A stretch of 64,000 nt of DNA from a virus. The stretch lies in UHGV virus genome UHGV-0371537. The stretch is one strand, 5' to 3'. The notes beneath the pieces were generated by a model that had not been told where the DNA came from, searched no databases, and was given only the letters and a program-made list of their open reading frames with translations. This document shows positions 1-64,000 of this stretch, piece after piece (positions within the stretch are counted from its first letter, which is position 1; the number at the start of each line of letters is the position of its first letter). Made by a program: the position numbers and the translations under genes.

Positions 1-1
1 G

Positions 2-601
2 TCTGATCTTTCCTACTGTGCTGGGTTCTCCCAGGCAGTCGCCATCGACAAGTCTGGTTCCATAGAGAACTTTGCTGAACTCTGGAACACGGGCAACGTC
101 TCCACTGCTGTGGTCAATGCTGGGATTGAGTTCAACCGTTACAAACAGGGAGCCTATAACCTCAAGGGCTACCTCAATGACGATGAATTTAATCGAGGCG
201 GAATGGAGGCTGGCGATTTGATCATGACTGGCCGAATGGGCACCCAAGGCCGAATGACAGTCAGACAGTGCCGTTCGCTTCCTTCTCCGGCATTACAGAA
301 GGGTGTGCAGATAGGCCGCCGTCACCTGAACCTCATCAACGATGGCAACCAGTGCATCAAAGTATTCGAATACAGCGCTACACAGACCTCTGATCGCGTC
401 CTGAAGAAGGAATGGCGTACTCGCGCTCTTGGTCTCAGAGCCTGGCTGGTTGAGAACGATCATTATTTTGAGGATCGTGTTCAGAACGGTCTGAAAGACC
501 TGGCCACGAATCTGAGCGTGAACCTTGATGATCCTCGCATGTCGCGCGAACTTCAGCAGACTCGTGTTGACTGCGACAATATGATGAAGGAGAACGAGTG
601 A
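2..601 (+). CDS. hypothetical protein, 5'-partial (reading frame open to window start)
   Basis: Frame is open from position 2 with no stop; stop codon overlaps next start (ATGA at 598-601). No recognisable motif. Confidence 0.45.
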   Translation, partial: SDLSYCAGFSQAVAIDKSGSIENFAELWNTGNVSTAVVNAGIEFNRYKQGAYNLKGYLNDDEFNRGGMEAGDLIMTGRMGTQGRMTVRQCRSLPSPALQKGVQIGRRHLNLINDGNQCIKVFEYSATQTSDRVLKKEWRTRALGLRAWLVENDHYFEDRVQNGLKDLATNLSVNLDDPRMSRELQQTRVDCDNMMKENE

Positions 602-915
602 TGAAAGGTAAAATCCTACTCCTGCTGTTACTGATGACCGGGTGTGTAAACGCTACACCACCGTCTAAACTGAATACCTGCGCCGCCTGGATGGAGACGT
701 ATCAGCAGTTCCACCCAGATGACAAAGATACATCTATCCTCCTGTCTGACTTCGAGGGGGAGCTGAAGCGCCTTGATCTGTTCAGTGTTGATCAGATAGA
801 GAATGCGCTGGATCTTCCCATGATGCTGACTGCGGCTGATAACAGCCCACAGACGAAGAAAGATCTGATGTATTGCCGGGGGATTGCCCAAGACTTTGTT
901 GGCGTTTCAAAATAG
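598..915 (+). CDS. small lipoprotein (signal peptide with lipobox L-M-T-G-C)
   Basis: N-terminus MMKGKILLLLLLMTGCVNAT is a classic type II signal peptide/lipobox; start overlaps upstream stop. Confidence 0.5.
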   Translation: MMKGKILLLLLLMTGCVNATPPSKLNTCAAWMETYQQFHPDDKDTSILLSDFEGELKRLDLFSVDQIENALDLPMMLTAADNSPQTKKDLMYCRGIAQDFVGVSK

Positions 916-965
916 ATTTCAGGGTAAAATTTAACCCTCCATTGAAATTGAAGGAATACATTGTG

Positions 966-1913
966 ATGCTCCTGACGAAAACAATCGCTGCGGCGATCAT
1001 CGAAAAGAATAAATCATTCGCTCCAAACTCAGCGCGGGTGATGCTCGTACATGATGACGCCCGTGTCATCTTCGCCGAGAAGTTCGAGCAAGGCTCTACA
1101 TTCTGGTTCGCTGACACCATGCGTGAAAGCAAACTGCAGGGCATCATCCACAAACTGACTTTGGTTGCCAAGCGCAATGATCAGGGCGACTGGGTGGGTG
1201 TTTCCGACTTCAGTACGAAGATCACACCAAAGGCTCCGCTTTCTCGTCAAGAGCGCATTCTGGAAGCCCAGGAAAAGCTGCGTGCGGCTCGGAGCACACC
1301 GAAGGCGAAACCAGATGCAAGTCCGGTCATAACTCCTGCCACCAAACTGCCTCCCGTGAGCGAAAAGTCTGTTGAGCAATATGCGGAGAAGCGCAAGGGT
1401 GTGGTTGTGGAATCACAACGTCTGGTGAAAACAGAGAATGGTCACGCAGTTGTCAAGACCGAAAAGACTGTAGAACCCTTTAAGGATTCTTCAAAATCAG
1501 CTGTTGAAGTCGTGTCCGCAGTAACTGAAGTTGTCAGTAAAGTTCGCGAAGACATGATCGCCTTGGGTGCCTTGAGCGAACCCTCTGAATTCATTTCCCT
1601 GCGCGAACTTGAACCGCCTGCCCGCCGCCGGGTTGCCAATGAGATGTTTGTATCATTCAGGCCGGATGGAAAGATCATTCTGTGTAAAGCCCTGCGCGAT
1701 GCACTCCCTTGGACAACTCTGAACATGATGGTGACCCGCGACTTCAAACGTTTCGGTGTCTGTGCTGGAAAGGACTACAACGTCAACCAGAGCGGGACTT
1801 ATGTCAACCGCGCCATGTGCTCCAAGCTGACCTTCCCAGAAGATTCCGGAACTATCCGTGTCGTCGTAGAGTGGGATGACAAGCTGAACATGTATGTTGG
1901 CGATTTCCAATAA
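966..1913 (+). CDS. hypothetical protein
   Basis: Long ORF; ATG at 966 preceded by AAGGAA; track ORF begins earlier at an alternative start. Confidence 0.5.
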   Translation: MLLTKTIAAAIIEKNKSFAPNSARVMLVHDDARVIFAEKFEQGSTFWFADTMRESKLQGIIHKLTLVAKRNDQGDWVGVSDFSTKITPKAPLSRQERILEAQEKLRAARSTPKAKPDASPVITPATKLPPVSEKSVEQYAEKRKGVVVESQRLVKTENGHAVVKTEKTVEPFKDSSKSAVEVVSAVTEVVSKVREDMIALGALSEPSEFISLRELEPPARRRVANEMFVSFRPDGKIILCKALRDALPWTTLNMMVTRDFKRFGVCAGKDYNVNQSGTYVNRAMCSKLTFPEDSGTIRVVVEWDDKLNMYVGDFQ

Positions 1914-1969
1914 TCAATAACCTCGGGCGGCTTATCATAAAGTCGCCCTTTCATTTGAGAGACTATATC

Positions 1970-2632
1970 ATGGAAAAACTTTATTCTATTATCGTCGGTC
2001 CTGATCCCGACGGATTATTCTTCGCCCCGTTGTCCTATGTCGCCCACGCCCGTATCGGCAGTCATTACGCGTATTGCACACATGGTCACGACGGTTCCAA
2101 TGTGCTCCATTATAGTCGCCTGAACGATTTCCTGGCACTTCAACCAGAAGACGTTGTGCTGGCGCGTCGCGTGTTCATTGATTTCAACGCGATGCACAAC
2201 AACGAAATCGACGCTCGCTACCATGCCATGCGTTCTATGGAAGGGCGAGACTGCATTTATCGTATCGACCATTTTGGTGAGTTTACCCAATCGATCGATT
2301 GGTTCGTTTCGGACAAGACATTGGGCGAAAGAATTGTCACGACTCCGTGGGTGCATGCGGAACAACTTCGTGTGTCTACCGATGCGTACAAAGAAGTCGA
2401 CAATCTGTGCAACAAGTTCCGCATCTCGGTGACCTGTAATCAAGACCTGGGAGAAGAGATCCAATGGACAGCTGAGTCTCCTCATTTCAGTGACCTGGTG
2501 ATGACAGCAGAAACCCGTTCCCGCGCTGTCGTTCAGTTGGTTCTATGGGCGTTCTACCAGCGCACCCCGTTCTCCTACATGGGGCAGAAAGCGATTGACG
2601 AACTCCTGAAGTCTCACGCGGTGGAGGTATAA
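1970..2632 (+). CDS. hypothetical protein
   Basis: ORF with ATG at 1970 (track ORF begins at TTG 1955); no recognisable motif. Confidence 0.45.
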   Translation: MEKLYSIIVGPDPDGLFFAPLSYVAHARIGSHYAYCTHGHDGSNVLHYSRLNDFLALQPEDVVLARRVFIDFNAMHNNEIDARYHAMRSMEGRDCIYRIDHFGEFTQSIDWFVSDKTLGERIVTTPWVHAEQLRVSTDAYKEVDNLCNKFRISVTCNQDLGEEIQWTAESPHFSDLVMTAETRSRAVVQLVLWAFYQRTPFSYMGQKAIDELLKSHAVEV

Positions 2633-2633
2633 C

Positions 2634-2921
2634 ATGGCTGGCGTATGGTGTGATGTCTTGCTGGTTCGATACAGCGTAAATGGGTGCGCCCAAGTGCGTT
2701 CCACCTTCTATCCGGTTCCATTCTCTTCCGGCGGCCTGACAATTCAAAGAGTTCTCGACATAGAGTCAGAACTGAACAAACGATCTTGGGGTGTGCGTGG
2801 TGTACAAGTCCTGGGGTACGATCTTCTGAATGAAATGATGGTTGAAGAAGACAAAGTTGAGACTGTCATTGGTCGCCCGGAGATGGAATTGTTAATCTCC
2901 AAATCGGAGGTCAAATCATGA
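2634..2921 (+). CDS. hypothetical small protein
   Basis: Small ORF tightly packed between neighbours; no motif. Confidence 0.25.
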   Translation: MAGVWCDVLLVRYSVNGCAQVRSTFYPVPFSSGGLTIQRVLDIESELNKRSWGVRGVQVLGYDLLNEMMVEEDKVETVIGRPEMELLISKSEVKS

Positions 2922-3166
2922 GTCCCAACATGGCAATAATCTGGGTTGGTGAATCGTCAATACGTTGTCTTCACAAGACGATCACCTTCTTGGATGATGA
3001 GCGCCTGGCCGAACAACGGGTTGAAGTCCGCGAAATGCAGGTTTCTTCAAAGGCGGTGAACGTTCCTGTGTCTAATGTTCAGACTTTTAAGCCTTGCGTC
3101 AGAGTGATTTGTGAACGCTGTGGATGTTATGGCACGATGACGACTGAAGACGTGGCGAAAGGCTAA
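2918..3166 (+). CDS. hypothetical small protein
   Basis: Small ORF, start overlaps upstream stop; no motif. Confidence 0.25.
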   Translation: MSPNMAIIWVGESSIRCLHKTITFLDDERLAEQRVEVREMQVSSKAVNVPVSNVQTFKPCVRVICERCGCYGTMTTEDVAKG

Positions 3167-3259
3167 TAATTTCGCTTTATTCAATATGTTTTGTTAGGTA
3201 AGCTGTAGTCCTCTTGTAGTGAACATGAAAGTAAACATTAACCCAACGGAGAAATCCAG

Positions 3260-3538
3260 ATGAATCGTACTGAATTTGTTGCCCACATTGCTTCGACCCA
3301 GAACATCACCAAAGGCGAAGCGGAGAAAGTAGTGGCATCCTTTATCGACGGCGTTAAAACTGCAGTTGCTGCAGGTGCGTCTGTACAGCTGGTCGGCTTC
3401 GGCGCGTTCGAAGTTAAAGCGCAAGAAGCGCGTGAAGGTCGCAACCCTCTGAACGGCCAGACCATTCAGATCGCGGCGAAAAACGTTGTGAAATTCAAAG
3501 TGGGCGAAGGTCTGAAGAACGCTGCCAACGGCAAGTAA
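3260..3538 (+). CDS. HU/IHF-family DNA-binding protein
   Basis: 92 aa; ...GFGAFEVKAQEAREGRNPLNGQTIQIAAKNVVKFKVGEGLK matches the HU/IHF fold signature; SD GGAGAAA upstream; terminator follows. Confidence 0.85.
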   Translation: MNRTEFVAHIASTQNITKGEAEKVVASFIDGVKTAVAAGASVQLVGFGAFEVKAQEAREGRNPLNGQTIQIAAKNVVKFKVGEGLKNAANGK

Positions 3539-3589
3539 TTCTATCTGACGCGCGGCCTGGCTCTGCGACGCAGGGTATGGCAAAAGAGA

Positions 3590-3620
3590 AAGCCGGGGCA
3601 AACGCTCCGGCTTTTTCGTT
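3590..3620 (+). terminator. rho-independent terminator after HU gene
   Basis: Hairpin AGCCGGGG-caaacg-CTCCGGCT followed by TTTTCGTT. Confidence 0.6.
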
Positions 3621-3666
3621 CCTGGGAATCGGTTAAACTAAAGGCGAATCCCATAGGAGGAAGCAA

Positions 3667-5385
3667 GTGACAGCATTCAATCAATATACCAAGGCGCTTG
3701 ATGGCGTCGGACCAGTTAGCATAGACCGCATCAAGTCTCTTGCCACTGAGTTCTTCCCATACGACACCGCCAACCCCGGCCAGATGGAGTGCATCGTTGA
3801 AGCCGTTGATGCCCTTGTGAATAAGAAATTCAAACACGTGATCATCGAGGCTCCAACTGGTGTGGGCAAATCCCTCATTGGCACGACCATCCATAACGTG
3901 CTTCGCCATCTGGTTCTTGAGCGCAACCCATATGGTCAGTTCCGCACGTCTATCACGACGCCGACCAAAGGGCTACAGGATCAGTATGCGGCGGAGAAAG
4001 CCGTGGCGATAGACATCCTGAAGGGTAAGAAAAACTATCGTTGCCATATCAGTCCCGACCTGTACTACAACGCCATTCAGTGTCGTATGGCATGCCGTGA
4101 CGGCCACTGTAGTAAGAATCGTTGCCCATATGTTCAGGCTCGTCGTCTTTGGACGGATATCTCCTCCCTGCGCTGCACCAACGCCGCCATGATGGTGGAG
4201 ATGTGCACGACGATCTGTATGAAGCCCGAAAACCGCGCCGATATGCTGATCCTTGACGAGTGCCATAAGATGCCCTCTACGCTCCTAGAGCACACGATCA
4301 TGGAATACAGTATAAATGCTGTAAGAGGGTTGCTTACAATCCCCGAGGGAGTGCCTATCGTGGAGACCATCACGGATATCATCAGGCGCACAGAAAACTA
4401 TGAGCTGGGCAAGCTGTACTCACTAACAGGTGAGATGCATGCGATCTTTGACGACCTGCATGACAAGGTTGAAGCCCTCTTAGAAACCCTTGAGGAACTG
4501 GTAGAAGACGAGCGCCTGACGGAAGCTCAGGTGATGAAGCTGTCTGACATCATTGACACCCTTCACAACCTCAGCGACTACTGTGGCATCATGGGTCAGA
4601 CCAACGCCAGCACCTTCATCGTTCAGGAAAAAGACAAGGGTATGATCCAGTTCAAGCCTGTCATCGCATCTGATGTGTCTCAGTTCGGCCTGTTCCGCAA
4701 GGGCGATTACCATGTTCACATGTCAGCGACCATCTGCGGGATTGAGTCCTATGCTCGTTCTCTGGGTATCCGTGAGGGCGAATATCACAAGATTCAAATC
4801 GGCAACCCCATCCCGATTGAGAATCGTAAGGTCAACTACATGCCCGTCATGAAGATGTCGGCCAACATGGGCGACTACGAGATGAAGAAGCTGGCCGAGT
4901 ACGTGGATGAGATCATTGCATTCCATCCAGGACAGTCTGGCATCATTCACACAGTCAGTTATGACCGCGCTCTGGCTCTACAGAAGTTCAGCAAGTACCG
5001 GAATATGATTCACGTTCCTCGTACTCGTAAGGCTCTGATGGATATCATGGAGCAGGCGTTCAGGACGAAGACGCCTTGTGTCATCGCCAGTCCGGCTATG
5101 GAAGAGGGGTATGACTTCAAAGGCGATTACAGCCGCTTCCAGATCCTGATCAAGGTTCCATACGATTACCTTGGTGACCCGCTTGTGGCTCATGTAAACA
5201 GTGTAGACCCTTCGGCATACTTCAGGATGGCGGTACTGCGTATCGTGCAGATGTGCGGGCGCTCGGTCAGGGGTGTGAATGACTGGGCTGCGACATACAT
5301 CCTTGATTCTTCATTTGAATCATTAATGATGCGCAACCCAGAGTTCTTCCCCGCATGGTTCACCGATGCTGTGTTCGAGGTTTAG
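3667..5385 (+). CDS. SF2 helicase, DinG/Rad3(XPD)-like with Cys-rich putative Fe-S insert
   Basis: Walker A EAPTGVGKSL, DECH box (LILDECHK), Cys cluster between them (RCHISPDLYYNAIQCRMACRDGHCSKNRCPY); GTG start after TAGGAGGAAG. Confidence 0.7.
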   Translation: MTAFNQYTKALDGVGPVSIDRIKSLATEFFPYDTANPGQMECIVEAVDALVNKKFKHVIIEAPTGVGKSLIGTTIHNVLRHLVLERNPYGQFRTSITTPTKGLQDQYAAEKAVAIDILKGKKNYRCHISPDLYYNAIQCRMACRDGHCSKNRCPYVQARRLWTDISSLRCTNAAMMVEMCTTICMKPENRADMLILDECHKMPSTLLEHTIMEYSINAVRGLLTIPEGVPIVETITDIIRRTENYELGKLYSLTGEMHAIFDDLHDKVEALLETLEELVEDERLTEAQVMKLSDIIDTLHNLSDYCGIMGQTNASTFIVQEKDKGMIQFKPVIASDVSQFGLFRKGDYHVHMSATICGIESYARSLGIREGEYHKIQIGNPIPIENRKVNYMPVMKMSANMGDYEMKKLAEYVDEIIAFHPGQSGIIHTVSYDRALALQKFSKYRNMIHVPRTRKALMDIMEQAFRTKTPCVIASPAMEEGYDFKGDYSRFQILIKVPYDYLGDPLVAHVNSVDPSAYFRMAVLRIVQMCGRSVRGVNDWAATYILDSSFESLMMRNPEFFPAWFTDAVFEV

Positions 5386-6149
5386 TAACCCGCCACGAAG
5401 GACAGATGGCATTTGACATTAGGTTCCAATGATGTCACTGAAATTGTCATGCTGTCCGAATCTTGGCTGAAACTAATGTTGGCGAGAGGTTTGGTCTGTA
5501 TGTGATTGTAGATGCTGTAGAACAGATCCTCGCCACGATACCCGACCTTGCCATCGGTGTCCTGCCAATGCCCCAGGGTTTCATCGTATACATGCACACG
5601 AAACTCGATCATGTGGAAGAGTGCCTTGGGGATGTCTTTGAGTATACTGGTGCCAACCACCGGAATCTCAATAGCTGAATCATTAGAATTCCCTTCATAG
5701 ACCGAAGCCCATGCGAAGGTAGGATCACCGCCTGCAACAGGTGTACGCTTCCAGTATTGGAACTCAGGGTTGCCTGAAGTGTTCTTCTGAAGTAGAATGA
5801 CTTCGCCACCTGTGAAGTTCGTGGTGTCAATGTCATCTCTCTCAAGTACATCGGCCGGAGACCCAATAAATTTCCAGCCTTCGCGATCCAGAAGAGACTT
5901 ATAATAGTCGGTGAACACGTTGCTATCGCCAGCGGAGTTGATGGCGTCTTTGAGGCCTTGGCCTGTCACCATCTCATTCAGGCGAAGCCACATGTCCTTG
6001 ACGGCAGACGCAGCTGCGACCTGCCCGACAGTCCCACCTGCAGTGTAATCATAGATGATATCTTCGAACTTGATAGCATCATTGATGGACAAGAGCAGTT
6101 GCTCAATCTGCGGTGCGGTGAGACTGAAACGATATGCGCGGGGTGCCAT
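5382..6149 (-). CDS. hypothetical late protein (possible virion component)
   Basis: ATG at 6149 preceded by AGAGGAA SD and an exact TATAAATA about 35 nt upstream; track ORF extends further upstream. Confidence 0.5.
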   Translation of the reverse strand: MAPRAYRFSLTAPQIEQLLLSINDAIKFEDIIYDYTAGGTVGQVAAASAVKDMWLRLNEMVTGQGLKDAINSAGDSNVFTDYYKSLLDREGWKFIGSPADVLERDDIDTTNFTGGEVILLQKNTSGNPEFQYWKRTPVAGGDPTFAWASVYEGNSNDSAIEIPVVGTSILKDIPKALFHMIEFRVHVYDETLGHWQDTDGKVGYRGEDLFYSIYNHIQTKPLANISFSQDSDSMTISVTSLEPNVKCHLSFVAGY

Positions 6150-6184
6150 AGTTTCATTCCTCTTTCTATAAAACCAGTTTGGGA

Positions 6185-6192
6185 TATTTATA
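6185..6192 (-). promoter_or_regulatory. T4-type late promoter (TATAAATA) for gene 5382..6149
   Basis: Exact TATAAATA on minus strand about 35 nt upstream of the start codon. Confidence 0.55.
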
Positions 6193-6194
6193 TC

Positions 6195-6722
6195 ATGATA
6201 GAAATTTATTCTGACGGGGGTTCTAACCCGAAGACCAACCAGGCCGCAGGCTGGGCATTTGCCATTAAGCCGATGTCGGGTATGCAATGGAAAGTGTTCT
6301 TTGGGCACCTTCCGCCGCCATCGACGAATAATATCGCCGAGTTGTTGGGAGTCACGAACGCATTGAAATTACTGTGGGCATTCTCTAGAAAGGGTGAGCG
6401 CAGCATACCGGACGTCCGCATCTGGTCCGACAGCCAATACACCATCAATAGCGTACTGGAGTGGCGAGCGAAGTGGGAGTATCAGGGGTTCCCGGAAAAG
6501 AACGTTGAACTCATAAAAGATCTGTTCAGGATCTATGATCTCGTTAGTTCAATTTGTGAAGTTGAACTAAAATGGGTCAAAGGTCATGCGGGTGTTGAAG
6601 GTAACGAACTCGCAGACACGTGGGCTACTGCAGCCAAGAATGACAGCAACTTCCTGATTGAGAACGACAAGATCTCTGTGAAGAAAGTTGTTGGATCTTT
6701 TGATGAATTTATCGGTATCTGA
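6195..6722 (+). CDS. RNase H (RNase HI family)
   Basis: MIEIYSDGGS... aligns with the E. coli RNase HI N-terminus (catalytic D in SDGG), TNN.AEL, WSDSQY, KWVKGHAG..GNE.AD motifs. Confidence 0.75.
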   Translation: MIEIYSDGGSNPKTNQAAGWAFAIKPMSGMQWKVFFGHLPPPSTNNIAELLGVTNALKLLWAFSRKGERSIPDVRIWSDSQYTINSVLEWRAKWEYQGFPEKNVELIKDLFRIYDLVSSICEVELKWVKGHAGVEGNELADTWATAAKNDSNFLIENDKISVKKVVGSFDEFIGI

Positions 6723-6733
6723 GGGTTCCCACA

Positions 6734-7462
6734 ATGGGTATGAATTATGTTGATCGTGGCGAGAATGTCGTCAAATATTTTACGGACGAAGATAACGAGC
6801 GTGTCATCAGTATCCTTCGTGACTGGATCCCCGCCCGTAAGAAAGCACTGGCCGAAGGAACAAGACTTCCAAAGATCCCCAACTATGTTGCTGTCCAAGT
6901 CCAGCGCATCATCACCAAGATGAGCACCCGCTACAATTATCGTGACTATCCCTTCCGTGAGGACATGGTCTCTGAAGCCGTCGTGAACATCCTTCGTTAC
7001 CTCCACACGTTTGACGTCGGCCATGTGGGCAAGAAAGGCAAAATCAATTTCTTTTCCTGGGTGACCATGTGTGCTGATCGTTCCTTCGCTCGCAAACTGA
7101 ACATTGAAGAAGAACACACTTACATCAAGTTGCGCTCCTTTGAAGAGGCAGGCGGTTTCGCAGGGCTGGCTGATGACCCAGATTTCCAACAAGAGGTCTT
7201 CGTTGATGCTACTGGGATTGGTATGGACTTCCGCGAGCGCATCGGTAACTTCGAAAACAAGAAGGACGCCCAAAGACAGCGGGAACGCGAAAAGGTAGAG
7301 ACCGCCCGAGCCGCTGAATCGAACAAAAAGATAGCGAAAGGCATACTTCAATACATGTCTCAGGGTAAGAATACCCCAACAGCGCAGGCCGAAGACGATT
7401 CAGATCAGGACTTCGGTAATACCCAATTCGATCTGGAAGAAAACGAAGGAGAAACAGAATAA
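6734..7462 (+). CDS. late-transcription sigma factor, T4 gp55-like
   Basis: Region ...IITKMSTRYNYRDYPFREDMVSEAVVNILRYLHTFD resembles the gp55 core from memory; sits immediately before gp47/gp46 homologs. Confidence 0.65.
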   Translation: MGMNYVDRGENVVKYFTDEDNERVISILRDWIPARKKALAEGTRLPKIPNYVAVQVQRIITKMSTRYNYRDYPFREDMVSEAVVNILRYLHTFDVGHVGKKGKINFFSWVTMCADRSFARKLNIEEEHTYIKLRSFEEAGGFAGLADDPDFQQEVFVDATGIGMDFRERIGNFENKKDAQRQREREKVETARAAESNKKIAKGILQYMSQGKNTPTAQAEDDSDQDFGNTQFDLEENEGETE

Positions 7463-8577
7463 TGGCGATTGCTAAAATCGGCGATCTGCATATCGGGAGC
7501 CGTAATGGTTCCCGTTACGTTCGCGACTTCATTAAGAACTATCTCATCAATTATTTCATCCCCGAGCTGGTCGCCTCCGACATCTATGAGGTGTGGCAGT
7601 TCGGTGATACGTTTGATGTCCGTAAATTCATGTACGGGCGTGACAAAGACTGGATGAAGGATGAACTCACCCCTGCGTTGAAAGCGGCTGGTATCAAGTG
7701 GAATGGTATCGTGGGCAACCATGACATCACCCTGGAAGAGTCCAACCGCATCAACTGGCCATCCTACCTGAACGAACTCGACCCTGACGTCTACCACTAC
7801 TACAGTGAACCGACCGAAGTGATGATTGAGGGTGTTAAGACCCTGCTACTGCCGTGGATCAACAAGGAGAACTATGATGCGTCTATTAAGGCGATACAAA
7901 ATACAGACGCCAAGTACTGTTTTGCGCATTTGGAGTTGGCAGGGTTCAAAATGTACCAGTCCTCTACTTGTGATCACGGTCAGATCGACGTTACTCTCCT
8001 TTCCAAGTTTGACCGGGTCGATACGGGGCATTTCCATACCCGTTCGATGGAAGGTAACATTCAGTATATTGGGACTCCGTATCACCTGAACTGGGAAGAC
8101 TACAAAGACGGCACCAACCGTGGCTTCTATGTAGACGACATGCGTGGCGGTGAAGTCTTCATCCCTAATGCCGAGCACCAGACGCTGTTCCGCTACGTGG
8201 AATATGACTACACCAAATTGTCCTCCGATGACGAAGGCAATTGGATCGACCCGGAATGGCTGAACACAGGCTTGGGTATTGAAGGACAGATCGTTAAGGT
8301 AATCGTACAGAACCGCGACAACGCCAAGCATTATGAGAAGTTCTGTGATGCGATGAAGCGTTGCAAGTGTATTGACTACAACTTCATCGACCGGACGATT
8401 ACCGTGGCGGCCGAGAAGGTTGAGGTCACCGAAGAGATGGTGGCAACCGATGCGGTGGAAGTCCTGAAGAAGGATATCCGCGCCGGGAACAACATCCAGC
8501 GCCCAGAAAATGTCTGCAAGCTGGCTGAGTACTTCTACAACGCTGCCCAACAACGCCTGAACAAACTGGACGCATAA
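7462..8577 (+). CDS. recombination endonuclease subunit, gp47/SbcD/Mre11-like metallophosphatase
   Basis: Metallophosphoesterase motifs GDLHIG, GNHD, GHFH; followed directly by the Rad50-like gene. Confidence 0.8.
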   Translation: MAIAKIGDLHIGSRNGSRYVRDFIKNYLINYFIPELVASDIYEVWQFGDTFDVRKFMYGRDKDWMKDELTPALKAAGIKWNGIVGNHDITLEESNRINWPSYLNELDPDVYHYYSEPTEVMIEGVKTLLLPWINKENYDASIKAIQNTDAKYCFAHLELAGFKMYQSSTCDHGQIDVTLLSKFDRVDTGHFHTRSMEGNIQYIGTPYHLNWEDYKDGTNRGFYVDDMRGGEVFIPNAEHQTLFRYVEYDYTKLSSDDEGNWIDPEWLNTGLGIEGQIVKVIVQNRDNAKHYEKFCDAMKRCKCIDYNFIDRTITVAAEKVEVTEEMVATDAVEVLKKDIRAGNNIQRPENVCKLAEYFYNAAQQRLNKLDA

Positions 8578-8578
8578 C

Positions 8579-10915
8579 ATGACCCAAAGTACAGATATCC
8601 TGGCCAAATTTGGCAATCTTCTGAAGGAAGCTGACACCCCGGTAGAGGTGGAAGTCCCATTCGAAGTGCGTGATAACATTACGCACAAACTGACCTTCCG
8701 CAAAGGCCGCGCCAAGAACTTCCGCTCCATCGGCAATCAGTTCATGGAGATTGATTACCAGCGCAACCCGGCTACCCTCGTCACGTCCGATGACAACGGC
8801 GCGGGTAAATCCACGATGCTGGTGTGGCTGTTGTTCTTCGTATTGTACAACGACACGTACAGCAAGAAGGAGAAGAAGGCAGGTCTGGTGAACTCACAGA
8901 GCCGCAAGGAATGTGTGGGCGAGGTGGAGTTTGCCTGTCGCGGCAGCGAATGGAAGGTTCGCCGTGGCATTAAACCTGACTTTGTTGAAGTCTACCAGAT
9001 GGCGGACGGCAAATGGATGCAGATCGATAATGAAGCAGCCAAGGCCGACATGAACAAGTACATCGTGAACCTCATCGGCGTGGACCAGAAGATGTTTGAG
9101 AACTCTCTGGTTCTGGGTAAAGAGAAGTTCATTCCGTTTACGGAGATGTACACTGCCGACCGCCGCGCCATGGTGGAGACGATTTGGGACTTGGGCTTCT
9201 TCAGCCTGATGAACGAAGATGTCAAGGCCGCCATCAAGAAAGCAAACGAAAAGCTGGACACAATCGCAAATGAATGTGCTTTGAAGGTTGTTGACCACAC
9301 CAACAAGAAGACGCAGCTGCAGCAGATAGAGCAGTCCAATGCCCTTATCCAACAGCAGTCGGCTGATATTCTTGTGCAGCAACAGGAAGCACTGACTTCC
9401 CTGGACGCTGACATCGCCACCCAGAATGAAGAGCGCACCCGCCTCACAGCTGTGGAGTTTGAAGCCACCCAGGAAATGAAGACGGTGGAAAGCCGCCTGC
9501 ATGATGAATCCATGGTTGAGATCGAGGCTGTGAAGAAAGACTTTGAAGCCAAGATCCAAACCGTGAAGAATGCTGCTCAGGACAAGGCTGACGATTATGA
9601 ACGCATCGAAGTGTCTACCGCCGAGCATGATCTTCAGGTCTTGCGTGACCGCGCCTTTACAGTGGCCGAAAGCAAGAACACTCTACTCACCGAGCGCAAT
9701 GCAAACCTGGATGCCCTGAACGCTGCTATCCAACGCCGCCAGCAGGGTGAGAACTTCCGCATCAAGTTCCAGACCGAAATGGACGGACATCAGTCGGCCA
9801 TCAAGCGCTTCCACGACATGGGGACTTGCCCTACCTGTACCCAACTGGTCTCCGATGACACCAAGGCGCGGATTGAGAGTGAGTACAATCCTCAGATCCA
9901 GGAACTGCAGTCGAAGTTAGATCAACTGGACAAAGTTACCGCCGATATCAATGTCCTGATCGATGACCACAAGGCTCAGGACGATAAGTTGGTTGCCGAT
10001 ATTGCTGTGTTGGACGCTGAACTGGATGCAATGCGCAAGCAGGCCGACGAAATCGTTGACAACATCAAACAGCTGCGCCGTGACATTCAGGGGTTCCATG
10101 ACGCCGCCACGATCGAGTGTAACTCTCTGAACCGTGAATGTCAGCAGAAGATCCTTGACATCCGTAAGGCGTTGAACGTTCGTTTTGAAGACATCACTGC
10201 ATCGCTGCAACAGACGCGGGAGAACGCCGTTAGCGGGATTAAAGCCGTCGATGATAAGATCGCCGAGCTGAAAGCCCGTCGTGCTCCTCTCGTGGCGTCG
10301 ATTGCCGATCTGGAGCGTAAACTGTCTATACAGCCGACACCCACAGCCGACCTGGAGAATGCCATCTCCTCGATTGAGGGTGAACTGGAAGATCTATACC
10401 AGCGCCGCGAGGATGCTGACCAGGAACTTCAAGACTTACAGCACCTGTTGTTCTTCCTGAAGGATGACCAGACCAAGGCGCGCATCATCGCCCTGTACCT
10501 GCCATTCCTCAATAGCAAGATCAACGAGTATCTTGAAGCCCTTAACATGTTCCTGGACATCGTTGTTGACGATACCTTTGAGATCACCATGAGTGCAGCA
10601 GGTCGCAAGGGGCAGAGCATCTTTTCCTTGTCTACTGGCCAACGCAGTCGTCTGAACCTGGCTGTGACATTAGCCCTGCGTGATGTGGCTAACCTCAAGG
10701 CATCAGTGCAGTGCAACCTGTTCGTGCTGGATGAAATCCTTGAGAACATGAGCGAGCGCGGGGTGCAGGAATCGGTTGAGATGCTGAAGCATAAGTTCGG
10801 CGGGAACAACCTGTTTGTCATCAGTCAGCGTGAGCAGGAGTTCCAGGAATACTTCCAACACAACATCCGTTATGGCCTGCGAAACGGCCTGACCGAAGTT
10901 ATCAAGAAGGATTGA
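8579..10915 (+). CDS. recombination ATPase subunit, gp46/SbcC/Rad50-like
   Basis: Walker A DNGAGKST, long coiled-coil centre with CPTC zinc hook, Walker B LFVLDE at the C-terminus. Confidence 0.85.
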   Translation: MTQSTDILAKFGNLLKEADTPVEVEVPFEVRDNITHKLTFRKGRAKNFRSIGNQFMEIDYQRNPATLVTSDDNGAGKSTMLVWLLFFVLYNDTYSKKEKKAGLVNSQSRKECVGEVEFACRGSEWKVRRGIKPDFVEVYQMADGKWMQIDNEAAKADMNKYIVNLIGVDQKMFENSLVLGKEKFIPFTEMYTADRRAMVETIWDLGFFSLMNEDVKAAIKKANEKLDTIANECALKVVDHTNKKTQLQQIEQSNALIQQQSADILVQQQEALTSLDADIATQNEERTRLTAVEFEATQEMKTVESRLHDESMVEIEAVKKDFEAKIQTVKNAAQDKADDYERIEVSTAEHDLQVLRDRAFTVAESKNTLLTERNANLDALNAAIQRRQQGENFRIKFQTEMDGHQSAIKRFHDMGTCPTCTQLVSDDTKARIESEYNPQIQELQSKLDQLDKVTADINVLIDDHKAQDDKLVADIAVLDAELDAMRKQADEIVDNIKQLRRDIQGFHDAATIECNSLNRECQQKILDIRKALNVRFEDITASLQQTRENAVSGIKAVDDKIAELKARRAPLVASIADLERKLSIQPTPTADLENAISSIEGELEDLYQRREDADQELQDLQHLLFFLKDDQTKARIIALYLPFLNSKINEYLEALNMFLDIVVDDTFEITMSAAGRKGQSIFSLSTGQRSRLNLAVTLALRDVANLKASVQCNLFVLDEILENMSERGVQESVEMLKHKFGGNNLFVISQREQEFQEYFQHNIRYGLRNGLTEVIKKD

Positions 10916-10917
10916 TT

Positions 10918-11082
10918 ATGAACTACGAACAAATTAAACTGGCTATTCTGATCTTTGCATGCATCATTGACATCATTGCATTTTCTCGTGAAACCGAAAG
11001 GAAAAACTACCTGAAAGCACTGGGGTATCTCGGGTTCTCTGCCTGGTTCTGTTATCTACTTGCAGGTCAAATCCTGAAATGA
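10918..11082 (+). CDS. small hydrophobic protein (54 aa), not in ORF track
   Basis: ATG overlaps gp46 stop; MNYEQIKLAILIFACIIDIIAF...FSAWFCYLLAGQILK has two hydrophobic segments; stop overlaps next start. Confidence 0.3.
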   Translation: MNYEQIKLAILIFACIIDIIAFSRETERKNYLKALGYLGFSAWFCYLLAGQILK

Positions 11083-11408
11083 AAGTCGTCCACTTCAAGA
11101 AGGAGCCATATGACGTCTACATCGGGCGTCCCGGGAAATGGGGAAACCCGTTCGAGGTCAAAGACCACGGGCGGGGGAACTGCATCGAGTTGTTTGAAGA
11201 CTACTTGTATGTGCGCCTGATTGAAGGGGATATCACCGAGGATGAACTCCTTGAGCTTGATGGGAAGATCTTGGGGTGTTGGTGTAAGCCGCGCCCCTGT
11301 CACGGAGATGTTTACGTCAAAGTCATTGGTCGTATTAAACTATTCCGCAAGCTGGGTAAATCCTTTACTGAACACCTGAGACAAACATATGTCAGAATCA
11401 AAAGATGA
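11079..11408 (+). CDS. DUF4326-like protein
   Basis: GNPF ... CWCKPRPCHGDV pattern, as I recall it for DUF4326. Confidence 0.45.
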   Translation: MKVVHFKKEPYDVYIGRPGKWGNPFEVKDHGRGNCIELFEDYLYVRLIEGDITEDELLELDGKILGCWCKPRPCHGDVYVKVIGRIKLFRKLGKSFTEHLRQTYVRIKR

Positions 11409-11673
11409 AATCCAAGACTCCTGTGACATTGCGGTTGAAATCTGGAACCGTCGGAACCCGCATTACCAGGTGACCGTCACGCCAAATCGCTACCTTGAGC
11501 AGGGTGGTTTGATTGTTGTTGATGCTGTGGTTGCGTTCAACAAGTACGCCGACATGCAAATCCTGGACGGCAACTTCACTGTCGCGACCAAGACGGCTTG
11601 GGATGACCCGATGGAGTTTGTCTACGGCTGGCTGGAGTGTATCGAAGAATCCTACCACCTCATCTACGAATGA
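11389..11673 (+). CDS. hypothetical protein
   Basis: ORF overlapping the preceding gene end; terminator follows. Confidence 0.35.
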   Translation: MSESKDEIQDSCDIAVEIWNRRNPHYQVTVTPNRYLEQGGLIVVDAVVAFNKYADMQILDGNFTVATKTAWDDPMEFVYGWLECIEESYHLIYE

Positions 11674-11680
11674 GGCTGAA

Positions 11681-11713
11681 GGGCACTAAATATCACGTGC
11701 CCTTTATCTTTTA
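11681..11713 (+). terminator. rho-independent terminator
   Basis: GGGCAC-taaatatcac-GTGCCC hairpin followed by TTTATCTTTT. Confidence 0.6.
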
Positions 11714-11772
11714 ACCCCTGTCAGGAGGCTCAATCGAGCTGCAAGTCGACAAACCACATAAGGAACGCCATC

Positions 11773-12387
11773 ATGACGATGACAACGTTGAAGGCCATGG
11801 CCTTGTCCGTGACCTTTACCATTGCCAGCGGGAATGTGCACGCTTCCCAAAATACAAGTCAATGTGTTTATGATTTCTCTGAGCAACAACTTAATACGCT
11901 GGCAACTGCCTATCACATAGGCAAGACACAAGATCTTGGTTACACTCTGGCCGCCATATCTTGGCGAGAGAGCCGCGCTGGTGAAGATGTAGTGTCAATG
12001 CGCTATGGACTCAAGGCGGCCAACATGGGAGCCTTTCAGAACAAGGTGAAGACAGTTGGTGATCGCGAAGGTTGTAAGAATCGCAAGTGCTATGCCAATG
12101 TCGCCATAAAGTTGCTGACCGACCAAGAATATGCCGCGCAAGCCGCCCTCGAAGAGATGCAGTTCTGGCTGACCTATCACAAGCAGAATGTACGCAAATC
12201 CCTCTCCTCTTACAATGCTGGCTTCGCCCGTAATCCCGCATCGAACGCTTATGCCGCTGACGTCGTGAAGAAAGCTAAATATCTTCAGAAATGTGTGTCC
12301 TTCAAAGGCCGGACCATCTCCGAGGTAGATCCTCAGGTGATCGCCATGAACAAGCGCACGATAGAGAAACTGAAGAGGACAAGATAA
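11773..12387 (+). CDS. secreted protein with lytic-transglycosylase (SLT)-like motifs
   Basis: N-terminal signal peptide (MTMTTLKAMALSVTFTIASGNVHA); E-S (ISWRESRAGE), G-x-x-Q (MGAFQ) and YNAG (SSYNAGFARNP) in SLT-like order. Confidence 0.4.
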   Translation: MTMTTLKAMALSVTFTIASGNVHASQNTSQCVYDFSEQQLNTLATAYHIGKTQDLGYTLAAISWRESRAGEDVVSMRYGLKAANMGAFQNKVKTVGDREGCKNRKCYANVAIKLLTDQEYAAQAALEEMQFWLTYHKQNVRKSLSSYNAGFARNPASNAYAADVVKKAKYLQKCVSFKGRTISEVDPQVIAMNKRTIEKLKRTR

Positions 12388-13025
12388 TGAACATCACTCC
12401 ATCTCAGACCGGATATGAACATATCTTGGTCTTCATCGCTCTACAGGGCGCGAAGGAAGGCATCATCGTATCCGAGTACTCGGGGACTGTGCGCCTTGCC
12501 GATTACGTCGCACCCGAGGCGTTCATTAAGAAGTGTATTGATGCGTGGTGCCTCTATGCCCTCGGCACGTATCCTGCCCCTCCTGAGGGCGAGCTGTTGT
12601 TTACTGTACCGACTCCGGCTGCTGGCGATACGGACGCGATCTTTGCCGATATGCTGGCCAAGGGGTATCTGGTGTATGATATCACTCACGATGTCTACTC
12701 CTTCACCTCGCTGAACACCGTGTTTGGGTTCACCATCACGTCTGAAGCCAACATCCCTGACTGGGGCATCTTGGCGTGGGGCGTTGACGGCCTGGGCGCA
12801 ACCTATGCATCGTCCGATGTCGGTCCTGTGTTGATTGATGAGGGTGTAACCATGGAGCAGTACCTTGCTCAGTTCCCTCAGCACAATATCACAGGCAGCG
12901 ACATCATTTTAGTTCAGCCTGGTGCTATCGCTCTCCCCCGTTTGGTGGATGGATGGAAGCCTCAGCTGAAGGATATCATCGCCGGGATCAGATTCCATAT
13001 TCCTGTGGTGAACCCAACGCCGTAA
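12387..13025 (+). CDS. hypothetical protein
   Basis: ATG overlaps upstream stop (TAATGA); track ORF starts earlier in the same frame. Confidence 0.45.
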   Translation: MNITPSQTGYEHILVFIALQGAKEGIIVSEYSGTVRLADYVAPEAFIKKCIDAWCLYALGTYPAPPEGELLFTVPTPAAGDTDAIFADMLAKGYLVYDITHDVYSFTSLNTVFGFTITSEANIPDWGILAWGVDGLGATYASSDVGPVLIDEGVTMEQYLAQFPQHNITGSDIILVQPGAIALPRLVDGWKPQLKDIIAGIRFHIPVVNPTP

Positions 13026-13055
13026 AAATAATTCAATAAAAGGGGCTTTCGCCCC

Positions 13056-13084
13056 TTTACTTCTTCAATATCCTTCCCTATACT
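13056..13084 (+). promoter_or_regulatory. sigma70-like early promoter TTTACT-N17-TATACT
   Basis: -35 TTTACT (13056-13061), 17-bp spacer, -10 TATACT (13079-13084); directly after a hairpin. Confidence 0.55.
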
Positions 13085-13132
13085 TCATTCCATAAGCAGT
13101 ACGACACCAACTTGAAACGAAGGAACTATATT

Positions 13133-13492
13133 ATGGCTATCACCACAAAAACTGAATTGAACGCGATCCTGAAAGAAGCTGGCTTCGGTAGTATCAAACG
13201 CCAGGGCAAGGTTTTACGCGATGGCGGTAAAATCGTAAAGGGCATCATGTTGGGAAGTACTGGCCCGTTGAGCATCAGCTCCCCTCAGTATGACAATCTT
13301 CGTAAACTGGCGCGTGAACTTCTCCAAGAAGACCTCCATATCACGACGCAAGAAACCAATTATGTGGTTTTGGAATGCAACAAATTCATCGTCAGCCTTT
13401 ACATCTGCAGCACCCGCTCATATCCGGTGTCTGAAGGTTATGACCCAATGTATCTGACCCATTATGCTCAGGTTACTGTCAAAGCAAAATAA
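13133..13492 (+). CDS. hypothetical protein
   Basis: ATG at 13133 with GAAGGAA SD; conserved leader shared with genes at 19446 and 26876. Confidence 0.45.
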   Translation: MAITTKTELNAILKEAGFGSIKRQGKVLRDGGKIVKGIMLGSTGPLSISSPQYDNLRKLARELLQEDLHITTQETNYVVLECNKFIVSLYICSTRSYPVSEGYDPMYLTHYAQVTVKAK

Positions 13493-13503
13493 TCAAATTC
13501 AAC

Positions 13504-13530
13504 GGGGAGCTTCGGCTCCTCTTTTGTTTT
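13504..13530 (+). terminator. rho-independent terminator
   Basis: GGAGC-ttcg-GCTCC hairpin followed by TCTTTTGTTTT. Confidence 0.6.
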
Positions 13531-13576
13531 CGCTAATTAAGGAAAACCGCACCGATTTATTATCAGGAGAATTACA

Positions 13577-15565
13577 ATGGCCACCCCATCTTTCTTAAAT
13601 TTCCTTGAAGAGTCTAAACAATTAGACGAAGCGTTCAACTCCGCTCCGTATGAGCTGACCATGGGTAAGAAGAACGCAGGCGATGTGTTCTTCACCTTCA
13701 TCGACGAAGATGAAAAGGAATACCGTATTCAGTTCTATACCCCACAGGGGCTGGGCAAGAACGTTCGTCAGGTCTTCATCGGCCAGAAGCGCGGCTCCGT
13801 CTACCCTGATGCCATCGCTCGCTTCAAAAACCCAATGCGCGTCATCGCCTCCATGATCGAAGCGACCAAGCAGTTCCTGGCGACCCCTCTGGGCAAGACC
13901 ATCGATGGTTATGCTGTCAACTTCTCTAAGAAAGCGCTGGAACGCGGGATGACCCTGATTCCTAAGATCATCCGCCAGTCCGGCCTGAAGCAGAAACTGA
14001 ACGTCATGGACCTGACTTACGCGCCTGTCCCTGACCGTGGTTATGTGTGGTTGGTCCGCAAGGGCAAAGATCCGGCTCAGGTATTCGACGGTCCGAAGAT
14101 GCAGGGCATCACCTGGGATGATCCAGACAAGGTCGGTGACGTTCCGGTTCAGAACAATACCCCAGATGTGGGGACTTCATCTTCTGTTGATGATTCCAAC
14201 GGATGGAAATTAACTTCAAACGGGGATCAGCCTATGTTGATCTGGGTTGGCAAAGAGAGAGGCCGCATGAACACGGCAAATATCGCTCCCCACTACAATG
14301 AGCCAGGCGTGTATGTTGGCGCATACATGAATGAGAAATCTGTGCGTGGGCAAAGTGCTGATTTCATTGCTCGTCAGTTGAAATTACCGCAAGTCCCTAT
14401 CAGTATCCTGAATGATTTCACCACGGCGTCCACAAAATTTTGGAAAGGTTCTCAGCAGAAGTCTGCGCCAGCTGACTCCAACACCACTATTGGTGCTCGG
14501 GGTGTGGGAACTGGGTCTGGTTCTTCTGAAATCGAAATCAACCGCGACTGGTACAACAGCTCAGACACTGGTCTGGTGTTGAAGAGCGGGCGCGACCCGA
14601 TTCGCGGAAACTACACCCGCTTGATGAGCGGTTCGAGAGAAGTAGCCACATTCTATGGCTATGATTTTGACAAATACCCAGACGGAACTGAAGTATCTTG
14701 GAATATGAAGCGCGGCTTCACCAACCAAGACTTGGTCGGTGCGTCCATGACCAAACAGAAGAAAGGCATGTACGATCAGTACACTTTCAAGAAAGGTGCT
14801 CAGTTAATTCTGGTGGTGGACGTTGATACCAGCAACAATACCAACACCCTCAGTTCTAACGACCTAAAAATCCCGCGCAACGCCGAAGTATTCGGTGAAA
14901 CTGGTAGTGGTTTCTCCGTTCGGTGGGCTGTCAATTTCCCCGAAACGGGAAAATATGCCGGTACTTCTATGATAACCAACGTAACCTATTATCATGACAA
15001 AGGCAAAGTTGCATTCACCCCAATTGTCTCTCAGAAAGGGCGTACCCTGAACAATCCGAAGACATATGAACTTCCTTTGAACAAAGATTTGGTCCAGAGT
15101 GTGATTGATGAGATTTCATCAAAAATGGTATATCTTTCCAGAAACCTCCAACAGTTGAAAAGTCAGACATACAACCCAAACCAGGTTTTCTTGAATGATA
15201 TAACCATCACGGATAAAGGTGAAGTGATTTGGAACGATTACAACTTGTCTGACGGCAAAGTTACACAAATTATGCTGTCCATGATAAGCGCAGAAAATAA
15301 ACGCTTGGAGAAAGTGACAAACAGGCCGGATATCACATTACCAAAGAAACAAGCCGAAGTAGTAGAATTTATAAACCGGATGATTGATATTGATCTCGGA
15401 CCTTATTTGAGAGAACCCAAAAAACGTGATGTGGTATTATTCGACTCTTCTGAATTGTCGATAAACCAACTCAACAACATAGAACGCCTGGGAAGAGAAA
15501 CAGGAAAATGGTCTCTTCAGTCAAACGGCGGTATGGGTCATGCACTATTTCTGAATGTTTGGTGA
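13577..15565 (+). CDS. large hypothetical protein (662 aa)
   Basis: Long ORF with AGGAGAA SD; no motif recognised. Confidence 0.55.
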   Translation: MATPSFLNFLEESKQLDEAFNSAPYELTMGKKNAGDVFFTFIDEDEKEYRIQFYTPQGLGKNVRQVFIGQKRGSVYPDAIARFKNPMRVIASMIEATKQFLATPLGKTIDGYAVNFSKKALERGMTLIPKIIRQSGLKQKLNVMDLTYAPVPDRGYVWLVRKGKDPAQVFDGPKMQGITWDDPDKVGDVPVQNNTPDVGTSSSVDDSNGWKLTSNGDQPMLIWVGKERGRMNTANIAPHYNEPGVYVGAYMNEKSVRGQSADFIARQLKLPQVPISILNDFTTASTKFWKGSQQKSAPADSNTTIGARGVGTGSGSSEIEINRDWYNSSDTGLVLKSGRDPIRGNYTRLMSGSREVATFYGYDFDKYPDGTEVSWNMKRGFTNQDLVGASMTKQKKGMYDQYTFKKGAQLILVVDVDTSNNTNTLSSNDLKIPRNAEVFGETGSGFSVRWAVNFPETGKYAGTSMITNVTYYHDKGKVAFTPIVSQKGRTLNNPKTYELPLNKDLVQSVIDEISSKMVYLSRNLQQLKSQTYNPNQVFLNDITITDKGEVIWNDYNLSDGKVTQIMLSMISAENKRLEKVTNRPDITLPKKQAEVVEFINRMIDIDLGPYLREPKKRDVVLFDSSELSINQLNNIERLGRETGKWSLQSNGGMGHALFLNVW

Positions 15566-15637
15566 AACAAGCTGAACTTGAACAGAATAAAGCCCCTCCG
15601 GGGGCTAATTACATCTAAATCCCCGAGGAGAGATCCA

Positions 15638-16210
15638 ATGAAACCTTTTATCGAATATTTTAAAGAGCAAGCTGCACAGCCTCAGACCCATGCTGGTGTC
15701 CAGGGTAAGACCGTATCCATCACCAAGCAAGCTGACGGCACCCAGTGGTGTTCCGGCGCTACCGTGACCCAGATCACTCCTGACAATCAGGCGGATGTCT
15801 ACAACCTGGAGTTAACCAACGGCAACACCATCAAGGTGAAGCTGACCCCAGACCAGACTCACGGTATCTCCCAAGGTCAGGAAGTTGTTGCTGTCCACGA
15901 TGGCTTCGAATTCTTCTTCTTCGGCAAGTCCGCCGACAAAGGCCAGGTGACTGAAGCCTATGCCCAGGAACTGGCGAACATGGACAAGATGATCGGTAAA
16001 GCACTGGGTGTTGGCAAGTCCCGCAAGAGTGGTCGCACTGAGTTCGAATACTCTGGCATCCCTGGCATCGGCAAGGCGATCACCGTGAACTTCGGCGGCG
16101 AAGATGACCCATATGTGATCGTCACCTGCAACGGCAAAGAGCAGGACATCAGCAAGGGTAAAAACCTGGCTGCTGACATTGCCAAGTTCCTCGGTGTTAA
16201 GCCTGTGTAG
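15638..16210 (+). CDS. hypothetical protein
   Basis: ATG 15638 after GAGGAGAGA; followed by a bidirectional terminator. Confidence 0.5.
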   Translation: MKPFIEYFKEQAAQPQTHAGVQGKTVSITKQADGTQWCSGATVTQITPDNQADVYNLELTNGNTIKVKLTPDQTHGISQGQEVVAVHDGFEFFFFGKSADKGQVTEAYAQELANMDKMIGKALGVGKSRKSGRTEFEYSGIPGIGKAITVNFGGEDDPYVIVTCNGKEQDISKGKNLAADIAKFLGVKPV

Positions 16211-16244
16211 AAGGGTGAACTTTGCAACCGGGTGAGTCGTAAAA

Positions 16245-16272
16245 TAAACCCCGCTTTTCGCGGGGTTTTGTT
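16245..16272. terminator. bidirectional rho-independent terminator
   Basis: AAACCCCGC-ttttc-GCGGGGTTT hairpin flanked by A-run and T-run, between convergent genes. Confidence 0.65.
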
Positions 16273-16876
16273 ATTTCACATACATACTGACTTGTACTTT
16301 CTTACCTTTTTCGTTTTTGACGTCCATCAGCTTGGATGCACCATTCAGTTTCATGACGGTTCCGCGTTCTTTGCCGCCATTCGGTAACTCGTATTCAATA
16401 TCTTCCCCAGGAGATGGCATACCCGCATGAGGTCCCATAACCATGGCGATCTTATAACGAGCCAAGCCGGGGCGACCGCCTTTATACGCATACCAACCAC
16501 CTTCAGTCATTTCTTTCCATTGCTTGTTACCGTCAATGGAGATAAAGGAATTGCCCATACCTGATTTGACATCCAACAAGTCAATATATTTGCCTGATTT
16601 GTTGTACTTGACAGCGGTGTCAGTATCAACCTTGTCAATCATCTGGGCGCTGGCAAACTGTCCATCTTTCAATCCAGATGCTGAGATGATGTCTTTGGCA
16701 TTGGCCAGGATTATCTTGCGACCGTCAGGGGTTTCAAAGGTGGCTTTGTCGCCACTAACACTAACTCGCAAGAAAGTGCCGATATTGTCTTCGGTGGACT
16801 TGCCGATCTTGTCTGACTTGATATGAACAGACATCGGTGGCGCGGCTTCGGTCAAAAAGTCTTGAAAAGTTTTCAT
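16271..16876 (-). CDS. hypothetical protein
   Basis: Isolated minus-strand ORF between convergent terminator and divergent promoter region; GGAG SD. Confidence 0.5.
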   Translation of the reverse strand: MKTFQDFLTEAAPPMSVHIKSDKIGKSTEDNIGTFLRVSVSGDKATFETPDGRKIILANAKDIISASGLKDGQFASAQMIDKVDTDTAVKYNKSGKYIDLLDVKSGMGNSFISIDGNKQWKEMTEGGWYAYKGGRPGLARYKIAMVMGPHAGMPSPGEDIEYELPNGGKERGTVMKLNGASKLMDVKNEKGKKVQVSMYVK

Positions 16877-16965
16877 TTTCGTTCTCCAGTTATATTATTC
16901 TATATAGTACCTCATGGACCCATTAACACTAAATACTAGATGGTTCACAATACAGGAAACAAATC

Positions 16966-17319
16966 ATGGTTAACGCGAGTATTTTCATCAACCGTGGACT
17001 GCTTGCTATAGCCCACTCTCATGCCCTGCACTTCGTTACAACGTCCTATGCCAAGCACAAAGCTCTCGGGGAGTTCTACGGGGAACTGGAGGACTTGCTG
17101 GACACGTTTACCGAAGCATACATCGGTGCGGGTGGCCAGTACGTTCCGTCGTTTGAGAACATCAAGCTCTATAACCCAGACCCTATCTCCTATGTCAACA
17201 GCGTGGTGATAGACGTCGATGGCATCTACAGGCAGTGCGACTCCCACCTTCAGAACACGCTTGATGAAATCAAGACGCTGTGCTATCAGACGATCTACAA
17301 ACTGAAGCAGCTGTCGTAA
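16966..17319 (+). CDS. hypothetical protein
   Basis: ORF with TAAATA element about 31 nt upstream. Confidence 0.4.
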   Translation: MVNASIFINRGLLAIAHSHALHFVTTSYAKHKALGEFYGELEDLLDTFTEAYIGAGGQYVPSFENIKLYNPDPISYVNSVVIDVDGIYRQCDSHLQNTLDEIKTLCYQTIYKLKQLS

Positions 17320-17376
17320 GTCAATACGAAATAAAGGCATATAATTTTGCTCATTATTCACCGAAAGGAAAGGACA

Positions 17377-17988
17377 ATGAGCAAAATCTTTACCCCGACA
17401 CATCGTGAAGGATGTGAGATCGCGGCCAACTACCTGCGCGGTCGCATGAACTGCGGCGCAGTCTTCATCGAACCAAACTCCTTCGACAACAAAGAATCGC
17501 CAGATGCCATCGGGTTTCGTTCAGGCGGGTGCTCTGTCCTGATGGAAGTGAAGGTGTCCCGCGCCGACTTCCTCACCGACAAGAAGAAGCCCCATCGGAT
17601 GGACCCCACAACAGGGATGGGCGCATACCGCTTTTATGTCTGCCCTCAGGATGTGATCAGGGTTGAAGACCTGCCACCAAAGTGGGGGTTGTTCTACTTC
17701 ACACCTCGCAAGTCCCTGATGCCCGTTCATGTGCCGGACATGCAATACTCCTCGTTGTCATCACCAGAGCATTATCAGAAGTATCTTGATGAACAGATCA
17801 AGAGAGGAAGAACCGTCACCCGGCATATGCGCAGCTACATGGAACTTCTCGACGGCTTCGCCCACTTTGAGCGCAACACGGCTGGAGAACAGAATATCCT
17901 GTATGGGGCTTGGCGGCAACTGTGTATAGCTCAAAGTCGTGGTGTAGACTATACTGTGACCGAAGTGTTCCAGAGGCCGAAGATCTAA
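17377..17988 (+). CDS. PD-(D/E)XK nuclease-like protein
   Basis: Core ...PDAIGF...SVLMEVKVSRADF... fits a PD-(D/E)xK pattern; AAAGGAAAGGA SD. Confidence 0.4.
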   Translation: MSKIFTPTHREGCEIAANYLRGRMNCGAVFIEPNSFDNKESPDAIGFRSGGCSVLMEVKVSRADFLTDKKKPHRMDPTTGMGAYRFYVCPQDVIRVEDLPPKWGLFYFTPRKSLMPVHVPDMQYSSLSSPEHYQKYLDEQIKRGRTVTRHMRSYMELLDGFAHFERNTAGEQNILYGAWRQLCIAQSRGVDYTVTEVFQRPKI

Positions 17989-19046
17989 TGAAATTTCTTG
18001 ACGAGCAATTTATCAACAACGTGTCGCCCCGCCTTGACAAGTTCAAGTGGGAGCGCGTTGGTACTGTCGCAAACTTCCGTTGTCCCCTGTGTGGTGACTC
18101 CACGAAGTCTGCCAACAAGCGCCGTGGATACTTCTTCTATGATCGGGATCATGACTGCTTCCGGTTCAAGTGCCACAACTGCAACCAGATGAATGGCTGG
18201 TCATTTGAGTTCTGGCTGAAGAAGTTCGATGAGCGCCTCTCAACCGAATACAACATGGAGAAGTTCCGTCTGCTGGGCGATACATCAGGCAGACCGCTTC
18301 CTTCCCTGAAGCCGTTACCAAAGCTGACACAGACCGCCCGTATTGGATCAGTGGCGGCGAAACGCGACGAGAGCCTCCTCGGCAATATGCTGCGCCTTGA
18401 TCTGCTACCGCCTGACCATAAGGCTCGACAGTACGTACAGTGGCGAGGACTACCGGAGAGCACGTGGTCTTTGCTGTATTACACGCAGCACTTCCGACAG
18501 GATCTAAAACAGTTCGAAACAGATCCTGAAAAGCAGCTGAAGATCCCTGATGATGAACGGCTGGTGATTCCATTCTGGACGCAAGACGGGCGCATGAAGA
18601 TCGTCCAGGGGCGCGCATTCGACGAAACAGCCACATTGCGTTATGCAACAGTCAAACCCAAGGACGAAGACACGAAGGTGTACGGTGAAGACCGGGTTAA
18701 CTTTCACAAGACCAAGCTGGTCGTGGAAGGTCCGATTGACAGCCTCTTCCTACCCAATTGCATGGCATCAGCTGATGCGGATTTGCTGAGTGTGAAGGGT
18801 GACATCTATATCCCTGATAACCAGTACCGGAACCCGCAGGTGTGTGACGGCATTCAGAAGATGATAGATAAAGGTGTCAAGGTCGTGTTGTTCCCGCCGA
18901 GTATGCCATGGAAAGATATCAACGACATGGTCATGCCATCGAAGGGTAACATGGCCATACGAGACCTCCTGAAGCTGATTGCCCAGAACGTCTACCAGGG
19001 GATGGCCGCATCACTGCAATTTGCCGAACTGAGGAAAGTGAAATGA
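17988..19046 (+). CDS. DNA primase, T4 gp61-like (zinc ribbon)
   Basis: N-terminal zinc ribbon CPLCGDS...CHNC; ATG overlaps upstream stop; replication-gene context. Confidence 0.6.
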   Translation: MKFLDEQFINNVSPRLDKFKWERVGTVANFRCPLCGDSTKSANKRRGYFFYDRDHDCFRFKCHNCNQMNGWSFEFWLKKFDERLSTEYNMEKFRLLGDTSGRPLPSLKPLPKLTQTARIGSVAAKRDESLLGNMLRLDLLPPDHKARQYVQWRGLPESTWSLLYYTQHFRQDLKQFETDPEKQLKIPDDERLVIPFWTQDGRMKIVQGRAFDETATLRYATVKPKDEDTKVYGEDRVNFHKTKLVVEGPIDSLFLPNCMASADADLLSVKGDIYIPDNQYRNPQVCDGIQKMIDKGVKVVLFPPSMPWKDINDMVMPSKGNMAIRDLLKLIAQNVYQGMAASLQFAELRKVK

Positions 19047-19249
19047 CGTTAGAAGAACTGAACAAGCTGGACGACGGGGAGATCGTGCGGGGGTACTTGA
19101 AATCCCGTGAGGGTTATGTCCTATCTGGGGAAGAGTCTCCGAGTTTCATCCACGGCTGGAAGAATGGTCAGGTGGACTTCCATGGTGTTCCCATCAGTCC
19201 TGAGCAGGCCGAATTGGCTCGCGAGTTTGTAAGATTTCGCCCGAGCTAA
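19043..19249 (+). CDS. hypothetical small protein
   Basis: Start overlaps primase stop; terminator follows. Confidence 0.35.
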   Translation: MTLEELNKLDDGEIVRGYLKSREGYVLSGEESPSFIHGWKNGQVDFHGVPISPEQAELAREFVRFRPS

Positions 19250-19278
19250 AACTTTTTACTTCACATCACCCTCCCTCC

Positions 19279-19306
19279 AGGCCTCGTCGAATGAGGCCTT
19301 TTAAAA
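19279..19306 (+). terminator. rho-independent terminator
   Basis: GGCCTC-gtcgaat-GAGGCC hairpin followed by TTTTAAAA. Confidence 0.6.
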
Positions 19307-19343
19307 TACTTCAAAAATATTTTAAAAATTTATTGAAAAAGAC

Positions 19344-19372
19344 TTTACTCTTCAATAATGATGCACTATTAT
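19344..19372 (+). promoter_or_regulatory. sigma70-like early promoter TTTACT-N17-TATTAT with AT-rich upstream region
   Basis: -35 TTTACT (19344-19349), 17-bp spacer, -10 TATTAT (19367-19372); preceded by TTTTAAAA repeats (UP-element-like). Confidence 0.55.
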
Positions 19373-19445
19373 AGTTCACATAGGGCGGTAACACACCGCC
19401 GAATGAAAAGTGAAACGAACCAACTACATTATGAGGAATTACATC

Positions 19446-19934
19446 ATGGCTACTACCAAAACTCTGATCACCAACGGCACCATCTCTTTCGAACTGAACA
19501 CCGAAGTTGCTAAAGTTGAAATGTTCCGCATCGCTCAGGCAGCTGGCTTCACTGGTGGCAAAACTTCCTTCATGAACCTGCTGAACGGCAAAGTGGAAGC
19601 GACTAACGGCTTCACCCTGGTAGAGCAGACTGTGGTTGACAAAGCCGTGGTTGCTAAGGCTGCTGACAAAGTTGGCATGCTGAAAGACCTGGGTCACGAC
19701 ATCCACGTTGTCGAAGCGAATACCGAAACTTACGGCACCATCGTAGTCGGTAAAGGTCGCATCCAGCTGAACCCACTGAACAACGGTTCCTTCTCTGTGA
19801 TGGTCTTCCCTAAGAAGGGCTATGACAACACAGACATCGTGAAAGCTGCTGGCGGCGAAGCGAAAGCTCAGTATGTCAAAATGGGTAAACTGAGCGCCAA
19901 AGACGTTCAGACCCTGGTGAGCAAACTGGCTTAA
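19446..19934 (+). CDS. hypothetical protein (promoter-gene-terminator unit)
   Basis: ATG 19446 with GAGGAA SD; strong promoter upstream and hairpin downstream. Confidence 0.5.
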   Translation: MATTKTLITNGTISFELNTEVAKVEMFRIAQAAGFTGGKTSFMNLLNGKVEATNGFTLVEQTVVDKAVVAKAADKVGMLKDLGHDIHVVEANTETYGTIVVGKGRIQLNPLNNGSFSVMVFPKKGYDNTDIVKAAGGEAKAQYVKMGKLSAKDVQTLVSKLA

Positions 19935-19988
19935 TCGAAAGGGGGAGGAAACTCCCCTCCTTATTCAGATTTTTGGTAGGAGACCATC

Positions 19989-20177
19989 ATGTCCCGCGCT
20001 GTCATTCAAGCCTCTCCAGGCGCTCTCTGGGTTGTCAACCGCATTCCGAACAAAGTCTTTCCTCAGTTTCAAGAGGAACTCGAGCAGGCGATGTTAGCAG
20101 TCCTGGAAAAATACGGGTACGACACTGAAGTTCGTACGTCCTTCAACGAAGTCATGCCAGTGGTGGTAGCAAGATGA
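19989..20177 (+). CDS. hypothetical small protein
   Basis: Small ORF with GGAGA SD. Confidence 0.3.
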   Translation: MSRAVIQASPGALWVVNRIPNKVFPQFQEELEQAMLAVLEKYGYDTEVRTSFNEVMPVVVAR

Positions 20178-20473
20178 AACTGAGCAGCTCAGAAGCGACC
20201 AAGATTGCGGAAGAATCAGCACAACTGCTGGCTTCACATACTTCAAAACCCTGGGTAATAGACACATGTTCTTTCTCCCAAGTTATCCTTTCTTGCGGGG
20301 ATGTTTACGTTCAGCATCTACTAACCACGGGATCTTGGTTTGCTGGTTTTAAAGAATATGATGATAGTATTACCAGTCGTTATGTTGGTTCTGCAATAAT
20401 GGCATATGAAGGTTTAAAGTCCGCTGTCGAAGATTACATTACCCAGTTGAAAGAAATCCACGATAATATGTGA
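20174..20473 (+). CDS. hypothetical protein
   Basis: Start overlaps upstream stop. Confidence 0.35.
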   Translation: MKLSSSEATKIAEESAQLLASHTSKPWVIDTCSFSQVILSCGDVYVQHLLTTGSWFAGFKEYDDSITSRYVGSAIMAYEGLKSAVEDYITQLKEIHDNM

Positions 20474-20504
20474 CACGGCAGTTCCTCAAGTAGTTCACTT
20501 TCAC

Positions 20505-20512
20505 TTTAAATA
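20505..20512 (+). promoter_or_regulatory. T4-type late promoter variant (TTTAAATA) upstream of endolysin
   Basis: TAAATA core about 30 nt upstream of ATG 20543. Confidence 0.45.
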
Positions 20513-20542
20513 CCTTCGCATTCATTGCGGAGGTATTTTCTT

Positions 20543-21337
20543 ATGGCCATTCTAAAACTTGGCAACCGTGGCACTGAAGTGAAGGCACTTCAGGATAGCC
20601 TCAACAAAATCGGCTTCACCCTCGTCGCCGACGGCATCTTTGGTAAGGCAACAGAGAACGCTGTCAAGACTGTTCAGGCGGGTGCGGGGCTTGTCATCGA
20701 CGGTATCGTGGGTCCAAAGACCTCCTATGCTATTCGCAACGCTGGAGACGCCCATCAAGATCACCTGACCGAGGCTGACCTTATCGATGCGGCTAATCAG
20801 CTTGGAGTTGATCTCGCCTCTGTAAAGGCGGTCAACCAGGTGGAATCCCGTGGCACTGGCTTCACCAAGTCAGGTAAGATCAAGACATTGTTCGAACGCC
20901 ACATCATGTACAAGAAGCTCATGGCGAAGTTCGGCCAGGCTCGGGCGAATGCTATAGGGCAGATGTACCCGACGTTGGTCAGTCCTTCTGCAGGTGGGTA
21001 CACGGGCGGCGATGCAGAACTGGATCGACTTCATGCGGCCATCAACATCGACGAGGATTGTGCGTACGAGAGTGCCTCATACGGTCTCTTCCAGATCATG
21101 GGCTTCAACTGCCAGGTCTGTGGGTATGCCAATGCCAAGGAGATGTTCAATGACTTCCTGACAGGCGAACGTGCTCATCTGATGGCATTCGTGAAGTTCA
21201 TCAAGGCCGATGCCAAGCTCTGGCAGGCTCTGAAGGACAAGAACTGGGCTGAGTTTGCGCGGCGCTATAATGGTCCGGCGTATGCCAAGAACCAGTACGA
21301 CACGAAGCTCGCTGCTGCATACAAGAGTTTCAGTTAA
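20543..21337 (+). CDS. endolysin: N-terminal peptidoglycan-binding domain + C-terminal muramidase-like domain
   Basis: N-terminus LKLGNRGTEVKALQDSLNKIGF...DGIFGKATENAV (PG_binding_1-like); C-terminus ...YGLFQIMGFN...FARRYNGPAYAKNQYDTKLAAAY (DUF3380-like). Confidence 0.7.
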   Translation: MAILKLGNRGTEVKALQDSLNKIGFTLVADGIFGKATENAVKTVQAGAGLVIDGIVGPKTSYAIRNAGDAHQDHLTEADLIDAANQLGVDLASVKAVNQVESRGTGFTKSGKIKTLFERHIMYKKLMAKFGQARANAIGQMYPTLVSPSAGGYTGGDAELDRLHAAINIDEDCAYESASYGLFQIMGFNCQVCGYANAKEMFNDFLTGERAHLMAFVKFIKADAKLWQALKDKNWAEFARRYNGPAYAKNQYDTKLAAAYKSFS

Positions 21338-21340
21338 CTC

Positions 21341-21368
21341 AAAGGCCGGAAACGGCCTTTTTCTTTAT
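21341..21368 (+). terminator. rho-independent terminator
   Basis: AGGCCG-gaaa-CGGCCT hairpin followed by TTTTCTTTAT. Confidence 0.6.
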
Positions 21369-21441
21369 CCGCCCCTCGGGTATGCTGGGTGTGTCGCCTT
21401 AATTAAGGTTGATGACACCCCTGAGATATAGGAAGGTTCCC

Positions 21442-22284
21442 ATGCAATCTGCCACCAAAGTTGTAAGTATGAAGCCAGCGGGCAAGACCAAGTCAGCACG
21501 TAAGAAGGAGACTGTTCAGAAAGAAGATGACTGGATGAAGTTCTCCAAAGGCGACTTTAGAATCGCTCCGTTCAATGGCCTCTCAGAGAATCAGAACCTC
21601 GCATATCAATCTGCTCTTGAAGAAAACCTCACCATCGCGATTGGTCCGGCAGGCACGGGTAAATCGTACTGCGGTGCCTCAGCCGCCGCCAAGCTCCTGA
21701 TCGATAAAGTTGTCAGTAAGATCGTCATCACACGCTCTCCGCTGCCAACAGGCCAGACAGCAGGCTTCCGTCCTGGCGACACTTACGAAAAGCTCATGCC
21801 ATACCTGATGCCCCTGATTCAGACGCTGAAAAAGGTGCTGAAGACCGATACTGGCAGCGACGGGTTCTTCAACTATCTGTGGGAGAAACGGATCATCGAG
21901 ATCCAGGATCTGGAGACCATCAAGGGGATGACCTTTGACGACACCTTCCTGATTATCGAAGAAGCGCAGGAATGCGATATGGAGCAGCTGAAGAACCTGC
22001 TGACCCGCGCATCCGACTCGACTTACATCTTTGTCAACGGTGACATCAAGCAATCCAACAAGCGCCTGCGCGACAGCGCTCTGGAAAAGTACGTCGGTTC
22101 CTTCCGCGACTTCAACGCCAAGCTGGAGGCCGGAACTCTGAAGATCGATGGTGTTGGAGTCGGTGATGAATACCCTGAATGGGTACAACCGTTCAGTATC
22201 ATCGAATTCAACAAGACCGACCGCAACGGGCGCGGCGACTTCACTCGCCTGATGCTGGAAGTCAACGATCTGTACGACATTTAA
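21442..22284 (+). CDS. phoH: PhoH-like ATPase
   Basis: Walker A GPAGTGKSY and PhoH-like downstream region; ATG 21442 after AGGAAGG. Confidence 0.8.
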   Translation: MQSATKVVSMKPAGKTKSARKKETVQKEDDWMKFSKGDFRIAPFNGLSENQNLAYQSALEENLTIAIGPAGTGKSYCGASAAAKLLIDKVVSKIVITRSPLPTGQTAGFRPGDTYEKLMPYLMPLIQTLKKVLKTDTGSDGFFNYLWEKRIIEIQDLETIKGMTFDDTFLIIEEAQECDMEQLKNLLTRASDSTYIFVNGDIKQSNKRLRDSALEKYVGSFRDFNAKLEAGTLKIDGVGVGDEYPEWVQPFSIIEFNKTDRNGRGDFTRLMLEVNDLYDI

Positions 22285-22353
22285 GTAACTCACCAACACT
22301 CCCCGCCGCCTTCAATCTACGAGGGCGGCGTATAATATGTTCCGAGACTAATC

Positions 22354-23013
22354 ATGAATTATCAAAATATCTATGACTCTCTGATACAAAGAGCCAAGAC
22401 CCGTTCATTGGTTGGTTATTCTGAAACCCACCATATTATCCCTAGATGTATGGGAGGGAAAGATGACAAACATAATCTGGTGGAGTTGACACCAGAAGAA
22501 CATTATTTAGCACATCAATTGTTAGTCAAAATATATCCCAAAAATTTCAAATTAGCATTTGCAGCTAATGCTATGTGCGTAAACAATGAATTCTCCGGTA
22601 GATCTTGTAACAAATTATTCGGTTGGTTGCGGAGAAAACTTTCTCATTCCAATAAACAGATGTACAAAGACAACCCTAATTTGAGGAAAATTCGTTCCGA
22701 TCAAATGAAACAGACACATGTAAAGTATTCTCATTTGCGGGAAATACAGTCTAAACGTTTGAAGGAAAACAATATATGCGTGATAAAACAACCTTGGGAA
22801 AGTAACCATGCCACCAAAGAGTCTTTGGATATATGGAAACGCGCCGACGAATATTATGATTGGTGGTTGTGCAACCAAAAAGGTTGCACGTTCATGGCGA
22901 AAGCGTTTGGGTTCAAAAACAAGACGACTCCGCATTTCACAATGATTAATAAATTTAAATCTGGGTGGAATCCCAAAGCCGACCCAGAGTGGTTAGAGTT
23001 TGTAAGTCAATAA
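22354..23013 (+). CDS. free-standing HNH homing endonuclease
   Basis: HNH core ETHHIIPRCMGGKDDKHNLVELTPEEHYLAH; inserted between phoH and nrdA. Confidence 0.75.
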   Translation: MNYQNIYDSLIQRAKTRSLVGYSETHHIIPRCMGGKDDKHNLVELTPEEHYLAHQLLVKIYPKNFKLAFAANAMCVNNEFSGRSCNKLFGWLRRKLSHSNKQMYKDNPNLRKIRSDQMKQTHVKYSHLREIQSKRLKENNICVIKQPWESNHATKESLDIWKRADEYYDWWLCNQKGCTFMAKAFGFKNKTTPHFTMINKFKSGWNPKADPEWLEFVSQ

Positions 23014-23072
23014 GCCCCGAAGAGTTTATTATTGGGGTGGAGTTCATTCACCAATAAATCCAGGAAATATAA

Positions 23073-25361
23073 ATGAGCGAAATTAACGTCATTAAGCGGG
23101 ACGGATCTTCTGTCCCCTTTGATATTGAGAAACTACACGCAGTCGTAGACCGCGCATGTGACGGCCTGCCTGGTGTATCAATGTCAGAGGTGATCGCTGC
23201 ATCGAAGATTCAGTTCACCGACAACATGAGAACAGATCGCATTCAGGATATCCTCATCCAGGCTGCGGCTTCGCTGATCTCTGTAGACAAACCCAATTAC
23301 CAGTATGTGGCTGCTCGCCTGAAGTCATATGATCTGCGCAAGGCTGTCTATGGCCAGTACAAGCCGCCTCACCTGCTGGATATCTTCGTCAAGAACATCA
23401 AACAGCGTGTGTATGATCGTGAGTTCCTTGATCTCTACACGACCGAAGAGTTCAACGAGCTGAACGATGTTATCAACCACAAACGTGACAAGAACTTCAC
23501 CTGGGCGGCCATGGGTCAGCTGACAGAGAAGTATCTGCTGCGTGACCGTTCCAAGAAGGACAGCAAGATCTTCTATGAAACCCCACAGGTCATGTACATG
23601 GGCATCGCCATGGCGTTGTTCTCCAACTGGGACAAAGACAGCCGCCTGGATATGGTGAAGAAGTTCTATGAATATGCCAGCACAGGCAAGTTCAGTCTTC
23701 CAACCCCGATTATGGCAGGCGTTCGTACTCCTACCCGTCAGTTCAGTTCCTGCGTGTTGATCAAAACTGGTGACACCCTGGACTCTATCAACGCAACAGC
23801 CAAGACCATCGTTGACTATGTGTCCAAACGTGCGGGTATCGGCTTCGACATCGGGGCGATACGTGGGATTGGTAGTCCTATTCGCGGCGGAGAGATGGTT
23901 CACACAGGCCTGATCCCATTCATCAAGTATCTCACTGGGGCGCTCAAGTCTTGCTCCCAGGGCGGCATTCGTGGTGGTGCAGCAACAGCTTATATCCCTC
24001 TGTGGCATTACCAGTTCGATGACGTCGTTGTACTGAAGAATAACCGTGGCACTGAAGAAAACCGCGAACGCCGTATCGACTACGGTATTCAGATCAACCG
24101 CGTGATGTTTGAGCGCCTGGTTGCCAAGCAGCCTCTGTATCTGTTCGACCCGAAAGACAACCGCGAAATGTACGAAGCATACTTCTCCGACGTCGACAAG
24201 TTCCGTACTCTGTATGAGAACATGATCAAGGCCGCCGATGCTGGTCTGGTACGTTCTAAGAAGCTGCAGGCTGAAGAAGTGTTCCAGATGCTGTTAGACC
24301 AGCGTTCAGACACAGGCCGCATCTACATCGCATTTGTCGATCACATGAATGAATACAGCCCATTCAACCTCGACACGATCTACAGCTCCAACCTGTGTCT
24401 TGAAATCGCCCTGCCGACCCGTGAGTTTGAGCAGTACAACGATGAAAACGGGCGCGTGGCTCTGTGCACCCTGGCTTCCTTTAACCTGACGGCGTTCGAA
24501 GACCCGACTGAGATGGAAGACGTGGCGTTTGTGTTGGTGTCTGCGCTGGACATGCTGTTGGAATATCAGGACTATCCGGCAATCCAGGCTCGTAAGGCTG
24601 TTGAGGATTATCGCCCTCTGGGTGTTGGTATCGTGAACGTGGCTCACTTCTTGGCCAAGAACTTCACAGGCTATGGTTCTCCGGCTGGTCTTGAGATGTT
24701 GGATGCGTGGATGGCACACCTGCACTACTATCTGGTCAAGGCATCCAACCGTCTGGCGATGAAGTTCGGTGCATGCAAACGTGGAACCATCCACAATAAT
24801 GGGCAGGTCACTGCCGATCTTCAGCCGCTTCCACTTGATATCCTGCCGAATGGTAAGAAACCGGAAGGCATGGCATACGGCCTGGATTGGGAAGAACTGA
24901 AGGATGATCTGAAGACCTATGGTATCCGCAATGCCACCCTGCTGGCAGTAGCCCCTACCGAAAGCTCCTCACAAGTCCTCAACGCAACGAACGGCATTGA
25001 GCCACCGAAGGGCTTGGTAAGCATTAAGGGCAGCAAGGACGGCACGTACAAGCAGGTCGTTCCGGATGTAGAGACCCTTGGACCGCTGTATGACCTGAAG
25101 TGGGACCTGGAATGCATCGAGTACCTGAAGACCGCTGCTGTCATCCAGCGCTGGGTTGACCAGTCCATCAGTACCAACACATGGTATGACCCAGAGAAGT
25201 ACCCTGACGGCAAGATCCCTCGTGCTAAGATGATGCAGGATATCCTGTCGTTCTATATGTGGGGTGGTAAGACTCTGTATTACAACACGAACAAGGACGC
25301 CAAGGAAGACGAAGAGCTGAAACAGGCTGATGCCGTGGAATGTGAAAGTTGTATCGTGTAG
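23073..25361 (+). CDS. nrdA: ribonucleotide reductase large subunit (class Ia NrdA)
   Basis: N-terminal ATP cone (VIKRDGSSVPFDIEKL), active-site region NLCLEI ... CTLAS, 762 aa. Confidence 0.9.
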   Translation: MSEINVIKRDGSSVPFDIEKLHAVVDRACDGLPGVSMSEVIAASKIQFTDNMRTDRIQDILIQAAASLISVDKPNYQYVAARLKSYDLRKAVYGQYKPPHLLDIFVKNIKQRVYDREFLDLYTTEEFNELNDVINHKRDKNFTWAAMGQLTEKYLLRDRSKKDSKIFYETPQVMYMGIAMALFSNWDKDSRLDMVKKFYEYASTGKFSLPTPIMAGVRTPTRQFSSCVLIKTGDTLDSINATAKTIVDYVSKRAGIGFDIGAIRGIGSPIRGGEMVHTGLIPFIKYLTGALKSCSQGGIRGGAATAYIPLWHYQFDDVVVLKNNRGTEENRERRIDYGIQINRVMFERLVAKQPLYLFDPKDNREMYEAYFSDVDKFRTLYENMIKAADAGLVRSKKLQAEEVFQMLLDQRSDTGRIYIAFVDHMNEYSPFNLDTIYSSNLCLEIALPTREFEQYNDENGRVALCTLASFNLTAFEDPTEMEDVAFVLVSALDMLLEYQDYPAIQARKAVEDYRPLGVGIVNVAHFLAKNFTGYGSPAGLEMLDAWMAHLHYYLVKASNRLAMKFGACKRGTIHNNGQVTADLQPLPLDILPNGKKPEGMAYGLDWEELKDDLKTYGIRNATLLAVAPTESSSQVLNATNGIEPPKGLVSIKGSKDGTYKQVVPDVETLGPLYDLKWDLECIEYLKTAAVIQRWVDQSISTNTWYDPEKYPDGKIPRAKMMQDILSFYMWGGKTLYYNTNKDAKEDEELKQADAVECESCIV

Positions 25362-25432
25362 GTTAGGTCTAAACCTGCTACCGTTATATCATCAGGGGTG
25401 AGAGATCACCCCTTATTCATCAGGAAAGAAAC

Positions 25433-26536
25433 ATGAGCGAACAGAAACAATTTTCCGTATTCGACCCAAGCTCGGACAACACTGGCCTGCCGTTCTTCGG
25501 CGACCCAGTGAGCATCCAGCGCTATGACATCGTGGCTTGGCCATTCGTACAGAAGTGGTATGAGAAAGGCCTCAGCCAGTTCTGGCGTCCGGAAGAAGTA
25601 GACATCACCAAGGACAAGGCCGACTATGCCACCCTCACACCTGCTGAAAAGCGCATCTATGAGAGCAACCTGAAGCGCCAGACCATGCTGGATTCTATCC
25701 AGGGCGCGGCTCCGTTCGAGGCGTTTGGTCCATGGGCGTCTACCCCTGAAATGCAGTTCGCCGTCCTTGAGTGGACGCGCCAGGAAGCCATTCACTCCCT
25801 GTCGTACACCCACATCCTGCGAAACACTGTGAACGATCCTGGTATCGTGTTTGACCACGTGTTGGACGTTGCAGAGATCGTGGATTGTGCTCATCAGATT
25901 AGTACTCACTATGACGATATGGTTCGTTACAGTGGCATGCGTATGGCTGGTCGCGCCTTTACCCGTGAAGACATGATGAATGCCAAACGTGCATTCTGGC
26001 GTGCTCTGTTTGCTGCCAACACACTGGAAGGCATCCGCTTCTACGTGTCCTTTGCATGCTCTTGGGCGTTCACGCAGTTCCAGAAGAAGATGGAAGGTAA
26101 TGCTAAAATCATTCGCCAGATCGCCCGTGATGAGCAAGATCACCTGATCCTGACTCAGACGCTGCTGAACCGTCTGCCTGGCATGGACCCTGACTTCGAA
26201 ATCATCCGTGAGGAACTGCGTGGTGAGATGACCCAGATGTTCTTGGACGTGGGTAATCAGGAGAAGCAATGGGCTGACTATCTGTTCCAGGACGGCTCCA
26301 TGCTTGGCCTGAACGCGAAGATCCTACACCATATGGTAGACTGGTTGCTCACCCACCGCATGGGCGCTATCGGACACCCATATCCTGGGGAACCACGTAA
26401 GGAATGCCCAGTGCCATGGATCAACGAGTGGCTAAATAATAAGACAATGCAGTACGCGTTGCAGGAAGCTGAAGCTCCTGATTATCTTATGGGTGTACTG
26501 ACTGGTTCAGTATCCGACGGCCTCAAATTCGCTTAA
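25433..26536 (+). CDS. nrdB: ribonucleotide reductase small subunit (NrdB)
   Basis: Ferritin-like diiron protein (EAIHS..., DEQDH); immediately downstream of nrdA. Confidence 0.9.
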   Translation: MSEQKQFSVFDPSSDNTGLPFFGDPVSIQRYDIVAWPFVQKWYEKGLSQFWRPEEVDITKDKADYATLTPAEKRIYESNLKRQTMLDSIQGAAPFEAFGPWASTPEMQFAVLEWTRQEAIHSLSYTHILRNTVNDPGIVFDHVLDVAEIVDCAHQISTHYDDMVRYSGMRMAGRAFTREDMMNAKRAFWRALFAANTLEGIRFYVSFACSWAFTQFQKKMEGNAKIIRQIARDEQDHLILTQTLLNRLPGMDPDFEIIREELRGEMTQMFLDVGNQEKQWADYLFQDGSMLGLNAKILHHMVDWLLTHRMGAIGHPYPGEPRKECPVPWINEWLNNKTMQYALQEAEAPDYLMGVLTGSVSDGLKFA

Positions 26537-26545
26537 AGGTGAGAA

Positions 26546-26770
26546 ATGATTACGATCTATTCCAAACAAGGTTGCGCTCAGTGTGTTACAGCTGAAAATC
26601 TGTGTAAGATGAAAGGGCTGGAACACAAGATCCTCAAGCTGGACAAAGACTACCAGCTGGAAGAACTTCAGAAGTTGACGGGTAAGCAGCGCATGTCTAT
26701 GCCTGTAATCGTCCTCGCTGACCAGACCGTGACCGACGTTACTGGACTCGCCGCCAGCCTCAAGCGCTGA
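26546..26770 (+). CDS. glutaredoxin/NrdC-like thiol-disulfide protein
   Basis: 74 aa with CxxC (GCAQC) near N-terminus, downstream of nrdAB. Confidence 0.75.
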   Translation: MITIYSKQGCAQCVTAENLCKMKGLEHKILKLDKDYQLEELQKLTGKQRMSMPVIVLADQTVTDVTGLAASLKR

Positions 26771-26777
26771 TCTGTCA

Positions 26778-26804
26778 AAGCCCCTCAATGAGGGGCTTTA
26801 CTTT
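26778..26804 (+). terminator. rho-independent terminator
   Basis: GCCCCTC-aat-GAGGGGC hairpin followed by TTTACTTTTG. Confidence 0.6.
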
Positions 26805-26825
26805 TGAAACACCCTCCCCTATACT
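26797..26825 (+). promoter_or_regulatory. sigma70-like early promoter TTTACT-N17-TATACT
   Basis: -35 TTTACT (26797-26802), 17-bp spacer, -10 TATACT (26820-26825); same architecture as 13056..13084. Confidence 0.55.
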
Positions 26826-26875
26826 TCCCAATAATTCATTGGCATTCGCCACAAATTGAAAGCGGGAACTATATC

Positions 26876-27337
26876 ATGACAAACAAAGTGCTCACCAACC
26901 CACTGCACAACTTCGGTTACATTCAGCTTCCTCTGGTGATTGATACCCTATACGCTGATGACAAAGAGGAGATCTGTTGGTCTCCAACCGCTCTGATTGA
27001 ACGCGAAATCTTCAAGTCTGTTGTTGATGTTATGTTCCGTATCGGTCGCAATGCACCTCTGGTCTACCTCGGCAAAGCAACTGAACTGAAGACAAGCCAC
27101 AACGAACGCTTCCTGCGCATTGATACTACCGGGTGCTCCCAGCAAGACTTCAACACACTGCGCAATTATGTTCTGGTCAACCGCCCGGTATCCCAGCATC
27201 GTCCTTACCTGACGTCAATGCACATAGACAGTTTCATCACTGACGTACACCTGCAGGCTGAAACCCTCCATGAAGAGGAAACAGGCCGAGCTATCGACAC
27301 TGTCTTAAATATGGTTGTGATCACCCTCGCGGAGTAG
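26876..27337 (+). CDS. hypothetical protein
   Basis: ATG 26876 preceded by the conserved TTGAAA..GGAACTATAT leader; track ORF starts earlier. Confidence 0.45.
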   Translation: MTNKVLTNPLHNFGYIQLPLVIDTLYADDKEEICWSPTALIEREIFKSVVDVMFRIGRNAPLVYLGKATELKTSHNERFLRIDTTGCSQQDFNTLRNYVLVNRPVSQHRPYLTSMHIDSFITDVHLQAETLHEEETGRAIDTVLNMVVITLAE

Positions 27338-27342
27338 CCATC

Positions 27343-27732
27343 ATGAACTATCCTCTTGACGCGAAATTTATTCTTCCAAGGAAGGAACTAGACACCTTCC
27401 GGGTTCTGCATCAACTTTTGGCCGCCGGGGAAACAATCCCGCTATACGAAGGTGGAAAGAAGGTAGGAAAAGGAATTTCGTGTGCGATCGATGACAGTGA
27501 ATACTGGGCATTTGATTTCAATCGCACCGAGAATTTCAAGCCAAGGGATTCATCAATGATGATGAGGTTCATGATTGACAAACCAATTGACCTACAGAAG
27601 TATGATCTGTTCTTGGACGCGATCCCATACGAATTCAGGGAGGAGGGTCTGAAGTACAGATTTGCGTTGTTGGTGTGCTTCAAAATGACTATCGTCCTGA
27701 AGCCTATGTTCACACCGCCCAACGCAAGTTAA
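27343..27732 (+). CDS. hypothetical protein
   Basis: ORF immediately downstream of the previous gene. Confidence 0.45.
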   Translation: MNYPLDAKFILPRKELDTFRVLHQLLAAGETIPLYEGGKKVGKGISCAIDDSEYWAFDFNRTENFKPRDSSMMMRFMIDKPIDLQKYDLFLDAIPYEFREEGLKYRFALLVCFKMTIVLKPMFTPPNAS

Positions 27733-28113
27733 TCAGTTCGTCCTTTTCAACCACACGGTGTCTGTTATTGGATCTGGGTTGTTGACCACATAGAAAGTGA
27801 TGGTCACGCCCAGAGAGTGGTAATCTTCCGACAGACTGACCGTGACTTCCTCCACCTCGGCTCGTGGTTCATACAGAGCAATAGCATCTTCAACTTTGTT
27901 CTTCACATCTACCTGAATCGTCGGGTTCGTGTTCTCCCCGAGTAGATTGTAAAGCCCCGCTCCGATCCCAGGGTATGTCGGCCAATCTCCAACCGACGAC
28001 ATGACGATATTCCTCACAGATTGTAGGACAGCGTAAATCCCAGATTTCATGGTGACATCTTTGGTCACAGGGTGCATGCCGAACTTCAGATCGACATCTT
28101 TGTATTCTTTCAT
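27733..28113 (-). CDS. baseplate wedge protein, gp25/GPW-like
   Basis: 126 aa, gp25/GPW-like size and pattern; directly downstream of the spike gene on the same strand. Confidence 0.65.
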   Translation of the reverse strand: MKEYKDVDLKFGMHPVTKDVTMKSGIYAVLQSVRNIVMSSVGDWPTYPGIGAGLYNLLGENTNPTIQVDVKNKVEDAIALYEPRAEVEEVTVSLSEDYHSLGVTITFYVVNNPDPITDTVWLKRTN

Positions 28114-28187
28114 TACAACACTCCTCTCAGGGTGCCTAGAAGGAGCAGAGAGGAGCGTTGCCCCTCTGCCACTAAACTTATACCAAC

Positions 28188-29798
28188 TTACTCTTCGGTG
28201 CCGAAATTACCACCATTGTCTTTTAATTCTGCCTTGATATCAATCTCACCTGGACCCGTAGGGGATGCAGGGGTTGCACCTGACAGAGAAGAGGCGCGAC
28301 CAGCACCTTCCGCATATTTGATGTTGCCATTAATCGTCTGGGCCACAGTCAGTTTGTCGGCGATGATCTCTGTTGCCAGAATCTTAGGAACCTTCAACGT
28401 CCCGCCGACCTCCAGAGTCTCACAGATAATACGCAAAATATTCTGCGCCTGCAACTCAGCCAGGTTGCTGAATTTCATCAACGCTGTGCCAGCAACAACA
28501 TTAGAATAGTTGTTGGAATGCAAATGATAGACTTCACCAGTCTTGCGCTGCACTTCCGTTCCTTTGATCGTCAGGTTGTGATCGCCGCCAACATAATAAC
28601 GTTTGTTGAACATCGTCAGATCATAATGATCTTTCACAGACTTGTTCACAACGTCACCGTCTGGCAGCATTTGTTTGTACGACCCGGACATGTGCATCCA
28701 GTGAAGACGTTCGCCCCCCGGTGTGTCATCCACTTCCATGATGTGGCCAGCCCGAGAAGCCATGACGTTGTTGTACGGATACTTGGACCCACCCGCAGCC
28801 GGAACCATAGTTTCGCCAGTGTTGTCAATGTCCTGAACACGGCCTGTTGGTGCTGGCGTTGCCTGCTCTTTCGGAGTCCGATCTGGAATTGGTTCTGACC
28901 ATTTACCGTTCTGTTGGGCGGGGGCAGCCGCAGCTGTGTTTGCAGGTCCAGGCCAGCGATAGCCCAAGACCGAAGAACGGCTGAAACGACTGACCTTCAC
29001 TGAATCGGATTGGTTGCCCCCGATACACCAGACATAGTTGGCATCGAACTTCTGCACGAACGCCACATGGCCGAATGTCGGGTTGTTACCGCGCCGGAAG
29101 ACCACGATAGCGCCATACTGAGGTGCCGACAATGGACTACCCCACGTCAGGTAAGATCGGGCAAGAGCGGAGCGTGTGGAAGTGTATCCGGCCTTTAACA
29201 TAACCCAACCAACAAACGCAGCGCACCAGGATACTTCATCTTCAGATGCACCAAGCGAGGTTGTCTTGTGATACTCAACGATGCGGGGGTTGTTGTTGAA
29301 CTTGCCAGCATATTCTTTGACGCCAAGTTCACCACGGGCGATAGTCATCCATTTTTCAGGATCATACCCACCCACAGGAGGCTGAGGGTCTGGCTGAGGT
29401 TCGTCTTCTTGCTTTACAGGTACATCAGTGACAGCATTGTACGCCTGACGTTCAACAGACATGACGACCTGCCCCAGAGCCAGGGGGTTTGTGTCCGCCC
29501 CATCAGTCGGGGTCGCACCCGGCCAGGTCCATGCGATTCTGAGATTCTGGTATGCGTCATCCAGCGCGAACCCCATGACTTCCGTGCCGACAATGATACC
29601 CGTAGGGGACCAACCTAAACCTGCCGAGGAGGCATTCGACGCAGGCATCATCACTTTTGCCCATGGGAGTTTATCCGTAGGCAAGAGGACGGGATCATCT
29701 GTATGTATGCCGTGTATGCGAACGGCCACGCGCCCGTTTTCATCAGGATCATTGACGTCTTCAACGGTGCCATAAAACCATCTCATTTTGTCTAACAT
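28188..29798 (-). CDS. baseplate central spike (gp5-like) with internal cell-wall hydrolase-like domain
   Basis: N-terminal gp5/VgrG-like OB segment (GTVEDVNDPDENGRVAVRIHGIHTDD...LPWA); middle CHAP/NlpC-like region (WCAAFVGW ... GHVAFV); C-terminal repetitive beta-rich tail. Confidence 0.6.
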   Translation of the reverse strand: MLDKMRWFYGTVEDVNDPDENGRVAVRIHGIHTDDPVLLPTDKLPWAKVMMPASNASSAGLGWSPTGIIVGTEVMGFALDDAYQNLRIAWTWPGATPTDGADTNPLALGQVVMSVERQAYNAVTDVPVKQEDEPQPDPQPPVGGYDPEKWMTIARGELGVKEYAGKFNNNPRIVEYHKTTSLGASEDEVSWCAAFVGWVMLKAGYTSTRSALARSYLTWGSPLSAPQYGAIVVFRRGNNPTFGHVAFVQKFDANYVWCIGGNQSDSVKVSRFSRSSVLGYRWPGPANTAAAAPAQQNGKWSEPIPDRTPKEQATPAPTGRVQDIDNTGETMVPAAGGSKYPYNNVMASRAGHIMEVDDTPGGERLHWMHMSGSYKQMLPDGDVVNKSVKDHYDLTMFNKRYYVGGDHNLTIKGTEVQRKTGEVYHLHSNNYSNVVAGTALMKFSNLAELQAQNILRIICETLEVGGTLKVPKILATEIIADKLTVAQTINGNIKYAEGAGRASSLSGATPASPTGPGEIDIKAELKDNGGNFGTEE

Positions 29799-29832
29799 AT
29801 TGAGTTCCGGTTGTCAAACAAGGATTTGAAGG

Positions 29833-29840
29833 TATTTATG
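29833..29840 (-). promoter_or_regulatory. possible late promoter variant (CATAAATA) for spike gene
   Basis: TAAATA core about 34 nt upstream of ATG at 29798. Confidence 0.3.
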
Positions 29841-30136
29841 CGCAGCGGATTTTGCCTTATATACTATAGGAAGCTCTGCTTCCGTTCAGTTATTGTCTTA
29901 TTCGATCTTATTCGCTTCGCTCATCACACCGCCTTATGCAGGCAGCACCATTCCAATGCCATGGAGGCATAAGGGCGAGGCAATAACTGTACACCTCAGA
30001 ACATCCCTTGAAAAATGGTTTTTAATTGACAATCTGATTCAAAATAGACGATCCCCAACAATGACTCAGGAACAAGCCCATTATAACAATTTCAGGTAAA
30101 GAGAGCGCGTGTTAACCTGTTTTGCAGTTAAGCCAA

Positions 30137-30165
30137 TAAAAATCCCGCCGAAGCGGGATTATGGT
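30137..30165 (-). terminator. rho-independent terminator (minus strand)
   Basis: On minus strand AATCCCGC-TTCG-GCGGGATT followed by TTTTATT, downstream of gene 30308..31114. Confidence 0.65.
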
Positions 30166-30307
30166 TTCTTAGACAACCTGACCTTGAGGGCTTCAGTTAA
30201 CAAGTCAAGGTGCCATGGCATCGATTCATTGATTTCAAATATGTTATAGCCGTGTAACTTCAATTCATCACACATCACGAAATAGGATAATAAATCAGTT
30301 TCAAACA

Positions 30308-31114
30308 TTAAATGAAAATTTCATTAATGCTATTGAACTCAATAGGATGCTCTTTACCACATTTAGGGCATTTGATTTTGTTCTTGTAGTGGATGCGAGG
30401 AATTTTATGGAAGAAGTTCTTCGTAATATCCTCGATAACATCCGATTCAAGATTGTCTTTTACCCATTCAATGAAAGCGTCTTTGACACGACGACGCTCA
30501 ATAGATTCTTCGGGCGTGATGCCCGGTTCATCCGGGTTCTCTACACGCCATACTTGTCCATCGTCATCATACAGACAATCAATGAAAGTCGCCAGCATTT
30601 CTTCAATGCTAGATGATTCAGACAGAGCCGTGGCATCGGCAAAGGAGGGCTGGCGCATCTTCAGATGATAACCACCCGGCAGGTCAAAGATTTCTTTAAA
30701 CCCTTCCTTCGCTACACACTTGACATTCAGTAGAGGGATAGGCAGCACCAGTTCCTGCTTACAAGGAACCATGGTTTTCTTCTCGATTCCTTCCCCGACG
30801 TCTGTCGTTTCTTCGATTTGGTTGTTGCATTCATAGCGGATTTTCATCAATTCGCCAATAGCGATGCTACGCATGCGGATGAACACTTCTTCAACAACAC
30901 CGATCGGCAGTTTGTTAAACGGTGCCCCGGCTTCAACACAATCTGCAAACAGGCTTTCCATAATCGCAGCACGCTCTTCAACCGGAGTCTGAGGATCCGC
31001 GACCTGTAGCATGAGAGTTTGTTGCCCGGCAGTGAAAGCGCGATATCTGATGACACTCGGCCAAAAATCGCTTTTGAATGTCTTTTCTGTTCTGGGCAAT
31101 GAAGGTAATTTCAT
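30308..31114 (-). CDS. late protein, possible baseplate hub component (C-terminal zinc ribbon)
   Basis: Start MKLPSLPRTEK after SD; exact TATAAATA about 28 nt upstream; C-terminal CPKCGKEH. Confidence 0.5.
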   Translation of the reverse strand: MKLPSLPRTEKTFKSDFWPSVIRYRAFTAGQQTLMLQVADPQTPVEERAAIMESLFADCVEAGAPFNKLPIGVVEEVFIRMRSIAIGELMKIRYECNNQIEETTDVGEGIEKKTMVPCKQELVLPIPLLNVKCVAKEGFKEIFDLPGGYHLKMRQPSFADATALSESSSIEEMLATFIDCLYDDDGQVWRVENPDEPGITPEESIERRRVKDAFIEWVKDNLESDVIEDITKNFFHKIPRIHYKNKIKCPKCGKEHPIEFNSINEIFI

Positions 31115-31142
31115 AATGTATCTCCATGGTATATTGTAAGGA

Positions 31143-31150
31143 TATTTATA
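31143..31150 (-). promoter_or_regulatory. T4-type late promoter TATAAATA
   Basis: Exact TATAAATA on minus strand upstream of start at 31114. Confidence 0.6.
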
Positions 31151-31163
31151 ACGAGGAATGAAA

Positions 31164-31688
31164 ATGCGCGGATTCTGTTTTAGCGAAATTGGCAAAGAAC
31201 TGTCGATACAATATCCAGACCCCAATACAGACTTCTTTATTTTCTTGTCTGACTATGCCCAGAAAGAGAATATTAGTCACATTGCGATGAAGTACGAAGA
31301 TTATAAATTTTGTCGATTGGGTGTTAAGGATCTCTTGCGCTTCGGACTGTGTGTCATTATCGTAGATCAAACCTATAGCCCCATTGATGATGAAGAAGTC
31401 CTTCCTGTTTTCGTACATCGCAATATCAACACTCTGGATACACATTTTCCTGGGTGTGTGGTCGTTGGTGAGCTGGTTCCTTATTTCCACCGTTTGCGGA
31501 AGTTGGAACAAATTAAAAGTTATTTTCAAGATGGCGTGGGTCAATATAAGATGAACGTCCTCGGTAGTGGATGGAAAGTGTTGTCAACAGCTGGTGGCAC
31601 CGACTATATCAAAATGCGGGTCTATGGTTATGACGTGGACCGCGATTATGAACTGGAGAAAAGTAATGCAAAAAGAAAACGCCGTTGA
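31164..31688 (+). CDS. hypothetical protein
   Basis: ATG 31164 with GAGGAA SD (alternative ATG at 31158). Confidence 0.4.
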   Translation: MRGFCFSEIGKELSIQYPDPNTDFFIFLSDYAQKENISHIAMKYEDYKFCRLGVKDLLRFGLCVIIVDQTYSPIDDEEVLPVFVHRNINTLDTHFPGCVVVGELVPYFHRLRKLEQIKSYFQDGVGQYKMNVLGSGWKVLSTAGGTDYIKMRVYGYDVDRDYELEKSNAKRKRR

Positions 31689-32157
31689 ACGTACTCCTAT
31701 TGAGGAAGTACAACAATATGTGTTGGATCTGTTGAAACACACCGTATCCGACGCCGACGGTAAAGTACCGGATGAGTTTGTCGGTGCATTCGAAGAAGTC
31801 GCTCACGATACCGAAGGTGTTCCTCTGATCCAGACGATTGGTGGCCTGTTAATGTTTGATGAAAAAGCACTGGCTGATGGCGCTGTGCTGTACTCTGCAA
31901 ACATTGGGGTTGATGGTGAGTCATTGTCTATCGAAGTGTGTAACCTCGCCAAGTACCTGCTGCAATGCGGCTATGATCTGCGTGTCGTTACAGCTCATTA
32001 CATCGATCCTCAGGGGCAGATCTCATATGGCGATGAAGGTCGCAAAGTAAAACGTCATATCGAAACGTCGTTCATTTTGCAGAACATTCAGCAAATGCAG
32101 AAGAATTTGGACCACCCGGCGTTGATCCTGCCTGAAGGCAAAATCATCACCCGTTAA
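31666..32157 (+). CDS. hypothetical protein
   Basis: ATG 31666 after GGAGAAAAG, overlapping upstream gene end. Confidence 0.4.
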   Translation: MQKENAVERTPIEEVQQYVLDLLKHTVSDADGKVPDEFVGAFEEVAHDTEGVPLIQTIGGLLMFDEKALADGAVLYSANIGVDGESLSIEVCNLAKYLLQCGYDLRVVTAHYIDPQGQISYGDEGRKVKRHIETSFILQNIQQMQKNLDHPALILPEGKIITR

Positions 32158-32208
32158 TCCGGCGTAAATAGCCCATACACCAATGAAACTTCGTTATGGG
32201 CTATTTAC

Positions 32209-32799
32209 ATGAAATATTGCGGAATCGACTACTCATATGGTTGTCCATCCCTGTGCTTCTGGGATGACAAAGACCCTCTTGATTTTGACCACCTGCGCTT
32301 CTACGCATATTACACTGTGGAGAAGTACTGCTCTCAAATCCGTCAGAACATCCTTATCATGAAACAGCCGAAGTGGGAGACTCCAGAAGAGCGCTTCTAC
32401 AACATCTGTAAATGGGCTGAGGCTGTCCTGTTGACCGAGAAACCGGATGTGATCACTCTTGAGGGGTATGCTATGGGCAACTCCAAGAACTCCAACAACA
32501 TCTGCCAGACAGCAGAGAACACTTCTCTATTGAAGCAAGTTCTGCGTCGCCATAACCTGGAGTTTCAGATTGTGACACCTTCTCATGTTAAGAAGATGTT
32601 TACAGACAAAGGCAACGCCGATAAGATCGCCATGATCGCCCACTTCGAAACCCTGTTCAATGTTAATATGCGCGGTATAATGGATATGTTGGAAGTTAAG
32701 GATCCCAAGCCTATCGATGACCTCGTGGATTCGTTTGCAATCATGTCTTGCGGTTCTTACTTCATTGAGAATAATCCAGACTTCAACAGAGGTGTATGA
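32209..32799 (+). CDS. putative RuvC-like (RNase H-fold) Holliday junction resolvase
   Basis: Acidic residues in RuvC-like order: CGIDYS near N-terminus, ITLEGYAMG, DDLVDSFAIM near C-terminus. Confidence 0.35.
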   Translation: MKYCGIDYSYGCPSLCFWDDKDPLDFDHLRFYAYYTVEKYCSQIRQNILIMKQPKWETPEERFYNICKWAEAVLLTEKPDVITLEGYAMGNSKNSNNICQTAENTSLLKQVLRRHNLEFQIVTPSHVKKMFTDKGNADKIAMIAHFETLFNVNMRGIMDMLEVKDPKPIDDLVDSFAIMSCGSYFIENNPDFNRGV

Positions 32800-33110
32800 T
32801 GGTCGATTACTGGTTGTTGGCGAATTTCTTCACATTCGCTTTGTTGTTGGTGTTTGTACTGATATGGGTGAAGTCATTGTTGACTCTCGTCCATGCGTAC
32901 ATGTATCAGATCAACTTCTATACGTTGTCTCCCCACCGGGACACAAACGTCCGTGCGGATCAACAGGCCGAAGCCATCATTTCATACCAGTTCATTCACA
33001 TTCGCGATAAAATGATCAAGCGAGTTGTGTTTTCTACAGCAGTGTTACTGGCTATCATTATGGTTCGTTTTGTGCTGACAACTGTGGGGGTGTTCCATGC
33101 CGCTGTATGA
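32796..33110 (+). CDS. small membrane protein (two predicted TM segments)
   Basis: Hydrophobic N- and C-terminal segments. Confidence 0.4.
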   Translation: MMVDYWLLANFFTFALLLVFVLIWVKSLLTLVHAYMYQINFYTLSPHRDTNVRADQQAEAIISYQFIHIRDKMIKRVVFSTAVLLAIIMVRFVLTTVGVFHAAV

Positions 33111-33342
33111 TTATCAGTGCGGGGAATGCGGGAATGCGATGACGCTGCGGAAATCAATTGCAGACCGCCATGAACCAGAATCTAACCCTTGCGCTGAGTG
33201 CGGAGGGGAGATTAAAATGGTGGTGGGCGCTCCTAAGATCGTGTCTGGGGTTAAGGGACCACAATCTGCACCGGATGGTTTCAAGGACGTTCTGCGCACG
33301 ATTAAGAAAGGCTCTGGTAAGGGGAACACAATCGATGTCTGA
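33097..33342 (+). CDS. FmdB-family zinc-ribbon protein
   Basis: MPLYDYQCGECG ... CAECGG pattern (CxxC...CxxC). Confidence 0.5.
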   Translation: MPLYDYQCGECGNAMTLRKSIADRHEPESNPCAECGGEIKMVVGAPKIVSGVKGPQSAPDGFKDVLRTIKKGSGKGNTIDV

Positions 33343-33580
33343 TGATAAATCACCCACACAGGTGCTGACTGCAGACTCCTTCTCAGAAGCCGTTCTGCTC
33401 CGCGCCGCCCGTACCAGAGAAACTATCCTTGAGACACTCGTGGCTGTCTGTGAAGAAAACGACATAGATGAAACGAAGGTCAGAAAAATGATCACAGCAC
33501 CTCTACTGTCCCGACTAACAGCAGAGTGCTCCGATGCGCGTCTTATCAAAGACGTTCTGAAGTCGAAGAAATTAGTGTAG
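33335..33580 (+). CDS. hypothetical small protein
   Basis: ATG 33335 overlapping upstream stop. Confidence 0.35.
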   Translation: MSDDKSPTQVLTADSFSEAVLLRAARTRETILETLVAVCEENDIDETKVRKMITAPLLSRLTAECSDARLIKDVLKSKKLV

Positions 33581-33587
33581 GTCTATT

Positions 33588-33827
33588 ATGAGCAAAGAAT
33601 CAATTTACAGTGCAATGAAAGCCCAAGAGTTTCTGCCAGGCTCAATGCGCTGGCGTGTGGGTAGTCTGAACGAACATGCCGATCAGACGGATCGTATTCG
33701 TTATGTCACCCCTGATGGTCGCTCATATGTTGTTGAGTACCACACCCACGTAGAGAGCAAGAAGACGTTCTCCGACGTGTACGATATTATTGAAATTGAC
33801 CCAGCATTACAAATGCTTAAAGGTTAA
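33588..33827 (+). CDS. hypothetical small protein
   Basis: Small ORF; palindrome/terminator follows. Confidence 0.35.
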   Translation: MSKESIYSAMKAQEFLPGSMRWRVGSLNEHADQTDRIRYVTPDGRSYVVEYHTHVESKKTFSDVYDIIEIDPALQMLKG

Positions 33828-33840
33828 TTCAGTGCAGTAA

Positions 33841-33858
33841 CGGGGTATAATTACCCCG
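33841..33858 (+). repeat. TATAAT-containing palindrome (CGGGGTA-taat-TACCCCG) upstream of gp32
   Basis: Perfect 7-bp inverted repeat around TAAT, followed by CTTTAAAG; member of a recurring class. Confidence 0.5.
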
Positions 33859-33924
33859 CTTTAAAGTAAATCGATAATACATGCAACAGAATAGCCCTGA
33901 GGGGCGGAAACAGAGGAATTAGAA

Positions 33925-34962
33925 ATGGGTAATTTATTTGATCGTCTGAAGCAGTCCCGTGGTCAACAGGCCGACGCAATGCAGGCGCGTCTGGCACAGC
34001 AAGGCCAGAAGTCCGGCTTCCAGAAGGATCCTCGCATCTGGAAATGGACTTGGAATAAGGAAGGTATTTCTCAGAACACCATCCGCTTCCTGCCAGTTCC
34101 GCTGGTAGACGTCAAGGCACAAGAAGAAGGAACGATCGATAAAGATCAGATCCTGACTCCTTGCGCCATGATCATGAAGCATCAGTTCCAGGGACCTGGT
34201 GGTTGGTACATCGAAAACTCACCTCAGACGTTCGGCAACGACGACCCGGTGCGTGACCATGACCGTCCGCTGTGGGCGCAACAGAAAGAAACGAACGACG
34301 AAAAGCTGAAGGACGTGCTGAAGAAACGTCTGCCAGACACCAAATACTACGCCAACATCCTGGTGATCGAAGATGTCAACGTACCGGAAAACAACGGCAA
34401 GGTCTTCCTGCTGGAGTTTGGTAACGCCATCAAGAAAATCTTGGACCAGGCGCAGAATCCTAAGTTCCCGACCGACCCTAAATTCGACCCGTTCGATCTG
34501 TGGGAAGGTGCCAACCTGAACCTCAAGCTCTTCGGTGAGCAGAAGAAGTTCGGCAACTGGGAAGGTCTGGTGGCTAACTTCTCCAACGTCAGCTGGGCGG
34601 CTCCGGCTCCGCTGAGCGAAGACGAAGCCTACATGGAAGACGTGTGGTCTCGTGAACATAGCCTGTTTGAATTCTTCAACCCGGCGAATTTCAAGAGCTA
34701 CGATGACCTGGAGAAACGCCTGCGCAAAGTGCTGGCGATTCCTGATGGTCAGCCTCTGGTTGAAGGTGGTGCGGCTACTATGGCGCATGCCCCTACGAAC
34801 CAGGCTCCAGCACAACAGCCTGTTAAACAACAGCCAACTGCTCAAGACAGCCTGAACCAACAGCAATCACAACCTTCGCAGTCTGCTGTTAATCATCAGA
34901 CGCCGGATCCTAAAGCAACAGGGTCTATCGAAGACTTTGAGCAGTTCCTCAAAGATAACTGA
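33925..34962 (+). CDS. single-stranded DNA-binding protein, T4 gp32-like
   Basis: IRFLPVP, YYANILVIEDVNVPENNGKVFLLEFG, DLWEGANLNLKLFG resemble gp32 core; acidic C-terminus. Confidence 0.8.
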   Translation: MGNLFDRLKQSRGQQADAMQARLAQQGQKSGFQKDPRIWKWTWNKEGISQNTIRFLPVPLVDVKAQEEGTIDKDQILTPCAMIMKHQFQGPGGWYIENSPQTFGNDDPVRDHDRPLWAQQKETNDEKLKDVLKKRLPDTKYYANILVIEDVNVPENNGKVFLLEFGNAIKKILDQAQNPKFPTDPKFDPFDLWEGANLNLKLFGEQKKFGNWEGLVANFSNVSWAAPAPLSEDEAYMEDVWSREHSLFEFFNPANFKSYDDLEKRLRKVLAIPDGQPLVEGGAATMAHAPTNQAPAQQPVKQQPTAQDSLNQQQSQPSQSAVNHQTPDPKATGSIEDFEQFLKDN

Positions 34963-34965
34963 TTC

Positions 34966-34992
34966 AAAAGCCCTCTTCGGAGGGCTTTTTAT
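34966..34992. terminator. bidirectional rho-independent terminator
   Basis: GCCCTC-ttcg-GAGGGC hairpin flanked by AAAA and TTTTT between convergent genes. Confidence 0.65.
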
Positions 34993-35933
34993 TTCCCCAT
35001 CACGTCGCGCAAAATGCCGAGCAGATTTGTCTTTTCGGCTGCTGTCAAATTGTCATTTCCCATGATGTCTCGTGAGATACCAACTGAGATGCGCTCGAAG
35101 TCCTGGAGACTGATTCCAGCAAGGTTGTTCACCAATTGGTCCAGTTGTTTGTAAGCCAGGAGAGCCTCTCCTGTGAAGTTCCCTTCCTTCACCTTGCGAT
35201 AAAGCTGTCCGGCTTTGGAGGCCGCAGTTTCCCAGTCACCACTGGCAAGAGCATCAGCAATCCCAAGAGGAAGAAAATCGCTGGCAAGGCTGCGTGTTTC
35301 ATATTCTGTCTCCGATAAGACTTTGTTGTAAGAGAATGTGATGTTGTATTGGTTGAACTGGTCTGTGGCTCCCTTGTCCAGTTCGATTGTACTGAAGTTG
35401 ATCGGATGCGCTTCAACGATGTAGACGCGATGGACAACCTGATCTTCCGTATCCATCTGCTCGATACAGATATCGGTTACGAAATCTTCGTAATAACCCA
35501 TCTTGGTCGTGTACGGATCAAAGATCAGATTCTTCCACTTGTCCATCACAGACTTTTCATAATAATCGTTTGCCAAGAGGAATGTCAGATCCAAGTCCAC
35601 GTTGGACTTGTTGTTCGGCATCTTGATGTGGTTGCCGTTGTTGGTCATTGGAGTCGTGTCGATACCAACCCCTGGCATTCCAGCAACCATACACATCATT
35701 TGCAAGGAACGGGACGTTTGGTTTGTCCCTCCAAAGAAAGCGTTTACAATACGGGCTGTCTGTTTGAACAAATCACCAAACGAAGATCCGGTTGCATATG
35801 CCTTCCCGTCGTTGGCGAGAGTGGCATTGCTGTCGAATATGCCTGGTGGCAGGGGGATGGTGACCCGGAATCGGTTCTTCCGTGATATCCCGCGCTGTAA
35901 TAATTCGGTGATGAAATTGCGATAGTCTTCCAC
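34989..35933 (-). CDS. late structural protein, possibly tail-tube/baseplate associated (gp48/gp54-like)
   Basis: GTG start with AAGTGGAGT SD; minus-strand late orientation; weak resemblance only. Confidence 0.35.
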   Translation of the reverse strand: MEDYRNFITELLQRGISRKNRFRVTIPLPPGIFDSNATLANDGKAYATGSSFGDLFKQTARIVNAFFGGTNQTSRSLQMMCMVAGMPGVGIDTTPMTNNGNHIKMPNNKSNVDLDLTFLLANDYYEKSVMDKWKNLIFDPYTTKMGYYEDFVTDICIEQMDTEDQVVHRVYIVEAHPINFSTIELDKGATDQFNQYNITFSYNKVLSETEYETRSLASDFLPLGIADALASGDWETAASKAGQLYRKVKEGNFTGEALLAYKQLDQLVNNLAGISLQDFERISVGISRDIMGNDNLTAAEKTNLLGILRDVMGK

Positions 35934-35947
35934 GATGAGGACTCCAC

Positions 35948-35955
35948 TTAAATAT
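35948..35955 (+). promoter_or_regulatory. T4-type late promoter variant (TTAAATAT)
   Basis: TAAATA core about 32 nt upstream of ATG 35988. Confidence 0.45.
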
Positions 35956-35987
35956 GATATCTGTTGTTACTTATAAGGAGTTGACAA

Positions 35988-36689
35988 ATGGCAAAGAACA
36001 CAGCTGGTGAAGAAGATCCGTTGCTGTTCCCGGCCGAGATGGACGCCCCCGAGCTGGTCAAGCGTTACATCCGCAAGTACCGTCAACACTTCGGTCCAGA
36101 GGCGAAGCGTAACATTCGTCGTTCCCATACGTGGTTCATGGAGCGTGTGTCCAAAGACGCCAACTTGTCTCCGAACCATATGAAGCAGGCGTTTGCCGAC
36201 CATAAACGCCCGGTACAGGGTGTGAGATATGTGGTGGGGCGTATGTTCTATTTCAAATATGACGCCCTGACCAAGAATGAACTTCCGTACTGGGATATGT
36301 ACCCTCTTGTGTTCTTCTTCAACTTTGCCAAGGGTGATGGTATTACATTCGGGGAGAAGGGTGTAACTTATCTGTGGGGATTGAACATGCATTACTTGCC
36401 ACCGAAGCTCAGGCTGCTGGTGTTCGAAGATCTGATTAAGTTACGTAACGAAAGAGCGTATCGTTCAAAGACGCGCCTGAAACTCACTTGGGCTGCTCTG
36501 AAGCGTTTCGCCAACCACCCATTGTACAATCACTGCGTGAAGTTGTACCGTGCTGACCAGTTCCGTTCACAGTTGTATGAGATCGAACCACAGTACTGGG
36601 AAATCGTTCTCTTCATGCGCACTGCCCGCTTCCAGAAACAGAGTCAGATGTCTGTCTGGAAAGATGCCCGCCGAGTACACAAGAAATAG
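35988..36689 (+). CDS. hypothetical late protein
   Basis: ORF with AAGGAG SD downstream of late-promoter-like element. Confidence 0.45.
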   Translation: MAKNTAGEEDPLLFPAEMDAPELVKRYIRKYRQHFGPEAKRNIRRSHTWFMERVSKDANLSPNHMKQAFADHKRPVQGVRYVVGRMFYFKYDALTKNELPYWDMYPLVFFFNFAKGDGITFGEKGVTYLWGLNMHYLPPKLRLLVFEDLIKLRNERAYRSKTRLKLTWAALKRFANHPLYNHCVKLYRADQFRSQLYEIEPQYWEIVLFMRTARFQKQSQMSVWKDARRVHKK

Positions 36690-36697
36690 TTCTATAA

Positions 36698-36726
36698 CCC
36701 GTTCCGGGTGATAATTCGCGAACGGG
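36698..36726 (+). repeat. palindrome CCCGTTC-N15-GAACGGG containing GATAAT
   Basis: 7-bp inverted repeat with 15-nt loop upstream of gene 36754. Confidence 0.4.
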
Positions 36727-36753
36727 TAATTCCTTCAACAATGAGGCTATATC

Positions 36754-37497
36754 ATGTCACAAATCTATCGTCTGTTTGGGCTGGATTTCACACCAGCTCG
36801 TCTTGATGTGAAACTGACCACCTTCGAACCAACCGGATTTGAAGTGGGGTGCGCTCTGGGGTTTAATCGCCAGGGTAAATCTGTCCGTGAACAAAACATC
36901 TTGGATGTCTTGGGCGTTGAGTGGGATAGCCCTACCGCCTTGGATTTAGAAGATCAGGTCAAGTATGGGAATCAAGAAATCGCAGACTTCTTGCGTGATG
37001 TCTTGGCTGGCTACGAACACGCAAAATCCCATGTGAAAATGGCACAAGAAGCGTGTCTCAGACTATCACATTGCCTGTATTACCTTGGCCGCCACCGCAG
37101 TGATATGCAAATCGATTTCCCTGTCAATGTTCTGGAGCAATTCTCCAAGACTGAGTTTTACCTGGCGCAGGCTGATGGTGTGGTCATGAAAGCGAGTGAT
37201 GTGTTCAAGCACACCGCGAACGTGTCCAACGGGCATTTGCTGGTTGGGTGTGATCAGGTTGAACTGAAGATTGACCCAGACATGGAATATGACCAGAACA
37301 CCTGTCGGGCGATTCACAATTACATCAGCGTGATTGTTGAAACTCTGTACAGTGCGATTGAAGAAGTCATGGCCACTGAACAAAGGGAAGAAGTGATTCG
37401 CAGAGTTCGGGAAAACGTCGAAGCCAGAGTGAAACTGCAGTTCACACCATCTGAATATTCAGAAGACATCCCCAACTTCTACTTGCTGGATAAGTGA
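36754..37497 (+). CDS. hypothetical protein
   Basis: ATG 36754 after TGAGG SD. Confidence 0.45.
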   Translation: MSQIYRLFGLDFTPARLDVKLTTFEPTGFEVGCALGFNRQGKSVREQNILDVLGVEWDSPTALDLEDQVKYGNQEIADFLRDVLAGYEHAKSHVKMAQEACLRLSHCLYYLGRHRSDMQIDFPVNVLEQFSKTEFYLAQADGVVMKASDVFKHTANVSNGHLLVGCDQVELKIDPDMEYDQNTCRAIHNYISVIVETLYSAIEEVMATEQREEVIRRVRENVEARVKLQFTPSEYSEDIPNFYLLDK

Positions 37498-37547
37498 ATA
37501 AAACTTGTTTTCAATACTGACGTTGAAAGTTAATATTCACGCAAGTT

Positions 37548-37575
37548 CGCGCTCCGCTTGGCGGGGCGCTGTTTA
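37548..37575 (+). terminator. rho-independent terminator
   Basis: CGCGCTCCGC-ttg-GCGGGGCGC hairpin (one G-U) followed by TGTTT. Confidence 0.5.
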
Positions 37576-37611
37576 ACATGAAGGTGTTAACTTCTTTTCA
37601 ATAAAAAGTGG

Positions 37612-37639
37612 TTTACATCTATGAAAAATGCAGTATATT
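37612..37639 (+). promoter_or_regulatory. sigma70-like promoter TTTACA-N16-TATATT
   Basis: -35 TTTACA (37612-37617), 16-bp spacer, -10 TATATT (37634-37639), AT-rich upstream. Confidence 0.5.
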
Positions 37640-37709
37640 ATGTTCTCACTACACAGTCAGAACAGCAATATGCCGCGAAGACGGTCTTAATAACGAAAGG
37701 GTTTTTATT

Positions 37710-38606
37710 ATGTCATATATTCTTCATGTAGAATCTGGTTCTAAATTTGATATTGAAGGCAAAGACGTTGCGGCTATCCAGGCCGAGATCAAGGCCGCAG
37801 GCCTGCTGATTGGCAACGTTACCCTGCGCCGTATGGTTGAAGGTGCTCTTGAATCTGCTAACGGCTTCGAACTCATCGAAGGTCTGAGCGAAGAAGAGCG
37901 ACAGGAAACTCAGGAAGCTCTGGCGCAAGCACAAGAGCAGGCTGAAGCCGTGGAAGCACTGAACGTAGCCGACACCGTAGCCGATGAAGCGCCGATTTCT
38001 GCTGACGCCACTTCTGGTATCGTTGTCGATTCTCAGGACGTGAAACCTGCCGAAGGTGATCAGGCGGCTGACACTGGCGCAACCACCGCATCCTCCGATG
38101 CTATCAAAGATGCCGTTGCCGAAGCCCTGAAAGAAGGCGATCAACCGTCCGACGCGAAAGTGAGTTCCCTGGCGTCTTCTATGCTGAAAGAAGCGGCGAA
38201 GGGTAAAACCCTGACACCTATGGCATCACAGGAAGAGCGTAAGCGCCGTCACACCAAACGCGAAGAAATGGTAGAAGCCGCTCGTGCGTCCAACCACGGT
38301 CCAATCCTGGCTGCCATTGAAGCAGGCGTCGTGCCGGGTGTGTTCCTCAGCTATGTTAACCCTGATATGCGCTGGTTCCAATTCCCAGTCACAGAACTGG
38401 CAGACCCAGAGAACCTGCATGCCCGCACTAACACATACGTTGACGTCGCGCCTATCGTTTCCGGCGGCTGGGGCTTCAGTCTGTACGTGAACGGCAAATC
38501 CTTCACTAAGCGTCAGAAAATCAAAGAGGCCGATGCCGAGTCTCTGGTGAACGCAATCAATGCCTGGTTGCCTCAGGCGCTGGCCGAAGCGAAAGCTGCT
38601 GCTTAA
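37710..38606 (+). CDS. acidic Ala/Glu-rich protein of unknown function
   Basis: ATG 37710 (MSYILHVESG...); long low-complexity A/E/D-rich centre. Confidence 0.45.
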   Translation: MSYILHVESGSKFDIEGKDVAAIQAEIKAAGLLIGNVTLRRMVEGALESANGFELIEGLSEEERQETQEALAQAQEQAEAVEALNVADTVADEAPISADATSGIVVDSQDVKPAEGDQAADTGATTASSDAIKDAVAEALKEGDQPSDAKVSSLASSMLKEAAKGKTLTPMASQEERKRRHTKREEMVEAARASNHGPILAAIEAGVVPGVFLSYVNPDMRWFQFPVTELADPENLHARTNTYVDVAPIVSGGWGFSLYVNGKSFTKRQKIKEADAESLVNAINAWLPQALAEAKAAA

Positions 38607-38636
38607 TTTAAGTTCAGAATCTGTTCAATAGATGAA

Positions 38637-38668
38637 GGGGCTGCTATAATAGCAGCTCCTTTTGTTTA
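38637..38668 (+). terminator. rho-independent terminator with TATAAT in the hairpin
   Basis: GGGCTGCTAT-A-ATAGCAGCTCC hairpin followed by TTTTGTTTATT; TGcTATAAT (extended -10-like) inside the stem. Confidence 0.6.
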
Positions 38669-38680
38669 TTGGAGCAGTCT

Positions 38681-39346
38681 ATGTCCTACTCCCTCAAGGG
38701 GTTGCTCAAGCGCCCCGTCCACACATTCATTAAACCGCCTGTCGTAAAGGGGATATACCCGGCACGAGGGCAAATCTATTACGTCAAAGGCTCGAATGGT
38801 AGCGGTAAATCTACCGTGCCTTCCCAGCTGGCGGAGAGGGATCCTCAGGCGTATGTCGTGACGCATGATAGCAAGATCATGCTGACGGTCTGTCCGTCAT
38901 TCAACGTGGTCTGCATTGGCAAATATGATAAGTCAAAGTCCAAGGGGGTTGATTCTCTGAAGGATACTGAACAAATGCTATTCGCCCTGAGCATCGCCGA
39001 TCTACCTGAATATCAGGTATACGATGTGATCTTTGAAGGCATCATCCCGTCAACACTGCTGAGTTCCTGGATTCCCCGCCTGACGCGCCCACCGCGCGAA
39101 CTGGTTGTCCTCTTCATGGACACCCCTCTTGAAACCTGCATCGCCCGTGTTAAATCACGTAACGGCGGTGCGGACTTCAATGAGAGCCTCGTGGTAGAGA
39201 AGTGGGGGCGCGTTCAAGACCACCGCCAGCGCCATAAGGGCTTGTTCCCTACGGTGGCCGCAGGTATGATGAAGTCTCACGGTCTAACAGTAGACCAGGC
39301 TGTAATGGCATTCCTCTGTCGTGATTTTGGGGATATTGATGACTAA
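38681..39346 (+). CDS. P-loop kinase (candidate nucleotide/nucleic-acid kinase of the base-modification module)
   Basis: Walker A GSNGSGKST near N-terminus; ATG 38681 with GGAG SD; adjacent to TS-family and dNMP kinase genes. Confidence 0.55.
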   Translation: MSYSLKGLLKRPVHTFIKPPVVKGIYPARGQIYYVKGSNGSGKSTVPSQLAERDPQAYVVTHDSKIMLTVCPSFNVVCIGKYDKSKSKGVDSLKDTEQMLFALSIADLPEYQVYDVIFEGIIPSTLLSSWIPRLTRPPRELVVLFMDTPLETCIARVKSRNGGADFNESLVVEKWGRVQDHRQRHKGLFPTVAAGMMKSHGLTVDQAVMAFLCRDFGDIDD

Positions 39347-39911
39347 GAAATTGGTCTATGGGGTTGGTCACAACGACATGCCCTATGGCACAGCTACGGT
39401 AAATGGAAAGGCAACCGACGAATATTCTGCTTGGTCGGGGTTGTTACAAAGGGCGTATGATCCAAAATACCATGCCAGAAATCCGACTTATGTTGGTTGC
39501 TCTGTCGTGGAAGAGTGGCATTTTCGATCGAAATTCGTTAAGTGGTTTGGTGTGAACTACGTTAAAGGATGGTGTCTAGACAAGGATATTTTGAATCCTG
39601 GAAACAAAGTTTATGGCCCAGACACATGCATCTATGTGCCCGTTTGGATCAATACATTTGCCAATGATAGCGGCGCAATAAGGGGTGGTCTCCCAATAGG
39701 AGTTTCATTAAACAAGACAACCGGAAAATATCTTTCTCAGTGTAAATCCGGTGGTAAAGTGATAAATCTGGGTTATTACGACGACCCCAAAGAAGCGCAC
39801 GAGGTTTGGTTGAGATTTAAGCTAAACCTGGTTTTGGAAAGGAAGAAAGACATGGATAGTATAGACCATCGTATTTATCCAAATCTGGTTCATATTTTGC
39901 AAAGTAAATGA
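39339..39911 (+). CDS. homing-endonuclease-like protein with AP2-type DNA-binding domain
   Basis: AP2-like segment TGKYLSQCKSGGKVINLGYYDDPKEAHEVW; N-terminal region resembles the HNH-associated module of phage homing endonucleases. Confidence 0.45.
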   Translation: MTKKLVYGVGHNDMPYGTATVNGKATDEYSAWSGLLQRAYDPKYHARNPTYVGCSVVEEWHFRSKFVKWFGVNYVKGWCLDKDILNPGNKVYGPDTCIYVPVWINTFANDSGAIRGGLPIGVSLNKTTGKYLSQCKSGGKVINLGYYDDPKEAHEVWLRFKLNLVLERKKDMDSIDHRIYPNLVHILQSK

Positions 39912-39927
39912 TTATTGGAGACCAATT

Positions 39928-40974
39928 ATGGAAATCAAAGCAATTAACAACAATGACATGCTGAAAAAGGCTGTCTTGGCTATCCGCGAATACGGGATTG
40001 AGTCAGACCCTGGCAACGCGGAGATTAACACGGACGGCACCCGCTTCCTTGATGGTGTGACGATTACCGTGGATGATATCCGTGACCGCTGGCTGTCTGT
40101 TGAAGGTCGTAACTCATCGGCTATCGCTGCCATCGGCGAGACCTTCTGGGTTCTGTCCGGGCGCGATGACGTTCGCTTCCTGTCCCGTGTGTTGCCCCGC
40201 GCCGCCAACTTTTCCGACAACGGCCACACATGGCGAGCCGCTTATGGTCCGCGTCTGTACGCCCATGGCCAGCTGGATAGCGTCATCAACCGCCTGCGTA
40301 AGAACCCAAACACTCGCCAGGCGTACCTCACCATCTATGACCCGGCTCTGGATTCAGATGCTGGCCTGGCGAAGTTCAGCGAGAGTGGCGAAGCGAAGAC
40401 TAAAGACATGGTGTGTAACCTGGCTCTGTTGTTCGCCATCGTTGAAGGTCGTCTGAACCTGACGGTCATCAACCGCTCGCAAGATGTTCTGTGGGGTATG
40501 AGTTCAATCAATTTCATTGAGTTCTCTATCCTTCAGGAAGTGATTGCTCAGGTGCTGGATGTTGATGTCGGTCAGTACAAGCTCTTCTCCAACAATCTTC
40601 ATTACTACAACAATGAAGTCAGCCAGAAGCAGCTGGGCAAGATCACGAAGGACACCAAAGTAGAAGCTGGGTTCATCAACTCCATGATTCACTTCAAGAA
40701 CGTGACCAACCAGAACCATATCCGGAATCTGTTCACTGGTGTGCTTCATCATTGTGATATCGGTAGCCCTTGGGAAACTGTGGTCGCCCACCTGAAGGAA
40801 TATGATGCTGATCGCGGCCTGATTGTACAGATGGCATACTGCCTGTATTGTAAGCTGAACGACAAGCTCATCAACATGAACCTGATTCAGGATCATGGTC
40901 TGAACATCGCGCTCACCCATTCCCCGGTTGACCGCAAGATCGTTGATCCTAAGTTCCTGGAAGGTGCAGCATGA
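39928..40974 (+). CDS. thymidylate synthase-family enzyme (candidate pyrimidine hydroxymethylase; non-canonical motifs)
   Basis: TS-fold motifs: TFWVLSGRDDVRFL (cf. ELLWFLQGDTNIAYL), catalytic Cys in MVCN (PCH in ThyA), GRLNLTVINRSQDV (cf. GKLSCQLYQRSCDV); about 100-aa C-terminal extension. Confidence 0.7.
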   Translation: MEIKAINNNDMLKKAVLAIREYGIESDPGNAEINTDGTRFLDGVTITVDDIRDRWLSVEGRNSSAIAAIGETFWVLSGRDDVRFLSRVLPRAANFSDNGHTWRAAYGPRLYAHGQLDSVINRLRKNPNTRQAYLTIYDPALDSDAGLAKFSESGEAKTKDMVCNLALLFAIVEGRLNLTVINRSQDVLWGMSSINFIEFSILQEVIAQVLDVDVGQYKLFSNNLHYYNNEVSQKQLGKITKDTKVEAGFINSMIHFKNVTNQNHIRNLFTGVLHHCDIGSPWETVVAHLKEYDADRGLIVQMAYCLYCKLNDKLINMNLIQDHGLNIALTHSPVDRKIVDPKFLEGAA

Positions 40975-41540
40975 TGTACCCAAACCTTGAATTCTTTACG
41001 GGGCGCAAGCGCTCTGGTAAGGACTTCTGTTTGGAGTCCCTCATCAGCTATCACCATCTACAGGGCGATATGGATATCCAACGCCTTTCGTTCTCGGACG
41101 AACTGCGCCGGGTTGCCAACTACATCTACCCATGGCTGCCAGCGGAGGTAGAGGATGCCGTGAAGGACGTTCCTTACGTCCACCCTGATAACCCCAAGGG
41201 CTTAACCCCAAGGCAGATCTGGCTCCATCTCGGCAGCGATACGGGCTTGCGTTACGTACAGCCTGATCTGTTCCTGGCGTTCTTCAAGCGCTTCCAGCTT
41301 CCTCTGGTAGAGCAGAACCCTCACGTCCATTATATCGTGAGTGATCTGCGCACCCCTCAGGAATATGAATGGGCGCTGAGTACGAAATGTCCTATCACCC
41401 GCATTTCAAAGGCCGACCGCGCTGGTATCATAGAGGACGATATAGAGGCTTTCATTGACAAGATGGAAGTCGACTACGAATTCCTCAATCCATTTGATGG
41501 TTGGGCACCGTTCGTTAAATTCTACGGAGAACGTAAATGA
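40971..41540 (+). CDS. deoxynucleoside monophosphate kinase, T4 gp1-like
   Basis: P-loop GRKRSGKD near N-terminus as in gp1 (GxKRSGKD); overlaps upstream stop (ATGA). Confidence 0.6.
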   Translation: MMYPNLEFFTGRKRSGKDFCLESLISYHHLQGDMDIQRLSFSDELRRVANYIYPWLPAEVEDAVKDVPYVHPDNPKGLTPRQIWLHLGSDTGLRYVQPDLFLAFFKRFQLPLVEQNPHVHYIVSDLRTPQEYEWALSTKCPITRISKADRAGIIEDDIEAFIDKMEVDYEFLNPFDGWAPFVKFYGERK

Positions 41541-42076
41541 TCACAGCAGGGCATATCAAAAGCCTGCTCGAACTCCAAAAGGCCACTAATGTGGCCTACT
41601 TTGGCGACGAGTGGCGAAACCACTGGACTGAAGTCGCGGTGGTGAACTCTGTATACCGCGAGTGGGCTGAGTTCCTTGACGAAGTATCCAGCAGCTGGAA
41701 GATATATGGCAGCGACCAGAAATGGCACCAGGTGAACGCGATTTACGAATTGGTGGACGTTGTTCACTTCATGCTGTCGCGTTTGCTACTGTCCAATCAG
41801 GCCATAGAAATTGAAATGCGTGACGAATACTTTGGTGTGGAAATTACTAAAGTCAATAACTTCAATGTCGTCACCACTATGTTCACAACGTTCATGACAG
41901 CACCGACCTGTCAGAATCTGGCGTACTTTATTGCGTATGCTTGTCCCTATTTGGGTATCGACTTTGAAACCTACATGCTGGCACACAAGCGCAAGAACGA
42001 TCGCAATCGTCTGCGTGCTGCTGGCGGTGCGGATTACGATAAGTCCGCCGAAACCCCTCTGACCCTGGAGTTCTAA
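41537..42076 (+). CDS. all-alpha NTP pyrophosphohydrolase (gp56 dCTPase/MazG-like)
   Basis: ELVDVVHFML motif and acidic EWAEFLDEV region resemble gp56/MazG-type pyrophosphatases. Confidence 0.5.
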   Translation: MITAGHIKSLLELQKATNVAYFGDEWRNHWTEVAVVNSVYREWAEFLDEVSSSWKIYGSDQKWHQVNAIYELVDVVHFMLSRLLLSNQAIEIEMRDEYFGVEITKVNNFNVVTTMFTTFMTAPTCQNLAYFIAYACPYLGIDFETYMLAHKRKNDRNRLRAAGGADYDKSAETPLTLEF

Positions 42077-42618
42077 TGTTTACAGTCGTCGTTTCATATC
42101 ATGCAGACAACGCGGCGAACGCATCCGCTAATTTCACCGAGCACATCATCGGCGGCGGCCATAATGTATTCCTCACCGAATACACCAGGCCTGTTAAACC
42201 GGGCGACGGTCTTTCGGCGACTGTTACACACAAGATCGCCAGCGAAGAACCTGAATCTCTGTTCCGGATGATCGAAGAGTATGCAGGCGGCGGGGTAGAA
42301 ATACCCGAAGCGCTGCTGGACGTGTACTTCGAAGGAGCGATCTATTACATCCACGCCATACCGAAGGATGTATCTACGGAGCAGTTGATGTATATCCTGA
42401 ACATTGCGCTGAATTGTGCCTGCATCAACCGCACGAACTACAACAATCTGCGCAATATGTACCTAACCGACCGACATAATGAAGCGGCTTCGCCTGTTGA
42501 GATGATGTCTCTGAAGAGCATCCAAGAGGCGGTCAACATTTTGTCCCAGAAGGTTATGGGTGTAGAATTATTAACGACGATCAACAATAAAGAGGAAGTG
42601 AAATGGCCAGTTCATTAA
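42076..42618 (+). CDS. hypothetical protein
   Basis: ORF in operon-like array. Confidence 0.4.
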   Translation: MFTVVVSYHADNAANASANFTEHIIGGGHNVFLTEYTRPVKPGDGLSATVTHKIASEEPESLFRMIEEYAGGGVEIPEALLDVYFEGAIYYIHAIPKDVSTEQLMYILNIALNCACINRTNYNNLRNMYLTDRHNEAASPVEMMSLKSIQEAVNILSQKVMGVELLTTINNKEEVKWPVH

Positions 42619-43688
42619 TGGACCGCATGCTGAAGGTTGCCAAGAAACATGACGACCAGGCTTCAGTGCTGTCTCAATCCGAAGCCCTGGAACCAAAGAT
42701 CATTTGTTCAACTGGTATTCCCCTGATTGACATCGCCTGGTCTGGACGCGTCGATGGTGGGCTGATCTCCGGCATCAAGATGATGGTGGGCGACTCCCGT
42801 ACATTTAAAACGATGTTTGGTCTGGTAGACGTCAAGGCGTATATGGACAAGTTCTCTGATGCCCTGTGTATCTTCGCGGACTCCGAGAAGGGTGCCAACG
42901 CCGACTACTGGACGTCCATGGGGATCGATATGGACCGCGTACTGTACGTGCCGATTGACAACGTTGAGCAGACCAAGATCCGCCTGCTGCAAATCCTTCA
43001 AGAAGTTAAGAAGGGTGACCATGTCATCATCTTTATTGACTCTATCAGTCAGCTTCCCTCCACCAAGGAAGTTGAAGATGCGATCAAAGGCAATGACACC
43101 CAAGACATGACCCGCGCCCGTGCCCTCAACAGCTTCTGGCGCGTTATGACTCCTGAAATCAACAGCAAAGAACTCGTGTGTGTTTGGATCAACTCATATT
43201 ACGACGAGATCGGAAACCAGTATGCCGAGCCTAACATCAAAGGCGGCAAGCAGGGCTTCTTATCCTCCAACCTGATCTGGTTCATCACCCGTTCGCAGGT
43301 GAAGGAAGACAAAGATCTGCTAGGTTGGAACTTCAACATCGGCATCATGAAAGGCCGCCATGTGAAAGAGAAAGCCAAGCTCCCTGTGACAGTGCTGTAC
43401 GACGGTGGTATCGACCGTTGGAGTGGCTTGCTTGAGATCGCTCGTGCTCTGGGTTACGTTGATATGCCGTCTTCCGGCTGGTATGTGCGTACAGCCAAGG
43501 GTGGCTTCGATCCTGAGAAGGAAAAGAAATACCAGAAGCGTCAGATGGATGATGATTTCTGGTATCCACTTCTGGAGAATGCCGACTTCGCCGATGACGT
43601 GAAGAAGATGTTTGGTGTTTCTAACGGTACTGTTATGCCTGCAAACATGCTGGAGCAGATGGACCATGTTATCAACACATCCGAGTGA
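42603..43688 (+). CDS. uvsX: recombinase UvsX (RecA-like)
   Basis: RecA-fold layout with P-loop region GLISGIKMMVGDSRTFKT; 361 aa; adjacent to helicase and ssDNA-binding genes. Confidence 0.8.
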   Translation: MASSLMDRMLKVAKKHDDQASVLSQSEALEPKIICSTGIPLIDIAWSGRVDGGLISGIKMMVGDSRTFKTMFGLVDVKAYMDKFSDALCIFADSEKGANADYWTSMGIDMDRVLYVPIDNVEQTKIRLLQILQEVKKGDHVIIFIDSISQLPSTKEVEDAIKGNDTQDMTRARALNSFWRVMTPEINSKELVCVWINSYYDEIGNQYAEPNIKGGKQGFLSSNLIWFITRSQVKEDKDLLGWNFNIGIMKGRHVKEKAKLPVTVLYDGGIDRWSGLLEIARALGYVDMPSSGWYVRTAKGGFDPEKEKKYQKRQMDDDFWYPLLENADFADDVKKMFGVSNGTVMPANMLEQMDHVINTSE

Positions 43689-43995
43689 CAATGGAGGGGG
43701 AGGCAACTCCCCCAATAACTACACACTCATCGACCTTGGTCCTGATCAGCTGGCGATCGTCAAGATCACTTCTGGCAAATTCCGTGGTGTTCAATTCCGG
43801 TTCGGCAAGGTTGCCATCAACGAAGTGGACGGTGAACCCCGTTTGTCTTTCGTGACTGATATATTGAAGAAACCATTGCGTCTGATGTTTGTGAATTTGA
43901 AAGAAAATGACTTGTTCACTGAGGTGTCAGGGGATATCCTTGTAGACCTTATGCAGCGTAATGCTCAGGAATACAATAAATTTTTGGTGGGGTAG
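43666..43995 (+). CDS. hypothetical protein (start inside 3' end of uvsX in another frame)
   Basis: Protein-like frame with ATG 43666 preceded by GGAG at 9-nt spacing; ends at helicase start. Confidence 0.35.
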   Translation: MLSTHPSDNGGGGNSPNNYTLIDLGPDQLAIVKITSGKFRGVQFRFGKVAINEVDGEPRLSFVTDILKKPLRLMFVNLKENDLFTEVSGDILVDLMQRNAQEYNKFLVG

Positions 43996-45425
43996 TGCCA
44001 ATGTTACTCGAATCTGTCGTGCTTTCACAGTTGATTTACAATGAAGATTACCAAAGAAAGATCCTGCCGTATCTGAAAGCCGATTATTTTGACAACGAAG
44101 GCGAAAAGGTCATATTTGGCCTGATTGACAGTTATGCCGCAGAGTACAATGCCCGCCCGTCTATCGAAGCGCTGTCTATCATTCTTGAACGGACAAAGCT
44201 GAACGAATATGTGTTTGACCAGGCAGTATCTGCCCTGGAGAACATCAACGACAACACCTTCAATGAAGAGTGGCTGGCGAAGGAAACGGAGACCTGGGCG
44301 CGGCAAAAGGCCGTACACAATGCTATCAAGACCGCCGTCAACATCTATGGGGACGAAAAGCGCAAGGATGAGATGAACAACATCCCGACCTTGTTGCAGG
44401 AAGCCCTGGCTATCCGGTTCGATTCATACCTCGGACACATCTATTGGGAGATGGCGGCTGAGCAGTATGACCATATGAACTCCAACGAGGCCAAGATCCC
44501 GTTTGCTGTTGAGATATTCAACAAGGCGACCCGTGGTGGTGTTGGCAAGAAGACCCTGAACATCGTGACAGGTGCGATCAACGCAGGTAAGACAACAACT
44601 CTGATCGACCTGACTGCAGGATATGCTGAGCAGGGTTTAAACGTCTTTGTATTCACGCTCGAAGTGGCCGAGAACGTCTGGCGTCATCGCCTTGATGCCC
44701 GTATCATGCGCAGAGACTTTGAGTCCTTGGAGAAGCTCCCAAGGCACGAGTACATCGCCACGATAGAGAAGCTCCGACACAAACAGGACGGCTCTCCCAA
44801 GGGTGATATCGTCATCAAGGAATATCCGTCTGGCGCAGGCCATACAGGTTTGTTCCGCCGCGACATCCTTGAGTACATTCAGGCAACCGGGCGCTCCCCA
44901 GATGTTATCGTTATCGACTATCTTGGTGAAGCTGCTTCCTCGCGCTTGCCTGCTCACCTGATGCAGAACACGAACGTCTATTACACGTCTGTGGCTCGTG
45001 AGTTTCGCGCTCTGGGTTTCGAATTTGACGTTCCTGTTTGGACTGGTATGCAGTTCAATCGCGAGAACCAGAACACAACAGATGGTAGTATCAGTGACCT
45101 GGCAGATGCTATCGGTATCCCAAAGGTCGCAGATTTCATCATGGCATTTTATGCTCCTGATGAATTGGCGGCGGTCAAGAAAGCCCGAGCCTCAATCCTC
45201 AAGAACCGTTATGCCAACAAGCAGAAGCTCAAGTCATTCCTGTTTGGTATGGACCAAGACAAGCAGATCCTGTTTGATCTTGACTGGAACGAAGTGAAGA
45301 AGGACCTGACTGAAACCGAGGCGAAGTATGTTGAGAATGTCCATATCAAACATGACCTCAACAAGTCCGGGTCCACTGTCAGTGATGAGCAGAAAGCCCA
45401 AACAGTTAATAACTGGAAATTCTAA
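43995..45425 (+). CDS. replicative DNA helicase, gp41/DnaB family
   Basis: Walker A GAINAGKTT, DnaB-like C-terminal domain, 476 aa. Confidence 0.8.
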   Translation: MPMLLESVVLSQLIYNEDYQRKILPYLKADYFDNEGEKVIFGLIDSYAAEYNARPSIEALSIILERTKLNEYVFDQAVSALENINDNTFNEEWLAKETETWARQKAVHNAIKTAVNIYGDEKRKDEMNNIPTLLQEALAIRFDSYLGHIYWEMAAEQYDHMNSNEAKIPFAVEIFNKATRGGVGKKTLNIVTGAINAGKTTTLIDLTAGYAEQGLNVFVFTLEVAENVWRHRLDARIMRRDFESLEKLPRHEYIATIEKLRHKQDGSPKGDIVIKEYPSGAGHTGLFRRDILEYIQATGRSPDVIVIDYLGEAASSRLPAHLMQNTNVYYTSVAREFRALGFEFDVPVWTGMQFNRENQNTTDGSISDLADAIGIPKVADFIMAFYAPDELAAVKKARASILKNRYANKQKLKSFLFGMDQDKQILFDLDWNEVKKDLTETEAKYVENVHIKHDLNKSGSTVSDEQKAQTVNNWKF

Positions 45426-45429
45426 GTAA

Positions 45430-45458
45430 TTCAATAAAGCAGATCATAGGGTATAATT
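45430..45458 (+). promoter_or_regulatory. sigma70-like promoter TTCAAT-N17-TATAAT inside a palindrome
   Basis: -10 TATAAT (45453-45458) lies in the loop of palindrome AGATCATAG/CTATGATCT (45441-45467). Confidence 0.45.
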
Positions 45459-45490
45459 CTATGATCTGAATGTTAAACCAGGAGCACATC

Positions 45491-45826
45491 ATGTTACACA
45501 ATGATTTTATGGCTGGCCTGGTGCAGGCCGCCAAACAGGTGTGCCACACCAAACAAGCGATTGAGCTGAGTCCGGAGCAGACTCTGGAGTTCTTTGACAA
45601 TCGTAAAATCTGGGAGGAATATGGCATCGGCATGATCTGCCAAGAGGGTGAACTCGTACAGCTGGATCTGCCGTCATTCCCCCTTCCAGTGCGCACCAAC
45701 ACAGTGGAATGGTATACGACGGAAGACGGTGTTGAGATCATCCCGAAGTTCCAGTATCACTCCATCGTAAACTTCTTTTTACGCCGTCGTGGGGCTAATC
45801 TGATCCCACAAGGCATGAGATCTTAA
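45491..45826 (+). CDS. hypothetical protein
   Basis: ATG 45491 with AGGAG SD. Confidence 0.4.
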   Translation: MLHNDFMAGLVQAAKQVCHTKQAIELSPEQTLEFFDNRKIWEEYGIGMICQEGELVQLDLPSFPLPVRTNTVEWYTTEDGVEIIPKFQYHSIVNFFLRRRGANLIPQGMRS

Positions 45827-45841
45827 CAAGAGGAACAACAA

Positions 45842-46162
45842 ATGTCTGTAGAACAAATCGGCTTTTATGCACTACCGTCTGATCCTGAGTCTCGCCGCAA
45901 GCTGATGGGCGCGATTGAAAACTGCCGCGCCGCCCAGGTCCGCATCAAATCGGAACAGACCTTCATTACAGAAACCCTGGCCGAACTGGCGAAAGATACT
46001 GGCATCAAAGCCTCCGACCTGCGCAAGGTTGTGTCTGACCGTGCCAATGGCACCTACCAGAAAACGATCGAAACGAGCGAGAAGTATCAGGATCTTTACG
46101 AATCCCTGTTCCCGAACGCCAAGCCTGATCGTGATCCAAACGTTACAACGTCTGACGAATAA
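45842..46162 (+). CDS. hypothetical protein
   Basis: ORF with GAGGAA SD; terminator follows. Confidence 0.4.
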   Translation: MSVEQIGFYALPSDPESRRKLMGAIENCRAAQVRIKSEQTFITETLAELAKDTGIKASDLRKVVSDRANGTYQKTIETSEKYQDLYESLFPNAKPDRDPNVTTSDE

Positions 46163-46179
46163 GTTGACCAAACACCAAG

Positions 46180-46208
46180 AAGCCCAGTCAAGTACTGGGC
46201 TTTTTAAT
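46180..46208 (+). terminator. rho-independent terminator
   Basis: GCCCAGT-caagt-ACTGGGC hairpin followed by TTTTT. Confidence 0.65.
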
Positions 46209-46217
46209 TTCAATAAC

Positions 46218-46246
46218 TTTACTTTCAAGAATAAAGCGCCTATTAT
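46218..46246 (+). promoter_or_regulatory. sigma70-like early promoter TTTACT-N17-TATTAT
   Basis: -35 TTTACT (46218-46223), 17-bp spacer, -10 TATTAT (46241-46246). Confidence 0.55.
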
Positions 46247-46289
46247 TTAATCTCTATTGAAGAGTTGTTACTAAATCATGAGGCTGGAA

Positions 46290-47483
46290 ATGAACGCCAA
46301 AACATTCAACATTCCGATCGACAATGAAGGGCTAGTGGTTGAGCGACTGAAAAAGCTCGAGCGCACTGCTGTCCGTCTGGGTGTACCATTCCCGACTGTG
46401 ACTTATGGTGAACCCTTCAAGACCCACACCCGTGACTTCACTGGTGAGATCCTCACTCACTGGTGGAAGCCCGTCACCCTCGAAGGTGAAGGCATTGACC
46501 GCCCGGTGTCATACGGTGGTTGGAAAATCATTGGTCAGTTCAATCACGAATACCCAAAGGTCATTCTGAACCGACTGTCCGACAATATCAATGCTGACTT
46601 CATCCGTCGCTTCGAGACAGAGAATGTCTCTTGGTGCCAGCATTGCAACCTGCTCATCAATCGCAAGAACACATATGTGATTGAAAACGAGGAAACGCAC
46701 ACTCAGATGCTGATCGGCAGCACCTGCATGCATCATTATGTGCCTCATCAGAAGTCCCTTGACGCGATCATGTCTTACTATCTGGGAATCCAGGAGTTCT
46801 TCATGCCGGATGAAGATGATCCAGAGGGCATCTATCGCGTTCGTAACGAACAATTCACAGATACCCACAATTACCTGCGTGCGTGCTTCCAGGTGATGCT
46901 GTCTGGCGTAGACATCAAGTCTGAACTATTTGACAAAGTCCTGGGCTATGTCCGGTCTTATCAGAAACCAAAAGCAGGTTCCGATGAAGAGCATTTCGTA
47001 TACAAGGCACACGAGTACCGTGAAGACGCCGAGTCAGAAATGTACCACATGAAGCTCTTCATCAGTGCGCTGTCTGAATCCAATGAATTCAACGTTCGCC
47101 TGAAACGCATGTGTGAACCGGGCTACCACCTGATCAAGGACGATAACACAGTCCGCTGGGGTGCCAAGAAGTATTACGATTACATCCATCGCCCTCGCGC
47201 CGACCGCAAGACAGAGAACAAATGGGTGGGCGAAGTCGGGGAGATGCTGGAAGTACAAGTCAGGTTCGACAAGCGCGTCTTCCTCTTCTCCAATGAATAC
47301 GGTGACAGCTACCTGTTTACTTTCAAAACAGTAGAAGGCAATACAATTACCTGGAAGACCTCTTGTATGGATACAGAGTTCTTGCAGGGCGATATGATCA
47401 TCCGTGGTCGTGTCAAAGAACTGACTGAGTACAACGGTGTTAAACAAACTCAGGTCACCCGAGCCAAATTGAGGAAATTATGA
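46290..47483 (+). CDS. hypothetical protein (Cys/His-rich centre)
   Basis: ATG 46290 (MNAKTF...); no confident family. Confidence 0.5.
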   Translation: MNAKTFNIPIDNEGLVVERLKKLERTAVRLGVPFPTVTYGEPFKTHTRDFTGEILTHWWKPVTLEGEGIDRPVSYGGWKIIGQFNHEYPKVILNRLSDNINADFIRRFETENVSWCQHCNLLINRKNTYVIENEETHTQMLIGSTCMHHYVPHQKSLDAIMSYYLGIQEFFMPDEDDPEGIYRVRNEQFTDTHNYLRACFQVMLSGVDIKSELFDKVLGYVRSYQKPKAGSDEEHFVYKAHEYREDAESEMYHMKLFISALSESNEFNVRLKRMCEPGYHLIKDDNTVRWGAKKYYDYIHRPRADRKTENKWVGEVGEMLEVQVRFDKRVFLFSNEYGDSYLFTFKTVEGNTITWKTSCMDTEFLQGDMIIRGRVKELTEYNGVKQTQVTRAKLRKL

Positions 47484-47593
47484 ATTTGATTGAGTTTGTT
47501 CTGAAGTCGTTCGCCTTTGGTCTGATAGCATGCGGAGTGATTACAGCTATGCTTGTCATCATAGCTCTGATCATCCCCTTTAAGAGGAAATAG
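47480..47593 (+). CDS. small hydrophobic peptide (37 aa), not in ORF track
   Basis: ATGA overlap with upstream stop; MNLIEFVLKSFAFGLIACGVITAMLVIIALIIPFKRK is a single TM helix. Confidence 0.3.
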   Translation: MNLIEFVLKSFAFGLIACGVITAMLVIIALIIPFKRK

Positions 47594-47595
47594 AG

Positions 47596-47757
47596 ATGAA
47601 ACGTGAAATCATGGATGTGTATGATCCAGGGTCTTGTTGTCCCGGTCATGACAAGTATCCATCCGATACTTACAAGAATCGACGTTCCAAAGCGCAACGC
47701 TCCAAGAGTATTAAGAAGGAGCATCGCCACGCTCGTCGTGTAAGCGTCTGGGGCTGA
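47596..47757 (+). CDS. small basic protein (53 aa), not in ORF track
   Basis: AAGAGGAAA SD; MKREIMDVYDPGSCCPGHDKY... with Arg/Lys-rich tail. Confidence 0.3.
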   Translation: MKREIMDVYDPGSCCPGHDKYPSDTYKNRRSKAQRSKSIKKEHRHARRVSVWG

Positions 47758-47794
47758 AAGCTGGCCTGAATACCATTACGTGGGAGGACTTTTG

Positions 47795-48007
47795 ATGGAA
47801 TGTTCATGCGGAGGGCAGGGCACAAGTGCTTACCTGCCATTTACCACCGTGAAGGAAGCCGAAGCCGCCGGGTTTGCCGTGGACAAGGCTCCCTGTGTAA
47901 TCGCCACGAAGGATTGCCCGTGCTGTAAGAGGCACTCTCAGGACGTCTTCTACGCCCCTGACGCGCGCCCAGCTACGGTCAACCTGCTTTCACTGATGAG
48001 GAAGTGA
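47795..48007 (+). CDS. small Cys-rich protein
   Basis: GGGAGGA SD; MECSCGG...CVIATKDCPCCKRH (putative metal-binding). Confidence 0.3.
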   Translation: MECSCGGQGTSAYLPFTTVKEAEAAGFAVDKAPCVIATKDCPCCKRHSQDVFYAPDARPATVNLLSLMRK

Positions 48008-48069
48008 AATGCGCAAGTATTTCAACTGGTTGTTGGCAAGATCCCGCAGCCAATAATCTATTGAAGTCC

Positions 48070-48102
48070 CCAGGGTTATAATAGCAACACATATAACCCT
48101 GG
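48070..48102 (+). repeat. palindrome CCAGGGTTATA-N11-TATAACCCTGG overlapping ligase SD
   Basis: 11-bp perfect inverted repeat; left arm contains TATAAT (48077-48082), right arm abuts SD GGAG (48101-48104). Confidence 0.5.
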
Positions 48103-48111
48103 AGACATTAC

Positions 48112-49536
48112 ATGATCCCTATCCTTGCAACAGTTCACCGACTTCGAGAAGCCAAAGGCAGCAATGCGAAGAAATCTGTGTTGACCGAAGCGTTCAAGAA
48201 TTGTCCAGACATGGCAGACTTCCTGCAATACGTCTATGACCCAATGACGTCGTTCTATCGGACCGAGTTGAAGCTCAGCGCGTATCCTCGCATGCTCGTC
48301 CGTGAGAAGACTGATGACATCAGCGAAGTCTATGACGTCCTCGATCAGATGGCGCAGCGTCTTGTCGGTGGTCAAAAGGCTGATGCCCTGCTGGCCTCTG
48401 TTGCTCTGAAGATGGACCCACAGTACCACGAACTCATTCAGATGATCCTGGACCGTGATATCAAGGCGGGTATTGCTGAGAAGGGCATCAACGCTGCATT
48501 CAACGCTGCTGGGGGTACAGGTCGCCTGATCAACATTCTTCCGTATCATCGTTATGACAACATGACGATTGACCTGCTGAAGAAGATGGACTTCAAGCGC
48601 GGTGTCTACAGCCAGCTGAAGTCAGACGGTATGTTCGCCAACATCATCTGTCGGTACAACAAAGAGCCTGAGATTCGCTCACGCTCCGGTTCCCTTATCG
48701 CAGGCGGTTCGGTCGACAATCTGTCACTGGTGTTCAAGGACATCATCTATGATACGGGGATTGGTGAGAGTGTATTCCATGGTGAACTGCTCGTTGTTGA
48801 CCTCAAGTCGAATTCTATCCTACCTCGCGCTGTCGGCAACGGTAAACTCAATAGCGTGATTCAGACTGGCGAACCCCTGGAAGATCGTTATCAGGTGATC
48901 TACCGGGTGTGGGATGTCGTACCTTATGAGAAGTGGTTCAACGCCGAGCGCGTGGGCACCCCGTATGAGCGCCGCTTCGATATCATCCAGCAACTGTTTT
49001 ACGAAGACGATGGTCTGGTGCAGGTGCAGGAAACTCGTGTTGTTCACTCATTTGCCGAAGCCGTCGACCACTTCAAAGACGCGCTGGCTCGTAAAGAAGA
49101 AGGCACGATCTGTAAGGCTGCTGACATGCCGTGGGAAGACGGGACTTCCTCGGAAGGTCTGAAGCTGAAGATGGAAGTGGAGTGCGACCTTGAAATTGTT
49201 GGTTTCAACGAGGCCGACAAGAAAGGCAAACACGCCAAGACCTTTGGCTCACTGCTTTGTAAGACTTCCGATGGCTTGCTTGTTGTTGGCGTCTCAGGGA
49301 TCTCAGATGAGCTGAGACTCCGTATGTGGGAGAACCAAGGCGACTACATTGGCAAGATCGCCGCAGTGCTCTCCAATGGCGTGCAGGATAAGACAGACGA
49401 TGCACTGAAGTCGCTGTTCCTGCCTCGCCTTGCTGAAATTCGTATTGACAAGAAAGTGGCCAACACGCTGGATGAAGTCTATGCGATTCAGAAAGCATAC
49501 ATCGAAAACATCGTATTCCTGTTGGAGTCTGCATAA
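48112..49536 (+). CDS. ATP-dependent DNA ligase (T4 gp30-like)
   Basis: Adenylation motif KSDG (QLKSDGMF), 474 aa. Confidence 0.8.
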   Translation: MIPILATVHRLREAKGSNAKKSVLTEAFKNCPDMADFLQYVYDPMTSFYRTELKLSAYPRMLVREKTDDISEVYDVLDQMAQRLVGGQKADALLASVALKMDPQYHELIQMILDRDIKAGIAEKGINAAFNAAGGTGRLINILPYHRYDNMTIDLLKKMDFKRGVYSQLKSDGMFANIICRYNKEPEIRSRSGSLIAGGSVDNLSLVFKDIIYDTGIGESVFHGELLVVDLKSNSILPRAVGNGKLNSVIQTGEPLEDRYQVIYRVWDVVPYEKWFNAERVGTPYERRFDIIQQLFYEDDGLVQVQETRVVHSFAEAVDHFKDALARKEEGTICKAADMPWEDGTSSEGLKLKMEVECDLEIVGFNEADKKGKHAKTFGSLLCKTSDGLLVVGVSGISDELRLRMWENQGDYIGKIAAVLSNGVQDKTDDALKSLFLPRLAEIRIDKKVANTLDEVYAIQKAYIENIVFLLESA

Positions 49537-49751
49537 TGAAAGTGTATTTGCTGCAGTATCATGATGGGTGTGACGGTCTACAGGTTCAATCCGTGTCCGG
49601 GACGCCAGAGGCCGCCCAAAACTCCTTTCTTGAGAAAGCAGAGGCCTGGGGATTTACCCCAAAAGTGGCGACCCAGCATTTCAGTATTGAGATCTGGGAC
49701 ACAGAGACGGGTTGTTATGTTGATGACCTGAAAATCGAACTGAAGGGGTGA
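49536..49751 (+). CDS. hypothetical small protein
   Basis: Start overlaps ligase stop. Confidence 0.35.
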   Translation: MKVYLLQYHDGCDGLQVQSVSGTPEAAQNSFLEKAEAWGFTPKVATQHFSIEIWDTETGCYVDDLKIELKG

Positions 49752-49755
49752 TCTG

Positions 49756-50013
49756 ATGGACGAGCTATTCGCATTGGTGTGGTCATTAACGTTCTTGCTG
49801 TCCCTGGTTGTCAGCTCGCTTGTGATGGTGCTGGTGTGGATAGCTATTCCCGACATTAAGAACCACAGGGTGCTCATTGCCGTGATGATCCTCGGCCTGA
49901 GCACTTCCCTTACTCTTCACTATTCCAAACAGGAGTATAATCCTGACAAACATTACAAGACATTAGCGGAACGATATCATGATTTCAAAACTTCGAGAAG
50001 TCAAGGAAAATAA
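49756..50013 (+). CDS. small membrane protein
   Basis: Two hydrophobic segments. Confidence 0.35.
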   Translation: MDELFALVWSLTFLLSLVVSSLVMVLVWIAIPDIKNHRVLIAVMILGLSTSLTLHYSKQEYNPDKHYKTLAERYHDFKTSRSQGK

Positions 50014-50320
50014 TGACTCTCTGTTCCTATTGAAATTCTTGAAGATGATGGGGATGAACCAGAGCGCATTGACCAGGGCGTTGTCGTGCTCTAACGTGGT
50101 GAACCATTGGGCGATGGGTTATCGCCAGATTCCTGTTTCCTTCAAGCGGTTCATGCTGGTGTTGCGGTTTATTCACGAACTGGACCTCATGCCAGAGTTG
50201 ATGAAATACATCAAACACCATGAATCCGAGGGCTGGGGGTCTTCTGATATCAAGGAGACCAACTGGCTGAAACTAAACGATGTAGACACTGGGCGAAATA
50301 AGAGGAAGCGCGAATGCTGA
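49979..50320 (+). CDS. hypothetical protein
   Basis: ORF overlapping neighbours. Confidence 0.35.
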   Translation: MISKLREVKENNDSLFLLKFLKMMGMNQSALTRALSCSNVVNHWAMGYRQIPVSFKRFMLVLRFIHELDLMPELMKYIKHHESEGWGSSDIKETNWLKLNDVDTGRNKRKREC

Positions 50321-50973
50321 CAGAGTGGCAGAAGATGGAATATGAACGGGCATTCAACGTTTACTGCGTCTTCATGGCGATCAAGCTACACTTCACCACC
50401 AAGGACTTCGACTACAGCTTGTATGGACCGATGAACTACAAGTTCGAGACGTTCTTGGCGAAGGAAGCCGTGTGCAAACAGTTTGCTCGCCTTGCCCGTC
50501 GGTTCGAGTCATCACAGGGTGAGGTGGTGGAGAACTACATCATTGCCAACTTCATCAAATCACCCAAGACCTGGGTCACGACATTGCTTACCCGCCAGGC
50601 GCAATCGAATTATGATGAATACCGCAAGTTGTATGAAAACTTCACGTATAACTTCCTTGAGGAGTTCGAGCGGGAGATGATCCCGGCTATCAAAGAGCGC
50701 AACCTGACGTTCATTGATTATGTAAAGGGTACAGGCCAGGGGCACCCGGCGCTGCTAACAGACATCATCACCAAGCGATTCCCGATGTGGTTCCTGGTAG
50801 GGCTGAATAAGATCGTGGGGTTCATCCATCTGTATGACACAAATCTGCGGGAGGATATCTACTGGAACTCTAAGGCATTCCTGCTCAGGAAGACTAATGC
50901 TGTGGTTCCTGATGATGACACAACATACTCGAAAGTGAAACTCCGTGAGCTAATCCAAGCCCACGGAATCTAA
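50314..50973 (+). CDS. hypothetical protein, possibly gp59-like helicase loader
   Basis: 219 aa, similar in size to gp59 (217 aa) with weak N-terminal resemblance; tentative. Confidence 0.3.
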   Translation: MLTEWQKMEYERAFNVYCVFMAIKLHFTTKDFDYSLYGPMNYKFETFLAKEAVCKQFARLARRFESSQGEVVENYIIANFIKSPKTWVTTLLTRQAQSNYDEYRKLYENFTYNFLEEFEREMIPAIKERNLTFIDYVKGTGQGHPALLTDIITKRFPMWFLVGLNKIVGFIHLYDTNLREDIYWNSKAFLLRKTNAVVPDDDTTYSKVKLRELIQAHGI

Positions 50974-52926
50974 TCACCATTCCCAGAGGATTCGACCAGT
51001 GTCTGTCTTATTGGTCGGCTCCAGGCTGTTGCTGTTGAAGTTGTTTGTCGTGCTGACCTTCTTGGATGCATCGACGTTCTGTTGCACAGGCATGACAACG
51101 CTTGCCGGAGGCGGAGCGTATCCACCCTGAACCTGCTCAATGTTGGATAGCGCTCTGCCTTGTGTTGGCATGGCCGCCCCCAGGGAACCCCCGCCGATGG
51201 ACCCATACGCTTCTTTCAACTGCGAGGTGCGATCATCAGTCACATTCTTGTAATCTGAGGACACAACAGATGGCATCGGGGTCAGCGTTTGTGGATCGAT
51301 GTTTGGCTGAGGCGGAATTTGCGGCTGGCTCTCAGCAGGTGTGTTCGGTGAAGGATTTTCATCCACACCAATCTGCATCGACTTGCGCGCTTCATCCATC
51401 TTCTGCTTCGCCGCCTGGCCGCCGAGAGCGTCTGGAATAATACCGACAAACTTGTCCACTATGTCAAACATGGCGTTTGTGATAGCATTCAGCATATTGA
51501 AGAACGGTTTCTTCACGTTCTCGGCGAATCCTTTTTTGATATCATCAATCACTTTGTTGGCGACACCGATACCTTCGTCAACAAAAGAACTGATACCTCC
51601 AGATATCCAATCCACGAGTTTCATCAGTTCTGATTGAAGATTGTCCGCCAGTTTACCAGGAATATCCGTGAGCGACGTATTCCTGGTAATACCCGCAAAG
51701 AGATCGTTACTAATCCAGTCTACAATACCATTCAGCCAGCGAGCGGGAGCCTCAGTAAGCATGAGAGTGTATTTCCGCAGGGTTTCTCCAGCCTCTGTGT
51801 CGAAGCCAAAGATCTTGGACACCCAATCAAATAGGTCACCAAATCCGCCCACCAGTTCTGATATCCCAGCCCGGACGCGGTCAACTATGGTCACAGCACC
51901 CTTACCCAAGATCTCTTTAGCATTGATGAACCCTTTGCCGAAGTCCCAGATCATAGAGAGTAGAGCTAATGGACCAACTTTCAGGAATTTGAACACCTTC
52001 CCAAATGGACCCAGCAGTTTGGTGATACCTTCTCCCAGCTTGCCAAACATGCCGAAGAACACTCCGAGAACTTTGCCGATAGCCGAGAATGGCTTTAGCA
52101 GAAATCCTTTCAGAGCGTTCAGGCCGAGCATTGCGGCCACTGCCGCGCCAATCCCGGAAGAATCATCTTTCTGGTCATCATCTTTCGGGATGACGGATCC
52201 AGCCTGTGGATGCCCGCCAATCTCTTTATCTGTTTCACCCCGGCGCATTTCTTCTTTTTCTCGTGACTTCTCATCACCTTCAAAAATGCGAGTCAGAGCG
52301 CTAACGATGTGACCGCCGACGCGACCGATTTTACTCTCAATGCTGGATAAGCGGACGAGACTCTCTTCAGAATTCTTCTTGACATCGGCAGTGTCATCTC
52401 GTATCTCTATGAGTACGCCGTCCATCATATTCAAGAATGAACCCACACGTACCAAAGACAACCCCTGTTCATCCATACGCTTCAAAGAATCGTCATTCGC
52501 CGACTTGAGCTGGTCTGAAATCAGGTTCAGGTATTCCAGAGACGTGTCATCCGTAGGCATGCGTGTGATATCACCCAGGCGATCAATCTTGCCTGCAATG
52601 TTCTCCAGTTCGCGATTACCTTCGGCACTGAGGTCTGTGGTGTCTTTCATCCACACACCGAAGTCCCTGGTGAAGATAGGAGACATGCGCGAGAAACCCG
52701 ACACAATCTCAGCGACAGTCGGGATACGGATCTCAAACGGTTTTTCAGCCGCTTTCTTATCCTGTTTGGAGGCCGACTCCAGCTTGGAGAGATTCTTGTT
52801 CATCCTCTCCAGTTGTTTGTTGGTCTCGTTCTGAGCACGGAGTTGCTTGCGCTGCATCATCTCCGTTTTGATTTTGTCCAGAACTTTGACCACATCGGCC
52901 TGTGAGTTCTCTGCCGGATCTGCCAT
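50974..52926 (-). CDS. tail tape-measure/baseplate hub protein (gp29-like)
   Basis: 650 aa, coiled-coil-rich with Gly-rich hydrophobic segment (GIGAAVAAMLGLNALKG...FGMFGKLGEG); in baseplate operon. Confidence 0.5.
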   Translation of the reverse strand: MADPAENSQADVVKVLDKIKTEMMQRKQLRAQNETNKQLERMNKNLSKLESASKQDKKAAEKPFEIRIPTVAEIVSGFSRMSPIFTRDFGVWMKDTTDLSAEGNRELENIAGKIDRLGDITRMPTDDTSLEYLNLISDQLKSANDDSLKRMDEQGLSLVRVGSFLNMMDGVLIEIRDDTADVKKNSEESLVRLSSIESKIGRVGGHIVSALTRIFEGDEKSREKEEMRRGETDKEIGGHPQAGSVIPKDDDQKDDSSGIGAAVAAMLGLNALKGFLLKPFSAIGKVLGVFFGMFGKLGEGITKLLGPFGKVFKFLKVGPLALLSMIWDFGKGFINAKEILGKGAVTIVDRVRAGISELVGGFGDLFDWVSKIFGFDTEAGETLRKYTLMLTEAPARWLNGIVDWISNDLFAGITRNTSLTDIPGKLADNLQSELMKLVDWISGGISSFVDEGIGVANKVIDDIKKGFAENVKKPFFNMLNAITNAMFDIVDKFVGIIPDALGGQAAKQKMDEARKSMQIGVDENPSPNTPAESQPQIPPQPNIDPQTLTPMPSVVSSDYKNVTDDRTSQLKEAYGSIGGGSLGAAMPTQGRALSNIEQVQGGYAPPPASVVMPVQQNVDASKKVSTTNNFNSNSLEPTNKTDTGRILWEW

Positions 52927-52939
52927 GATTCACCTCATA

Positions 52940-54328
52940 TTAAACTTTCTGAGACTGCCCTTTTTCAATCGGCTTGGGAGTCGTTGTTGAAGCGGTGGTC
53001 TGATTTGTTTGTGGTGGTAGCACCTGCTCCAACATACTGTCTTTGGCGATTTCAGCGATGCACTGATAATCTTTGGTCAGTCTAGATATCTTGTGACGAA
53101 CCTTGGTCACGATATAATGACCTGTCGATAGCTTACTTAACTCTGCCAGGTTTTCATTCTTCTTGGGGCGATTAGACTGGTCTTCGATATAGAATACACG
53201 ACCAACATTCAGGCGGTTGTCTCCCACTAACAACAGACGCATCGCAGTACTGCCAAGGCTGAAGTTTATCACCCGGCGCGCATAATCAATCTGCTCTGCG
53301 CCGTCCGGTTGGGCTTCAATATAACGAACGTTTTGGCGATCAAATTCGTCAGAGAACATTGGATATGGGTCCAGGTGGGCTGTCTCTGCAAACCACTCAG
53401 TGTAGATGCGCTGTGTCGGCGTTACTGTCTTGGTCTCAAAATCATAGACGCGTTCGTTTACCGCCAAGATGTCGCGGTAGTTGGCCATGTACTGGTCACG
53501 CGCCAGCTTCTTCTCTGCCTTGATGATCGTGCGCATGAAGCGCTCAGAGTTGAAGTTGTTATCCTGCATGAGTGGGGCGTCTTGAGGATCACGGAATAAT
53601 TTGTTCTGTTGAGCCAGCTCTTGCTTCTCTTCGGCCGTCAATGACTGGCTGCCCTGATTGAACAGAGTGGTCAGGCTCTTGAAGTGGTAGCCGTTGAAGT
53701 CTTCATAGAACACAAATGGCATGAACAACTCATCATAGGAACGGCTGGCCATGTAGTCGATAGAACGTAGCACAGGCCAGAGAGGGGTTGCGAATCTCTC
53801 TTGAATACCATATGTTGGGTCTATGTCTTCGAACTTCGTGCGCGACTCCAGCTGATTGAAGATGGTGAGCGCCATCTCGGAGTAGGAACCACTCAGCCCA
53901 ATAGAACAACGGATCATGCTGTCCTTGTAGGCATCAGTTGTCACGAGGTGAAGCCAGAATGCCTTCTTGGACGAACTGTTGGATTCATCGGCCACGCGCC
54001 CTACCCGGCTGACTCGCAGGGAGAGAGTAGTGTACTCGGAAGCTGCTGGGCTCTTGAACGACACCACAACTTCTTCCCCACCCAGGATAGGCATTGTGTC
54101 CAGGATATCCCAACCTTCTTTGATCAGAATGTTGGCTGTCAGAGAAGGAGAGGCCTGACCCTCAAGACCCAGATCCTGGAAGACGTTGAATTCTTCAAAC
54201 AGCGCCGTCAGGTCATACGGCGTGGGTGTGCCGCCCTGTGGGGTGTGAGGAAGGATCGCCATGTACTTCAGGTCAAATGTTGTCGACGGTGTTACGATAC
54301 CGTCTTGGGTCTCTCTGTTTTCGATCAT
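52940..54328 (-). CDS. baseplate hub protein (gp27-like), putative
   Basis: 462 aa late-strand gene between gp28-like and gp29-like ORFs; weak resemblance. Confidence 0.4.
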   Translation of the reverse strand: MIENRETQDGIVTPSTTFDLKYMAILPHTPQGGTPTPYDLTALFEEFNVFQDLGLEGQASPSLTANILIKEGWDILDTMPILGGEEVVVSFKSPAASEYTTLSLRVSRVGRVADESNSSSKKAFWLHLVTTDAYKDSMIRCSIGLSGSYSEMALTIFNQLESRTKFEDIDPTYGIQERFATPLWPVLRSIDYMASRSYDELFMPFVFYEDFNGYHFKSLTTLFNQGSQSLTAEEKQELAQQNKLFRDPQDAPLMQDNNFNSERFMRTIIKAEKKLARDQYMANYRDILAVNERVYDFETKTVTPTQRIYTEWFAETAHLDPYPMFSDEFDRQNVRYIEAQPDGAEQIDYARRVINFSLGSTAMRLLLVGDNRLNVGRVFYIEDQSNRPKKNENLAELSKLSTGHYIVTKVRHKISRLTKDYQCIAEIAKDSMLEQVLPPQTNQTTASTTTPKPIEKGQSQKV

Positions 54329-54879
54329 TTCGCCAACTCCTGCTCAAGCTGATTCACGAAGCTGGATACATAATCCGGATCCAGAACTTTGATGGATCTC
54401 TTGGCTTCGTTCTTGCTGATTGCGTCATCATGATATGAAACTGCCGTCAGACCATAGTTAGCAATGATGGACGGCTCATCCAGATCAAGTCCATATGCGA
54501 ATTTGATCGCTCGAGCGTCAGTTACGTTGTTGAACTGGTCTACATAATAGGCAGTATCCCACATTCCATCAATGCCATAATCTGCCATCAATTCTTCAAC
54601 GATGCGCTGTTCTGGTTTTGGCCAATCCTTGTTGATATCCATAATGCCATTGATCAGGCATGGTATCCAAAACAGCTCGAAGGAACCGTAGACACGCTCT
54701 GCAAATGACCTTGGGGTTTCCCCCTCTTGGACAGTATAAGGCAGGAGAAGTCCTTCGATGTCCTTAATTTTCTGTATGATCATGACCCGCCGAGTTAAGT
54801 TCTGCAGCAGTATAGTGTCTTGTTTCTGTGCATCCACCAACTGATGCCATACGAGCGGGAATTTCTCAAAATATTTCAT
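54325..54879 (-). CDS. baseplate component (gp28-like), putative
   Basis: 184 aa, translationally coupled within the baseplate operon. Confidence 0.3.
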   Translation of the reverse strand: MKYFEKFPLVWHQLVDAQKQDTILLQNLTRRVMIIQKIKDIEGLLLPYTVQEGETPRSFAERVYGSFELFWIPCLINGIMDINKDWPKPEQRIVEELMADYGIDGMWDTAYYVDQFNNVTDARAIKFAYGLDLDEPSIIANYGLTAVSYHDDAISKNEAKRSIKVLDPDYVSSFVNQLEQELAK

Positions 54880-54890
54880 GGCATCCTCTC

Positions 54891-55859
54891 TTAGAAGCTA
54901 TCACCTTCGGTGTCAAAGCGCCCTTTGTGCAGAGGCTCCAGTTCGATGAACGTCATGTCAACCTGTGTGGACACGATTCCATCGTCCTTGTGAACGGCGT
55001 ATGAACTGTCTGGTGTTTCGTTCACAAACATGTTCGACAGAACGCAGGTAGAAATGCGATGCAGCCATTGGTTACGTTCGCCATTGACCATGAAGGTGAT
55101 GTCAAATGTCGATGGGTGCAGATAGAACGCGCTGGAGTTCTTGTTGTACTTGTACTCTGGGTACATGTGCATCTTGAACAACCGGATGATCTCACGGACC
55201 ATCTTGGCTTCCTTTTGAGAGCGCGGTGTGAATTTAAACGTGAATGGGATCTCACGGTTGCGAACCCCCTGGAAGATCATCTCAACATAGGGGTTGGTCA
55301 TCGTGCCCGTGAACAACTCAAGGGTGTCATGGGCGTTAATGGTCGGTAGGAACGGGATAGACTCCGAAGCGGACTGGATTGCCTTGGTTGCCGCGAATCG
55401 ACCCATCTCCTTTCCGACGTTCAGAGCATCACCCAGCTTGAACTGAGTCATGTCCTGGGCGGCACGTGAAAGGAATTGTGCTCCCATACCAGCCAGTCCC
55501 AGCTCGCTGCCGTTCCAGCCAACACCATAGTTGGTTGTAATAGACTCTGGCATACACAGGACTATGGATTCGTTTGAACGAACGTGACGCGCCCAGGCAT
55601 ACTTGGTGATAGAACCGGACTTGGCTCCATAGACCACAGGAGTGTTCCCAATCGGGTTCTTGATCGGGTTCTCAACAGTCTGGGTAGCCGTGTCACCGTA
55701 AGATGAACCGGAGATGCGGTTGATGTTGAATAGGACATAGTGTCCGAGCGTTTTACCGCCCGTGACGTCCAGGGGATAAGCCAATTGCTTCTGAGCCTGG
55801 GACAATCCCTTCGTGTTCAGAACTTTGATCTTATCGATTGTCTTCTTGAAGTCGGCCAT
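54891..55859 (-). CDS. baseplate/tail-tube associated protein (gp48/gp54-like), putative
   Basis: 322 aa first gene of minus-strand late operon; late-promoter-like element upstream. Confidence 0.4.
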   Translation of the reverse strand: MADFKKTIDKIKVLNTKGLSQAQKQLAYPLDVTGGKTLGHYVLFNINRISGSSYGDTATQTVENPIKNPIGNTPVVYGAKSGSITKYAWARHVRSNESIVLCMPESITTNYGVGWNGSELGLAGMGAQFLSRAAQDMTQFKLGDALNVGKEMGRFAATKAIQSASESIPFLPTINAHDTLELFTGTMTNPYVEMIFQGVRNREIPFTFKFTPRSQKEAKMVREIIRLFKMHMYPEYKYNKNSSAFYLHPSTFDITFMVNGERNQWLHRISTCVLSNMFVNETPDSSYAVHKDDGIVSTQVDMTFIELEPLHKGRFDTEGDSF

Positions 55860-55870
55860 GGTCTCAGCCC

Positions 55871-55878
55871 TTAAATAG
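55871..55878 (+). promoter_or_regulatory. late promoter variant (TTAAATAG), plus strand
   Basis: TAAATA core about 31 nt upstream of ATG 55910. Confidence 0.45.
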
Positions 55879-55892
55879 ATAGAGTGTTATGG

Positions 55893-55900
55893 CTATTTAG
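55893..55900 (-). promoter_or_regulatory. late promoter variant (CTAAATAG), minus strand
   Basis: Reverse complement of CTATTTAG; about 33 nt upstream of start 55859; inverted-repeat partner of the plus-strand element. Confidence 0.45.
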
Positions 55901-55909
55901 GACTAAATT

Positions 55910-56524
55910 ATGAGCAACTATCTTCAGGGGAAATACACCCCGGTTAATCCCAAGAAGTACCAGGGGAATGTGAACAACATCATCTTCCGCTCTTCGCTGG
56001 AGTTGGTGGCTTTCAAGTTCTGTGATATGAACTCCGCGATAGTGAAGTGGTCGTCTGAAGAGACTGTAATCCCTTACGTGTCTCCGGTTGACGGTCGGAC
56101 CCATCGTTACTTCATGGACCTCAAGGTGTGGACACACCGTGAAGGACAGGAAGAACTCCAGGTCACCCTCATTGAGATCAAGCCCAAAGACCAGATTAAG
56201 CAGCCGAAGAAGACTCCGTCTATGAAGGAATCAACCTTCAACAATGCGATGCGAACCTGGCTGGTCAACTCCGCCAAATGGGAAGCCACCCGCGAACTGT
56301 GTGCCAAGAAGAACTGGAAGTTCATTATCTGGACTGAAGAGCATCTTGTCCCAGGCGAAGATCCCGATGTTCGCAAACAGTTCGAACTGAAGTCGAAGAA
56401 GAAACGGGATATGGAGATGGAAGACCGCCGTCGTGCCGAACGCGTCAGATTCTTGAAAGAACAGATGCGGAAGGAGATTCATCCCGCCCCAACGGAACGG
56501 GATGATGGGCTGTTGCTTCCCTAA
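55910..56524 (+). CDS. late protein, possibly head-completion (gp4-like)
   Basis: FRSSLELVAF ... DLKVW ... IEIKPK pattern; recalled resemblance only. Confidence 0.3.
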   Translation: MSNYLQGKYTPVNPKKYQGNVNNIIFRSSLELVAFKFCDMNSAIVKWSSEETVIPYVSPVDGRTHRYFMDLKVWTHREGQEELQVTLIEIKPKDQIKQPKKTPSMKESTFNNAMRTWLVNSAKWEATRELCAKKNWKFIIWTEEHLVPGEDPDVRKQFELKSKKKRDMEMEDRRRAERVRFLKEQMRKEIHPAPTERDDGLLLP

Positions 56525-56733
56525 CTTCTTTTGTGCCCAGGGGCGTAACAGGTATGTCTGTCGCGCCCAATTTGCCAACCATCAGCCCGAGCCAATCTGA
56601 CACACTCACCCCAAGTCTCACCAGTGTACTGTTTGAATCCACATTTGGGGTGATGCTCTTCCCAAGCCCAACTGCATGATTTACAGTCAGAGCATTCACA
56701 ATACAGGTCGATGGTGTAGCCTGAAGTAATCAT
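56521..56733 (-). CDS. small Cys-rich (zinc-ribbon-like) protein
   Basis: 70 aa with CECSDCKSC ... HHPKCG ... C...C. Confidence 0.35.
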   Translation of the reverse strand: MITSGYTIDLYCECSDCKSCSWAWEEHHPKCGFKQYTGETWGECVRLARADGWQIGRDRHTCYAPGHKRS

Positions 56734-56735
56734 GA

Positions 56736-57095
56736 TCAGTCACCAACCAAATGAAGGTCCGGGGGTAATTTCTTCAACATGGACTCCACATCTTCCACTT
56801 TAAAGAAATCCGTTTTCTCTCCATCTTGAATTCTTATCATTTCCCCTCTGATGTTGGGCACATTGATATAAACATCAGATCCTTCTATTTTGAAAGCCAC
56901 GGTGTAGAATATAGCATCTGCATCGAATCTGGCTCCGGTGATGATGCCCTTCAACCACACGTCTTCTTCAGAATCGGAGGTTGGGTCACCCAATTTCAGT
57001 TTGATGGCGTCACCAGGGTTAAATTGGGTGCTTGGGACTTCGTTCCGGCGTCTGGCTTCCATTTCCGTGAGGAATGTTCTATTTTGCCAGCTCAT
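56736..57095 (-). CDS. hypothetical protein
   Basis: ORF in early minus-strand cluster. Confidence 0.4.
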   Translation of the reverse strand: MSWQNRTFLTEMEARRRNEVPSTQFNPGDAIKLKLGDPTSDSEEDVWLKGIITGARFDADAIFYTVAFKIEGSDVYINVPNIRGEMIRIQDGEKTDFFKVEDVESMLKKLPPDLHLVGD

Positions 57096-57097
57096 GA

Positions 57098-57505
57098 TCA
57101 GTCGTCCAGGTGGTCGTAGATCTTCTGACGGAATGCATTACCGCCAGCACAGCCCGTGGCCAGCAGGCGAGTGCCGCCTGTACCGATGACACTGATGGTA
57201 GAGAAGCCCAGGATGCGGCCTGTGATGGACTGGTCGACCTTCACTGTTTCCACCTTGCCGATGCGCAACTCATCAGCATCACGACGGATGAATCCGCGCT
57301 TGACGATGACACGTTTGTTGGTCACAGCGAATTCAGTGGTCAACACGTTCAGCACAGTCGGGATCAGGAACAACAGACTGACACCGAAGGTCGGAACAAA
57401 CAGCAGTACAACCAGCACATACATCCAGAAACCACTCCACCAGGTCGGGCGGGTGAAGGCAATAACGTGCTCGTCTTTGCCGAGCATACGATCTACATAA
57501 CGCAT
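57098..57505 (-). CDS. membrane-anchored bacterial PH-domain (DUF304-like) protein
   Basis: Two N-terminal TM helices then EFAVTNKRVIVKRGFIRRDADELRIGKVETVKVDQSITGRILGFSTISV. Confidence 0.5.
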   Translation of the reverse strand: MRYVDRMLGKDEHVIAFTRPTWWSGFWMYVLVVLLFVPTFGVSLLFLIPTVLNVLTTEFAVTNKRVIVKRGFIRRDADELRIGKVETVKVDQSITGRILGFSTISVIGTGGTRLLATGCAGGNAFRQKIYDHLDD

Positions 57506-57515
57506 GATAAATTCC

Positions 57516-58025
57516 TTACTTGTCAGGGTTCACTAAAACAGGGTTAGATACCAGTTCGCCGTTCTTCACAGAATGCTGAACCACAGCAAACTGATCGACC
57601 ATGCGATACACTTCAATCCCAGCAGCCAACATTTCAATAATACCGTCTGTGATCCGGTACGGTACATTGTATATGACCTTACCAATCTTGCCACTGTCGA
57701 TAATACGACGGGTGCATTCCGGACACGGACTGTGGGTGACAAACATCACCAGACCACACCAGTCTTCAGCCCACTGGGGGAGTTTGTTTAAGGCATTCTC
57801 CTCAGCGTGGATAACGCCCACCGATACCAGTTGACCGTCCACTTCTTTCTCGCAAACATTTGGAGCGCCGGGGGCTGTCCCGTTCCAGCCGATAGATAGG
57901 GGCTGGTCAACACGTGGGTCAACGATAACACAGCCGACCTTCAGGCGCTGGGCATAGCTGGACAGAGCGTATGCATGAGCAGAGCGCATATGCGCAAACA
58001 TCATACGGGGTTTGATAGCCATCAC
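57516..58025 (-). CDS. dCMP deaminase
   Basis: Zinc-binding motifs HAEENAL and PCPEC (cytidine/dCMP deaminase signature). Confidence 0.8.
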   Translation of the reverse strand: MMAIKPRMMFAHMRSAHAYALSSYAQRLKVGCVIVDPRVDQPLSIGWNGTAPGAPNVCEKEVDGQLVSVGVIHAEENALNKLPQWAEDWCGLVMFVTHSPCPECTRRIIDSGKIGKVIYNVPYRITDGIIEMLAAGIEVYRMVDQFAVVQHSVKNGELVSNPVLVNPDK

Positions 58026-58336
58026 ATCACCAGTTTCTTTTCAAGGAGGAAGATCATGTCGTCCTGGTCTGCGCGACCGAAGATCTGACCCATGGCGACC
58101 ATCTGGTGAACTTCTCTGGTAATGATTTCTTTGCCAGGAGTAACTTCATCCAGGTCCATGATAGTGCTGACGCGGTCTACCATGCGCGGCGGGTGATTAA
58201 TGTAGCGCTGCAGGTACTTCTCACGAGTGGCAATCAGGTTGTTCAGCTCGGCGATTTCAGACTCTTCTTCTGAGAAGCGCTTTTCCTTCGCCTGTAGTTC
58301 AGCCAGACGCTCATACATTTCTTTTAATGGGGTCAT
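58022..58336 (-). CDS. hypothetical coiled-coil protein
   Basis: ORF with AAGAGGAA SD, overlapping deaminase start. Confidence 0.4.
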   Translation of the reverse strand: MTPLKEMYERLAELQAKEKRFSEEESEIAELNNLIATREKYLQRYINHPPRMVDRVSTIMDLDEVTPGKEIITREVHQMVAMGQIFGRADQDDMIFLLEKKLVM

Positions 58337-58406
58337 TTCCGGTTCCTCTTAATAAACTAAGGGGAAGTATATACTCCCCCTTCTTCAATAACCGCTGAAT
58401 CTTTAT

Positions 58407-58745
58407 TCAGAGATAAGATTTACCGAGTTCGGTCAGGCGATAGAACGTCACCTCAGTGTTCGGCCAGTTCACGTAAGAACCGTCATGAACCATTGAGCCA
58501 GCTGGTTCGATCAACCCCTTGGCGAGCAGGGAAGCCCCTGTGCGGGTGTCCCATGGGTCGCCTTTGACGGAGGTGAAACCACCAGCGTTCGGGCATACCT
58601 GGAACGTCCAGACGGTGTTGCCCTTGTCATTTGTCCAGGATTTGGGTTGCAAGTACCGTTCACCATAACGGCAATGACCTTTCTCAAAGTTCTCTATCCC
58701 GTAGAGAACTAAGAGTTGGTGTCCTGTAATACGCGGCTTTTTCAT
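58407..58745 (-). CDS. hypothetical protein
   Basis: ATG at 58745 with AAAGGAGT SD (track ORF extends to an alternative upstream start). Confidence 0.4.
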   Translation of the reverse strand: MKKPRITGHQLLVLYGIENFEKGHCRYGERYLQPKSWTNDKGNTVWTFQVCPNAGGFTSVKGDPWDTRTGASLLAKGLIEPAGSMVHDGSYVNWPNTEVTFYRLTELGKSYL

Positions 58746-59059
58746 GACAATACTCCTTTCAGAGCTAAAACGGAAAGCACACCAATAATCAACCATGTCG
58801 GGATAATCGGCTTGCAGTTCATGTGGGTTTCTCCACCTTCGATGTTTGGACTTCCTTGTATAAGAACGTGTTCACAGGAAGCTCTGAACGTCATTACACA
58901 GCCCATCAACACAATCGGCCTGATATAATAACCCGTTTTAGTTTGCTTCACGATACATGGAGAGGAGAAGCGCAGATATGGATCCCCTTTCCGGTAGCCT
59001 GTGATTGTGACCTTCTGCACTTCAGAAGGCACCTTTTGGCCAGGAAAATAAATTTTCAT
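58742..59059 (-). CDS. hypothetical protein with C-terminal hydrophobic segment
   Basis: ORF overlapping neighbours. Confidence 0.35.
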
Positions 59060-59634
59060 ATTTCAATCCCCAGATTGGTGTATAACAACTCAGACAGGGT
59101 TACAGGACGCTTGAATTGTTCCCAACTACAGTTCAGGTATTCACGTTCTTCACGCATTTCACTGTGAAGATGACCATGGATATTATACGCCCAGCGGTCC
59201 AATTGATAAGGAACGTGAGTGGTCAGCACACGACCAACCGGAGTATCACGCTCATACATCGCACCAAAGGAGCTAATCCATCCCTCTTGATACAGCTGCA
59301 TCAACATCTTGAATCTGTCATGGTTGCCTTGCGCCACCCTGATGATAAAGTTCGGTCGCCAGTCATCGGGAACCGGGCGGCGCTTGAACTCATCAATATT
59401 CCTCTTGGCACCCTCGCGCATCAGGCGAATGAACCCCTCAGCCCCGATGAAGCAGATGTCCCCAGCCAGTTCAAGGACGTCTCGGGACTTCAGCCCCTGA
59501 AAGATACTGTCGATAACTGCAGCATCATGCGCCTCTTGGGTATCGAACCCACGGGGCTTGAAGACCTTCTTGTGTCCGAGGTGGGTGTCGCCCAGATATT
59601 TTACAATTCCTGCCATTATGGTCTCCTCAACCAT
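59056..59634 (-). CDS. calcineurin-like metallophosphoesterase
   Basis: Motifs GDTHLG, GNHD, GHLH in canonical order. Confidence 0.65.
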
Positions 59635-60044
59635 TCTAAAATCGATACGTTCACAAACCCCTTATGCCAGCGATGGGGTTTATGGCCTCTGTTGTGTTCG
59701 AGCAAACACGTGTCCGGTGGGACACTGAAGTGGATGCCGTCGATGTCGTAGTAATGCCCATCAATCAGAGTATACACATGACCTTCGGTCTGACTGTAAT
59801 GGATCTCTGCTTGAGGGTACACGTGCTTCAACAACAGAGCGACCTGGTAACACTTCCCGTTCTTCCCCACGTACTCGACATCCACCTGTTGTGGAAACAC
59901 ATCTTTGACAAGGTTTATCAATCTCGTGATGTCATTTACAACAACCGAACGTTTCATATCGCCTCTCCCGAGGATTCGTTGGTGAACCAATGATACTCTA
60001 TCCCGGATATAGAAAAGCCCCTCACGGGGCTTGATCATCTTCAT
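59616..60044 (-). CDS. hypothetical protein
   Basis: ORF overlapping neighbours; start uncertain. Confidence 0.3.
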
Positions 60045-60324
60045 CAGGGAATATACGCCATCGACCTATTCCATACCACTCACCGATAGAGTTCCATGTC
60101 CTTTCCCCAGGCCAGCCACCGACCGAGTAGTAATGCGCCACCAGCCGCCAGTAAGGAAGAGAGGCCGTGTTCACGCCGCCGTCGGCCTTTAGGCAGGCCA
60201 AGTACCAATTCGTGAGACTGAACGCCTGAAATAACGGATGAAGGAACATGAAGTACAGGTAGCCCAATATGGCTGTGAACACCCCAGCTGTTACGATCAC
60301 ACCGATGACAGTGAATACAATCAT
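60022..60324 (-). CDS. small membrane protein
   Basis: Hydrophobic N-terminal TM segment. Confidence 0.35.
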   Translation of the reverse strand: MIVFTVIGVIVTAGVFTAILGYLYFMFLHPLFQAFSLTNWYLACLKADGGVNTASLPYWRLVAHYYSVGGWPGERTWNSIGEWYGIGRWRIFPDEDDQAP

Positions 60325-60953
60325 CCCACAACCTCCAGCCCCATCAGATCTTCCATGGTCTTCTGAATACGCAGCCAGTCAAGCGCAGCGTCATAACGAG
60401 GGTCATGATAGACCATACCTTCCAGTTCCCACGCCTTGATACCAGCATACCGATCCTGCTGTCCAACACCCTTCAGCCAACTCACGATGTCGAAGGTGTG
60501 GTGGTAATCCCAAGGCTCGTTGGAATCCTGCTTACACGTCACCTCAATGATGTGCTGAGCCTTGCGCAGATCGAACAGGTTGCGATCACACCAGTCAACC
60601 GAGCGCGGGTCTACCCCAAGACGATGACAACCCTTGCGGATTTCATCGGCCAGCTGGAAGATAGAGATGTCATCTTCCTTGGGGTACAGACTGACTGCGC
60701 GAGCCGCATCACACGGGTTACGTTTACCCGCCCCCAACCACCATTCTACCGTCCCAGCGTCCTTCACGCGACCAAGTTCGAGCTGCTCTTTGACATTCAG
60801 CTTAATGAACGTCGTGTGCTCCTCAACCAGCTGCTGAAGAGTATAACGCTTGGTCAGGTCGGCGATGGTGTGCGCCCAAGACAGCATGACTGCATCATCC
60901 CAGCGCCCCAAGGTTTCACTGTCGGCCACAGCCAAAAAATTTGATTTATACAT
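60321..60953 (-). CDS. DEDD-family 3'-5' exonuclease (DexA/DnaQ-like)
   Basis: Exo motifs AVADSETLG (DxE), H..D region, YHDPRYDAALD. Confidence 0.5.
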   Translation of the reverse strand: MYKSNFLAVADSETLGRWDDAVMLSWAHTIADLTKRYTLQQLVEEHTTFIKLNVKEQLELGRVKDAGTVEWWLGAGKRNPCDAARAVSLYPKEDDISIFQLADEIRKGCHRLGVDPRSVDWCDRNLFDLRKAQHIIEVTCKQDSNEPWDYHHTFDIVSWLKGVGQQDRYAGIKAWELEGMVYHDPRYDAALDWLRIQKTMEDLMGLEVVG

Positions 60954-61197
60954 GCTTATTCTCCCAACACTTTATTTTGGCTTTTACTGTATAATAATTT
61001 TCATCAATGAACTTTTTGTTGACGCGCTTAATTTCTATCTCTGGGCAAAGTAACCCTATAGTTTCCCTCAAAATCTGGCTCACCCTGGCCTGTGAAATAC
61101 AATAAATTTCTGATACTTCTTTCGAACTAGTTCCAGACATGACAAGTTTTAGAATATTGACCTTTTTATAAAATTCTTGATCAAACGCGCATATCAT
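60946..61197 (-). CDS. small helix-turn-helix protein (sigma region-4-like HTH)
   Basis: SSKEVSEIYCISQARVSQILRE resembles a region 4.2/LuxR-type HTH. Confidence 0.45.
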   Translation of the reverse strand: MICAFDQEFYKKVNILKLVMSGTSSKEVSEIYCISQARVSQILRETIGLLCPEIEIKRVNKKFIDENYYTVKAKIKCWENKHV

Positions 61198-61200
61198 TAT

Positions 61201-61815
61201 TCACCCCTCCTCGTCGATGATTTCTTGCTCATCTTCGACAATCATGATACCTTCTGTGTCCAGATGAGAAAGTTCCATCAGATCATCATCGAATCCGTCT
61301 CCTTCCCTGATATAGAAGACTGGGACGACACGACGGCGGGTCTCTTCATACACGCTTTCAGAGATTCGATTGATATGGCGCACTACACTGTAGAGGTTCA
61401 GGCCACCAATACCACAGCCGATAGCAGGCAGGCCGACATAGACAGTTTCGTCTTTAGTTGCTTCCACAATTTCATGCACCTGCTCAAACAGGGTCTGAAC
61501 AGAACTGATGACTGACGGCATGCGAGCGTTCGGACCTGGATAAAACTGAGTGTAGAGATTCGCACCCCAAACGCCCTTGCTGTGGTCAAATGCATAGGAC
61601 ATACCACCCAGGCGTTGCTCTGGACCACGAGGGTCGTTCGCATCGACTTCGCGCAGCGCTGGGAAGTTGTTGCCGATGTGCAGGGCAATACCCGCGCCCA
61701 TGGTGGACCAGCAGTTGGCACCGTGGGCAAAGATGTTTATCAGATTGAAGCTGCAGGCGGCTTTCAGTAAATCACCGCCATTGATTACATAAGTGGTCAT
61801 GCGTACTGTCTCCAT
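61201..61815 (-). CDS. macro domain (ADP-ribose-binding/hydrolase) protein
   Basis: LINIFAHGANCWSTMGAGIALHIG (cf. macro VVNAAN..GGGV) and LPAIGCGIGGLN glycine-rich loop. Confidence 0.55.
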   Translation of the reverse strand: METVRMTTYVINGGDLLKAACSFNLINIFAHGANCWSTMGAGIALHIGNNFPALREVDANDPRGPEQRLGGMSYAFDHSKGVWGANLYTQFYPGPNARMPSVISSVQTLFEQVHEIVEATKDETVYVGLPAIGCGIGGLNLYSVVRHINRISESVYEETRRRVVPVFYIREGDGFDDDLMELSHLDTEGIMIVEDEQEIIDEEG

Positions 61816-62039
61816 TCAATAATGCTGTTGTCAACACACAACACCTGAAAGATGCCCGTGCGGTGGCGATAATCGGTTATCTGCAGGATAAAGTTGTTCC
61901 CATTGCGGATAATGGTGTTGACAACGATACCCTTGGCAGCAAGGCGTGTTACTATCTCAGTGCAAAGGCGGTCCATATAACCGGACACAGAACCTGGTTC
62001 AAAGCAGCGCTCGAACAGATTTTCAAATTCTGGATTCAT
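61797..62039 (-). CDS. hypothetical small protein
   Basis: ORF overlapping macro gene start. Confidence 0.3.
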   Translation of the reverse strand: MNPEFENLFERCFEPGSVSGYMDRLCTEIVTRLAAKGIVVNTIIRNGNNFILQITDYRHRTGIFQVLCVDNSIIEWRQYA

Positions 62040-62089
62040 TTGTTGTTACCAAACAAGGGGTCGAGGCGGTAATAATACCGCCTTTTTCT

Positions 62090-62473
62090 TCAATAGAGGT
62101 CTTCGGAAAAGAGTTCACGGAAAGGATTGGTTTTGAGGCGGACCTGGTTGATCTGTCCGGCTTCACGGGCTACGACGCAAGCCTCTTCACGAGTGAGGAA
62201 GTTCCCCTGATTGTCGATGAAGCCCTGCTCACGAGTATGAGTAGATTTAATGACGCCAGCCTCCTTCAGAATCTTGAGCTGGCTGTTCATGAATCGGCTA
62301 TGGTGTCGGTCAGCAACAACGATTACATCACCATATTTGTTTGCAGCAGCGACCACACGGCGCTCCCAAGCCCCTTCCGCAGGGAGGTCACGGGTGTACA
62401 GGGGAATCACAGTATCACCGATGGAGTCGCCATTCACCTGGGAGAATAATTTACCATCAGTGCCTGTTGGCAT
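62090..62473 (-). CDS. hypothetical protein
   Basis: ORF; hairpin GGCGGTA-ataa-TACCGCC just downstream. Confidence 0.4.
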   Translation of the reverse strand: MPTGTDGKLFSQVNGDSIGDTVIPLYTRDLPAEGAWERRVVAAANKYGDVIVVADRHHSRFMNSQLKILKEAGVIKSTHTREQGFIDNQGNFLTREEACVVAREAGQINQVRLKTNPFRELFSEDLY

Positions 62474-62502
62474 TCACGAAAATAACCAAGTAATTTCATA
62501 AT

Positions 62503-62823
62503 CTAGTCAATCCATATTTCAGGTTCAGGAATGTCGACCATATCCACTGTCTGGTTCTTCAGATCATGGAAACAGTCGCCGAGGAATTGTATTTTGCCGT
62601 CGGTCAGGAACAGATGGCAACGTGACGCTGGGTCAGATGCATTCACAAGCAGGCTCGGCGTGAACGTAGGCTCAACAACATTGTTGTTCCACGTCCACAC
62701 TGGACCTTGTTCTGGAGATCCCTTCACGCGGTATGGGTGAAGCATATCACACCCAGGACAATGAAAATACAGGGAATCACCCATGGACAGAAGTTTAGGA
62801 CTCAGAAGATGCGACATGATCAA
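62503..62823 (-). CDS. hypothetical protein with HCPGC...H motif
   Basis: Possible small metal-binding protein. Confidence 0.35.
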   Translation of the reverse strand: MIMSHLLSPKLLSMGDSLYFHCPGCDMLHPYRVKGSPEQGPVWTWNNNVVEPTFTPSLLVNASDPASRCHLFLTDGKIQFLGDCFHDLKNQTVDMVDIPEPEIWID

Positions 62824-63107
62824 CCCTCCACGCTTGCTTCAGGATCGTATGGGCGCAGTTCACCAATCAGTTTCGGGAAAAGAGCGAACCCAAACAAGTT
62901 GAAAGAACGCATGGTGCCGACCATTGCAACATCTTCCCCTTCCTCGATATCTTTCAGGGCGCACATTGGGTAATATTCATCGACCTCCGGGTCTTCGGTT
63001 TCACCATAGAGGCCAAACGCCACCTCTTCTTTGATAAAGCGAGGAACCAGGAAATCAAATAGGAAAATGATGAATACCACAGGCGCTGCAGAACGGAGAT
63101 AGAACAT
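62820..63107 (-). CDS. hypothetical small protein with N-terminal hydrophobic segment
   Basis: Overlaps upstream gene by 4 nt. Confidence 0.3.
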   Translation of the reverse strand: MFYLRSAAPVVFIIFLFDFLVPRFIKEEVAFGLYGETEDPEVDEYYPMCALKDIEEGEDVAMVGTMRSFNLFGFALFPKLIGELRPYDPEASVEG

Positions 63108-63149
63108 AGCACAATCCTCGCAGGTGAGGAGGGGCGAACCCCTCCGATG

Positions 63150-64000
63150 TTATAGGCCAAGAGCCTTTTCAAGGTCATCAAGATCTTCAGCGTACAGATC
63201 AATGTCCTCTTTCTTACTTAATTCCTTGTGTTGTGCTTCAAGGTTCTCAATCTGCTTGAGTAGGCGCTCACGGGCATCCAAGGTGATGGATGATAGAGGC
63301 ATCTTGAACAATTCGTCAAGGTCACCATCAAAGTCTGGGTAGTCTGTCTGGAACAATGCCTTCAGCTCATCAAGACTGCGTCGTAGGTCAGTCACCACAG
63401 CCCATGCAATAAACAGGGCACGATTGTTCAGCTTACGAATTCTGTCGGCCATATCCTTCAACAGATACTGGCGACGGTCTTCATACCGTGACAGGCGATA
63501 GTTGAAGAACGGCAACAACATATCCTGCCAACCAGCATAACGATGGATTACCCCGTCTTCATCCCATGCTGTCCAAACAGGCTTGTTGGCAGAGTACAAC
63601 TTGAACATCTGCTCAACCTGTTCATCACTCAGCTTAGAGAGTTCACCCCGCTTGAATACAACCGTGATATCCCAGCCGTCTTCGGTCGTGTCGTTGGCGT
63701 ACTCGGTCAGGATACCAGCCTTGTACAGAGGCAGCAACACCTTGGTCTCATAGGTCTTGGCAAACCAACCCACTGGGACTTCGGTGATATGCAGGGTGGT
63801 GGCATTGACGCGACGGAAGATGCCGCGACTGTATGCCCTTCCTTCCTCAGTATAGCCTGTCTCCCCTTTGTAGCCGTTCCAGTACGGTTTTAAGTCTTTC
63901 GGGTCTTCGCCACGGAGAAGCGCTCTCAGGGCACTGAGCACGGACTTAACGCAATGACAAGGGGTGTCGGTGGAATATCCGGTGCCGATACCATTGATCC
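63150..64000 (-). CDS. type II DNA topoisomerase subunit, 5'-partial (continues beyond window end)
   Basis: Frame open from window end; translation upstream of the track start contains GIGTGYST, resembling the topo II GIGTGW motif; C-terminal coiled-coil. Confidence 0.5.
   Translation of the reverse strand, partial: INGIGTGYSTDTPCHCVKSVLSALRALLRGEDPKDLKPYWNGYKGETGYTEEGRAYSRGIFRRVNATTLHITEVPVGWFAKTYETKVLLPLYKAGILTEYANDTTEDGWDITVVFKRGELSKLSDEQVEQMFKLYSANKPVWTAWDEDGVIHRYAGWQDMLLPFFNYRLSRYEDRRQYLLKDMADRIRKLNNRALFIAWAVVTDLRRSLDELKALFQTDYPDFDGDLDELFKMPLSSITLDARERLLKQIENLEAQHKELSKKEDIDLYAEDLDDLEKALGL

What the first reader, a model, noticed from the sequence alone, without database searches (positions are those of the whole stretch)
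33841..33858. Recurring intergenic palindromes with TATAAT in the centre, several doubling as terminators
At least five intergenic sites share one architecture: a GC-rich inverted repeat whose loop or inner stem contains TATAAT or a close variant. Instances are 33841..33858, 38638..38659 (followed by a T-run, with a TGcTATAAT extended -10), 45441..45467, 48070..48102 and 36698..36726 (GATAAT). They appear to couple termination of the upstream unit with initiation of the downstream one, or to serve as operators for a common DNA-binding protein such as the HU-like or HTH proteins encoded here.
Basis: seen in the sequence. Interest (0 to 1): 0.5.

Follow-up and report, generated by a model that had tools for sequence, protein, structure and literature searches.

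The report
Promoter -10 boxes nested in RNA hairpins
In this ViI-like (Ackermannviridae) phage, the short gaps before several early genes hold a conserved TATAAT promoter box nested inside a conserved RNA hairpin, so RNA arriving from upstream carries the hairpin (a stop signal or a mask over the ribosome site) while RNA started there does not. This compact layout is real, but T4-like phages already show the same kind.

Summary
All five palindromes exist at the stated coordinates. Four TATAAT hexamers lie inside perfect inverted repeats of at least 7 bp, against 0.26 expected in shuffles (0 of 300 reach 4). The window is an Ackermannviridae phage. The sites lie upstream of gp32, an ORF048-like gene, tk, an ORF038-like gene and DNA ligase.

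Each site is conserved across several genera. The hexamer is invariant, while the stems change by compensatory or G·U-type substitutions (24 G·U columns against 5 A·C). That asymmetry indicates an RNA hairpin on the sense strand, not a DNA operator. The arms share no sequence between sites.

The hexamer belongs to the published ViI-type motif TTCAAT[N14]TATAAT, here with looser spacing. A start site about 7 nt downstream would put every 5' arm upstream of the start, so only read-through RNA could fold.

Only 38634-38662 (plus a sixth site I found at 1925-1948) is a canonical terminator. At the ligase site the stem buries the Shine-Dalgarno sequence, as in T4 genes e, soc and 49.

The central position of the -10 is largely explained by crowding in 56-104 nt gaps (P = 0.15).

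Verdict: a real composite promoter/hairpin element, closest to T4-type PeSLs. New member of a known kind; promoter activity is untested.

The parts
33841..33858 (+). S1, upstream of gp32 (ATG 33925). Hairpin CGGGGTA/TACCCCG with TATAAT at 33846-33851 spanning the 5' arm and loop. TTCAGT box at 33828-33833. No U-tract.
   Evidence: dG -12.5, z -3.3. CG<->GC change at the outer pair, the stem is degraded in Kuttervirus, and the hexamer is invariant (TATAAA in Serratia phage KNP4).
36697..36727 (+). S5, upstream of the ORF048-like gene (ATG 36754). 8-bp stem ACCCGTTC/GAACGGGT with GATAAT at 36710-36715 in the loop. TTCTAT at 36690-36695, 14 nt upstream.
   Evidence: dG -18.4, z -4.0. CG<->GC compensatory change in Kuttervirus..
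38624..38674 (+). S2, upstream of tk (ATG 38681). TTCAAT at 38624-38629. Terminator hairpin at 38634-38662 with TGCTATAAT at the apex (-10 at 38645-38650). T-run at 38660-38670. In the extended helix TTCAAT pairs with AUUGGA, which overlaps the Shine-Dalgarno GGAG at 38671-38674.
   Evidence: top terminator-like hit, 13 pairs; 23-pair consensus; all variation is wobble-compatible except 2 cells; z -5.6. LIMEstone1 annotates the orthologous site only as a terminator. KNP4 has a different stem with GCTATAAT at the apex and a T-run.
45430..45468 (+). S3, upstream of the ORF038-like gene (ATG 45491). TTCAAT at 45430-45435. 10-bp stem at 45440-45468 with TATAAT at 45452-45457 in the loop. No U-tract; the Shine-Dalgarno AGGAG at 45480-45484 lies outside the stem.
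   Evidence: dG -15.5, z -6.6; 3 pairs with compensatory double changes; covariation score 0.308 against 0.190, reached by 0 of 500 shuffles..
48066..48106 (+). S4, upstream of DNA ligase (ATG 48112). Core stem at 48070-48102, extended helix at 48066-48106. TATAAT at 48077-48082 in the 5' arm and loop. The 3' arm contains the Shine-Dalgarno GGAGA at 48101-48105.
   Evidence: dG -20.4, z -6.4; 14-pair helix in 8 distinct sequences from at least 3 lineages; AU/GU/GC at one pair, CG<->UG and UA<->UG at others; 99% of cells paired against 27-54% when the partner is slid, but no formal covariation.
1914..1956 (+). S7, a sixth site that I found, upstream of the gene at 1970. TCAAT at 1914-1918, then 14 nt, then TATCAT at 1933-1938 in the loop of a 9-pair hairpin at 1925-1948, followed by TTTCATTT.
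   Evidence: z -5.5; top terminator-like hit; conserved in relatives with changed stems (GGCGGTT/AACCGCC, hexamer TATTAT in Kuttervirus).
22304..22336 (+). Related layout. The hairpin at 22304-22330 encloses TTCAAT (22311-22316), and its 3' arm abuts TATAAT (22331-22336). Upstream of the gene at 22354.
   Evidence: (z -4.7); compensatory CGCCGCC/GGCGGCG <-> CGTCGCC/GGCGACG in relatives.
17340..17387 (+). Related layout. TATAAT at 17340-17345 overlaps the start of a 12-bp stem (17344-17387) whose 3' arm is the start codon region AUGAGCAAAAU of the gene at 17377.
   Evidence: z -5.7; TCAAT N14 TATAAT. GCTCAT/ATGAGC <-> GCCCAT/ATGGGC compensatory change between the non-coding arm and codon 2.
32656..32681 (+). 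Exact TTCAAT N14 TATAAT without a hairpin, inside the ruvC-like ORF. It shows that the hexamer class exists independently of any hairpin.
   Evidence: codons GGT-ATA-ATG are invariant across genera while nearby synonymous sites vary.

Best explanation
Each site is two overlapping signals packed into a short intergenic gap of an Ackermannviridae (ViI-like) phage.

1. A DNA-level promoter of the family's TTCAAT...TATAAT class. It has a perfect -10 hexamer, a TTCAAT-like box centred near -30, and no canonical -35.

2. An RNA hairpin encoded on the same strand, whose arms occupy the promoter spacer and the region just after the -10.

If transcription starts about 7 nt after the hexamer, every 5' arm lies upstream of the start. 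RNA made from the embedded promoter then cannot form the hairpin, while RNA reading through from upstream can.

What the hairpin does to read-through RNA differs by site:
- At 38634-38662 and 1925-1948 it is a canonical intrinsic terminator.
- At 48066-48106 it buries the ligase Shine-Dalgarno sequence; at 17344-17387 it buries the start codon.
- At 33841, 36697 and 45440 it lacks a U-tract. There it most likely acts as a weak attenuator or a protective 3'-end structure.

The net effect is that expression of the downstream gene depends on its own promoter rather than on read-through.

Shown: the sites, their enrichment, their conservation, the invariance of the hexamer, and selection for sense-strand RNA pairing.
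Inferred: promoter activity, start-site position, termination, translational masking, and any temporal meaning.

The central placement of the -10 is probably a packing consequence. G+C-containing arms can only be fitted on either side of an A/T hexamer.
For: Identity and context: the best match is Shigella phage ChubbyThor at 88%, and gene order matches LIMEstone1.

Enrichment:
- 4 enveloped TATAAT against 0.26 expected; 0 of 300 shuffles reach 4.
- The effect is specific to TATAAT among hexamers of the same composition.
- TTCAAT N12-16 TATAAT occurs 4 times against 0.03 expected.

Conservation:
- All five sites recur at orthologous positions in Limestonevirus-, Kuttervirus- and Taipeivirus-like genomes and in IME250.
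- Miltonvirus KNP4 has equivalents with unrelated stems: 4 enveloped against 0.08 expected.

RNA-level selection:
- There are compensatory changes at S3, S5, S1, 22304 and 17344.
- Across nine sites, 24 pair columns show G.U against 5 with A.C, binomial P = 3e-4, and 12 columns show Watson-Crick to Watson-Crick double changes.

Independence of the hexamer from hairpin geometry: it sits in a loop, in a 5' arm, 3' of a hairpin, 5' of a hairpin, or with no hairpin at all. In the S4 loop the neighbouring bases vary freely.

Per-site function:
- Terminator criteria are met at S2 and S7.
- The Shine-Dalgarno sequence lies within the conserved S4 helix.
- The AUG lies within the 17344 helix.

Precedents:
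- PeSL stem-loops can overlap the -10 box (PMC2839356).
- T4 genes e, soc, 49 and I-TevI use a hairpin that only the longer transcripts can form (PMC3014915).
- The TTCAAT[N14]TATAAT motif is published for this phage group (PMC7283392).
Against: - No transcript 5' or 3' ends are available for any relative, so promoter and terminator activity are unproven.
- None of the five sites is a canonical sigma-70 promoter: the scan lists none of them, and TTCAAT spacing varies from 12 to 16 nt. Recognition may need an unknown factor, since the CBA120 genome paper reports no MotA or AsiA (PMC3184105).
- Four of the five listed hairpins have no U-tract.
- The S1 stem is broken in Kuttervirus.
- S4 shows no formal covariation.
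- Computed accessibility of the translation start differs only modestly between long and short transcripts.
- The enveloping geometry is not significantly beyond crowding.
Confidence: 0.6

Rival explanations
1. Crowding only. An ordinary promoter and an ordinary terminator or stabiliser hairpin are independent elements that overlap because the gaps are short. The overlap has no regulatory consequence of its own.
For: - Positional null: 4.2 of 8 envelopments expected, 6 observed, P = 0.15.
- Almost every gap between same-strand genes in the window holds a hairpin, whichever promoter type is present.
- Hairpin position relative to the hexamer varies from site to site.
Against: - The overlap is kept at orthologous sites across genera while the stems are rebuilt.
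- At S4 and 17344 the 3' arm is the ribosome-binding or start codon region. The hairpin therefore has a consequence that depends on where the RNA starts.
- In all eight sites the 5' arm starts upstream of the inferred start site.
Confidence: 0.25
2. The conserved UAUAAU is an RNA signal, for example a nuclease or protein site presented in a loop, and not a promoter box.
For: The hexamer is invariant and single-stranded, or partly so, in four hairpins.
Against: - The hexamer is found in a loop, in a stem, outside the hairpin on either side, and without any hairpin.
- It is preceded by TTCAAT at a near-fixed distance, 4 times against 0.03 expected.
- It lies 35-44 nt upstream of start codons at most sites.
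- There is no Rfam match.
Confidence: 0.04
3. The palindromes are operators for one dimeric DNA-binding protein of the phage.
For: They are dyad-symmetric and overlap a promoter, where repressors usually bind.
Against: - No shared word longer than 4 nt occurs between the arms of different sites.
- Stem lengths range from 7 to 14 bp and loops from 3 to 15 nt.
- Substitutions keep pairing rather than sequence, and G.T is tolerated far more often than A.C.
Confidence: 0.03
4. DNA-level cruciform. Supercoiling extrudes the palindrome and presents the -10 as single-stranded DNA to help promoter opening, by analogy with the hairpin promoters of phage N4.
For: The -10 sits at the apex at S1, S2 and S3.
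Against: - The strand-asymmetric wobble pattern fits RNA, not DNA.
- Stems of 7-8 bp with loops up to 15 nt extrude poorly (established knowledge of cruciform energetics).
- Other members of the promoter class have the hexamer outside the hairpin or have no hairpin.
Confidence: 0.03
5. Chance co-occurrence of A/T hexamers and inverted repeats.
For: The total TATAAT count (13 on +, 6 on -) is close to the random expectation of about 15 per strand.
Against: - 0 of 300 shuffles reach the observed number.
- The sites recur at orthologous positions across genera.
- KNP4 replicates the pattern.
Confidence: 0.01

Closest known systems
PeSLs (promoter-early stem-loops) of T4-type phages RB49/phi1, PST and nt-1 (Arbiol et al. 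2010, PMC2839356; Comeau et al. 2014, PMC4122927)
   Same: - Both are intergenic composite cassettes made of a promoter plus a stable stem-loop, followed by a Shine-Dalgarno sequence and ATG.
- The stem-loop can sit upstream of, between, or overlapping the -35 or -10 boxes.
- The stem-loop was proposed, and for PeSLs tested, as a terminator or attenuator of upstream transcription.
- Two cassettes in this window (13039-13084 and 26777-26825) match the classic form.
   Different: - The promoter here is not sigma-70-like: a TTCAAT box lies 12-16 nt from the -10 instead of TTGACA at N17.
- The stems of different copies are unrelated, so they offer no homology for recombination.
- The sites lie at fixed orthologous positions in the conserved replication and nucleotide-metabolism block, not in ORFan-rich hyperplastic regions.
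- Only the stretch upstream of S4 varies in gene content.
T4 genes e, soc, 49 and I-TevI: an inhibitory hairpin over the ribosome-binding site, with a promoter inside it (reviewed in PMC3014915)
   Same: A promoter lies in the 5' part of a hairpin whose 3' part holds the Shine-Dalgarno sequence or AUG, so only transcripts started inside are translated well. This applies to S4 (48066-48106), 17344-17387 and partly S2. It also applies to the late-type hairpins at 32164-32208 and 20508-20538.
   Different: - In T4 the internal promoter is a late one (TATAAATA) and delays expression to the late period.
- Here the TATAAT sites precede early or middle-type genes (ligase, tk, gp32).
- S1, S3 and S5 do not touch the ribosome-binding site.
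ViI-type regulatory motif TTCAAT[N14]TATAAT, quoted for phage EspM4VN (PMC7283392)
   Same: Same hexamers and same phage family. Two exact copies occur in the window (22311-22336 and 32656-32681).
   Different: - The published motif is a fixed-spacing string with no mention of hairpins in the papers I could read.
- The five listed sites are spacing or sequence variants (N12, N15, N16, mismatches) that the strict string misses.
Promoter-coupled terminators of bacteria (Fletcher et al., bioRxiv 2026, 10.64898/2026.08.19.745784)
   Same: A terminator and the next promoter share DNA between tandem genes, and the preprint demonstrates functional interference between the two.
   Different: In bacteria the stem-loop coincides with the -35, the T-tract lies just upstream of the -10, and termination occurs about 10 bp upstream of the start site. 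Here the hairpin is centred on the -10 and the T-tract lies downstream of the inferred start site.

Membership tests
Intrinsic (Rho-independent) terminator | Stable stem with G-C pairs and a short loop of 3-8 nt | tested here: met
   Met at S1, S2 and S7. S3 has a 9-nt loop, or 3 nt with G.U pairs. S4 and S5 have loops of 11-15 nt.
Intrinsic (Rho-independent) terminator | U-tract (at least 5 T in 8) directly after the stem | tested here: not met
   Present only at S2 (38660-38670) and S7 (1949-1956). Absent at S1, S3, S4 and S5, none of which the scan lists. Relatives also lack it there.
Sigma-70 consensus promoter | -10 hexamer TATAAT | tested here: met
   Perfect at S1-S4, GATAAT at S5, TATCAT at S7. 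Invariant across genera.
Sigma-70 consensus promoter | -35 hexamer resembling TTGACA, 16-18 nt upstream | tested here: not met
   None of the five sites appears in the consensus scan. An extended -10 TGn is present only at S2.
ViI-type motif TTCAAT[N14]TATAAT | Exact hexamers with a 14-nt spacer | tested here: inconclusive
   Exact at 22311-22336 and 32656-32681. S2 has N15 and S3 has N16. S1, S5, S7 and 49917 match with 1-2 mismatches or N12. S4 has only an inverted ATTGAA.
PeSL | Promoter plus stem-loop cassette in the gap directly upstream of a Shine-Dalgarno sequence and ATG | tested here: met
   The -10 lies 35-44 nt from the ATG at four of the five listed sites and at S7.
PeSL | Copies similar enough to each other to recombine; association with indels and ORFans | tested here: not met
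   The arms of different sites are unrelated and the sites are orthologous and fixed. Exceptions: gene content varies just upstream of S4, and the 13039 and 26777 cassettes resemble each other.
PeSL | Measured promoter and terminator activity | not testable with these tools
   Needs reporter fusions or transcript mapping.
T4 e/soc/49-type masked ribosome site with internal promoter | Shine-Dalgarno sequence or AUG inside the helix | tested here: inconclusive
   Met at S4, at 17344-17387, and partly at S2. Not met at S1, S3 and S5.
T4 e/soc/49-type masked ribosome site with internal promoter | Transcripts from the internal promoter lack the 5' arm | not testable with these tools
   Follows from the geometry if the start is about 7 nt after the hexamer. 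No start site has been mapped.
Promoter-coupled terminator (Fletcher et al. 2026) | Stem-loop at the -35, T-tract upstream of the -10, termination about 10 bp upstream of the start site | tested here: not met
   At S1-S5 the hairpin is centred on the -10, and at S2 the T-run lies after the inferred start. The defined geometry is seen instead at 13039-13084 and 26777-26825.

The most novel reading that the evidence does not exclude
The overlap could be an active two-way switch rather than mere packing. In this reading, the -10 sequence in the hairpin pauses sigma-containing elongation complexes, or RNA polymerase (or a TTCAAT-binding phage factor) sitting on the embedded promoter blocks them. 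Hairpins without a U-tract would then still stop upstream transcription, and the stopping efficiency would track promoter occupancy. Together with the late-type motif found in the 5' arm of hairpins at 20508, 32164 and 55872, this would amount to a family-wide rule: in Ackermannviridae each gene is expressed only from its own promoter class, without MotA/AsiA-type factors.
Probability: 0.1. Interest if true: 0.6.

Novelty: new member of a known kind. Interest (0 to 1): 0.35.

Why it matters
Early and middle transcription signals of ViI-like phages have been an acknowledged gap. The CBA120 genome paper could not identify them and found no MotA or AsiA (PMC3184105).

This analysis adds three things:
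- A looser definition of the TTCAAT...TATAAT promoter class.
- Six or more concrete sites, with coordinates, to test.
- Evidence that the adjoining hairpins are conserved sense-strand RNA structures that only read-through RNA can form.

If confirmed, the pattern would explain how a compact 155-160 kb phage genome insulates many short transcription units. It would also improve annotation: LIMEstone1 marks only one of these sites, and only as a terminator. As biology, it extends principles already established in T4-like phages.

Tried and rejected
- The Rfam gathering search of the whole window gave no match.
- The consensus sigma-70 scan did not recover any of the five sites. I did not treat them as ordinary host-type promoters.
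- Two literature searches for transcript mapping in Ackermannviridae found nothing usable. The family review has no text on promoters.
- The ligase site is not conserved in Serratia phage KNP4, where the upstream gene abuts ligase.
- Formal covariation at S4 was not significant.
- Automatic alignment failed for S7 and 17377 once distant relatives were included, so I read those two by eye.
- Partition-function accessibility of the translation start in long versus short transcripts gave only modest differences. I do not use it as evidence.
- Distant relatives from Aeromonas and Vibrio (L064-L066) showed no enveloped TATAAT in the one 13-kb region I had for each. The pattern is therefore demonstrated only for the enterobacterial genera and Miltonvirus.
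- I rejected the T4-type late promoter reading for the TATAAT sites. The late-type motif of this family (CTAAATAcCcc) is distinct and occurs at other sites.

Full report
**What the window is.** Megablast of 33000-39000 finds 274 phage records. The best is Shigella phage ChubbyThor at 88% identity, followed by Yersinia, Enterobacter and Dickeya phages. The Dickeya record I retrieved (LIMEstone1) and the other related records I retrieved are classed as Ackermannviridae. The annotated LIMEstone1 record shows the same gene order. In that order the five sites lie directly upstream of gp32 (ssDNA-binding protein), an ORF048-like gene, thymidylate kinase, an ORF038-like gene and DNA ligase gp30. All are on the + strand, within the replication and nucleotide-metabolism block.

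- 33841-33858: 7-bp stem.
- 38634-38662: 13 pairs, then TTTTGTTTATT.
- 45440-45468: 10-bp stem.
- 48070-48102: 11-bp stem, extendable to 48066-48106.
- 36697-36727: 8-bp stem, with GATAAT.

The window holds only 13 (+) and 6 (-) copies of TATAAT. Four of them lie inside perfect inverted repeats of at least 7 bp. Dinucleotide shuffles give 0.26-0.28 such cases, and none of 300 reaches four. Among the 20 hexamers of identical composition, TATAAT stands out with 4 of 13 enveloped; the rest total 8 of 182, mostly shifted readings of the same sites. As RNA, the hairpins fold with z-scores of -3.3 to -6.6.

Two details of the description need correcting. The arms are not uniformly GC-rich. Only one of the five has a terminator-type T-run.

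**More members.** Reading every intergenic gap turned up a sixth full member at 1914-1956. It has TCAAT, 14 nt, then TATCAT in the loop of a 9-pair hairpin followed by TTTCATTT. This is the top terminator-like hit in its region. There are weaker versions at 921-938 and 49930-49945.

Two related layouts also appeared:
- At 22304-22336 the hairpin encloses TTCAAT and abuts TATAAT.
- At 17340-17387 TATAAT overlaps the start of a 12-bp stem whose 3' arm is the start codon region of the next gene.

**The hexamer is a promoter-class element that does not depend on the hairpin.**
- The exact pattern TTCAAT N12-16 TATAAT occurs four times against 0.03 expected.
- A published description of related phage EspM4VN quotes TTCAAT[N14]TATAAT as a regulatory motif of this phage group (PMC7283392).
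- The hexamer sits 35-44 nt upstream of the start codon at most sites.
- Its position relative to hairpins varies: in a loop, in a 5' arm, 3' of a hairpin, 5' of one, or with none at all, as at 32656-32681 inside an ORF.
- At that intragenic copy the codons GGT-ATA-ATG are invariant across genera while neighbouring synonymous sites vary.
- Within the S4 loop the bases next to the hexamer vary freely, but the hexamer does not.

None of the five sites is a consensus sigma-70 promoter, because no TTGACA-like box lies at 16-18 nt. The CBA120 genome paper reported no MotA or AsiA and could not find the early or middle promoters (PMC3184105). How these promoters are recognised therefore remains open.

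**The hairpins are selected as sense-strand RNA.** I collected orthologous gaps from 19-24 related genomes per region in IMG/VR, plus LIMEstone1 and Serratia phage KNP4. All five sites recur in Limestonevirus-, Kuttervirus- and Taipeivirus-like genomes and in IME250.

| Site | Result |
|---|---|
| S3 | Three pairs with compensatory double changes; covariation score above all 500 shuffles |
| S5 | CG<->GC exchange |
| S1 | CG<->GC exchange, but the stem is degraded in Kuttervirus |
| S2 | 23-pair helix in which nearly all variation is wobble-compatible |
| S4 | 14-pair helix kept in all eight distinct sequences through UA/UG, CG/UG and AU/GU/GC states; no formal covariation |

Across nine sites, 24 pair columns show G·U and only 5 show A·C, and 12 show Watson-Crick double changes (P = 3e-4). 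A DNA-level palindrome or a protein operator would not show this strand asymmetry.

KNP4 (Miltonvirus) has hairpins of unrelated sequence with GCTATAAT or GGTATAAT at the apex, one of them followed by a T-run. It has four enveloped hexamers against 0.08 expected.

**How it most likely works.** If transcription starts about 7 nt after the hexamer, the 5' arm of every hairpin lies upstream of the start. The hairpin then exists only in RNA that reads through from the upstream gene. What it does to that RNA differs by site:
- S2 and S7 meet terminator criteria.
- At S4 the conserved helix contains the ligase Shine-Dalgarno GGAGA.
- At 17344-17387 the helix contains the AUG. A compensatory change links the non-coding arm to codon 2.
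- In S2 the extended helix also pairs TTCAAT with the Shine-Dalgarno region.
- S1, S3 and S5 have neither a U-tract nor contact with the ribosome site. Attenuation or 3'-end protection is my guess for these three.

The consequence would be that each downstream gene depends on its own promoter. This is the logic of T4 genes e, soc, 49 and I-TevI (PMC3014915). It is also the logic of the PeSL cassettes of T4-type phages, whose stem-loops may overlap the -10 box (PMC2839356).

**What limits the claim.**
- The geometry itself is weak evidence. If a hairpin and a -10 must share a gap of 56-104 nt, envelopment is expected in 4.2 of 8 cases and is seen in 6 (P = 0.15). G+C-containing arms can only be placed on either side of an A/T hexamer, so a central -10 may simply be how two signals fit together.
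- Promoter activity, start sites, termination and masking are all inferred. I found no transcript mapping for this family.
- Computed accessibility differences between long and short transcripts were modest.

**The operator idea.** The arms of different sites share no word longer than 4 nt outside the hexamer. Stem and loop sizes differ. Evolution keeps pairing, not sequence. A common dimeric DNA-binding protein is therefore very unlikely.

**Comparison and novelty.** The elements work like PeSLs and, at some sites, like T4 masked-ribosome-site hairpins. They differ from PeSLs in three ways:
- The promoter type differs.
- There is no homology between copies.
- The positions are fixed and orthologous.

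They differ from the bacterial promoter-coupled terminators of Fletcher et al. in register. Here the hairpin is centred on the -10 rather than the -35, and the T-tract follows the inferred start instead of preceding the -10.

I rate this a new member of a known kind. It is useful for annotating and testing Ackermannviridae transcription, but not surprising in principle.

Noticed in passing
window 20508-20538, 32164-32208, 55872-55899: The family's late-type motif (C/G)TAAATA(C/G)CC lies in the 5' arm of strong conserved hairpins (z -5.9 to -7.8 at the first two). The 3' arm ends at or within a few nt of the next start codon at 20508-20538 and 32164-32208. At 55872 both arms carry the motif between divergent genes. 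The 32164 hairpin is kept, with compensatory changes, as far out as Serratia phage KNP4. It looks like the T4 gene e/soc arrangement applied to late promoters.
   Followed up: partly
window 33894-33905: A small conserved hairpin GCCC-UGAG-GGGC sits in the gp32 leader about 20 nt before the Shine-Dalgarno sequence, preceded by an A/U-rich stretch. KNP4 has GCCG...CGGC at the same place. It may be an autoregulatory operator like the one in the T4 gene 32 leader.
   Followed up: no
window 13039-13084 and 26777-26825: Two similar cassettes of about 40 nt each: a terminator hairpin whose T-run runs into TTTACT, then 17 nt, then TATACT. This is a sigma-70/T4-early-like promoter placed immediately after a terminator. 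These two match the classic PeSL and promoter-coupled-terminator geometry better than the listed sites do.
   Followed up: partly
window 19250-19445: A 196-nt gap holds three consecutive palindromes: a terminator at 19279-19299, an A/T-only 10-bp stem at 19299-19327, and a third at 19330-19358. It also holds a minus-strand TATAAT at 19368-19373 pointing back into them. Its purpose is unknown; a small antisense RNA or another cis element are possibilities.
   Followed up: no
window 47480-48065; loci L024-L039: Gene content just upstream of the ligase site differs between genera: small ORFs are replaced or an extra ORF of about 130 aa is present. The variable stretch ends exactly at AATAAT(C/T)TATTGAAGTC, the start of the S4 cassette. 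This resembles the indel boundaries reported at PeSLs.
   Followed up: partly
window 32656-32681: An exact TTCAAT N14 TATAAT lies inside the ruvC-like ORF about 120 nt before the next gene. The rare Ile codon ATA and its neighbours are invariant across genera, suggesting an internal promoter constrained together with the protein sequence.
   Followed up: partly
locus L001 (LIMEstone1) 17703-17734: The deposited annotation marks the S2 orthologue only as a terminator, and the annotated tk CDS overlaps it. None of the other four orthologous sites carries any regulatory annotation.
   Followed up: no

What the first reader, a model, noticed from the sequence alone, without database searches (positions are those of the whole stretch)
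38681..42076. Pyrimidine-modification module: P-loop kinase, non-canonical TS-family enzyme, dNMP kinase, dCTPase-like enzyme
Four consecutive genes form a nucleotide-modification cassette, split by a homing-endonuclease-like insertion. The thymidylate-synthase-family protein keeps the fold motifs (TFWVLSGRDDVRFL; GRLNLTVINRSQDV) but differs from ThyA at the active site: Cys is followed by Asn (MVCN instead of PCH), only one Arg sits where ThyA has the RR phosphate-binding pair, the residue aligned to ThyA Asn177 is shifted, and there is a ~100-aa C-terminal extension. It is flanked by a gp1-like dNMP kinase (GRKRSGKD) and a gp56/MazG-like pyrophosphatase (ELVDVVHFML), with a P-loop kinase (GSNGSGKST) upstream and a dCMP deaminase at 57516..58025. 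This matches phages that replace C or T with a hydroxymethylated or further decorated base; a P-loop kinase beside a TS-like hydroxymethylase is the arrangement reported for post-replicative thymidine hypermodification. The exact base is not predictable from sequence.
Basis: partly seen in the sequence, partly recalled or inferred. Interest (0 to 1): 0.75.

Follow-up and report, generated by a model that had tools for sequence, protein, structure and literature searches.

The report
Known phage thymidine-hypermodification gene cluster
This is the well-studied gene set that ViI-like (Ackermannviridae) phages use to replace thymine with a hydroxymethyl-uracil-derived base, so it is real but already explained; the only less familiar detail is a swapped-out variable segment in one of its enzymes.

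Summary

The window comes from an Aglimvirinae/Agtrevirus-like Ackermannviridae phage, about 90% nucleotide-identical to pSal-SNUABM-02, CAU_YEP3, Gloob and SKML-39. The cluster is the syntenic orthologue of Salmonella phage ViI orf67-orf62:
- **P-loop protein:** a 5-hmdU DNA kinase (PF18748, E=1.7e-106), 86% identical to ViI gp67, which has been shown to phosphorylate 5-hmdU in DNA.
- **TS-like protein:** a dUMP hydroxymethylase. Its best structural match is MilA.
- **The other two:** a gp1-type dNMP kinase and a dimeric-dUTPase/gp56-type pyrophosphatase.

The target is thymine, not cytosine. The expected base is 5-NeOmdU, because close relatives carry ViI's serine transferase and PLP decarboxylase, which lie outside this window.

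This inference was published for CBA120, ViI and AG3 in 2011 and resolved chemically in 2018-2021, so novelty is low.

Side observations: the pyrophosphatase has a hypervariable 55-residue central cassette, the hydroxymethylase exists as two alleles that cross genera, and the HNH gene is a precise 585-bp insertion.

The parts
38634..38662 (+). Terminator-like hairpin (13-bp stem followed by a T run) that closes the upstream gene and marks the 5' edge of the module
   Evidence: scan; sequence. It is a pattern match only; function is not shown.
38681..39346 (+). 5-hydroxymethyl-dU DNA kinase (5-HMUDK), 221 aa, Walker A GSNGSGKST. It phosphorylates the 5-hydroxymethyl group of hmdU already in DNA.
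   Evidence: PF18748 E=1.7e-106, 354 bits against a cut-off of 27. It is 86% identical over its full length to ViI gp67 YP_004327432, which is shown to be active in PMC8989533.
39339..39911 (+). Free-standing HNH/AP2 homing-endonuclease gene, 190 aa. The mobile insertion spans 39341-39925. It is not part of the pathway.
   Evidence: phrog_953 'HNH endonuclease' E=2.4e-78 and a weak AP2 hit. The insertion point is precise. It is 100% and 99.5% identical to the copies in pSal-SNUABM-02 and CAU_YEP3. A 67%-identical relative sits immediately next to the TS-family gene in phage SS9 (coordinates), on the side where the kinase lies in the other genomes. A low-divergence tract runs 39236-39966.
39928..40974 (+). 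Thymidylate-synthase-family dUMP hydroxymethylase, 348 aa, with catalytic Cys163, Asn195 and a helical C-terminal extension at about aa 240-340
   Evidence: PF00303 E=4e-16. It scores far below all TS equivalog cut-offs. Best PHROG is 3676, then 5131, the family of SPO1 gp29 and M6-like enzymes. Signature residues are shared with SPO1 gp29. The AF2 model has pLDDT 94, and its best PDB match over the full length is the CMP hydroxymethylase MilA. It is 76.5% identical to ViI orf66.
40971..41540 (+). dNMP kinase, 189 aa, P-loop GRKRSGKD. It is expected to convert 5-hmdUMP to the diphosphate.
   Evidence: phrog_139 E=5.7e-47, the same PHROG as T4 gp1. It shares the P-loop with T4 gp1 and is 92% identical to ViI orf65. 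It does not match Pfam DNMK.
41537..42076 (+). All-alpha (dimeric-dUTPase / T4 gp56 type) dNTP pyrophosphatase, 179 aa, with metal-binding residues Glu42, Glu45, Glu71 and Asp74
   Evidence: PF08761 E=3.7e-9, 37.5 bits against a cut-off of 22.9. phrog_173 is shared with T4 gp56. Alignment to C. jejuni dUTPase 1w2y. The AF2 model (pLDDT 90) matches dimeric dUTPases. The catalytic residues are invariant in 44 homologues.
41777..41941 (+). Hypervariable central cassette of the pyrophosphatase (aa 81-135), lying between invariant blocks
   Evidence: Nucleotide identity to five relatives falls to 38-75% here, against 85-98% in the bins on either side. See also the entropy profile and discrete cassette types. 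The best phage-database match for the whole protein is 72%. T4 gp56 lacks this segment.
42076..42618 (+). Phage ACT-like domain protein, 180 aa. It is co-oriented with and overlaps the pyrophosphatase stop codon. Its role is unknown and possibly regulatory.
   Evidence: PF24021 E=8.8e-80. It is syntenic with ViI orf62 at 58% identity.
57516..58025 (-). dCMP deaminase, which supplies dUMP to the hydroxymethylase
   Evidence: PF00383 E=6.4e-16, phrog_174, and 65% identity to the ViI dCMP deaminase.

Best explanation
This is the front end of the Ackermannviridae thymidine-hypermodification pathway, orthologous gene for gene to Salmonella phage ViI orf67-orf62.

**Before replication (inferred from homology):**
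- The dCMP deaminase (57.5 kb) and the dimeric-dUTPase-type pyrophosphatase supply dUMP. The pyrophosphatase probably also destroys dTTP.
- The TS-family enzyme uses Cys163 and methylene-tetrahydrofolate to make 5-hydroxymethyl-dUMP rather than dTMP.
- The gp1-type dNMP kinase makes the diphosphate, host NDP kinase makes 5-hmdUTP, and the phage polymerase incorporates it in place of T.

**After replication:**
- The 5-hmdU DNA kinase phosphorylates the hydroxymethyl group in DNA. This is shown for the 86%-identical ViI gp67.
- Enzymes encoded outside this window then finish the base. These are a serine:DNA transferase (ViI gp247 type) and a PLP decarboxylase (ViI gp226 type), and the product at a fraction of T positions is 5-(2-aminoethoxy)methyl-dU (5-NeOmdU). 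This step is inferred from their presence in all close relatives.

The modified base blocks restriction enzymes. The HNH/AP2 gene is a selfish insertion and not part of the pathway.
For: - **Phage identity:** Ackermannviridae, 89-93% nucleotide identity to Agtrevirus-like phages.
- **Synteny and identity to ViI:** kinase 86%, TS-like 76.5%, dNMP kinase 92%, pyrophosphatase 71%, ACT-like 58%, dCMP deaminase 65%.
- **Kinase:** PF18748 at 354 bits. ViI gp67 (YP_004327432) produced 5-phosphomethyl-dU in vitro (PMC8989533).
- **TS-like enzyme:**
  - It fails the TS equivalog cut-offs, 57 bits against 327.
  - It shares Cys-Asn, Arg-Gln and the loop insertion before the conserved Asn with SPO1 gp29, an established dUMP hydroxymethylase, and with M6-like enzymes.
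  - Its second-best PHROG is the SPO1/M6 family.
  - The best sequence and fold match in the PDB is the hydroxymethylase MilA, including the C-terminal domain.
- **Pyrophosphatase:** PF08761, an intact Glu/Glu/Glu/Asp tetrad and a dimeric-dUTPase fold.
- **Downstream enzymes:** found in relatives at 88-92% identity.
- **Literature:**
  - The same inference was made for CBA120, ViI and AG3, and CBA120 does not incorporate 3H-thymidine (PMC3184105).
  - 5-NeOmdU was measured in ViI (PMC5889632) and a Taipeivirus (bioRxiv 10.64898/2026.05.19.726188).
  - 5-HMUDK is stated to co-associate with dUMP hydroxymethyltransferase.
Against: - None of the enzymes of this particular phage has been assayed.
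- As far as I found, the ViI-family hydroxymethylase, dNMP kinase and pyrophosphatase have themselves only been assigned by homology.
- The transferase, decarboxylase, second kinase and gp160-type protein are not in the 64-kb window. Their presence in this genome is assumed from relatives.
- In the papers read here, 5-NeOmdU was reported only for Kuttervirus and Taipeivirus, not for an Aglimvirinae phage.
- The pyrophosphatase substrate range (dUTP, dTTP, dCTP) is unknown, and its central region is unlike that of any characterised enzyme.
- How the roughly 60-85% of T positions end up as plain thymidine is unexplained.
Confidence: 0.9

Rival explanations
1. The pathway makes 5-hmdU DNA and phosphorylates it, but the final base in this phage is not 5-NeOmdU. 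A different group might be attached, or only 5-hmdU might be left, because the downstream enzymes differ or are missing in the unseen part of the genome.
For: The transferase and decarboxylase genes are not in the window. The papers read here report no chemical analysis of an Aglimvirinae phage. M6-like phages show that swapping downstream genes changes the base (PMC5889632).
Against: ViI gp247 and gp226 orthologues are present at 88-92% identity in Agtrevirus, Limestonevirus and other relatives: 377 and 344 records, including Gloob, P46FS4, EspM4VN and the Dickeya phages. The review PMC11721090 states that the modification genes are conserved across the family.
Confidence: 0.07
2. The TS-like protein is an ordinary thymidylate synthase, as most GenBank records label it, and the neighbouring genes are generic nucleotide-salvage enzymes. 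The DNA would then be canonical.
For: The annotation 'thymidylate synthase' appears in nearly all related records. The protein matches PF00303.
Against: - It scores 19-58 bits against TS equivalog cut-offs of 108-427.
- His147 and Arg127 are replaced, and the ThyA C-terminal tail is absent.
- It is closer to hydroxymethylases in sequence and fold.
- It sits next to a dedicated 5-hmdU DNA kinase.
- Relatives contain modified T and exclude labelled thymidine.
Confidence: 0.02
3. It is a T4-style cytosine-modification module: a dCMP hydroxymethylase plus a dCTPase plus an hm-dCMP kinase.
For: T4 has the analogous trio gp42, gp56 and gp1, and T4 gene 42 occupies the same position upstream of uvsX and gene 41. 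The pyrophosphatase and the kinase share PHROGs with gp56 and gp1.
Against: - Asn195 aligns with ThyA Asn177 and is invariant in 65 homologues. From my own knowledge, not tested here, T4 gp42 uses Asp179 at that position. The MAFFT alignment placed gp42 Tyr180 in that column, with Asp179 one residue before it.
- A phage dCMP deaminase would destroy the substrate of such a pathway.
- The adjacent DNA kinase family is specific for 5-hmdU.
- CBA120 does not substitute hmdC (PMC3184105).
Confidence: 0.01

Closest known systems
Salmonella phage ViI (Vi01) orf67-orf62 and the ViI 5-NeOmdU pathway (Lee et al. 2018, 2021)
   Same: Same gene order: kinase, TS-like, dNMP kinase, pyrophosphatase, ACT-like, uvsX, gene 41. 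Amino-acid identity is 58-92%. The kinase belongs to the same Pfam family, PF18748.
   Different: - This phage is from a different subfamily (Aglimvirinae-like rather than Kuttervirus).
- It has an HNH/AP2 gene inserted between the kinase and the TS-like gene.
- It carries the other allele of the TS-like gene (76.5%).
- It has a different central cassette in the pyrophosphatase.
Bacillus phage SPO1 gp29 and Pseudomonas M6/YuA-like dUMP hydroxymethylases
   Same: TS fold with Cys-Asn, Arg-Gln (SPO1 only), a one-residue insertion before the conserved Asn, and a long C-terminal extension (351-383 aa). There are cross-hits between PHROG 3676 and PHROG 5131.
   Different: Only 32-34% identity, and they fall in separate PHROGs. 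SPO1 stops at 5-hmdU and has no DNA kinase.
T4 gp42 / gp1 / gp56 (the hydroxymethyl-dC pathway)
   Same: The same three-enzyme logic: hydroxymethylase, dNMP kinase, and a pyrophosphatase that removes the canonical dNTP. The position upstream of uvsX and gene 41 is the same. The kinase and the pyrophosphatase share PHROGs 139 and 173 with their T4 counterparts.
   Different: - The target base is U/T, not C.
- Pairwise similarity to gp1 and gp56 is confined to motifs.
- The kinase does not match Pfam DNMK.
- The DNA-level enzyme is a kinase, not a glucosyltransferase.
MilA, CMP 5-hydroxymethylase (PDB 5b6d, 5jnh)
   Same: It is the best PDB match by sequence (E=4e-17) and by fold over the full length, including the helical C-terminal domain (TM 0.70-0.74 against 0.52-0.57 for thymidylate synthases).
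   Different: About 20% identity. MilA acts on a ribonucleotide cytosine substrate in bacterial antibiotic biosynthesis.
Dimeric dUTPases of Staphylococcus aureus phages (phiDI, phiO11, phiNM1; PDB 5myi, 5myd, 5mil)
   Same: These are the top fold matches for the pyrophosphatase model. They have the same layout: conserved catalytic blocks flanking a hypervariable central region of about 50-60 residues ('domain VI') that exists as discrete allelic types (PMC5608427).
   Different: About 17% identity. In S. aureus the variable region modulates binding to the SaPI repressor Stl, and no partner is known here. The substrate here may include dTTP.
Delftia phage PhiW-14 (alpha-putrescinylthymine)
   Same: It has an hmdUMP synthase most closely related to the Ackermannviridae enzymes, dTTPase activity in infected cells, and a 5-HMUDK (PMC5977210). 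Two Delftia phage records match this pyrophosphatase.
   Different: The final base is different (putrescine attached through an N-C bond), and there is no nucleotide-level similarity.

Membership tests
5-hmdU DNA kinase (Pfam PF18748 HMUDK_HMUD1; ViI gp67 type) | Profile match above the curated cut-off over the full domain | tested here: met
   354.5 bits against a cut-off of 27, covering residues 18-212 of the ORF and positions 1-195 of the 196-position profile
5-hmdU DNA kinase (Pfam PF18748 HMUDK_HMUD1; ViI gp67 type) | P-loop Walker A motif and orthology to a biochemically tested member | tested here: met
   GSNGSGKST. It is 86% identical over 220 aa to ViI gp67, whose activity is reported in PMC8989533.
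5-hmdU DNA kinase (Pfam PF18748 HMUDK_HMUD1; ViI gp67 type) | ATP-dependent phosphorylation of 5-hmdU in duplex DNA | not testable with these tools
   Requires an enzyme assay on SP8 or another hmdU-containing DNA
dUMP hydroxymethylase (TS superfamily, SPO1 gp29 / M6 clade) | TS fold with the catalytic Cys and the pyrimidine-binding Arg, Asp, His and Tyr residues | tested here: met
   PF00303. Cys163, Arg183, Asp186, His225 and Tyr227 align to ThyA Cys146, Arg166, Asp169, His207 and Tyr209 and are invariant in 65 homologues.
dUMP hydroxymethylase (TS superfamily, SPO1 gp29 / M6 clade) | Asn at the ThyA Asn177 position (uracil rather than cytosine) | tested here: met
   Asn195 is invariant
dUMP hydroxymethylase (TS superfamily, SPO1 gp29 / M6 clade) | Clade signatures: Cys-Asn dyad, one-residue loop insertion, long helical C-terminal extension replacing the ThyA tail | tested here: met
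   These are shared with SPO1 gp29 and the M6-like enzyme. The modelled extension superposes on MilA.
dUMP hydroxymethylase (TS superfamily, SPO1 gp29 / M6 clade) | The product is 5-hmdUMP, formed by water addition with no hydride transfer | not testable with these tools
   Requires an enzyme assay
Canonical thymidylate synthase ThyA | Score above the NCBIfam equivalog cut-offs | tested here: not met
   The best score is 57.6 bits against a cut-off of 327, and all seven TS models fall far below threshold
Canonical thymidylate synthase ThyA | Pro-Cys-His active-site triplet, Arg126-Arg127 pair, and the C-terminal tail that closes over folate | tested here: not met
   Val-Cys-Asn, Arg-Gln, and an unrelated C-terminal region of about 110 aa
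T4 gp42-type dCMP hydroxymethylase | An acidic residue at the specificity position, and membership of the gp42 family | tested here: not met
   Asn195. gp42's own PHROG 160 is only the third-best hit (8e-26, against 4.8e-185 for PHROG 3676).
T4 gp1 dNMP kinase (Pfam PF21448 DNMK) | Match to the DNMK profile | tested here: not met
   No hit at E<=0.01, whereas T4 gp1 scores 3e-107. phmmer against the PDB found nothing.
T4 gp1 dNMP kinase (Pfam PF21448 DNMK) | Remote-homology family and P-loop G-x-K-R-S-G-K-D | tested here: met
   Both proteins fall in phrog_139, at 5.7e-47 and 1.8e-65. The P-loops align.
Dimeric dUTPase / all-alpha NTP pyrophosphatase (PF08761; T4 gp56) | Profile match above cut-off, the fold, and the Glu-x-x-Glu ... 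Glu-x-x-Asp metal site | tested here: met
   37.5 bits against a cut-off of 22.9. Glu42, Glu45, Glu71 and Asp74 align to the corresponding motif residues of C. jejuni dUTPase and are invariant. The fold matches PDB 5myi, 2cic and 1w2y. phrog_173 is shared with gp56.
Dimeric dUTPase / all-alpha NTP pyrophosphatase (PF08761; T4 gp56) | Substrate specificity (dUTP, dTTP or dCTP) | not testable with these tools
   A dTTPase role is inferred from CBA120 labelling and from PhiW-14 enzymology
Complete ViI-type 5-NeOmdU pathway | Presence of an amino-acid:DNA transferase (PF18724) and a PLP decarboxylase | tested here: inconclusive
   Both are absent from the 64-kb window. In ViI they lie 100 kb or more away. 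Relatives carry them at 88-92% identity.

The most novel reading that the evidence does not exclude
The pyrophosphatase is more than a housekeeping dUTPase/dTTPase. Its 55-residue central cassette (aa 81-135) is exchanged among otherwise near-identical Ackermannviridae genomes. This resembles 'domain VI' of staphylococcal phage dimeric dUTPases, whose variation tunes recognition by the SaPI repressor Stl.

By analogy, this segment would be a surface that some enterobacterial satellite or defence system senses, or that the phage uses for signalling. Phages would escape by swapping cassettes. The two cross-genus alleles of the hydroxymethylase C-terminal domain could reflect the same pressure, or homing-endonuclease-driven exchange.
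Probability: 0.15. Interest if true: 0.55.

Novelty: already known. Interest (0 to 1): 0.18.

Why it matters
The cluster explains why DNA of this phage family resists many restriction enzymes, which matters for sequencing, cloning and phage-therapy use. However, it adds no new biology. Kutter et al. drew the same conclusion for CBA120, ViI and AG3 in 2011, and Lee et al. resolved the chemistry and enzymology in 2018 and 2021.

**Annotation value.** The 5-hmdU DNA kinase is still widely mislabelled 'terminase small subunit' or 'thymidylate kinase', and the hydroxymethylase is labelled 'thymidylate synthase'. Both labels hide the modification.

**Modest research value.** The side observations show that this conserved metabolic operon is a recombination hot spot. 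These are the cassette-like hypervariable core of the pyrophosphatase, the two hydroxymethylase alleles that cross genus boundaries, and a recurrently used homing-endonuclease site at the kinase/hydroxymethylase junction. They may point to an unrecognised host or satellite interaction.

Tried and rejected
- **ViI downstream enzymes in the window:** tblastn with ViI gp160, gp226, gp243, gp247, both MazG-like proteins and the QueC-like protein found nothing. The post-kinase steps therefore cannot be read from this window.
- **dNMP kinase:** phmmer against the PDB gave no hit, even at E<=1. Pfam gave only a sub-threshold phosphomevalonate-kinase hit. NCBIfam gave nothing. The 'gp1-like' label therefore rests on PHROG 139 and the P-loop only.
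- **DNA kinase:** phmmer against the PDB gave only generic P-loop noise.
- **Promoter scan:** sigma-70-like sites were no more frequent than in shuffled sequence (16 against 11.8 +/- 3.4), and none sits between the terminator and the kinase start. Regulation is unresolved.
- **Literature:** the EcoSal review of hypermodified DNA (PMC11163837) is not held.
- **Canonical thymidylate synthase and T4-style dCMP hydroxymethylase:** both considered and rejected; see the rival explanations.
- **Point-mutation drift for the pyrophosphatase centre:** rejected, because flanks 93-98% identical cannot coexist with a 47%-identical core without recombination.

Full report
**1. What is there**

The ORF list shows a run of co-oriented, overlapping genes on the + strand:

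| Coordinates | Product |
|---|---|
| 38681-39346 | P-loop protein (GSNGSGKST) |
| 39339-39911 | HNH/AP2 endonuclease |
| 39928-40974 | TS-family protein, 348 aa |
| 40971-41540 | Kinase (GRKRSGKD) |
| 41537-42076 | Pyrophosphatase (ELVDVVHFML) |
| 42076-42618 | ACT-like protein |
| 42603-43688 | UvsX |
| 43995-45425 | gp41-type helicase |

A strong terminator-like hairpin at 38634-38662 precedes the first gene. The ATG at 38681 has a GGAG 7 nt upstream. The dCMP deaminase at 57516-58025 (-) is real.

**2. Where the window comes from**

Megablast of three parts of the window finds about 270-280 Ackermannviridae genomes. The best matches are Aglimvirinae/Agtrevirus-like phages at 89-93% identity: pSal-SNUABM-02, CAU_YEP3, Gloob, ChubbyThor, MK-13, SKML-39 and P46FS4. 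None reaches 95%, so this is a new species-level relative of a very well sampled family.

**3. Orthology to ViI**

The annotated ViI genome has the same order on its minus strand: orf67, thyA (orf66), dnk (orf65), dUTPase (orf63), orf62, uvsX, gene 41.

tblastn of the ViI proteins against the window gives:

| Protein | Identity to ViI |
|---|---|
| Kinase | 86% |
| TS-like | 76.5% |
| dNMP kinase | 92% |
| Pyrophosphatase | 71% |
| ACT-like | 58% |
| dCMP deaminase | 65% |

ViI gp67 is YP_004327432. Lee et al. list it as a 5-hmdU DNA kinase and show that it produces the 5-phosphomethyl-dU nucleotide (PMC8989533).

ViI gp160, gp226, gp243 and gp247 have no counterpart in the window. In ViI they lie at 87, 140, 149 and 151 kb, so their absence from a 64-kb window is expected.

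**4. The individual proteins**

*Kinase.* It matches PF18748 '5-hmdU DNA kinase' at 354 bits against a cut-off of 27. The refutation condition 'generic nucleotide kinase' is therefore not met.

*TS-like protein.*
- It matches PF00303, but scores 19-58 bits against NCBIfam thymidylate-synthase equivalog cut-offs of 108-427.
- The same alignment shows those features are shared with the established dUMP hydroxymethylases:
  - Cys-Asn: SPO1 PCN, M6-like PCN.
  - Arg-Gln: SPO1.
  - The extra residue in the Gly-to-Asn loop: both.
  - Length of 346-383 aa.
- Asn195 aligns with ThyA Asn177 and is invariant in 65 homologues. This points to a uracil substrate.
- The best PHROG is the family-specific 3676. 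The second is 5131, which holds SPO1 gp29 and the M6-like enzyme. T4 gp42's PHROG 160 is third.
- By sequence, the best solved structure is the CMP hydroxymethylase MilA (E=4e-17).
- An AlphaFold model built on 65 homologues (pLDDT 94) matches MilA over about 350 columns with TM 0.70-0.74. Thymidylate synthases match only the roughly 260-residue core, with TM 0.52-0.57. The C-terminal 'extension' is therefore a five-helix domain typical of hydroxymethylases.

*dNMP kinase.* It shares PHROG 139 and the G-x-K-R-S-G-K-D loop with T4 gp1. It does not match Pfam DNMK or any PDB chain. It works like gp1 but is not a member of that Pfam family.

*Pyrophosphatase.*
- It matches PF08761 above the cut-off and shares PHROG 173 with T4 gp56.
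- It aligns to C. jejuni dUTPase so that Glu42, Glu45, Glu71 and Asp74 fall on that enzyme's Glu-x-x-Glu and Glu-x-x-Asp motifs. These four residues are invariant in 44 homologues.
- Its model (pLDDT 90) matches dimeric dUTPases.

**5. Mechanism**

The literature describes exactly this module. dCMP deaminase supplies dUMP. A TS homologue makes 5-hmdUMP. A phage dNMP kinase phosphorylates it. A dTTPase removes dTTP. 5-hmdU fully replaces T during replication and is then modified in DNA, starting with the 5-hmdU DNA kinase (PMC8989533).

In ViI, gp247 then transfers serine through its hydroxyl group and gp226 decarboxylates it to give 5-NeOmdU.

[quoted passage not shown] CBA120 does not incorporate 3H-thymidine (PMC3184105). 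In PhiW-14, dTTPase activity and an hmdUMP synthase were shown biochemically (PMC5977210).

In this chain, only the kinase step rests on direct biochemistry of a close orthologue. The other steps are homology-based inference.

**6. Which base**

tblastn with ViI gp247 and gp226 finds full-length orthologues at 88-92% identity in Agtrevirus, Limestonevirus, Enterobacter and Escherichia members of the family. 5-NeOmdU has been measured in ViI and CBA120 (about 40% of T; PMC11721090) and in a Taipeivirus (about 16%; bioRxiv 2026).

The expected base is therefore 5-NeOmdU. One caveat remains: in the papers read here no Aglimvirinae phage was analysed chemically, and the relevant genes are outside the window.

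**7. Comparison and novelty**

The closest system is ViI's own cluster, and the window's cluster is a member of it. The logic parallels T4 gp42, gp1 and gp56, and T4 gene 42 occupies the same position upstream of uvsX, gene 40 and gene 41. The target base and the DNA-level enzyme differ.

Nothing in the cluster departs from what is published, so I rate it 'already known'.

**8. Things noticed along the way**

*(a) Hypervariable pyrophosphatase core.* The pyrophosphatase is at most 72% identical to any of 351 phage records, although the neighbouring dNMP kinase is 98-99.5% identical to close relatives.
- The divergence is confined to aa 81-135, between the invariant blocks YELVDVVHFML and ETYMLAHKRKNDRNRLRAAGG.
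- Nucleotide identity there drops to 38-75%, against 85-98% in the bins on either side.
- The segment occurs as discrete cassette types, and T4 gp56 lacks it.
- One 94%-identical cluster exists in metagenome assemblies (P0112).
- This layout is the one described for dimeric dUTPases of S. aureus phages. There, a variable central region of 50-60 residues ('domain VI') modulates de-repression of SaPI islands (PMC5608427). Those proteins are the top structural matches.

*(b) Two hydroxymethylase alleles.* The hydroxymethylase exists as two alleles about 76% identical to each other.
- The window's allele is 95-99% identical to those of ChubbyThor, Ag3, LIMEstone1 and the Kuttervirus SFP10.
- ViI, pSal-SNUABM-02, CAU_YEP3 and the Klebsiella phages have the other allele.
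- UvsX, by contrast, is only 77% identical between the window and SFP10. The allele distribution therefore cuts across genera.
- Divergence is concentrated in the C-terminal domain.

*(c) The HNH/AP2 insertion.* The HNH/AP2 gene is a precise 585-bp insertion, which carries the GGAG that lies upstream of the hydroxymethylase start codon.
- It sits within a low-divergence tract, 39236-39966, with 9 differences from pSal-SNUABM-02. The sequence on both sides is much more divergent.
- It is the only copy seen next to the window's allele type.
- A 67%-identical relative lies about 20 bp from the TS-family gene in phage SS9, on the side where the kinase lies in the other genomes.

*(d) Misannotation.* The kinase is labelled 'terminase small subunit' (PHROG 800, RefSeq) or 'thymidylate kinase' in many records.

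**9. Verdict**

The system is already known, and interest is low.

The most novel reading not excluded is that the pyrophosphatase cassette is an interaction surface under diversifying exchange. I give that about 15%.

Noticed in passing
window 41777-41941 (aa 81-135 of the pyrophosphatase, 41537-42076): A hypervariable, cassette-like central segment lies between invariant catalytic blocks. The best match for the whole protein among 351 phage records is 72%, while the flanking genes are 96-99% identical. The layout parallels 'domain VI' of S. aureus phage dimeric dUTPases, which are also the top fold matches.
   Followed up: partly
window 39928-40974, especially 40600-40900: The dUMP hydroxymethylase occurs as two alleles about 76% identical, and their distribution cuts across genera. 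The window's allele is 96.6% identical to that of the Kuttervirus SFP10 but 75% identical to that of its close relative pSal-SNUABM-02. Divergence is concentrated in the C-terminal helical domain.
   Followed up: partly
window 39236-39966 (insertion 39341-39925): The HNH/AP2 gene is a precise 585-bp insertion at a junction where the kinase stop and hydroxymethylase start codons otherwise overlap. It sits in a 98.8%-identical tract shared with pSal-SNUABM-02 and CAU_YEP3, which is much more conserved than the surrounding sequence. A 67%-identical relative lies about 20 bp from the TS-family gene in phage SS9. This suggests a recurrent homing site and a short co-conversion tract.
   Followed up: partly
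window 38681-39346 and related GenBank/RefSeq records: The 5-hmdU DNA kinase is systematically mislabelled. PHROG 800 and many RefSeq records call it 'terminase small subunit', and others call it 'thymidylate kinase', 'polynucleotide kinase' or 'hypothetical'. The hydroxymethylase is almost always called 'thymidylate synthase'.
   Followed up: yes
window 42076-42618: A phage ACT-like domain protein (PF24021) is translationally coupled to the pyrophosphatase and conserved at this position in ViI (58% identity). ACT domains usually bind small molecules such as amino acids, and the pathway uses serine. No function is known.
   Followed up: no
window 39339-39911: The endonuclease matches HNH PHROGs strongly, but no Pfam HNH model matches at E<=0.01. 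By eye (recalled consensus, not tested with a tool), the presumed nuclease motif reads L-D-K-D...N...N where the usual HNH catalytic His would sit. Whether it is an active nuclease is not established.
   Followed up: no
window 38634-38662: A 13-bp-stem, GC-rich hairpin with a T run lies 19 nt upstream of the kinase start codon, and no sigma-70-like promoter lies between them. How the operon is transcribed (read-through or a phage-specific promoter) is unclear.
   Followed up: no
window about 58-62 kb compared with L003 (ViI) 15375-16037: The ViI RefSeq record annotates a QueC-like queuosine-biosynthesis protein between dexA and the dCMP deaminase. tblastn finds no counterpart in the window, which has other small ORFs of unknown function there.
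   Followed up: no

What the first reader, a model, noticed from the sequence alone, without database searches (positions are those of the whole stretch)
39339..39911. Homing-endonuclease-like AP2-domain gene inserted inside the modification cassette
This ORF sits between the P-loop kinase and the TS-family gene, overlapping the kinase stop. It carries an AP2-type DNA-binding signature (GKYLSQCKSGGKVINLGYYDDPKEAHEVW) and an N-terminal region typical of free-standing phage homing endonucleases. Its position suggests a mobile-element insertion, possibly catalytically degenerate.
Basis: partly seen in the sequence, partly recalled or inferred. Interest (0 to 1): 0.45.

Follow-up and report, generated by a model that had tools for sequence, protein, structure and literature searches.

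The report
Mobile AP2-type homing endonuclease gene
This is an ordinary selfish "homing endonuclease" gene of a known phage family, caught between two thymidine-modification genes, and related phages show the filled, empty and half-deleted versions of the same site.

Summary
The ORF at 39339-39911 (+, 190 aa) is real. Its ATG overlaps the stop codon of a 5-hmdU DNA kinase gene, and it ends 16 nt before a thymidylate-synthase-like gene. The window is an Ackermannviridae (Aglimvirinae-like) phage.

The C-terminal half is an AP2 DNA-binding domain, supported by fold and family-profile matches. The N-terminal half belongs to the published "IPA-HNH" homing-endonuclease family (ICP1 Gp209 homologue).

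The mobile-insertion idea is strongly supported:
- The same gene (98-99% nt) sits at this site in only two other phages.
- Close relatives have a clean empty site.
- Dickeya Limestone phages keep only its last 77 bp, fused in frame to the kinase.
- A 67%-identical homologue occupies the same junction in Kuttervirus SS9.
- The window carries a short donor-type tract (about 39209-39986) inside an MK-13-like background.

"Catalytically degenerate" is not supported. The canonical HNH histidine is absent from the whole family, but D81-K82-D83, Y92 and N105 are essentially invariant in 269 members. The ORF is under purifying selection (9 synonymous, 0 non-synonymous differences). The closest solved fold is PacI, a histidine-less His-Me nuclease that uses a tyrosine. 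No cleavage activity has been shown.

Verdict: a new member of a known kind, of modest interest.

The parts
39339..39911 (+). Free-standing homing-endonuclease-type gene (190 aa plus stop), IPA-HNH family
   Evidence: ORF and sequence. PHROG 953 E=2.4e-78. ICP1 Gp209 homologue, 36% identity, E=8e-24. AF2 model pLDDT 95.4.
39339..39683 (+). N-terminal nuclease-like domain (residues 1-115): helical region plus a beta-beta-alpha unit
39570..39665 (+). Predicted beta-beta-alpha core (residues 78-109) holding D81-K82-D83, N89, Y92, C97 and N105
   Evidence: Secondary structure E78-81, E98-101, H102-109. D81, K82, D83 and N105 are in 269/269 family members; Y92 and C97 in 268/269. There is no conserved His.
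39687..39839 (+). AP2 DNA-binding domain (about residues 117-167: three strands plus a helix)
39341..39925 (+). Inserted segment relative to the empty allele (about 585 bp, boundaries +/-2 nt): the HEG, its stop and a 16-nt spacer with a GGAG (39917-39920) that serves the downstream gene
   Evidence: Alignment with the MK-13 empty site ATTGAT|TGATGG. GC is 0.42 against 0.53 and 0.52 in the flanking genes.
39209..39986 (+). Donor-type (co-conversion) tract: the window matches the HEG+ haplotype here and the MK-13 haplotype outside it
   Evidence: Per-site haplotype table and sliding identity.
39849..39925 (+). 3' part of the element that survives as a remnant in Dickeya Limestone-type phages, fused in frame to their kinase
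   Evidence: alignment. LIMEstone1 kinase CDS is 723 bp against 663 bp in MK-13. 19 Dickeya records cover 52% of the junction query.
38681..39346 (+). Upstream host gene: 5-hmdU DNA kinase. Its last two codons and its stop now lie inside the HEG start region.
   Evidence: Pfam PF18748 E=1.7e-106. The start was chosen by comparison with annotated relatives.
39928..40974 (+). Downstream host gene: thymidylate-synthase-like gene (dUMP hydroxymethylase by the family literature), a candidate location for the target
   Evidence: Pfam PF00303 E=4e-16, PHROG 3676. The allele pattern is linked to HEG state.

Best explanation
This is a free-standing homing endonuclease gene of the IPA-HNH/AP2 family. 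It lies exactly at the junction between the 5-hmdU DNA kinase gene and the TS-like gene of an Ackermannviridae phage.

Proposed mechanism (inferred, not shown): the gene is co-transcribed and translationally coupled with the kinase. During mixed infection with a relative that lacks it, the C-terminal AP2 domain binds a specific sequence at or near the kinase/TS junction of the empty allele. The N-terminal beta-beta-alpha domain then nicks or cuts there. That domain lacks the usual histidine. It probably uses invariant D81/N105 for the metal, and K82 and/or Y92 in place of the histidine, as PacI uses a tyrosine. Recombinational repair from the HEG+ genome copies in the gene plus about 40-130 bp of flank on each side.

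The element brings its own Shine-Dalgarno for the TS-like gene, so the operon keeps working.

Because the window phage has an MK-13-type background outside 39209-39986, its self-immunity implies that the recognition site overlaps this tract, most simply the junction that the insertion splits.
For: Shown:
- Three allelic states occur at one site. Full copies are in the window, pSal-SNUABM-02 and CAU_YEP3. The site is empty, with kinase TGA overlapping TS ATG, in MK-13; several other Agtrevirus/Enterobacter records cover only the two flanks of the junction query, as MK-13 does, and Kuttervirus Marshall is empty by its annotation. A 77-bp 3' remnant, left by a 508-bp deletion between GAC repeats, is present in LIMEstone1, and 19 Dickeya records give the same 52% coverage.
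- The HEG is 98.4-99.3% identical in nt among three phages whose kinase genes are about 92% and whose TS genes are 74% identical. The window genome is only about 89% identical to its nearest relatives.
- The haplotype switches sharply at 39208/39211 and at 39966/39987.
- A 67%-identical homologue sits at the same junction in the other subfamily (Kuttervirus SS9). A paralogue lies between the topoisomerase II subunit genes in SKML-39.
- GC is low (0.42), in the lowest 3% of 585-bp windows.
- Selection is purifying: 9 synonymous and 0 non-synonymous differences vs pSal-SNUABM-02, P=9e-7.
- AP2 fold.
- N-domain fold hits are all His-Me nucleases.
- D-K-D, Y and N are invariant in 269 members.
- The protein belongs to a family already described as HEGs that sit at recombination boundaries (PMC10448857).

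Background: Aglimvirinae are reported to carry 14-25 HEGs at variable positions (PMC8472413).
Against: - No cleavage activity has been shown for this protein, and I found none reported for any IPA-HNH member.
- No Pfam nuclease domain is detected.
- A profile-profile comparison with the I-HmuI/HNH_3 family found nothing (probability <1%).
- The canonical catalytic His is absent.
- The tract rests on only about six informative flank sites.
- This region of the genome is mosaic anyway, with other low-identity blocks.
- The target site is unknown.
- pSal-SNUABM-02/CAU_YEP3 and SS9 carry strongly divergent TS alleles. This would suggest a target inside TS, yet the window combines the HEG with the common TS allele.
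Confidence: 0.78

Rival explanations
1. It is a nuclease-dead, domesticated AP2 DNA-binding protein. It would act as a regulator or competitor-silencing factor derived from a HEG, binding DNA without cutting.
For: There is no canonical His, no Pfam nuclease hit and no hhalign link to HNH_3. AP2 domains from HEG-like proteins have been co-opted as DNA-binding silencers (CasPRs, bioRxiv 10.64898/2026.02.23.707548; CapR, PMC10448857). The gene is under purifying selection and is translationally coupled inside an essential operon.
Against: The gene is present in only 3 genomes of its type, about a dozen more carry the 67% lineage, and about 270 related records carry this gene cluster. Limestone phages have deleted it, and phage 38 has a frameshifted copy. 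A useful regulator would not show this invade-and-decay pattern or a tight co-conversion tract. The invariant D-K-D/Y/N set lies in the beta-beta-alpha unit, not in the AP2 domain.
Confidence: 0.12
2. It is passive cargo. The ORF would be moved by ordinary homologous recombination between co-infecting phages, or by another nuclease acting in trans, and the sharp boundaries would be ordinary mosaicism.
For: The surrounding 7 kb contains several other blocks of sharply lower identity between the same genomes (36850-37500, 37770-38150, 41600-41940). The window holds at least one other HEG (22354-23013).
Against: Two diverged lineages (67% aa) occupy exactly the same inter-codon junction in two subfamilies. 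The donor tract is centred on the ORF and is only about 780 bp long. The family as a whole shows HEG-type distribution (PMC10448857).
Confidence: 0.07
3. It is a decaying pseudogene-like relic of a HEG that no longer encodes a functional protein.
For: HEGs commonly degenerate after fixation (PMC2248197). Relatives show a remnant and a frameshifted copy.
Against: The 190-codon frame is intact and keeps every family-invariant residue. It has 9 synonymous and 0 non-synonymous differences from pSal-SNUABM-02 (P=9e-7), and 12-13 differences in all with one amino-acid change. The AF2 model is confident.
Confidence: 0.03

Closest known systems
IPA-HNH homing endonuclease genes (ICP1 Gp59, Gp115-116, Gp209; Barth, Dunham & Seed 2023, PMC10448857)
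   Same: Direct homology to Gp209: 36% identity, E=8e-24, including the LDKDI...GNK.Y.PD.C.fV...N motif. The architecture is the same: an N-terminal domain invisible to Pfam HNH_3 plus a C-terminal AP2 domain. It is free-standing, sits next to nucleotide-metabolism genes and lies at a boundary of genetic exchange.
   Different: The host lineage differs (Ackermannviridae with hypermodified thymidine), as does the insertion site (5-hmdU kinase/TS-like junction). The paper does not mention Ackermannviridae or discuss catalytic residues.
Classical HNN/HNH_3-AP2 homing endonucleases (Magnani et al. 2004; Xanthomonas phages Xp10/OP1/Xop411, PMC2248197)
   Same: A nuclease-type N-terminal module fused to an AP2 DNA-binding domain. 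These are free-standing phage genes that spread and then degenerate.
   Different: Those proteins have the Asp/His...DNR...NLRE...EN boxes of HNH_3. This protein has none of them, gets no HNH_3 Pfam hit and does not align with the I-HmuI family by hhalign.
PacI restriction endonuclease (PDB 3m7k/3ldy; His-Me finger group 20)
   Different: Sequence identity is 16% and no sequence-level homology is detected. PacI is known to have two Cys4 zinc sites (my own knowledge), whereas this family has only one invariant Cys. No residue-level superposition could be obtained, so the Tyr equivalence is an inference.
T4-type free-standing HEGs and intronless homing (SegB, SegE, SegG, MobE)
   Same: The gene sits between conserved genes. 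It shows presence/absence polymorphism among relatives, co-conversion of flanking markers and divergent neighbouring alleles in HEG+ genomes. It acts on modified phage DNA.
   Different: The nuclease families differ (GIY-YIG and canonical HNH). For those enzymes, cleavage and marker exclusion were shown experimentally; here they are only inferred.
CasPR / CapR domesticated HEG-derived DNA binders
   Same: They use an AP2 (CasPR) or HEG-derived DNA-binding domain in a small phage protein.
   Different: CasPRs pair AP2 with a Cys-rich CapR zinc-finger domain and sit in anti-CRISPR loci of Bacillota prophages. This protein has no such Cys cluster and behaves as a mobile insertion.

Membership tests
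IPA-HNH HEG family (PMC10448857) | Sequence homology to ICP1 Gp59/Gp115-116/Gp209 | tested here: met
   tblastn hit to ICP1 at the CDS annotated 'previously called GP209'. BLASTP E=8e-24, 36% identity over 145 aa.
IPA-HNH HEG family (PMC10448857) | N-terminal domain too divergent for the Pfam HNH_3 profile, combined with a C-terminal AP2 domain | tested here: met
   No HNH-type Pfam hit at E<=1, and AP2 at residues 120-163. AP2 fold confirmed.
AP2/ERF DNA-binding domain (PF00847) | Profile match above Pfam's gathering score | tested here: not met
   17.6 bits against a 33.3 cut-off, E=0.005. 19 of 58 homologues match at E<=0.01, best 8e-8.
AP2/ERF DNA-binding domain (PF00847) | Three-stranded sheet packed on a helix, superposable on solved AP2 domains | tested here: met
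AP2/ERF DNA-binding domain (PF00847) | Sequence-specific DNA binding | not testable with these tools
   The Arg/Trp contact residues of ERF1 are mostly not conserved in the printed alignment, so the specificity cannot be guessed.
His-Me finger (HNH / beta-beta-alpha-Me) nuclease superfamily | Beta-hairpin plus helix core superposable on known members | tested here: inconclusive
His-Me finger (HNH / beta-beta-alpha-Me) nuclease superfamily | Catalytic histidine at the end of strand 1 | tested here: not met
   The position is occupied by invariant D81-K82-D83. No His is conserved anywhere in residues 76-110 of 269 members. An invariant Tyr in the loop could substitute, as in PacI. That is an inference.
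His-Me finger (HNH / beta-beta-alpha-Me) nuclease superfamily | Metal-ligand Asn/His/Asp in the core helix | tested here: met
   N105 in helix 102-109 is present in 269/269 members. Its role as a metal ligand is inferred.
HNH_3 / I-HmuI-type homing endonucleases (PF13392) | Profile-level similarity to the I-HmuI family | tested here: not met
   hhalign of the 269-member N-domain profile against 120 I-HmuI relatives gave probability 0.1% (whole domain) and 0.5% (core only). There is no Pfam hit.
Free-standing homing endonuclease gene (functional definition) | Presence/absence polymorphism at one site among related genomes | tested here: met
   Full, empty and remnant alleles.
Free-standing homing endonuclease gene (functional definition) | Co-conversion of flanking markers, and higher identity of the element than of its flanks | tested here: met
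   Tract about 39209-39986. HEG 98.4-99.3% against kinase 92% and TS 74%.
Free-standing homing endonuclease gene (functional definition) | Site-specific cleavage of the HEG-less allele, and biased inheritance in crosses | not testable with these tools
   Needs a biochemical assay and mixed infections.

The most novel reading that the evidence does not exclude
The N-terminal domain of this very large phage family (more than 6,000 clusters at 50% identity) may be an active His-Me-finger nuclease that has replaced the universal catalytic histidine. In its place would be a fixed D-K-D / Tyr / Asn constellation working in a PacI-like, tyrosine-assisted way. In Ackermannviridae this chemistry plus an AP2 reader would cut DNA whose thymidines are hypermodified. 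That would define a biochemically new class of homing nuclease. It would also give a natural, mappable target (the kinase/TS junction) on which to characterise it.
Probability: 0.3. Interest if true: 0.55.

Novelty: new member of a known kind. Interest (0 to 1): 0.3.

Why it matters
On its own this is one more selfish gene in a phage family already known to be full of them. Its value is as a clean worked example. Full, empty, truncated and frameshifted alleles of one site are all available in sequenced phages. The co-conversion tract narrows where the nuclease should cut. This makes the uncharacterised IPA-HNH/AP2 nuclease family, which lacks the canonical histidine, directly testable on a defined substrate. 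It also matters for annotation. The extra 20 residues on the Limestone-phage 5-hmdU kinase are a fossil of this gene, not part of the enzyme. The divergent TS-like alleles in some phages are linked to HEG occupancy.

Tried and rejected
1. Pfam scan for HNH, GIY-YIG or other nuclease domains found none; only a weak AP2 hit.
2. Family profile (whole protein, then N-domain only) against all PDB sequences gave only AP2 proteins. For the N-domain the hits were ferritin and deoxycytidine kinase at E about 0.01-0.3. I regard these as chance, because the folds differ from the model.
3. hhalign of the N-domain profile against an I-HmuI/HNH_3 alignment built for the purpose gave no alignment. I therefore do not file the protein under HNH_3.
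5. A paralogue search inside the window (tblastn) found none.
6. I considered a CapR/CasPR-type architecture and rejected it. There is no Cys cluster, and the only invariant Cys is C97.
7. I considered that the spacer after the HEG is a duplicated copy of the kinase 3' end (alignment). The similarity is about 11 of 19 positions around a GGAG and could simply reflect the need for a ribosome-binding site, so I make no claim.
8. I considered a GCC-box-like AP2 target in the GC-rich stretch GGTGGCCGCAGG upstream of the junction. I dropped it because the ERF base-contact residues are not conserved.
9. The PacI structure paper and Magnani et al. 2004 could not be read.
10. No promoter-like site lies directly upstream of the ORF.

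Full report
**Observation.** ATG 39339 to TGA 39909-39911 on the + strand encodes 190 aa. The ATG overlaps the last codons of the upstream gene (…GAT GAC TAA, stop 39344-39346). A GGGG lies 6 nt upstream of the ATG. No promoter-like site lies directly in front of it, and a strong terminator-like hairpin sits only upstream of the kinase (38634-38662). The gene is therefore read as part of the kinase operon. The upstream gene is a 5-hmdU DNA kinase (PF18748, E=1.7e-106). The downstream genes are a thymidylate-synthase-like gene, a dNMP kinase and a dUTPase_2/MazG-like pyrophosphohydrolase. This is the thymidine-hypermodification and nucleotide cluster that the literature describes as conserved in all Ackermannviridae (PMC8472413).

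The window itself is an Aglimvirinae-like phage. It is only about 89% identical to the nearest records in the phage collection.

**The protein: C-terminal half.** Pfam gives only a sub-threshold AP2 hit for this sequence (E=0.005, 17.6 bits against a 33.3 cut-off). The domain is nonetheless real:
- 19 of 58 homologues hit AP2, best E=8e-8.
- The family profile matches the WRI1 AP2 domain at E=7.6e-6.

**The protein: N-terminal half.** PHROG 953, annotated "HNH endonuclease", matches at E=2.4e-78. The protein is homologous to ICP1 Gp209. Gp209 is a founding member of the "IPA-HNH" homing endonuclease family of Barth, Dunham and Seed (PMC10448857). That family is defined by an N-terminal domain too divergent for Pfam HNH_3 plus a C-terminal AP2 domain. 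The family is very large: 6,124 cluster representatives at 50% identity match at E<=1e-30.

**Is the N-terminal domain a nuclease, and is it degenerate?**
- Sequence methods do not link it to canonical HNH. There is no Pfam hit and no meaningful PDB sequence hit. hhalign against 120 I-HmuI relatives gives less than 1% probability.
- Fold evidence is moderate but consistent. A domain-only model (pLDDT 90.3) has a beta (78-81), loop, beta (98-101), helix (102-109) unit.
- In 269 family members, D81, K82, D83 and N105 are present in 269/269, and Y92 and C97 in 268/269. No histidine is conserved in the core.
- PacI is the known His-Me nuclease that lacks the histidine and uses a tyrosine in the omega loop instead (PMC5714182). 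Y92 lies in the corresponding loop.

I infer a variant active site, not a decayed one. Residue-level equivalence could not be checked.

Independent of mechanism, the ORF is under purifying selection. There are 9 synonymous and 0 non-synonymous differences from pSal-SNUABM-02 (P=9e-7 under neutrality). With CAU_YEP3 included, there are 12-13 differences and one amino-acid change.

**Mobility: allele states at one junction.**
- Full copy: the same gene (100% and 99.5% aa; 98.4% and 99.3% nt) is at the same site in Salmonella phage pSal-SNUABM-02 and Yersinia phage CAU_YEP3 only.
- Empty site: MK-13 has a clean empty site in which the kinase TGA overlaps the TS ATG (ATTGAT|TGATGG). Ag3, SKML-39, P46FS4 and other Agtrevirus/Enterobacter records cover only the two flanks of the junction query (44-46% coverage), as MK-13 does.
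- Remnant: LIMEstone1 retains only the last 77 bp of the gene plus the spacer. The remnant was left by a 508-bp deletion between two GAC triplets. It is fused in frame to the kinase, which gains a 20-residue tail, DMDGIDHRIYPNLGHILQSK. The 19 Dickeya records give the same 52% coverage of the junction query.
- Second lineage: in the other subfamily, Kuttervirus SS9 carries a 67%-identical homologue at the same junction. Phage 38 has that copy with a 1-nt deletion. Marshall is empty.
- Paralogue: a 52%-identical paralogue lies between the two topoisomerase II subunit genes in SKML-39; Limestone phages carry a similarly diverged copy whose context I did not inspect.

**Mobility: composition and co-conversion.** The inserted 585 bp has 42% GC, against 52-53% in the flanking genes. 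A site-by-site comparison shows where the window changes haplotype:
- Up to 39208 the window follows the MK-13 haplotype.
- From 39211 to 39966 it follows the HEG+ haplotype.
- From 39987 onward it follows MK-13 again.

This is a co-conversion tract of about 130 bp upstream and 40-60 bp downstream of the insert.

**A linked observation.** pSal-SNUABM-02/CAU_YEP3 and SS9 each carry a strongly divergent TS-like allele, 74% and 66-71% nt identity to the others. In contrast, the empty, remnant and window alleles form one group at 85-96%, even across subfamilies. This fits the published picture of nuclease genes at boundaries of exchange. It may also mean that those TS alleles are resistant variants. 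The window combines the HEG with the common TS allele. If the enzyme is active, its target must therefore differ between the window and MK-13. That confines the target to 39209-39986, most simply the junction that the insertion splits. This step is inference.

**Comparison and novelty.** The gene is a member of the IPA-HNH family by homology and architecture. It is not a member of HNH_3 by any test run here. It works like T4-type free-standing HEGs (intronless homing), but no activity has been shown for it, and I found none reported for any IPA-HNH protein. The records already annotate it as "HNH endonuclease" or "AP2 domain-containing protein". Aglimvirinae are reported to hold 14-25 HEGs at variable positions.

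Three things are new here, all minor:
- the three-state allele series, including the kinase-fused fossil;
- the mapped co-conversion tract;
- the family-wide D-K-D/Y/N signature with PacI as the nearest fold.

**Verdict.** Interest is modest (0.3).

Noticed in passing
L003 (Dickeya phage LIMEstone1) 3274-3349; corresponds to window 39849-39925: The annotated 'thymidylate kinase' (5-hmdU DNA kinase) of Limestone-type Dickeya phages is 20 residues longer than in MK-13. Its tail is the C-terminus of a deleted copy of this HEG, read in the HEG's frame after a 508-bp deletion between GAC repeats.
   Followed up: yes
window 39928-40974; L001 3847-4896, L002 3859-4908, L006 3090-4130: The TS-like gene falls into allele classes that track HEG history. 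pSal-SNUABM-02/CAU_YEP3 are 74% and SS9 is 66-71% nt identical to the others. The empty, remnant and window alleles are 85-96% identical to one another, even across subfamilies. These may be HEG-resistant alleles or co-transferred cassettes.
   Followed up: partly
L009 (Salmonella phage 38) about 1201-1210: The SS9-type HEG copy in phage 38 has a 1-nt deletion (GCGTTGG to GCG-TGG) that frameshifts it after about codon 19. The record annotates only a 180-bp fragment. This is either real decay or a sequencing error.
   Followed up: partly
window 22354-23013 (+): A second, unrelated homing-endonuclease-type ORF (219 aa...ETHHIIPRCMGG...) matches PHROG 655 'homing endonuclease' at E=4e-66. It lies immediately upstream of the large ORF at 23073-25361, which I took to be nrdA (function not tested).
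   Followed up: partly
window 55910-56524 (+): A 204-aa ORF carries a TnsA-like endonuclease N-terminal domain (PF08722, E=9e-18). It may be another nuclease-type mobile or accessory gene.
   Followed up: no
window 36850-37500, 37770-38150, 41600-41940: These are blocks of sharply reduced identity (0.4-0.75) between the window and its closest relatives, set inside otherwise 90-99% identical sequence. They lie in the two ORFs upstream of the kinase and in the dUTPase_2/MazG-like gene. They show local mosaicism that is not tied to the HEG.
   Followed up: no
L007 (Salmonella phage SKML-39) 2504-3076: A 52%-identical paralogue of this HEG lies between the two topoisomerase II subunit genes in SKML-39. 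The family therefore occupies several sites in Ackermannviridae genomes. No paralogue is present in this 64-kb window.
   Followed up: partly
window 38634-38662 and 38669/38681: A 13-bp-stem terminator-like hairpin lies just before the kinase gene. The mechanical ORF start (TTG 38669) is probably wrong. Relatives annotate the ATG equivalent to 38681.
   Followed up: no
window 11079-11408 (+): A small ORF with a DUF4326 domain (E=2e-24) of unknown function.
   Followed up: no
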